A program made the translations under genes and the position numbers. From the IMG/VR virus record IMGVR_UViG_2657245521_000007: a stretch of DNA of 4,647 nucleotides; one strand, written 5' to 3'. The stretch comes from a virus. Lineage: Duplodnaviria; Heunggongvirae; Uroviricota; Caudoviricetes. Shown here piece by piece: positions 1 to 4,647 of the stretch. The notes below the pieces were generated by a model. The model ran no database searches. It was not told where the DNA came from and was given only the letters and a program-made list of their open reading frames with translations. Positions within the stretch are counted from its first letter, which is position 1. Every line of letters begins with the position of its first letter.

Positions 1-2
1 AT

Positions 3-53
3 GCCAGCGAACAGCTGGAGGCGTTGGAGGCATACTTCGAAAATTTTGCGTAA
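3..53 (+). CDS. Possible 3' end of a CDS that starts beyond the left window edge; product unknown
   Basis: Frame 3 is open from the window edge to TAA at 51-53 and translates as ASEQLEALEAYFENFA with E. coli-like codons (GAA, CAG, CTG, GCG). Too short to identify. The position matches where lambda carries a gene upstream of bor on the same strand. Confidence 0.2.
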   Translation, partial: ASEQLEALEAYFENFA

Positions 54-218
54 ACAGAAATAAAGAGCTGACAGAACTATGTTCGAACAGTGGATCCTTC
101 GCATCTGACATACATTAATAAATATTAACAATATGAGATTTCAACTCATTGTTTAGGGTTTGTTTAATTTTCTACACATACGATTCTGCGAACTTCAAAA
201 AGCATCGGGAATAACACC

Positions 219-512
219 ATGAAAAAAATGCTACTCGCTACTGCGCTGGCCCTGCTTATTACAGGATGTGCCCAACAGACGTTTACTGTTCAAAACAAAC
301 CGGCAGCAGTAACACCAAAGGAAACCATCACCCACCATTTCTTCGTCTCTGGAATTGGGCAGAAGAAAACTGTCGATGCAGCTAAAATTTGTGGCGGCGC
401 AGAAAATGTTGTTAAAACAGAAACCCAGCAAACATTCGTAAATGGATTGCTCGGTTTTATTACTTTAGGCATTTATACTCCGCTGGAAGCGCGTGTGTAT
501 TGCTCACAATAA
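219..512 (+). CDS. bor: Bor outer-membrane lipoprotein (serum-resistance moron, Iss homologue)
   Basis: 97-aa ORF with a lipoprotein signal peptide and lipobox LITGC. The sequence is near-identical to phage lambda Bor as I recall it. It is on the strand opposite the lysis genes, as in lambda, with an AT-rich upstream region (about 111-180). Confidence 0.92.
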   Translation: MKKMLLATALALLITGCAQQTFTVQNKPAAVTPKETITHHFFVSGIGQKKTVDAAKICGGAENVVKTETQQTFVNGLLGFITLGIYTPLEARVYCSQ

Positions 513-522
513 TTGCATGAGT

Positions 523-540
523 TGCCCATCGATATGGGCA
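523..540. terminator. Palindromic hairpin between convergent bor and Rz (possible bidirectional terminator or mRNA 3' stabiliser)
   Basis: Perfect palindrome TGCCCAT-CGAT-ATGGGCA (7-bp stem) lying between the bor stop (510-512) and the Rz stop (544-546). No clear U-tract on either strand, so any terminator function is weak or factor-dependent. Confidence 0.25.
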
Positions 541-543
541 GCT

Positions 544-1005
544 CTATCTGCACTGCTCATTAATATACTTCTGGGTTCCTTCCAGTTGTTTTTGCATAGT
601 GATCAGCCTCTCTCTGAGGGTGAAATAATCCCGTTCAGCGGTGTCTGCCAGTCGGGGGGAGGCTGCATTATCCACGCCGGAGGCGGTGGTGGCTTCACGC
701 ACTGACTGACAGACTGCTTTGATGTGCAACCGACGACGACCAGCGGCAACATCATCACGCAGAGCATCATTTTCAGCTTTCGCATCAGCTAACTCCTTCG
801 TGTATTTTGCATCGAGCGCAGCAACATCACGCTGACGCATCTGCATGTCAGTAATTGCCACGTTCGCCAGCTTCAGTTCTCTGGCATTTTTGTCGCGCTG
901 GGCTTTGTAGGTAATGGCGTTATCACGGTAATGATTAACAGCCCATGACAGGCAGACGATGATGCAGATGAGCAGAGCGGAGATAATCGCGGTTAATCTG
1001 CTCAT
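544..1005 (-). CDS. Rz: Rz spanin, inner-membrane subunit (i-spanin)
   Basis: 153-aa ORF with an N-terminal transmembrane segment and a charged, coiled-coil-like periplasmic domain. Length and sequence match lambda Rz as recalled. ATGA overlap with the R stop. Confidence 0.9.
603..785 (-). CDS. Rz1: Rz1 spanin, outer-membrane lipoprotein subunit (o-spanin), embedded in the +1 frame of Rz
   Basis: 60-aa ORF entirely inside Rz in a different frame. It has a signal peptide with lipobox VVGC and a proline-rich mature part (PPPPP, PPP). A strong Shine-Dalgarno AAGGAG sits 7 nt upstream of the ATG. Matches lambda Rz1 as recalled. Confidence 0.85.
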
Positions 1006-1478
1006 ACCTCAATCTCTCTGACCGTTCCGCCTGCTTCTTTGAATTTTGCAATCAAACTGTCAACCTTATGCTCGAACTGACCATAACCAGCACCCGGCAG
1101 TGAAGCCCAGATATTGCTGCAACGGTCGATTGCCTGACGAATATCACCGCGATCAATCATCGGTAAAGCGCCACGCTCTTTAATCTGCTGCAATGCCACT
1201 GCGTCCTGGCTATTGGGGGAAAAGTCTTTCAAACCAAGCTGTTTACAGTAAGCATCCCACCACCGGGAAAGAATCTGGTAGCGTCCAGCAGCCGTTGATT
1301 TAAGTTTTGGGTTTAGCGTGACAAGTTTGCGAGGATGATCGGAGTAATCAGTGAATAGCTCACCACCTACAATAACGTCGTAGCCGTGATTGCGGGTTGG
1401 CTGTCGCCCGTTATCCGTTCCTTCTGACCACGCCAACATATCGAGGAAAGCTTTACGCTGAGGATTAAGATTTAGCAT
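1002..1478 (-). CDS. R: Endolysin, lambda R-type lytic transglycosylase
   Basis: 158-aa ORF. From residue 7 onward ([20 protein letters not shown]..., [19 protein letters not shown]...) it is near-identical to lambda R as recalled, with a divergent N-terminus. It sits between holin and Rz as in lambda. Confidence 0.92.
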
Positions 1479-1782
1479 TTTTCACCCCTGTCAGTCGTTC
1501 CCAGAAGTATGTCAGTGCAACCGAACCCATCGCACCACTAATCCCCGCTGTCGCGAGAATCATGTAAATACTGAATCCACTTTCGATACTGTTCAGGCCA
1601 CCAATAACACCGGTGAATCCCGACACCACTATCTGAGCCAAAGCATTTATCCAGCTCCACGTTGCTTTACTCTGCTTCACATCTATCAGGTAGCGGACCA
1701 GACCGCCCCAACCTGCGATGATCAGCAAAACGAGCCAGAACGCTCCGGCAAGGCTCTCTTTTTCGTGCATATGAATAGCCAA
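1465..1782 (-). CDS. Holin (three predicted transmembrane segments, class I topology; not lambda S-like in sequence)
   Basis: Small ORF immediately upstream of the endolysin, overlapping it by 14 nt. It has three hydrophobic segments (about residues 10-32, 42-64, 70-95) and a charged C-terminal tail ([11 protein letters not shown]). The ORF-track start at 1782 is TTG; an in-frame ATG lies at 1770 (MHEKESL...), so the true start is ambiguous. Confidence 0.75.
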   Translation of the reverse strand: MAIHMHEKESLAGAFWLVLLIIAGWGGLVRYLIDVKQSKATWSWINALAQIVVSGFTGVIGGLNSIESGFSIYMILATAGISGAMGSVALTYFWERLTGVKNAKS

Positions 1783-1884
1783 TGTTTCGCCGCCGACAAA
1801 AGGCCGGGACGTTAAATGTCAGAAATCAGGCTCACGGGGTAATTTAACGACAAAGCACGGAGTTGATGCTCCCCGCAAGCCTGG

Positions 1885-1910
1885 AATAAAAAAGCCAGCA
1901 TGTAGCTGGC
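1885..1910 (-). terminator. Intrinsic terminator, minus strand (second of two in the Q-S spacer)
   Basis: Minus-strand RNA reads GCCAGC-UACAU-GCUGGC (6-bp stem, 5-nt loop) followed directly by UUUUUUAUU. Stem at plus 1894-1910, A-run at 1888-1893. Confidence 0.45.
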
Positions 1911-1987
1911 AACAGAGGGTTAAGCAATATCAACTCAACAGCTGAAGACACCCTGGCTGGGGTACGTTGGAAGGATACTCACCGCCC

Positions 1988-2022
1988 AGAAACAGAAAAG
2001 CCCAAGGCTTTAAACCTCGGGC
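1988..2022 (-). terminator. Intrinsic terminator, minus strand (first of two in the Q-S spacer; tR'-like)
   Basis: Minus-strand RNA reads GCCCGAGG-UUUAAAG-CCUUGGGC (8-bp stem including one G.U pair) followed by UUUUCUGUUUCU. It lies about 70 nt downstream of the Q-like stop codon. Confidence 0.4.
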
Positions 2023-2079
2023 TTGAATTTGGATTACTGCCAGTGCGTACAACATTGGCAAAATATCAGATTTACATAA

Positions 2080-2108
2080 AATATATGATTTTTAATCCAG
2101 TTTTGCAA
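2080..2108 (-). promoter_or_regulatory. Candidate sigma-70 late promoter (pR'-like) overlapping the 3' end of the Q-like gene
   Basis: On the minus strand, TTGCAA (-35, plus 2103-2108), a 17-nt spacer, then TATATT (-10, plus 2080-2085). Its position just upstream of the two terminators and the lysis genes mirrors lambda pR'/qut/tR'. Hexamer match only; not tested. Confidence 0.3.
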
Positions 2109-2781
2109 TATCTTGCTGTGAAAATGTGGTCTTTTGTTTTGAACGTGTTTTCGTTAAAAGCAATAAAGCTTGGCTATCAAGCTGTAGAAAAATGTGCTTC
2201 ATTGCAACCCAGCGTTCAGTAAATGTCTCAGACCAGTTTTTTGATGTCACTCCCACCAGTGATGCCAACTCCTGGTATTCATAGGTCTTACGCCCTGCCA
2301 GCTCGTTCTTCACATCCTGTGCCGCCAGCCAGATCAACTTCTTCAAACGTTCCAGTGTCTTACCTGCAATTTTCCTGGTACCCAACAGAGTCTTAAACTC
2401 GCTCCATGCCCACTGCGTTATGGTGACCTGATGTTCCCAGCGAACACTTTCGCTGTAACTCCACAGCAACCACGCTTTCTGATGTTCTTCGAGAGACAGA
2501 ACCGCGCGGCGCCATGATGATGTTGAGAACTCGATCGGACTGACCAGGGCAATGGATGAGCCTTTCGCCCGTGACTGCTTACCGGGTATCGGCGGATTAT
2601 CCAGCGTTATTAACCTGCCGGTCACTTCATCCAGAATGCGCGGTTTCTTTCGTTTGTATGTACCGGTATCAAATTGCGCATGCTCCTGCCAGGCCACCAA
2701 CTGCCCTTTCGTCGCACCACTCAGATCGGCGGTGGCCACCATGAGCTGCTCGCGAACAAACTGTAAATATTGGGTATTCAT
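2092..2781 (-). CDS. Putative late-gene antiterminator (Q-like), family unassigned
   Basis: 229-aa ORF in the position Q occupies in lambdoid phages: directly downstream of rusA/ylcG and upstream of a promoter-terminator spacer and the lysis cassette. ATGA overlap with the ylcG stop. The sequence is not lambda Q (no cysteines, so no zinc finger; Trp-rich). The call is by position and size, not by recognised homology. Confidence 0.55.
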   Translation of the reverse strand: MNTQYLQFVREQLMVATADLSGATKGQLVAWQEHAQFDTGTYKRKKPRILDEVTGRLITLDNPPIPGKQSRAKGSSIALVSPIEFSTSSWRRAVLSLEEHQKAWLLWSYSESVRWEHQVTITQWAWSEFKTLLGTRKIAGKTLERLKKLIWLAAQDVKNELAGRKTYEYQELASLVGVTSKNWSETFTERWVAMKHIFLQLDSQALLLLTKTRSKQKTTFSQQDIAKLD

Positions 2782-2918
2782 GCGGCCGCTCCTTTCAGTG
2801 TTTTGGCGTAATTTTTCAGTATTCGGTAATCAGTCACGACAGAACCGGAAAACCGGTACAACCGCAGGCGCATCCAGCGAAGGCGGAGGTGTTCTGTGAT
2901 ATAAGATTCAAACGTCAT
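2778..2918 (-). CDS. ylcG: Small protein YlcG-like (46 aa), not in the ORF track
   Basis: My translation of the minus strand gives [50 protein letters not shown] overlap with the rusA stop (ATG at 2918-2916) and ATGA overlap with the Q-like start. Size and position match ylcG of the E. coli DLP12 prophage (between rusA and the Q gene). Confidence 0.5.
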
Positions 2919-3277
2919 TCGCCCTCCAGTTCTGTAATGGTCAGCTCCAGCTTCCCGCCTTTAACGATCGGCATCTTCACAACGCGGTAATCAACAACCT
3001 GCGCATCATCCAGCCAGAAACCTGCTTTAGTAAGTGCGTCAAAAGCGGCTTTTTGCAGATTATCCAGGTCACGGCGACGGCGATCCGGCATGTGGCACTC
3101 AATGCGGATTTTCACTGGCATAGCCAGGCCGATATCCAGCATGGAGCCTTTGATGATTCGGGCGACGTTATCGCGGTATGCTTGCCCCTCTGCGCTGATG
3201 TGCGTGCGCCCGCGATTATGGCGGTAATAGCGATTATTGCTCGGAGGCCAGGGTAATGTGATGCTGTAGGTATTCAC
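2915..3277 (-). CDS. rusA: RusA Holliday-junction resolvase (crossover junction endodeoxyribonuclease)
   Basis: 120-aa ORF starting [24 protein letters not shown]..., near-identical to E. coli prophage RusA as recalled. ATGA overlap with the ybcO stop. Confidence 0.93.
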
Positions 3278-3564
3278 GCCTTAATAACCCCCTCTTTCAG
3301 CCAGATAACCTGTGTTCTCGCCATACCTTCCAGCGCGCATTCTTTTGCATATCCAGCGTCAACAAAATGCGTGCGACGGTCGATCTCGTCGTGACAGGCA
3401 GAACATGCAATGGTGGCAATAAGGTCTGGCAGTTTAATACCGGTGCCGCACAATCCAGCCAGCCGGATATGTGCCAGTACAGACGTTTCAGAATTGCCAT
3501 TACATACGCCAGGGATTCTTACCTGGCATTCCCGACCACGCGCTGCTTTTCTCAAATCAGCCAT
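3274..3564 (-). CDS. ybcO: YbcO-like DUF1364 protein (Cys-rich, putative metal-binding nuclease)
   Basis: The ORF-track start at 3603 is a TTG. The in-frame ATG at 3564 ([14 protein letters not shown]...) is preceded by a strong Shine-Dalgarno AAGGAGGAG and gives 96 aa, the size of DLP12 YbcO. Conserved cysteines: CQVRIPGVC and CSACH. Confidence 0.85.
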
Positions 3565-3727
3565 GACTCCTCCTTGCTGCCAGTCGCAACCATTTTTTAT
3601 CAACCAGGCTGGCGGTATATCCGAGCAGTGTTGGTATTTCGGATGGCTTCAGCTCAGGCTTACGCTTACGACGATTTGGTACTCTGTAGATGTGTCCGTT
3701 CATGACACGAATAAGCGGTGTAGCCAT
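3557..3727 (-). CDS. ninE: NinE-like small protein (56 aa), not in the ORF track
   Basis: My translation of the minus strand gives [56 protein letters not shown], matching lambdoid NinE as recalled. The ATG overlaps the ybcN stop (TAATG) and the 3' end overlaps the ybcO start by 8 nt. Confidence 0.75.
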   Translation of the reverse strand: MATPLIRVMNGHIYRVPNRRKRKPELKPSEIPTLLGYTASLVDKKWLRLAARRSHG

Positions 3728-4182
3728 TACGCCTCCTGCTTGTCGCGCAGCAGCTGGAACTCGCAGCTCTGCGGAATAGTCAGGTTGCAGCCAATATTCA
3801 TCGCCCAGGCTTCAACCTTACACAGGAAGACATACATCTCTCCGGTATCAAGATCGGAGGTATGGCGTAACGACTGGATAGTAGTGATTTCGCCGGTTAC
3901 GACATCAACCAGGTCCTTGGTTTCATAACCGAGGTATGTGTGTTTGAGAGCATCTTTTACCCATGCTGCGGTAGCGAACGATTTCCCCCTGCTGATGAGG
4001 TATTCACTGATTTCGCTGTACCACATATGGCTGAGTGCATTCTGGGAAAGACTGCGTTTCTCTCGCCACGGTTTAAGCACCATGCGAAAGCATTTGCCTT
4101 CCTCCAGATAAGGCTGGATCTGCTGGCCGATAGCGGTGAAGTTGCCGCGATGTAATTTGATGCCGTCTTGTGAGAGGTTCAC
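3727..4182 (-). CDS. ybcN: YbcN-like DUF1367 protein (reported DNA base-flipping protein)
   Basis: 151-aa ORF starting [19 protein letters not shown]..., matching DLP12 YbcN as recalled. The start codon is GTG at 4182-4180, preceded by Shine-Dalgarno GGAGGT. Confidence 0.88.
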
Positions 4183-4280
4183 GCTTCACCTCCGCAGAGC
4201 TCAAACGCTAGATGCAAAGAATTGCAGGTGCATTTCTGCATCTGTGAAGGGAGAAGAGAGTTTGGATTGTATGTGCGCAT
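4179..4280 (-). CDS. ylcH: Small ORF, YlcH-like (33 aa), not in the ORF track
   Basis: Minus-strand ATG at 4280-4278 with GGGGA 6 nt upstream; translation [33 protein letters not shown]; stop TGA overlaps the ybcN GTG start (GTGA). Size and position (directly upstream of ybcN) match ylcH of DLP12. Support is weak because the ORF is short. Confidence 0.4.
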
Positions 4281-4303
4281 AAACGTCCCCGTTTAGCGCA
4301 GAA

Positions 4304-4332
4304 GTCACCGGAGTTGTTCAGGCTCCGGTGAC
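4304..4332. terminator. Perfect 10-bp stem-loop in the 22-bp gap between the rusA operon and the IS2 end
   Basis: GTCACCGGAG-TTGTTCAGG-CTCCGGTGAC (10-bp perfect stem, 9-nt loop). On the plus strand it is followed by AU-rich ATAATTATG; on the minus strand by UUCUG. It could be a nin-region tR-type terminator or a protein-binding palindrome. Confidence 0.3.
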
Positions 4333-4354
4333 ATAATTATGCCGTGTTGATTTC

Positions 4355-4647
4355 TAGACTGGCCCCCTGAATCTCCAGACAACCAGTATCACTTAAATAA
4401 GTGATAGTCTTAATACTAGTTTTTAGACTAGTCATTGGAGAACAGATGATTGATGTCTTAGGGCCGGAGAAACGCAGACGGCGTACCACACAGGAAAAGA
4501 TCGCAATTGTTCAGCAGAGCTTTGAACCGGGGATGACGGTCTCCCTCGTTGCCCGGCAACATGGTGTAGCAGCCAGCCAGTTATTTCTCTGGCGTAAGCA
4601 ATACCAGGAAGGAAGTCTTACTGCTGTCGCCGCCGGAGAACAGGTTG
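4355..4647 (+). mobile_element. IS2 insertion sequence (IS3 family), orfA-proximal end, continuing beyond the right window edge
   Basis: Terminal sequence TAGACTGGCCCCCTGAATCTCCAGACAACC... followed by the IS2 orfA leader and ATG, matching the IS2 end as recalled. The element boundary is uncertain by a few bp. Only about 290 bp of the 1.3-kb element is in the window. Confidence 0.9.
4446..4647 (+). CDS. insC: IS2 transposase OrfA (InsC), 5' part; CDS continues beyond the window
   Basis: Translation [67 protein letters not shown] matches IS2 InsC as recalled (helix-turn-helix region). Shine-Dalgarno GGAG lies 6 nt upstream of the ATG. Confidence 0.92.

Follow-up and report, generated by a model that had tools for sequence, protein, structure and literature searches.

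A mosaic lysis cassette in a DLP12-type prophage

How, and how long ago, did a lysis cassette come to pair a holin unlike that of phage lambda with an endolysin, spanins and a Bor lipoprotein that closely resemble lambda's, and where in the DNA do the two parts meet? The cassette lies in a 4,647-nucleotide stretch of viral DNA, all of which we analysed and which we call the window; a first-pass annotation had read it as modular exchange at a gene boundary, with the recombination junction inside the 5' end of the endolysin gene R. Lambdoid phages are pervasively mosaic: their holin, endolysin and spanin types reassort, and sharp joints fall at gene borders, a picture associated with Juhala, Hendrix and Casjens. 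The phenomenon is thus already known, as standard lambdoid mosaicism, and the cassette itself is annotated in about a thousand complete Escherichia coli genomes.

All phage genes of the window except bor, its sole plus-strand phage gene, run on the minus strand. Upstream of the cassette these are ybcN/ninB (4182-3727), ninE (3727-3557), ybcO (3603-3274), rusA (3277-2915), ylcG (2918-2778) and a gene for a 229-residue Q antiterminator (2781-2092; Pfam PF06323, 9.6e-97). A spacer of about 310 nt separates Q from the holin gene. It holds a putative late-promoter/terminator region at 1894-2108 on the minus strand, placed by consensus scan only, with a pR'-like promoter at 2108-2080 and terminator-like hairpins at 2024-1998 and 1910-1894; the scan returned eight terminator-like sites against 2.2 expected. 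An Rfam scan of the whole window found no family, and a tRNA scan found no tRNA genes between Q and the holin gene, in contrast to phage L. The cassette follows in the gene order of lambda S-R-Rz-Rz1 and bor (NC_001416, 45186-46752). Open reading frames, Pfam and PDB entry 1AM7 bore out the coordinates and calls that the first-pass annotation had given for the holin, R, Rz, Rz1 and bor.

The nearest complete genome, that of E. coli 7CC, is 99.9% identical over window positions 87-4354 and has the block in the DLP12 locus, flanked by ybcK/emrE/ybcL/ybcM on one side and ybcV/ybcW/nohD on the other; L013, a contig from IMG/VR, matches the window without a difference between 2978 and about 92. Against the DLP12 prophage of K-12 (essD-rrrD(ybcS)-rzpD/rzoD-borD), identity is 94.5% over 4354-2788 (ylcH/ybcN to ylcG) and 97.1% over 1004-99 (rzpD to beyond borD), whereas the whole Q-holin-R block between them (2787-1005) is replaced. 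The borders of the replacement are the gene boundaries ylcG/Q and R/Rz, with rzpD homology resuming exactly at 1004. K-12 has quuD, nmpC, a 71-residue holin (essD) and a 165-residue lysozyme (rrrD) in this block, the last two presumably of S21/R21 pinholin/SAR character. As a whole, the window is in all probability the late-lysis operon of a DLP12-type lambdoid E. coli prophage, assembled from modules with different histories. Among Stx phages, a survey of lysis cassettes predicted SAR-endolysin/pinholin cassettes in almost all, and the accessible part of that survey does not mention a cassette of the window type (PMC8136144).

A holin outside the lambda S family

The holin gene (1770-1465, minus strand) encodes 101 residues from an ATG at 1770, which is also the PGAP start; an in-frame TTG at 1782 is an alternative start that would add MAIH. 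Its product matched Pfam PF16083 (LydA, or Phage_holin_3_3; 3.9e-21, 75.4 bits against a cutoff of 28.4) over profile positions 2-78 of 78, and its homologues in PM43 and in a Klebsiella phage likewise match this family. Kyte-Doolittle hydropathy gave three hydrophobic segments in a layout like that of S105, with a short charged C-terminal tail, and the gene overlaps R by 14 nt.

That this holin is unrelated to lambda S, as the first-pass annotation had it, was confirmed at several levels. BLASTP against lambda S found no similarity (E = 8.2), and a profile-profile comparison with hhalign gave a probability of 0.6%, from alignments that were small and shallow and may miss a very remote homology. 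The window holin matched neither TIGR01594 nor PF05106, the families to which lambda S belongs and against which S itself scored 2.6e-37 and 2.4e-30, respectively. The Met-Lys-Met dual start of S is absent from the window holin, and the overlap with R is 17 nt in lambda as against 14 nt here. NCBIfam supplied no useful name for either the holin or R, with a single sub-threshold match to CrcB.

The relatives of the window holin lie elsewhere. In tblastn searches it shared 84-88% amino acid identity with holins of Klebsiella prophages and 72-73% with the gene 13 products of the Salmonella phages ST64T, ST160, PS3, L and PM43, and it is the 'gene 13' type of holin found in L, ST64T and PS3. The P22-like Salmonella phages L, ST64T, PS3 and PM43 carry a 13-19-15-Rz1 module with a holin of the same family and length class. 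Their holins have an upstream MAKRM dual start, which supplies an ATG and basic residues; at this place the window has a TTG and MAIHM. Gene 13 is a genetically defined holin gene through the amber mutation 13-am43 of phage L; L and P22 have different genes 13 and 19 (PMC8022706).

LydA of phage P1 is the founder of PF16083, and the window holin lies above the gathering score of that HMM; P1 LydA was absent from the tblastn matches of the window holin at E <= 1e-3, and membership in the LydA family is assigned here from the Pfam HMM. The two proteins also differ in form and setting: P1 LydA is a class II holin with two transmembrane helices (PMC9025707), as against three hydrophobic segments in the window holin, and P1 lydA lies apart from lyz and is paired with a separate antiholin, LydB, whereas the window gene overlaps R. 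When lyz of P1 was replaced by lambda R, lysis depended on LydA, so a LydA-family holin can release lambda R (PMC9025707); the window holds this same pairing in nature. Only by analogy with phage L gene 13 and P1 LydA, then, would the window gene act as a holin, with timed hole formation and endolysin release. Whether this copy works is not assured from its sequence. Its holin and that of L013 have N60, where all seven other homologues compared (including those of 7CC, O157, UTI89, PM43, Klebsiella and SX45) have I60, and its R has four private substitutions (L69I, R78C, K89N and A139V).

The holin module begins shortly before its gene. Its upstream edge falls at 1771-1815 on the minus strand when the window is set beside Oki, pCE, UTI89 and O157: cassettes with different Q-holin spacers turn homologous about 43-45 nt before the holin ATG.

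The junction lies at the holin stop codon

R (1478-1002, minus strand) encodes a lambda-type soluble lytic transglycosylase of 158 residues. As no Pfam model matches either lambda R or window R, we identified it through the structure of lambda lysozyme, PDB 1AM7 (E = 1.7e-99 across residues 1-158). Glu19, which we take to be catalytic, is kept within the motif AWSEGT, and the N-terminus has no hydrophobic (SAR) or signal stretch; from lambda biology, R would be expected to depend on a holin that makes large holes. Residues 7-158 match lambda R at 145 of 152 positions. Among the first six residues, all of which had been described as different from lambda, four differ (2, 3, 4 and 6).

The start codon of R and its first four codons are read, in another frame, from the tail of the holin gene; the 14-nt overlap at 1478-1465 on the minus strand reads ATGCTAAATCTTAA. 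Lambda has its holin and endolysin genes overlapping in the same relative frame. With these codons inside the holin tail and a GGGG Shine-Dalgarno-like motif at 1488-1485, 8 nt upstream of the R ATG, translation of R is probably coupled to that of the holin. The Salmonella gene 13 module has the same 14-nt overlap, with the endolysin ATG in a holin tail of the form GGGrTGAAAAATGC. Its endolysin, present in PM43 and ST64T, is an unrelated M15-type protein of 132 residues (a weak Peptidase_M15_4 match, below the Pfam cutoff) that nevertheless starts at the same ATG position.

With the window and lambda held in the R reading register, identity to lambda was 21-34% upstream of position -14 from the R ATG, 54% from -13 to -1, 64% in the 14-nt overlap, 67% from +14 to +19 and 84-85% from +20 onward. 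Over the same intervals identity to PM43 was 63-83%, 92%, 64%, 33% and 22-24%, a mirror image of the lambda profile that follows from PM43 having the same holin family and an unrelated endolysin. The two profiles cross at 1467-1459, that is, at the holin stop codon and R codons 4-7. An abrupt shift against two different relatives at a gene border (from 31% to 85% for lambda, from 92% to 22% for PM43) is the signature of a novel joint, and the nucleotide alignment to lambda by which the earlier reading was to be checked indeed has a sharp breakpoint, rising from 31-34% upstream of R to 85% from +20.

Searches that did not rely on this register gave a similar position. Megablast homology to lambda begins at window position 1461, which corresponds to lambda 45510, immediately past the S stop codon; BLAST matches to the holin alone end at 1480-1472, and matches to R alone begin at 1473, 1469 or 1461 depending on the upstream holin. 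Holin-family homology stops at the holin stop codon (1467-1465), and that to the R family takes over at R codon 5-7 (1466-1459). The junction interval 1467-1459 on the minus strand is also supported by consensus sequences drawn up for each group among 61 unique loci from IMG/VR. The proposal that it lies inside the R 5' end, at or within the 14-nt overlap, is thus upheld, with lambda and PM43 bracketing the interval.

Divergence from lambda changes within R

Downstream of R, the Rz i-spanin gene (1005-544, minus strand; 153 residues; Pfam PF03245, 9.9e-54) starts at an ATGA that overlaps the R stop codon. The Rz1 o-spanin lipoprotein gene (785-603, minus strand; 60 residues; PF06085, 2.9e-20) is wholly embedded in Rz in the +1 frame, the two-component embedded spanin architecture. 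Beyond them lies bor (219-512, plus strand), encoding a serum-resistance lipoprotein of 97 residues (PF06291, 1e-30); homology to lambda runs on past it to window position 99.

All of these had been called near-identical to lambda. For the proteins this is right: R is identical at 147 of 158 residues, Rz at 150 of 153, Rz1 at 59 of 60 and Bor at 96 of 97. It does not extend to the DNA of R, which is only 88% identical overall, as compared with 98.7% for Rz and 98.9% from Rz to bor. Near-identity at the protein level in fact hides three DNA strata, with identities to lambda of 84.7% (1461-1200), 93.9% (1199-970) and 98.9% (969-100), or divergences of 15.3%, 6.1% and 1.1%. A model with one rate change was preferred over uniform divergence from lambda (2*deltalnL of about 67), which places the start of the lambda-near-identical tract near the R/Rz boundary and not at the S/R overlap. 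A second rate change, separating the step at 1199 from that at 969, had modest and only suggestive support (2*deltalnL of about 11, before correction for the search over positions).

Coding constraint does not account for these steps, because the differences in R are mostly synonymous (39 synonymous and 7 non-synonymous codon differences from lambda over codons 7-158) and the non-coding stretch 100-218 has just two of the listed mismatches to lambda. The strata are therefore best read as differing in age and not in constraint, and the excess of synonymous changes indicates that R has been under purifying selection. By the same reading, the R sequence that abuts the holin, whose DNA is only about 85% identical to lambda's, would come from a different and older R lineage, and a recent exchange with lambda-like DNA would have taken place near the R/Rz boundary.

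Comparison with other cassettes of the same holin adds a further layer. The window is 97-98% identical to them in the holin gene, 87-91% in R from 1464 to 1200 and 94-98% after 1200. A search of 5,426 E. coli genomes for a donor of the divergent R 5' allele matched only the window's own lineage (7CC), the next best allele being 91% identical. The R 5' segment of the window thus appears to be a local patch from an unsampled R allele, brought in either through conversion inside R or through a second exchange at this joint; its left edge can be placed only within 1478-1452.

The R 5' end is linked to the holin type

To survey the joint we used window positions 1330-1610 as a probe against the same 5,426 complete E. 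coli genomes. It was fully covered in 1,008 of them, or about one in five, including O157:H7 strains and UTI89, and the R half alone was found behind another holin in about 1,800 further genomes. The only isolated phage with the cassette, PhiR47_2, carries the joint, its R being split by a frameshift in the deposited sequence.

Across 77 classifiable IMG/VR loci, the N-terminal hexapeptide of R predicted the upstream holin type without exception: MVEINN accompanies lambda S (39 loci), M(Q/L)NLN(P/L) the LydA-type holin (26 loci) and MQ(V/A/E)LN(S/P) a second holin of PF05106, with just 25% identity to S (12 loci). This linkage reaches into R and then fades. Among 61 unique IMG/VR sequences, R nucleotides 19-279 were 96.0% identical within holin groups against 88.3% between them, while nucleotides 280-470 were 95.6% identical within groups against 95.0% between. 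R accordingly behaves as a shared homologous linker whose 5' end travels with the holin and whose 3' end is freely exchanged. The cassette matters little beyond illustration; what it offers is chiefly the correction that protein near-identity to lambda masks DNA strata, together with this population picture, in which R 5' is tied to holin type, R 3' is freely recombined and one start codon in the holin tail serves unrelated endolysins.

R occurs behind three holin types or more, namely the LydA type, lambda S and the second PF05106 holin, and all of these joints fall at R codons 1-7. The LydA-type holin, for its part, is joined to no fewer than three unrelated endolysins. These are the R type, the M15-like 132-residue protein of PM43 and ST64T, and a GH108 endolysin that occurs both in Klebsiella phage ST101-KPC2phi6.3 and in E. 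coli SX45; a Hafnia phage also has a GH19 protein listed together with its holin. Residues 1-6 of R vary even in a cassette type that has no overlap (the O113 type), which suggests that they are dispensable; this would explain why joints are tolerated there.

Origin and working of the cassette

We favour a reading in which the holin module, from about 1815 to 1465, runs as far as the holin stop codon, 14 nt into R, so that R would take its ribosome-binding site, ATG and first four to six codons from the holin tail, with true R homology from codon 5-7 onward. The most likely origin of the joint is a single, ancient event of illegitimate or micro-homology recombination within N-terminal codons that R can spare; since then the joint would have been passed on in one piece, together with an R 5' allele of its own. 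The lambda-like 3' end of R and the segment from Rz through Rz1 to bor would have entered later, by homologous recombination within R and at the boundary between R and Rz. The holin/R joint, on the comparisons above, appears to be an old, widespread and inherited allele combination and not the product of a recent exchange with lambda. Modular exchange at a gene boundary is in this sense a fair description, as the mosaic junction that separates a non-lambda holin from lambda-type R, Rz, Rz1 and bor is real; what finds no support is the implied picture of lambda's own genes recombined onto the foreign holin at that point, given the 84.7% identity of R beside the joint.

The most direct alternative is a recent crossover inside the S/R overlap between lambda, or a near-identical phage, and a phage with another holin, after which everything past R codon 7 would be lambda DNA. 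The point at which lambda homology begins, the first base after the lambda S stop codon, is just where such an event would leave it, and the downstream proteins (95-99% identical to lambda) and the Rz-bor DNA agree with a close lambda source. The 260 nt of R beside the joint do not: their divergence is mostly synonymous, all 15 unique LydA-type cassettes of the IMG/VR sample carry non-lambda R 5' alleles, and outside the window's own lineage the 5,426 genomes hold no allele more than 91% identical to its R 5' end. We consider this account very improbable in general, and for the window the divergence step inside R refutes it. We find it just as hard to credit that nothing recombined at the joint, the holin being a very diverged vertical descendant of an S-like ancestor and the R N-terminus varying because it is unconstrained or constrained by the holin frame. 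Several features could be read that way: both Pfam families bear the name 'holin superfamily III', both holins have three hydrophobic segments in similar layout, both genes overlap R in the same relative frame and in a similar GGxGTxxAAxATG context (7 of 13 bases upstream of the ATG match), and R residues 1-6 are variable in the overlap-free cassette type as well. Against this, neither sequence nor profile comparison found similarity between the window holin and lambda S, identity rises from random to 85% within less than 10 nt, and unrelated endolysins are attached to the same holin (73-88% amino acid identity) in phages of Salmonella and Klebsiella, which is module exchange.

A third account shares more with our preferred one. 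In it the joint keeps being maintained or formed anew, with the holin tail (Shine-Dalgarno motif, ATG and four codons) acting as a portable start adaptor, and the window's R 5' allele arrived in a second, independent exchange. The fall in identity between the window and its same-holin relatives on passing from the holin into R, with recovery after 1200, fits such an exchange, as does the use of the same ATG and overlap by the unrelated PM43 endolysin. The patch is equally explicable, however, by homologous gene conversion within R from an unsampled allele; its left edge is no finer than the interval given above, and the best allele found, at 91%, is no donor. We regard this account as unlikely. 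The narrower idea it contains, that the 3' tail of this holin family is a portable translation-start adaptor into which unrelated endolysins plug at the same nucleotide and stay translationally coupled, we offer tentatively, as a possibility well short of probable. If true, it would explain both why joints cluster within a few bases and why the R hexapeptide is a perfect marker of the holin partner, and the divergent R 5' patch of the window would be a record of a second exchange at the same spot.

The cassette would work along lines suggested by its protein families. Q-dependent late transcription would read through the terminators into the cassette, so that holin is made; the holin would accumulate in the inner membrane, trigger and form large holes, releasing cytoplasmic R to cleave the murein, and Rz/Rz1 would then disrupt the outer membrane.

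A fis junction at the window edge

At the far end of the window, positions 1-89 are 100% identical to core E. coli DNA, namely the 3' end of dusB, the spacer that separates it from fis and the opening 11 nt of fis itself, after which the window continues into prophage DNA distal to bor. This junction had no match in complete E. coli genomes, GTDB representative genomes or JGI metagenomes. It may stem from a genuine rearrangement, from cloning (a BamHI end joined to a GATC end left by Sau3AI) or from chimeric assembly. At this point the window has ATGTTCGAACAGTGGATCC and its closest relatives have GGGAATACAGTGATGATCC. A BamHI site not present in those relatives is formed at the junction, which would also truncate fis.

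Replacement of the Q-to-R block

Relative to the DLP12 prophage of K-12, the entire Q–spacer–holin–R block (window 1005-2787) is swapped, with K-12 carrying quuD, nmpC::IS5, essD and rrrD in its place. Homology to DLP12 stops at 2788, the ylcG/Q border, and restarts at 1004, in the first bases of Rz; both borders of the replacement are therefore gene boundaries.

The same holin-R cassette recurs in PhiR47_2 (L002 3623-4098), the sole isolated phage carrying it in the searched collection. R of PhiR47_2 is annotated as two ORFs, divided by a frameshift near R nucleotide 270; either the sequence contains an error or the endolysin is inactive. Some cassettes, those of E. coli OkiPb01694 (L009) and plasmid pCE-O153H30-A (L012), have a DUF3800 gene between Q and holin, and in these the annotation at the bor position is iss; one of these copies is on a 44.8-kb circular record labelled as a plasmid, which may be a phage-plasmid or else a prophage that has not integrated.

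Holin start and private substitutions

We examined the start region of the LydA-type holin. In homologues from Klebsiella and Salmonella it reads GGAGGTG-N5-ATG GCA AAG/AAA CAT/CGT ATG, encoding MAKHM or MAKRM, a dual start with a basic residue that resembles S107/S105, the dual-start products of lambda S. The corresponding region of the window (1770-1800, minus strand) reads GGCGGCG-N5-TTG GCT ATT CAT ATG, or MAIHM, without the lysine, and the holin of E. coli UTI89, which has the same cassette type, is without an in-frame upstream start. Judged from these sequences, the upstream start of the window holin has decayed, and the E. coli lineage may have lost an antiholin isoform.

Holin codon 60 (1591-1593) encodes Asn in the window and in L013, an IMG/VR contig, and Ile in all seven other homologues compared. 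R has four private substitutions (L69I, R78C, K89N and A139V, at codons 69, 78, 89 and 139). Together with Asn60, these could indicate relaxed selection in this prophage copy, or could mark a lysis-timing variant.

Edges of the window

At window 1-99, dusB-fis DNA is fused to the prophage on the distal side of bor, and the two meet at an ACA(GTG) micro-homology. Positions 1-89 match core E. coli sequence at 100% identity, covering the 3′ end of dusB, the spacer between dusB and fis, and the opening 11 nt of fis. The joint produces a GGATCC site where the nearest relatives, E. coli 7CC and L013, have GTGATGATCC, and as read it would cut fis to MFEQWILRI*. This junction was absent from the complete E. 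coli genomes, GTDB representatives and JGI metagenome contigs searched. The joint may stem from a rearrangement, from BamHI/Sau3AI cloning or from chimeric assembly.

At the other edge, 4355-4647 is what we take to be the left terminus of an IS2-like element. Strain 7CC is without this element at the matching site. It begins TAGACTGGCCCCCTGAATCTCC, extends into its first ORF and is inserted immediately upstream of the ylcH/ybcN region.

Follow-up and report, generated by a model that had tools for sequence, protein, structure and literature searches.

Background

Three systems are classic for the study of Q antitermination and sigma70-dependent pausing. The late promoter pR' of phage 82, the model worked on in the laboratories of Roberts, Hochschild and Nickels, is among them. 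The Q-binding element (QBE) of Q-dependent late promoters is positioned between the -35 and the -10, and a transplanted 82 pR' fragment running from -31 to +30 carries the QBE as well as the pause element (PMC4914094). This pause element is a -10-like sequence which is nearer to consensus than that of lambda and is preceded by an extended -10 motif; in addition 82 pR' contains a G/C element (GCC) at +15-17 and a U at +25, with pausing at +25/+26 (PMC5001585). Pfam family PF06323 represents the Q82 family (PMC9388147).

Short terminated pR' RNAs have long been known for lambda (6S) and for phages 21, phi80, 82 and P22 (PMC7547250). The RNA StxS of the Stx phages is likewise a by-product of a constitutive, Q-regulated late promoter of a prophage, and it provides an example of how such late-promoter leaders can gain regulatory roles (PMC7547250). 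A third RNA of relevance is IsrJ of Salmonella, a 74-nt transcript of the Gifsy-1 prophage that was detected and mapped, and that a plasmid copy also produces under the control of the isrJ promoter; deletion of isrJ lowers both invasion and effector translocation (PMC2330248).

Here we analyze the interval between Q and the holin gene in a stretch of viral DNA of 4,647 nucleotides, which is referred to below in its entirety as the window. The region is very probably a phage-82-type late control module (pR'-qut-tR') of a lambdoid prophage. This reading draws on the sequence elements themselves, fold statistics, conservation, covariation, and homology to phage 82 and IsrJ.

Genomic context of the window

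All genes in the window are located on the minus strand, except bor (219-512, plus strand) and a fragment of IS2, and together they make up a right-hand part of a lambdoid prophage. In the order in which they would be transcribed, these are a YbcN/NinB-like gene (3727-4182), ninE (3557-3727), ybcO (3274-3603), rusA (2915-3277), ylcG (2778-2918) and gene Q (2092-2781), followed by a LydA-type holin as the first late gene (1465-1782, starting at TTG 1782 or else at ATG 1770), a lysozyme (1002-1478) and Rz (544-1005) with Rz1 nested at 603-785. The lysis cassette was assigned from Pfam matches (PF16083 and PF03245) plus the RefSeq annotation of the same prophage. At the far end, the IS2 fragment (4446-4646) comprises the first 67 residues of the TnpA repressor.

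The Q gene encodes a late antiterminator of the phage 82 family with a length of 229 aa (Pfam PF06323, E = 9.6e-97). Its product is identical to phage 82 Q at 216 of the 229 residues (94%), and a sequence comparison with solved structures yields no match. The reading frame ends in ATT GCA AAA CTG GAT TAA, with the stop codon at 2094-2092. Measured from this stop, the holin TTG (1782) lies at a distance of 309 bp, the value given in the initial annotation, and the ATG used by RefSeq (1770) at 321 bp.

Of 5426 complete E. coli genomes, 790 (about 15%) carry the Q-holin junction at a coverage of at least 80%, O157:H7 and ST131 among them. RefSeq gives the gene order in these genomes as ybcK-ybcN-ninE-ybcO-rusA-ylcG-Q-holin-GH24-rzpD/bor/ybcV/ybcW, with no annotated feature in the Q-holin interval. 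The host element is a defective DLP12-like lambdoid prophage of E. coli, whereas phage 82 is an active phage. The prophage has no early region. Upstream of ybcN the window has an IS2 element; in the O157 copy a recombinase gene is found there. Because the prophage is defective and its early region is missing, expression of Q and operation of the switch in this host are putative.

For comparison we collected 107 related loci. These are 24 loci from species-representative genomes and 80 viral contigs, which encode a Q at 61-100% identity to the window Q, plus the loci of phage 434, Gifsy-1 and O157. All 107 share the same design, spread over at least 12 enterobacterial genera (103 loci were recognized by fuzzy match and 4 by inspection). 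The Q stop is spanned by TTGCAA-N17-(T/C)ATATT; transcription would begin with AAATCTGATAT..., and a small hairpin precedes an intrinsic terminator. Further downstream the loci fall into different arrangements. The window arrangement, with the stem of a second terminator (T2) starting at +164, is present in 52 of them; 21 have a short leader as in phage 434, 6 a third type, and in 25 the first terminator (T1) is followed by other DNA.

A probable late promoter across the end of Q

The promoter pR' is present on the minus strand (2108-2080) as TTGCAA-17-TATATT over the last Q codons, as the initial annotation had proposed, and each of the 107 related loci has this motif at an equal distance from the stop codon of Q. 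The -35 (TTGCAA, 2108-2103) is located inside the Q codons Ile-Ala-Lys and is the same in the records of phage 82 and phage 434. The 17-nt spacer AACTGGATTAAAAATCA (2102-2086) contains the Q stop and, judged by position, is where the QBE is expected. The -10 (TATATT) is found at 2085-2080. The final five codons of Q, with its stop, thus cover the -35 as well as 11 spacer nt.

With a score of 9/12 for the hexamers and a spacer of 17 nt, such a promoter is at chance level when judged by hexamer score alone (6 sites against 5.3 +/- 2.3 in shuffles). The case for a promoter is therefore based on conservation in the relatives. Among 44 unique sequences the mean column conservation amounts to 0.97 for the -35 and 0.96 for the -10; the neighbouring part of the Q reading frame reaches 0.82. 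Record X92588 of phage 82 closes with 22 bases that are equal to those of the window. They comprise the -35, the stop and 11 bases of the spacer, and the same holds for phage 434. Compared to the commonest E. coli variant, the spacer of the window differs at 2-3 positions (AAAAATCA vs AAAAAGCA). In Gifsy-1 the sequence AAAACTGGATTAAAA is kept although it no longer codes for the C-terminus of Q there, which points to a role at the DNA level, as promoter and QBE.

These data also bear on a simpler reading, in which T1 and T2 are just the end-of-operon terminators of the nin-Q transcript and the hexamers at the Q stop are incidental. Both terminators do directly follow the last gene of the co-oriented ybcN-ninE-ybcO-rusA-ylcG-Q block, and the hexamer score alone leaves the promoter at chance level. 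However, the hexamers, their spacing and the downstream motif TG-n-TATnnT are conserved above the adjacent coding sequence across the 107 loci. Moreover, the Gifsy-1 block, although positioned after anrP, yields a separate RNA whose 5' end has been mapped and which a plasmid copy expresses from the promoter of the block. If T1 stopped unmodified upstream transcripts as well, this would not remove pR'. We consider this explanation extremely improbable and retain that of a late promoter embedded in the end of Q.

Projected onto the window, the 82 pR' fragment from -31 to +30 corresponds to 2104-2044. It coincides with the range of about 2040-2110 in which the initial annotation had placed both QBE and pause element, and by analogy with 82 pR' both would be located there. 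Between T2 and the holin no further promoter-like site was observed on the minus strand; the absence of a second promoter before the holin is consistent with Q-dependent lysis genes, without being proof of it. The highest hexamer score of the window belongs to a promoter-like site on the plus strand (2055-2082). We set this site aside as probably mirroring the A/T-rich pause and -10 sequences; its -35 half is not kept in relatives with the other leader type.

Predicted start site and pause element

The predicted transcription start is A2073 on the minus strand, located 7 nt past the -10, which is the standard start distance; the position is uncertain by 1-3 nt. We infer this start by matching the window to the published description of 82 pR' rather than to an aligned published sequence. 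Only a start at A2073 puts GCC at +15-17 and U at +25, as for 82 pR'. The position falls within the range of 2070-2078 that the initial annotation had put forward, and the isrJ model of Rfam begins 3 nt further upstream, at 2076.

Counted from A2073, the initial transcribed sequence reads AAATC-TG-A-TATTTT-GCC-AATGTTG-T, and all four features described for 82 pR' fit. The candidate pause element is an extended -10-like sequence (2068-2060) consisting of TG at +6 and +7, an A, and TATTTT at +9 to +14. It is followed by the discriminator-like G/C element GCC at +15 to +17 (2059-2057; PMC5001585). Pausing would then be expected at +25 (U; T at 2049) and +26, that is at 2049-2048, by analogy with 82 pR'.

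Conservation of this segment is strong. The mean over +1 to +7 is 0.98, against 0.64 over +26 to +40, and positions A1-A3, G7, T9, A10, T11 and T14 are invariant among the 44 unique sequences, whereas +12 and +13 vary freely. An invariant TG-n-TATnnT with free positions at +12 and +13 indicates that the pause hexamer is TATTTT at +9 to +14 (2065-2060). A GATATT had been suggested as the pause inducer. This sequence is indeed present (2067-2062), but its register is off, as it lies two bases upstream of TATTTT: in variants with TGATATCGT or TGGTATGTT the GATATT register would lose its critical final T, whereas TATnnT is always kept.

Phage 82 has the same Q family (94% identical protein), the same position of the promoter over the end of Q, and the same -35 and proximal spacer. 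Its described features agree as well: the pause element is extended -10-like, +15-17 is GCC, and +25 is U. The record of phage 82 does not reach beyond the Q stop, and within the leader the likeness to 82 is one to its published description. Phage 434 encodes a Q82-like Q (so named in its record) and shares the -35 and the spacer, but its initial transcribed sequence is different, with TGG-TATGTT as pause element. Its leader is also much shorter, has another terminator, and is followed by membrane-protein morons instead of lysis genes.

Two terminators and a predicted short leader RNA

Two intrinsic terminators upstream of the holin had been predicted, and both hairpins fold far better than shuffled sequences. 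T1 (tR') has a 12-bp stem at 2024-1998 on the minus strand, followed by UUCUGUUU; the U-rich tail extends to about 1990. Its fold reaches -18.4 kcal/mol (z = -4.4), and none of 200 shuffles is as good. In T2 the stem is 6 bp long, five of the pairs being G-C (GCCAGC/GCUGGC, 1910-1894), and is followed by U6, to 1885; here the fold is -11.9 kcal/mol (z = -3.7 against dinucleotide shuffles). T1 and T2 are the top two terminator-like sites of the window and are separated by an interval at 1989-1911. The U-tract of T1 is interrupted (UUUUCUGUUU), which we count against our best explanation.

Starting from A2073, the T1 stem covers +50 to +76 and the T2 stem +164 to +180, so that RNAs of approximately 80-85 nt and 187 nt are predicted. 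While the two terminators of the initial annotation are confirmed by folding, its RNA lengths of 70 and 170 nt are not retained. The predicted short leader RNA (2073-1990) is IsrJ-like and would be the analogue of lambda 6S. It contains a small hairpin (hairpin 1) at +13 to +37 (2061-2037), which is present in both the MFE and the centroid fold. Folds of the whole leader give z = -4.0 for 84 nt and z = -3.0 for 189 nt.

Some other candidates were rejected. A third terminator-like hairpin at 1877-1856 folds no better than shuffles (z = -1.2), and the same goes for a small conserved-looking hairpin at about 1945-1930 (z = +0.1). Two small minus-strand ORFs of 43 aa (1930-2061) and 35 aa (1844-1951) were dismissed, as they span terminators and non-conserved sequence.

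The position of T1 is well kept in the relatives. In 25 of 25 unique leader variants, from at least 12 genera, the terminator stem ends between +68 and +82. At least four unrelated T1 stems occur at this place (AGCCCGAGGUU/AGCCUUGGGCU, AAGCCUCGC/GCGGGGCUU, AAGACCUCGCA/UGCGAGGUUUU and GAGCCCUGCGG/UCGUAGGGCUU), and within the E. coli type one pair changes from G-C in the window through G-U (locus L056) to A-U (L054). Structure is thus kept and sequence is not, as expected of a functional terminator. Similarly, the relatives have either the window form of hairpin 1 or a different hairpin at the same place. RNAalifold run on a MAFFT alignment of the 25 leader variants returned 3 spurious pairs and no usable consensus. 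Relatives swap hairpin 1 and the terminator among each other as modules that are not collinear. Leader structures were compared by means of per-sequence folds and a stem-by-stem table.

The tandem arrangement itself might be taken as a purpose-built double lock, selected for strict Q-dependence of lysis. Both terminators are strong, the spacing is fixed (the T2 stem starts at +164 in the 52 loci mentioned above), and leaky expression of the holin costs the host. The fixed spacing among the E. coli loci can be explained by the fact that these are near-identical (95-100% in the region), and other relatives have a single terminator before different downstream DNA. In L010 and L015 (Enterobacter) and L016 (Lelliottia), T1 and T2 flank a tRNA cassette with both sides collinear. 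According to ARAGORN and the alignment, a tRNA-Asn, or a tRNA-Asn together with a tRNA-Thr, directly follows T1 in these loci; past the cassette, about 50 nt are collinear with 1953-1911 of the window and are followed by a hairpin homologous to T2. The T2 stem covaries in relatives (GCCAGC, CCCGGC, GCCCGC). A tRNA-Arg is found further downstream in L002, L012 and L019.

Given these observations a double lock is the less economical explanation, and we consider it quite unlikely. Probably, as far as can be judged from these alignments, the history is modular: T1 travels with the leader, whereas T2 is the end of a tRNA cassette missing from the window, so that the two terminators are left about 113 nt apart. 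We hypothesize that the cassette was lost in the lineage of the window; its insertion in the relatives is equally possible. The window itself contains no tRNA according to ARAGORN, and a search for remnants between T1 and T2 gave weak local matches, none of them convincing.

Proposed operation of the switch

The start site, pause, Q loading and read-through in the following scheme are derived from published work on phage 82. RNA polymerase with sigma70 would use the promoter within the last part of Q and initiate constitutively near A2073. The polymerase-bound sigma70 would then re-engage TG-n-TATTTT at +6 to +14, causing a pause at +25/+26. Without Q, the polymerase would escape and stop at T1 (RNA of about 80-85 nt), and what leaks through would stop at T2 (about 187 nt). 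As a consequence holin, lysozyme and Rz/Rz1 would remain silent. With Q present, the protein would bind the QBE in the spacer and load onto the paused complex, and the resulting terminator-resistant polymerase would read T1 and T2 into the lysis genes. By this analogy, lysis may be strictly dependent on Q.

The description of the region in the initial annotation as a compact analogue of lambda pR'/6S/tR' is supported, and can be made more specific, as an 82-type pR' with a Q of PF06323. The logic is that of the lambda system: a promoter that follows Q and is constitutively active, with the QBE in its spacer, would be coupled to a promoter-proximal sigma70-dependent pause and to a short RNA that is terminated, and Q would allow read-through into the lysis genes (in lambda, S, R and Rz). 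Differences concern the Q family, which is unrelated (PF03589 in lambda, PF06323 here; PMC9388147), the pause position (+16/17 in lambda against +25/26; PMC5001585) and the RNA, which has 194 nt in lambda against about 80-85 nt here, with no sequence similarity.

Kinship with IsrJ

The 6S-like RNA expected from this arrangement has a homologue that has been detected: a search of Rfam returns isrJ (RF01393) as the sole match in the window, covering model positions 1-75 at 2076-1997, and IsrJ is a detected RNA of 74 nt (PMC2330248). The score of 30.4 bits (E = 0.0089) falls below the gathering score of 37 bits for this family. In relatives, however, the same model scores 41-100 bits and starts 16-19 nt past the Q82-type stop wherever Q is adjacent. 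Genera in which it scores are Citrobacter, Enterobacter, Scandinavium, Pseudocitrobacter, Phytobacter, Siccibacter, Leclercia and Atlantibacter (8 in total).

A direct comparison with Gifsy-1 shows that its promoter and positions +1 to +16 are nearly identical to the window, and that the leader has the same build of a small hairpin and a terminator hairpin. On the other hand, hairpin 1 and the terminator stem represent other sequence modules than those of the window. The two forms are connected by mosaic intermediates: L008 combines an IsrJ-type hairpin 1 with a window-type terminator, and L004-L006 combine a window-type hairpin 1 with an IsrJ-type terminator. The genomic position also differs, as the isrJ block of Gifsy-1 lies after anrP and is split from the Q82-type antQ by an isrK-orf45-anrP insertion. 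As the promoter-leader-T1 block of Gifsy-1 is IsrJ, a block homologous to that of the window makes a short terminated RNA in vivo. We think it likely, with good confidence, that the pR' leaders of Q82-type prophages and IsrJ form one RNA family.

This kinship raises the question whether the leader is mainly a free-standing sRNA gene, that is, a trans-acting, Hfq- or ProQ-bound relative of IsrJ which the host has kept in a dead prophage, with lysis control being vestigial. Several observations agree with such a role. Deletion of isrJ has a phenotype in Salmonella (PMC2330248), the pR' leader of Stx phages yields a working sRNA in StxS (PMC7547250), Rfam labels IsrJ as Hfq-binding, and IsrJ is listed among the ProQ-associated sRNAs. 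The module is present in the 790 of 5426 complete E. coli genomes mentioned above within a defective prophage, and its build is that of an sRNA, with a single-stranded 5' part, a hairpin, an A/U-rich linker and a terminator. Nonetheless, the sole strongly conserved segment of the RNA (+1 to +14) is fully explained by constraints on the DNA, namely the start and the pause element. Hairpin 1, linker and terminator are swapped as modules between relatives, and no conserved seed is seen outside the pause element. In addition, Q and the entire lysis cassette are intact ORFs, which argues that the switch is still selected or was only recently inactivated. A leader serving mainly as an sRNA gene is therefore rather unlikely in our opinion, and we keep to that of a late control module, bearing in mind that an sRNA role and a lysis switch are not mutually exclusive.

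A more specific version is that the E. coli copy of about 80 nt acts as a constitutive trans-acting regulator bound by Hfq or ProQ, in which the conserved 5' AAAUCUGAUAU serves both as pause element and as RNA seed. We mention this as a tentative idea and would judge it unlikely. StxS offers a parallel in origin only: it is released by RNase E, with a length of 74 nt, from a pR'-tR' leader of 258 nt and is associated with another Q family and another sequence (PMC7547250), and in the window it has no match by Rfam or by sequence.

Conclusions

The module in the window corresponds to the well-known pR'-qut-tR' arrangement of phage 82 and is in that sense already known; as a near-identical instance of a classic system it carries little weight as a discovery. 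Some modest uses can be named. The set of 107 loci from at least 12 genera can be read as natural mutagenesis, mapping the QBE region and the pause element of the 82 type. We also suggest that genome annotation could label the Q-holin interval, which is now left blank, with pR', tR' and the IsrJ-like RNA.

If the isrJ family is indeed the leader of Q82-type late promoters, then the isrJ promoter is likely to be the loading site of AntQ in Gifsy-1. In the literature on IsrJ/IsrK and on pR' leaders that we examined, we did not find either of these connections stated. The link between isrJ and the late leader would change the reading of the results obtained for IsrJ and AntQ in Salmonella.

Gene content around the late promoter

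In Gifsy-1 (L002, 1685-1883 and 2502-2608) the isrK region directly after antQ, the Q82-type gene of that prophage, has Rfam matches to c4-a1b1 (48 bits) and to the C4 antisense RNA family (69 bits). Because of these matches the isrK-orf45-anrP unit looks like a P1-type c4/ant immunity module. This immunity-like unit appears to be inserted between the Q82-type gene and that gene's own late promoter, and this promoter is the isrJ promoter (IsrJ being the Salmonella homologue of the short pR' leader RNA). The paper on IsrK mentions neither phage 82 nor any late promoter.

Six E. coli viral contigs (L057, L058, L062, L079, L088 and L089) keep the late promoter pR' and its pause element and then, after +26 (from about +27), continue into an unrelated, longer leader, where no terminator is found within ~90 nt. 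The switch marks a putative recombination joint just beyond the pause site.

Between the homologues of T1 and T2, the intrinsic terminators upstream of the holin gene, Enterobacter/Lelliottia relatives carry tRNA-Asn or a tRNA-Asn plus tRNA-Thr cassette (L010, 2289-2443; L015, 2274-2428; L016, 2289-2363), corresponding to interval 1911-1989 of the window. Other relatives (L002, L012 and L019) have tRNA-Arg(tct) farther downstream. The arrangement resembles Stx phages, which have tRNA genes downstream of pR'; the window contains no tRNA gene. The Rfam sRNA STnc100 is also found farther downstream of pR' in some relatives, at 82-85 bits (L004, 2171-2368; L012, 3171-3358), while the phage 434 match (L001, 2792-2996) is under threshold with 41 bits. 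STnc100 is absent from the window.

Two alternative starts are available for the holin ORF on the minus strand, TTG 1782 and ATG 1770, the latter being the RefSeq choice (the N-terminus from this region reads M-A-I-H-M). The paired starts might form a holin/antiholin motif of the dual-start kind; neither codon has an obvious Shine-Dalgarno sequence in front of it.

At the high-coordinate end of the window, directly upstream of ybcN, lies the left end of IS2 with the first 67 residues of the TnpA repressor (4340-4647; NF006928, E = 1e-43). The O157 prophage copy has the ybcK recombinase gene in its place. The prophage lacks its early regulatory region.

Predicted antisense sites at the late promoter

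The top-scoring promoter-like site of the window, TTGGCA-16-TAAAAT (10/12), is located at 2055-2082 on the plus strand and runs antisense to the start and pause region of pR'. The -35 half of this site complements +14 to +19, and relatives that have an IsrJ-type leader do not conserve it; the site is probably a mirror image of the A/T-rich elements and less probably an antisense-to-Q start.

A perfect match to the CII-type site TTGC-N6-TTGC (TTGCAATATCTTGC) is present at 2103-2116 on the plus strand. It is directed antisense, into Q. The equivalent site in the phage 434 record is labelled as CII binding site and paQ -35 signal. Among the related loci compared, the site occurs in the ~80 of E. 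coli type and is missing in the other genera. Its first half is shared with the palindromic pR' -35 hexamer TTGCAA, and CII, if bound at this predicted site, would occupy the -35 element of pR'.

Follow-up and report, generated by a model that had tools for sequence, protein, structure and literature searches.

A stem-loop in the late leader of a lambda-like Escherichia coli prophage is a conserved, cis-acting RNA element of the sense strand, with a stem that is maintained by compensatory and wobble changes. It lies at positions 1883 to 1827 on the minus strand of the window (the whole 4,647-nt stretch of DNA analyzed here), between the genes for antiterminator Q and the holin. Hundreds of lambda-like prophages from gut bacteria have retained this RNA stem-loop, which had not been described before. 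Its limits are drawn from the minimum-free-energy (MFE) fold, pair probabilities, a covariance model, covariation counts and RNAalifold, and its standing as a real conserved RNA is well supported; we class it with the cis-acting leader RNA structures of phage late operons. The most likely role that we infer for it is that of a leader element governing the processing, stability or translation of the late lysis mRNA.

The window covers the late-regulatory and lysis region of the prophage. All of the relevant genes are on the minus strand, in the order NinB-like, NinE-like, ybcO, rusA, Q, a 310-nt spacer, holin, lysozyme and Rz/Rz1, while bor is on the plus strand. Q (bp 2092-2781) is of the phage 82 type (Pfam PF06323, E-value: 9.6e-97). 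The holin (bp 1465-1782) is of the LydA type (PF16083, E-value: 3.9e-21; RefSeq CDS) and has two potential starts: the ATG annotated in RefSeq at 1770 and an in-frame TTG further upstream at 1782. The same locus is found in prophage Sp8 of E. coli O157:H7 Sakai, where Q is ECs_1620 and the holin is ECs_1621. The spacer between these two genes is present at ≥80% coverage in 809 of 5426 complete E. coli genomes (812 with any match), and the window's own hairpin variant is likewise carried by 812 of the 5426 (approximately 15%). A search of the window for tRNA and tmRNA genes found none.

The hairpin consists of a 5' arm CAGGCUUGCGGGG (1883-1871), a 31-nt loop (1870-1840) and a 3' arm CCCCGUGAGCCUG (1839-1827). 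An earlier reading of the sequence only had proposed an 11-bp helix between GGCUUGCGGGG (1881-1871) and CCCCGUGAGCC (1839-1829), with one U.G and one G.U pair, located 30-100 nt upstream of the holin start. All of these coordinates are correct, and the helix extends for two further pairs to 13 bp (1883-1871 with 1839-1827), of which nine are G:C. The distance is also roughly right: measured from the 3' end of the hairpin, it is 57 nt to the ATG at 1770 and 45 nt to the TTG at 1782. When minus-strand positions 1890-1783 were folded, this helix dominated the MFE structure (-39.4 kcal/mol, z = -3.44) with pair probabilities of 0.94-1.0, and none of 200 shuffled sequences folded as well. The plus-strand RNA folds less stably (-35.8 kcal/mol, z = -2.67), and the hairpin taken alone shows the same difference (-23.7 kcal/mol on the minus strand versus -19.3 kcal/mol on the opposite strand). 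A covariance model matches the window hairpin with a score of 64.2 bits (E-value: 1.5e-15).

The same reading had noted a second inverted repeat, GTTAAAT/ATTTAAC, and had suggested that the 11-13 bp stem and the GUUAAAU/AUUUAAC helix are mutually exclusive and form a switch controlling holin translation or RNA processing. The repeat is present and is actually 8 bp in length, CGUUAAAU (1849-1842) pairing with AUUUAACG (1817-1810), but it does not rise above chance. A perfect helix of at least 7 bp occurs in 20% of dinucleotide-preserving shuffles of the same 108 nt, and forcing the second helix costs 12.6 kcal/mol, leaving it with an ensemble probability of approximately 0. In favor of a switch, both helices exist in the window and the 5' half of the second falls within the conserved loop motif UUGNUAAAU. 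However, its 3' partner (1817-1810, minus strand) is found only in the window's near-identical clade, and the loop does not pair with its 3' flank significantly better than with shuffled sequence, whether in the window (z = -0.73) or over the classes of the element (mean z = -0.66). The two helices have no nucleotides in common. They are exclusive only in a nested fold and would topologically make up a pseudoknot, one in which 9 nt alone would have to span the 13-bp stem. Because of these chance and energy figures, the clade-specific partner and the non-significant pairing between loop and flank, we judge the second helix to be a coincidence of AT-rich sequence and its 3' half at 1810-1817 to be a chance match, and the switch model to be highly improbable. 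The GTTAAAT/ATTTAAC pair was also considered as integron attC boxes, but the order of the boxes is reversed and the pair occurs in one clade only.

The main hairpin is widespread. When the spacer was compared with isolated phages by BLAST, the only matches outside the window's phage type were in mEp237 and the P22-like Salmonella phage UPF_BP1, and these were restricted to the terminator-plus-hairpin segment, located approximately 45 nt upstream of a different holin-sized gene. A search with a pattern based on the shared loop identified at least 120 viral contigs with 87 distinct variants. As this first DNA pattern fixed much of the loop, loop conservation in the first set is partly circular, and two further sets were used to counter this. 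The first of these was chosen solely by the presence of one Phage_holin_8 holin: the element was found in 80 of 80 such loci, at the same place, in 31 variants. The second was a scan of one genome per species using a pattern restricted to the true invariants. It produced 25 matches, 21 of which were confirmed by the covariance model, all in Enterobacteriaceae (Citrobacter, Klebsiella, Enterobacter, Pseudescherichia, Pseudocitrobacter and Huaxiibacter); the four non-enteric matches were rejected by the model and are about the number expected by chance. In total, at least 119 distinct copies were collected from viral contigs, isolated phages and the 21 Enterobacteriaceae genomes. Named carriers include HK225, mEp237, Louie, Gifsy-2, Chris1, Citrobacter phages and many temperate phages of Klebsiella and Enterobacter, and the site is without any annotation in these named phages. 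The element is absent from the K-12 prophages DLP12 and Qin, which therefore cannot serve as annotated reference copies, and from the corresponding leader of E2348/69 PP2.

Comparison of these copies shows a common layout: a lower stem of 6-10 bp, an upper stem CGGG/CCCG and a loop of 31-35 nt, with one bulged nucleotide on the 3' strand in most classes and none in the window's class. The lower stems differ by class while complementarity is kept. There are at least six classes: that of the window (CAGGCUUG/UGAGCCUG), CAGGCU/AGCCUG, CCCAGACCCU/AGGGUCUGGG, CAGGACCG/CGGUCCUG, CAGGUUC/GAACCUG and CAGGCCC/GGGCCUG. When 99 distinct copies were aligned to the model, 92% of cells were paired, changes on both sides were seen at 6 of 12 pairs, and the covariation value of 0.321 compares with 0.163 for shuffles (none of 500 reaching the observed value) and with at most 0.091 for slid partners. 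An alignment made with MAFFT, and thus not fitted to the structure, gives a similar picture (90.2% paired; 0.221 versus 0.154 for shuffles and at most 0.101 for slid partners), and RNAalifold recovers the same helix with compensatory pairs from a separate alignment of 17 sequences. As the sequences are related by descent and recombination, the shuffle control overstates their independence, and more weight rests on the slid controls and on the existence of several distinct stem classes. Conservation and covariation in related prophages, on which the sequence-only reading had staked its helix, thus come out in its favor, with G.U pairs enriched on the late-mRNA strand.

That reading had also argued from the window's two wobble pairs that the structure is favored in the late mRNA only, and this argument generalizes. 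When both strands of the distinct copies were folded, 63 G.U pairs were counted in the late-mRNA sense and 28 in the antisense. The sense fold is the more stable in 68 copies versus 28, and the two strands differ by -1.33 kcal/mol on average. Within the holin-defined set, GGCUC, GGCCC and GGUCC are alternative 5' arms facing an unchanging GGGCC, and this variation of C and U across from a constant G keeps the pairing only in sense-strand RNA.

The strand bias and the compensatory changes bear on a reading in which the site functions as DNA, either as a recombination joint at a lambdoid module boundary or as a protein-binding or cruciform site, with the RNA structure being incidental. Recombination does occur here. 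Tandem double copies flank inserted genes in six loci (L080, L037, L121, L102, L227 and L224), and in Gifsy-2 of Salmonella the stem of a single relic copy (NC_010393.1, 14554-14652, between STM1023 and STM1024) is weakened, and this copy precedes a truncated holin start, STM1025 and the moron gtgA, all ahead of the real holin; across the collection, the element joins many different left and right neighbors. A recombination linker, however, requires identity and not pairing, and the stem shows compensatory substitutions and paired deletions. A G.U bias toward the sense strand is not expected for duplex or cruciform DNA, and a promoter scan called no site within the element, where the last and critical base of a TGnTAAAT-like motif is C in most classes. 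A function at the DNA level is thus very unlikely. As a recurrent joint for the insertion of extra genes, including that for the virulence effector GtgA, the element is nevertheless of interest.

A coding function does not account for the conservation either. The classes differ by 1-2 nt indels in both stem and loop, with no conserved frame, and the start of a possible leader mini-ORF is not conserved (GUG, AUG, ACG or GAG), even though a hypothetical protein is annotated at this place in some records. A role as a tRNA minihelix or as a substrate of RNase P, suggested by a 12-bp stem followed by ACCA, was set aside since ACCA is present in only one clade.

Two loop motifs are near-invariant among the 99 distinct copies, including those of the holin-defined set that is independent of any pattern: CAUC (1865-1868 on the minus strand of the window) and UUGNUAAAU, which reads UCGUUAAAU in the window (1842-1850). 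A third segment, GCUUUG, is seemingly invariant in the first set and is replaced by GCCUAC, GCCUUC or GACUGC in the holin-defined set; owing to this variation, we take it for neither a boxA nor an RNase E consensus. A candidate inner 4-bp helix, AUCA/UGAU, has flanking pairs that never vary and a central pair that is unpaired in one third of copies. Like the loop motifs, the stem ends CAG...CUG and CGGG/CCCG are near-invariant while the middle of the stem covaries, a pattern that is typical of sequence-specific contact.

This pattern supports an interpretation in which the loop (CAUC ... UUGNUAAAU) is displayed to a host RNA-binding protein or small RNA that tunes holin translation, with no processing involved. 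We looked for a phage-encoded partner by clustering the ORFs around 119 loci. No specific co-occurring protein was identified: only the generic Rz spanin is near-universal, and the holins, endolysins and Qs each split into a number of unrelated clusters. With no phage protein accompanying the element, its invariant single-stranded loop probably contacts a host factor, both in this interpretation and in the processing model preferred below, and the element is confined to Enterobacteriaceae, which have such factors in common. Also in favor of this interpretation, only about 23 nt separate the hairpin from the AUG in the Phage_holin_8 clade. However, the spacing between hairpin and start codon is variable (about 23 to 71 nt), and each holin family has its own type of ribosome-binding site. 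The loop has no convincing match to a CsrA GGA, to Hfq ARN repeats or to boxA, the boxA-like GCUUUG being the segment that varies, and no Hfq cross-link is reported in Sakai Sp8. We consider a regulator-binding site of this kind possible but on the doubtful side. A broader version, that the element represents a new class of cis-regulatory RNA in which a host factor (protein, small RNA or metabolite) acts through the loop to gate the lysis cassette on Q-antiterminated transcripts, is somewhat less likely again. Were such gating to operate, host physiology in many Enterobacteriaceae prophage carriers would influence when lysis occurs and, among relatives that carry toxins, when phage and cargo are released.

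The surroundings of the hairpin are as regular as its structure. On the minus strand of the window, the spacer reads in the order promoter, isrJ-like RNA with terminator t1, trailer, terminator t2 with U6, hairpin, start-proximal hairpin and holin. The promoter is a sigma-70-like candidate for the late promoter pR' (2108-2080; TTGCAA, 17-nt spacer, TATATT) that was found by consensus scan only. It overlaps the end of Q, and its position fits the start of a short promoter-proximal leader RNA (2076-1997) resembling Rfam isrJ (30.4 bits, below the gathering score of 37). This RNA is ended by t1, which was called by a terminator scan (stem 2024-1998). In phage ENT1, isrJ is found with a full score at the equivalent position. 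The trailer (1945-1915) is conserved and consists of a small hairpin UCAGC/GUUGA (1945-1941 with 1934-1930), which shows a compensatory G:C to A:U change, and an ACCCUC box (1920-1915). In many phages this block sits after a tRNA gene cluster, and it has been kept in the window without a tRNA gene. In the sampled loci, one to four phage tRNA genes end approximately 70 nt upstream (10 of 10). Directly upstream of the hairpin is the intrinsic terminator t2 (1910-1888; stem GCCAGC/GCUGGC at 1910-1894, U6 at 1893-1888), also from the terminator scan, and its T-run is separated from the stem by the A/U-rich linker AUUC (1887-1884).

This arrangement recurs elsewhere. A terminator directly precedes the element in 88 of 99 distinct copies, with a median of 9 nt from the start of its T-run to the stem; the 6 nt located 5' of the stem are 89% A+T, and a linker of the AUU/UUU type is present in 106 of 115 distinct copies. 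From the end of the element to the first lysis gene there are 39-71 nt in the first set and approximately 23 nt in the Phage_holin_8 clade. The downstream holins belong to at least five Pfam families (3_3, 2_3, 2_1, 3_1 and holin_8), and the upstream antiterminator comes from either of two unrelated Q families (PF06323 or PF03589). Given this range of five holin and two Q families, the element belongs to the 5' edge of the lysis cassette, whichever holin, endolysin, Q or upstream gene is present. The adjacent terminator, the conserved loop and the sharing of the element across unrelated holins and unrelated Qs had been missed by the sequence-only reading.

The proximity of terminators raises the question of whether the hairpin is itself a stop signal. 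Its stem is G+C-rich, as in intrinsic terminators. Terminators of the lambda tR' type resemble it in having such a stem in the same leader, where the element adjoins true terminators, and in several classes a short U-run is found 4-8 nt past the stem. The element differs from them in having a far larger loop (31 nt for the window and 33-35 nt for other classes, rather than 3-8 nt), in lacking a flush U-tract and in lying downstream of the real terminators. The stem is followed by AUUUCUG in the window and by ACCCUUU or AACCAAC in other classes, with no U-tract within 0-2 nt, and the terminator scan called only an inner, partial stem. By definition, then, it is not an intrinsic terminator. A looser possibility is a transcriptional fail-safe, in which the hairpin and its G-poor, C/A-rich flank would pause or terminate polymerase that has leaked through without Q, by way of Rho or a non-canonical hairpin-dependent stop, and so keep the holin off in lysogens. 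Strong selection against leaky holin expression is to be expected, one or two intrinsic terminators lie immediately upstream, and the 25 nt past the stem (9% G, 35% C and 36% A) resemble a Rho loading site in composition. For a Rho site, however, a G-poor stretch of only about 25-45 nt is short; the Phage_holin_8 clade is without a U-run, and the conserved loop is left unexplained. A fail-safe of this type seems unlikely.

The element matches no Rfam family and no paper among those searchable. None of the 4227 Rfam families, including isrJ, AgvB, AsxR, STnc100, C4, riboswitches and ribozymes, overlaps it in the window at E ≤ 10, and five loci with other variants gave nothing overlapping it at E-values up to 5. 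No paper was found in a literature search for the loop sequence, or for RNAs from STM1023/STM1024 of Gifsy-2. Known small RNAs are encoded in this part of prophage genomes: StxS/isrJ-type RNAs, the anti-sRNAs AgvB and AsxR, and PasA/PasC lie between Q and the lysis genes (PMC7547250, PMC4104026, PMC8550237, bioRxiv 10.64898/2026.05.13.724894). These have the same hosts as the element and lie in the same moron-tolerant region, beyond the late promoter and beside the holin. However, they are discrete transcripts with their own terminators, several of them antisense to the late operon, whereas the element is in the sense orientation. As no terminator is present between the hairpin and the holin start, it is not a terminated sRNA of the Hfq type. 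It also differs from PasA/PasC and the EcOnc sRNAs in sequence, orientation and locus, and the leader of E2348/69 PP2, which is the PasA locus, is without it. No Hfq-bound RNA or EcOnc RNA is reported in Sakai Sp8, which carries the locus.

Other lambdoid RNA structures are comparable in acting in cis through the host transcription machinery, namely lambda nut boxA/boxB and HK022 put. Those sites are promoter-proximal in early operons, upstream of the terminators that they suppress, whereas the element is located in the late operon, past its leader terminators. As a nut site it is further disqualified by GCUUUG, which lacks the C of boxA (GCUCUUUA-like consensus) and varies; put-type RNAs, with two adjacent stem-loops upstream of terminators, are set apart by position alone.

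A processing signal combined with a 5' stabilizer is the explanation that we tentatively prefer, at a level somewhat short of probable. Because of the terminators, essentially no polymerase other than the Q-modified form is expected to transcribe the hairpin: in a lysogen, transcription would halt at the terminators, and the hairpin would be made only upon the read-through that Q permits. The read-through RNA would carry non-coding cargo upstream of the lysis genes, consisting of the promoter-proximal RNA and often of tRNAs or moron genes, each ended by a terminator. A cut in the conserved A/U-rich linker (AUUY) between terminator and stem, for example by RNase E, would give the lysis mRNA a new 5' end with a stable hairpin (approximately -20 kcal/mol) either directly at it or only a few nt away. 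Stem-loops at the 5' end protect E. coli mRNAs from 5'-end-dependent decay by RNase E. The terminal hairpin could shield the lysis mRNA in this way and thereby set the holin level and lysis timing. By analogy, it would resemble the 5'-terminal stabilizing stem-loops of the ompA type, in which a stable hairpin in an untranslated leader is preceded by few unpaired A/U nucleotides. It differs from these in being internal to the primary transcript, such that a prior cut is needed to make it terminal, and in having a large, sequence-conserved loop that is needless for a simple stabilizer. Sites for RNase III of the T7 R1.1 type have about 20 bp of coaxial double-stranded RNA (two turns); the stem here, at 12-14 bp with one bulge, is shorter than is typical, and the candidate inner 4-bp helix lacks support as an extension of it.

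We count in favor of this processing and stabilizer model the structure, strand bias, fixed position, A/U-rich linker, upstream tRNA genes and independence from partner proteins described above, as well as the weakened stem of the Gifsy-2 relic, which now precedes only a truncated holin. Other observations count against it. A stem alone would suffice for stabilization, leaving the invariant loop motifs and the CAG...CUG and CGGG/CCCG stem ends unexplained; the linker fits the preference of RNase E only loosely; related phages (DLP12 and Qin of K-12, PP2 of E2348/69) manage without the element; and Sakai Sp8 has no reported Hfq-bound RNA. If the element does set the stability or translation of the lysis mRNA, then lysis timing and prophage leakiness have a determinant that has gone unrecognized. 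For late-gene control, lambda-like phages serve as the textbook example, yet a conserved structured element located between their late terminators and the holin has no Rfam family. It is short (approximately 65 nt) and inducible carriers such as HK225 and mEp237 are available, making it directly testable.

RNA structure in a lambdoid holin leader, presumed to set holin output and lysis timing, has a precedent in the sdi-type stem-loop of lambda S. Structures of that type overlap the ribosome-binding site and dual starts of one holin family, whereas the element precedes five unrelated families by 23-71 nt. In the window, the 3' end of its stem is 45-57 nt upstream of the two starts, and in neither the window nor the other loci is there overlap with the Shine-Dalgarno sequence or start codon. 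It is a separate, start-proximal leader hairpin in the MFE fold of the window (1811-1788, minus strand) that covers the GGCGG Shine-Dalgarno-like sequence before the TTG at 1782. Separate start-proximal hairpins are also seen in other classes of the element.

Tandem copies of the element, the conserved hairpin in the lysis-gene leader, bracket inserted genes in six of the phage and prophage loci compared with the window: L080 (6996-7522), L037 (86-676), L121 (7739-10446), L102 (3072-4381), L227 (4453-6020) and L224 (101-625). In L080, a truncated holin start follows the first copy. A similar arrangement is found in Gifsy-2 (L210, 2510-4990): its single relic copy also precedes a truncated holin start, and STM1025 and the effector gene gtgA lie downstream. 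The tandem copies around inserts and the Gifsy-2 relic argue that the element is a recurrent recombination joint for the insertion of morons.

The element is not found in every lysis leader. In E2348/69 PP2 (L123, 2616-2700), the leader of the phage 21-type holin has a terminator but not the hairpin, a pattern that shows at least two different leader designs in use among lambdoid lysis cassettes. In this prophage, PasA is antisense and lies between the esterase gene and the holin.

In class B loci, the holin Shine-Dalgarno sequence lies within a second, small hairpin (UCCGA..UCGGAGG; L001, about 1465-1490, minus strand, with equivalents in other loci of the class). Because its stem varies both by compensation (UCCGU..ACGGAGG) and by wobble pairing (UCUGA..UCGGA), this hairpin is predicted to be a start-proximal control structure separate from the element. 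Between the element hairpin and the holin ribosome-binding site, class B loci such as L001 and L013 carry a CA-rich stretch, CAUCACACACAGC, resembling both C/A-rich translational enhancers and GcvB target sites. This stretch is absent from the 3' flank of the window's own element variant. The window holin has a candidate second start, an in-frame TTG four codons 5' of the annotated ATG (1770-1782, minus strand; MAIH-MHEK...). It is preceded by GGCGG, which is buried inside a hairpin (1811-1788), and the holin may have a dual-start (holin/antiholin) arrangement.

Just 3' of Q, the window encodes a short RNA (1997-2076, minus strand) that matches the Rfam family isrJ at 30.4 bits, under the gathering score; the RNA at the same position in Enterobacter phage ENT1 (L125, 1887-1960, minus strand) scores 72.7 bits. 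Based on these promoter-proximal matches next to Q, isrJ appears to be, in systems with a phage 82-type Q, the transcript that starts at the late promoter and stops at a terminator, a counterpart of lambda 6S RNA and StxS. The trailer (window 1915-1945, minus strand), a small covarying hairpin with an ACCCUC box, is conserved across many phages (for example, L129 1340-1411), in which it separates the terminator from phage tRNA clusters (Asn, Gly, Thr, Arg, Met). Its retention in the window, despite the absence of any tRNA gene there, suggests that a tRNA cluster was lost or replaced.

The spacer segment at window 1700-2150 has a 100% identical counterpart in the genome NZ_CP027587.1 (L128), where Q (2893-3465) is annotated as N-terminally truncated and integrase-side genes come immediately after it. 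These features indicate that the same lysis module is also present in a rearranged, probably defective, prophage. At the edge of the window begins an insertion sequence resembling IS2 (about 4350-4647, plus strand; terminal repeat-like TAGACTGGCCCCCTGAATCTCCAGACAACC), which splits the prophage a short way upstream of the NinB-like gene; its IS3-family orfA-type reading frame begins at 4446 (plus strand) and extends past the window end.

Follow-up and report, generated by a model that had tools for sequence, protein, structure and literature searches.

The window analysed here is a 4,647-nucleotide stretch of DNA from a tailed-phage record in IMG/VR (IMGVR_UViG_2657245521_000007). Its minus strand carries ybcN, ninE, ybcO, rusA, ylcG, a Q gene, a 309-nt spacer and genes for a holin, a GH24 lysozyme and Rz/Rz1, after which bor lies on the plus strand (Table 1). 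An earlier sequence-only reading had placed a 229-aa ORF where a lambdoid Q antiterminator should be, after rusA-ylcG and before the spacer and lysis genes, and the gene order confirms this position. The ORF begins with an ATG that overlaps the stop codon of ylcG (ATGA), with GGAG 8-11 nt upstream of the start, and rusA and ylcG are translationally coupled to Q. The same order occurs as rus-orf45-Q in the phage 82 record (X92588.1) and is also found in PhiR47_2.

The lysis genes take their labels from the RefSeq annotation of a 99.9% identical region in strain 7CC and from Pfam labels on identical contigs. These genes (544..1782, minus strand) would be under Q control. Two starts are possible for the holin: a TTG at 1782 (MAIHMHEKE..., 105 aa) and an ATG at 1770 (MHEKE..., 101 aa), the latter being RefSeq's choice. 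This dual start resembles the holin/antiholin arrangement of lambda S.

Table 1. Genes and regulatory elements around Q (positions are those of the window)
Feature	Position	Strand	Basis or remark
rusA	2915-3277	(-)	ORF; 7CC annotation
ylcG	2778-2918	(-)	ORF; 7CC annotation
Q gene, phage 82 type (almost certain)	2092..2781	(-)	229 aa, Pfam PF06323
PR' -35 TTGCAA	2103..2108	(-)	inside last Q codons; invariant in 7 Q82-family phage cassettes
17-nt promoter spacer AACTGGATTAAAAATCA, candidate QBE	2086..2102	(-)	contains Q stop codon TAA
PR' -10 TATATT	2080..2085	(-)	promoter scan; cassette alignment
Putative transcript start AAATC...	+1 ~2073	(-)	inferred TSS
TG +6/+7, extended -10-like	2068-2067	(-)	read from sequence
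-10-like TATTTT, +9 to +14	2065-2060	(-)	part of sigma70-dependent pause element
GCC +15-17 (discriminator)	2059-2057	(-)	read from sequence
Predicted pause +25/+26	2049/2048	(-)	U at +25
tR'-like intrinsic terminator	1989..2024 (hairpin 2024-1998)	(-)	12-bp stem, 3-nt loop, U-rich tail
Second terminator-like hairpin, GCCAGCTACATGCTGGC then TTTTTTATT	1885..1910 (hairpin 1910-1894)	(-)	terminator scan
Holin	1465-1770, alternative TTG start 1782	(-)	ORF
GH24 lysozyme	1002-1478	(-)	ORF
Rz	544-1005	(-)	ORF
Rz1, embedded in Rz	603-785	(-)	ORF

Prophage context

The prophage that carries Q looks like a defective element of the DLP12 type. Positions 93-1004 and 2777-4354 match K-12 DLP12 (locus L003) at 94-97%, and the intervening 1005-2776 has no DNA match there. 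In K-12 this interval is occupied by quuD, nmpC (interrupted by IS5), essD and rrrD. With matching flanks and an unmatched centre, the 82-type module has therefore taken the place of quuD-nmpC-essD-rrrD in a mosaic exchange, with breakpoints at the ylcG/Q and lysozyme/Rz boundaries. Many E. coli contigs encode an identical Q protein, set in the standard DLP12 surroundings ybcL-ybcM...bor-ybcV.

Both ends of the window depart from this standard context. Positions 4355-4647 are the left end of an IS2 (inverted repeat TAGACTGGCCCCCTGAATCTCC...; orfA start ATGATTGATGTC at 4446), inserted upstream of ylcH/ybcN, some 170 bp before the nin-region genes, where the prophages of strain 7CC and K-12 continue into ybcM. 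The insertion may sever the nin-Q operon from its upstream promoter. At the other end, positions 1-89 are a 100% match to sequence present in all E. coli genomes, namely the 3' end of dusB, the intergenic stretch that follows and 11 bases from the start of fis. They are joined, with 3 bp of overlap (ACA, 87-89), to prophage DNA that lies downstream of bor. This junction occurs in none of 5426 complete E. coli genomes, and an exact search of one genome per species also returned none. Either the strain has undergone a rearrangement of its own that truncates fis, or the assembly is chimeric here. With IS2 on one flank and the odd dusB/fis junction on the other, the upstream signals for expression of Q may no longer be intact.

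Family membership of the Q protein

The sole Pfam match of the Q protein is PF06323 (Phage_antiter_Q), at 323.4 bits against a cut-off of 25. The match is full-length, spanning Q residues 4-220 and profile positions 1-217 of 220. In PHROG the protein matches phrog_304, 'anti-termination protein Q-like' (E 5.9e-108), and a profile search of NCBIfam gave no match. Lambdoid Q proteins comprise three families, namely Q21 (PF06530), lambda Q (PF03589) and Q82 (PF06323) (PMC9388147, PMC7171158). Alignment with phage 82 Q (82Q or Q82; CAA63332.1, UniProt REGQ_BP82) gives 216 identical residues of 229 (94%), without gaps and at E 1e-163, and phage 82 Q itself scores 317.5 bits on PF06323. Further, window positions 2092-4354 align at 92.9% DNA identity with everything in X92588.1, which holds orf33, orf151, orf56, orf96, rus, orf45 and Q; the genes upstream of Q are the same in both.

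From these similarities, the ORF is almost certainly a phage 82-type Q, the antiterminator for late-gene transcription in a DLP12/phage 82-like lambdoid prophage. As a protein type it is ordinary and already known, being in essence phage 82 Q. The sequence-only reading was right to see in it the prophage's Q antiterminator, and the profile-HMM comparison with Q families that it proposed settles the family, PF06323 being matched and PF03589 and PF06530 not. It went astray in setting the protein apart from the 82 type. Its alternative of a divergent antiterminator also fails. The identical sequence already bears the name 'bacteriophage antitermination protein Q' at NCBI. A reading as a new Q family was considered and rejected.

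The composition that had drawn attention to the protein is shared with its archetype. It contains no cysteine, as had been observed, and 10 tryptophans (at 31, 90, 104, 107, 115, 124, 126, 151, 183 and 191) rather than the eleven or so first counted. Approximate E. coli proteome frequencies are 1.53% for tryptophan and 1.16% for cysteine. Measured against these, tryptophan is enriched (10 in 229 residues, 3.5 expected, binomial P ~0.003), which upholds the description as Trp-rich, and the absence of cysteine is unremarkable (2.7 expected, P ~0.07). The holin, YlcG and NinE proteins of the same window likewise have none. Since phage 82 Q also has 229 residues, no cysteine and 10 tryptophans, this composition is simply that of Q82.

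The window's Q differs from Q82 in being located in a chromosomal DLP12-type prophage and in 13 substitutions. All of these lie at residues 8-83 and 204-224, nine of them in the N-terminal 80 residues, and residues 84-203 are identical. Against Q82 the window's Q has a dN/dS of 0.12, and with five other phage homologues the values are 0.10-0.20. With its differences from Q82 confined to the first 83 residues and the C-terminal tail, this natural allele could be of use in structure-function work.

Full-length PF06323 homologues extend from PhiR47_2 (94.8% identity to the window's Q) and phage 434 (86%) through Gifsy-1 AntQ (70%) to N15 gp40 (~25%). All four share W90 R91 R92 A93, W104, W126, Q155, W183 and W191. 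Expression of Gifsy-1 AntQ disturbs termination and has a toxic effect (PMC4825925). The Q gene of N15 lies after cro. Our family alignment holds 56 members at 21-88% identity to the query, assembled from three database searches. Its invariant columns are A16, W90, R91, R92, A93, W104, W126, Q155, W183, W191, L206 and R213, and five of the ten tryptophans are therefore invariant. There is no conserved cysteine column among the 56 members. Close relatives have 0-2 cysteines, and the distant Q82-family clades, unlike the window's Q, have 3-10, which are unaligned and not conserved.

The other two families can be set aside. QuuD of K-12 (127 aa) belongs to the Q21 family, with 179 bits on PF06530. 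The window's Q has no Pfam match to PF06530 and no similarity to QuuD by BLASTP or by comparison of the 56-sequence profile, and a Q21-family reading was rejected on these grounds. Consequently, the sequence-only reading's treatment of 82 and the DLP12 QuuD as a single type does not hold. It had also suggested a QuuQ-like affiliation. QuuQ/YdfT of K-12 is a PF03589 protein with a cysteine-rich DnaJ-type zinc motif (CXXCXGXG) and is not similar to the window's Q (BLASTP only E 5.6; hhalign probability of the 56-sequence family profile 0.35%). Nor is any sequence similarity to lambda Q (PF03589; PDB 4mo1) detectable, PF03589 remaining unmatched in Pfam even at E <= 1. The lambda-Q zinc finger is absent from the window's Q because the protein has no cysteine, as had been pointed out. 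A PF03589 member that had merely lost its zinc finger would be a conceivable origin of such a protein. We regard this as extremely improbable, given the missing PF03589 match, the negligible scores against QuuQ, which retains its zinc motif, and a Q82 family without any conserved cysteine column. Membership of the lambda Q family is refuted, and any relationship is at most very remote, at the level of the fold.

The late promoter region and the proposed action of Q

A promoter scan identified TTGCAA-17-TATATT at 2108-2080 (-), with near-consensus spacing. The PR' region includes the sequence elements AACTGGATTAAAA, in the spacer, and TGATATTTT. For a spacer, the 17 nt between the hexamers are unusually conserved across seven phages, and the Q-binding element (QBE) is known to sit between the -35 and -10 elements (PMC4914094), which makes this spacer the candidate QBE. 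We aligned the corresponding regions of PhiR47_2, 434, PPompW, KO-TP1, CobraSix and Gifsy-1, which reveals a conserved cassette, TTGCAAAACTGGATTAAAA..CATATA.TT.ATG.AAATCTGATAT. Each aligned cassette is then followed by its own, different terminator hairpin. The cassette lies directly after Q in PhiR47_2 and 434; in Gifsy-1, isrK-orf45-anrP separates antQ from it. These cis elements therefore travel with Q82-family genes.

The region also matches what is published on the phage 82 pR'. There, the -10-like element of the pause is nearer consensus than that of lambda and has an extended -10, with GCC at +15-17, a pause at +25/26 and U at +25 (PMC5001585); the lambda pause, in contrast, is at +16/17 (PMC5001585). 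We placed +1 by aligning GCC. With the start set in this way, the -10 hexamer occupies -12 to -7, while TG and the U at +25 fall into place independently. The segment 2108-2048 (-) fits every published 82 pR' descriptor. The comparison is with text descriptions and not base by base, as X92588.1 extends no further than the stop codon of Q. The start, pause and QBE positions given for the window are thus putative. A full-text search of the literature for TGATATTTTGCC returned unrelated papers alone.

Downstream of PR', the two terminators that the sequence-only reading had described are present as terminator-like hairpins, and the scan gave six terminator-like sites where 0.6 were expected in shuffled sequence. 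From PR' to the first, tR'-like hairpin the predicted leader RNA is about 80-86 nt long, and its fold from +1 to the tail has -27.6 kcal/mol (z -4.05). The second hairpin also forms in the RNA fold of 1783-1990.

Phage 82 Q, which is experimentally characterised, offers a model for events at this locus. It engages the sigma70-paused complex at +25 in a QBE-dependent and NusA-stimulated manner, contacts the beta-flap and shields about 10 extra nt of RNA (PMC4914094). By analogy, RNA polymerase with sigma70 would start at a constitutive PR', whose -35 lies in the last codons of Q. Re-binding of sigma70 to the extended -10-like element (+6 to +14) would be followed by a pause of the complex at about +25. 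With its C-terminal helix-turn-helix, Q would bind the QBE of the promoter spacer, and it would contact the paused complex at the beta-flap/RNA-exit region, helped by NusA. It would then travel with the polymerase, making it resistant to pauses as well as intrinsic terminators. In the absence of Q, transcripts would stop at the 2024-1998 hairpin and yield a leader of about 80 nt; in its presence, the polymerase would read through both hairpins into the holin, lysozyme and Rz/Rz1 genes. The window's own copy of Q would thus probably be an active antiterminator, and the locus may be annotated as the Q82-type late-gene switch of a DLP12/82-like prophage.

The gene could instead be an inactive relic of a cryptic prophage, intact in appearance but with nothing left to control. 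The DLP12-type locus is defective in K-12, the IS2 at 4355 lies just upstream of the nin-region genes, and the window has the abnormal join to dusB/fis DNA at its left end. An intact Q coding sequence alone does not prove expression in its host. However, the ORF is full length with a dN/dS of 0.12 against Q82, its residues 84-203 are those of the active Q82, and no damage is seen in PR', the pause element, the terminators or any of the four lysis genes. Further, PhiR47_2, deposited as a complete phage genome, has the 94.8% identical Q together with a 98.6% identical spacer. On this balance we consider a dead remnant unlikely, and a working phage 82-type antiterminator is preferred.

Predicted fold and the leader RNA

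Of the three Q families, only Q82 lacks a solved structure, and such a structure has been named a priority (PMC9388147). A phmmer search of the Q protein against all PDB sequences found no match at E <= 10, and therefore no solved Q82-family structure was available for sequence comparison. An AlphaFold2 model built from the family alignment has a mean pLDDT of 76. It consists of a confident helical core at residues 82-220 (pLDDT ~90), with a C-terminal helix-turn-helix around 169-190 (helices 169-176 and 180 onward), and of 80 N-terminal residues, 23-78 among them, that are of low confidence. Its best fold matches are the antiterminators lambda Q (4mo1) and Pseudomonas AlpA (PDB 7xya/7xyb). 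The comparison with solved Q structures that the sequence-only reading had proposed thus yields a fold-level resemblance to lambda Q and not membership of its family.

A helix-turn-helix would also suit an activator or sigma-like factor of the late promoter, and the annotation of the 434 genome labels its homologue 'transcriptional activator/anti-terminator'. This is scarcely credible as an alternative to antitermination. The 94% identical archetype has been established by experiment as an antiterminator, with a paused elongation complex as its target (PMC4914094, PMC5001585), and a strong terminator directly follows a promoter whose spacing is near consensus. Sigma factors are not the best fold matches of the model, which are lambda Q and AlpA; in Foldseek the ECF sigma chain 5zx2_F comes only 31st, at E 3.6.

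We tentatively speculate, with doubts that slightly outweigh our confidence, that the three supposedly unrelated Q families are divergent homologues, the zinc-free, Trp-rich Q82 type having its helical core and C-terminal helix-turn-helix in common with lambda Q and AlpA. The invariant Trp/Arg motif (W90 R91 R92, W104, W126, W183, W191) would then have a structural or RNA-polymerase-contact role, and the constitutive PR' leader would be an isrJ-type Hfq-binding small RNA. The structural part of this proposal was foreshadowed by AlphaFold comparisons (PMC9371919), and even if true, shared homology would add modestly to published knowledge.

The Rfam family isrJ (RF01393, a Salmonella Gifsy-1 'Hfq binding RNA') coincides with the PR'-to-terminator leader of Q82-type late operons. 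In Gifsy-1 it scores 100 bits exactly at the conserved PR' cassette (L006:2034-2108). Matches of 63 bits each lie directly after Q in Klebsiella phage KO-TP1 (L012:2206-2282) and Enterobacter phage CobraSix (L013:2206-2279). The match in the window, at 1997-2076 (-), has 30.4 bits and is below the threshold of 37, because conservation is limited to the 5' part with the pause element. Through this coincidence with the leader, IsrJ seems to be for the 82 type what 6S RNA is for lambda. In the literature searched, IsrJ is described as constitutively expressed, and a link to the Q82-type PR' leader was not found. The stretch between antQ and PR' in Gifsy-1 also holds Rfam matches to isrK, C4 antisense RNA and its a1/b1 targets, and isrI lies further downstream (L006:1185-1383 and 2604-2701). 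Several Salmonella 'island sRNAs' therefore cluster around a Q82-type late control region.
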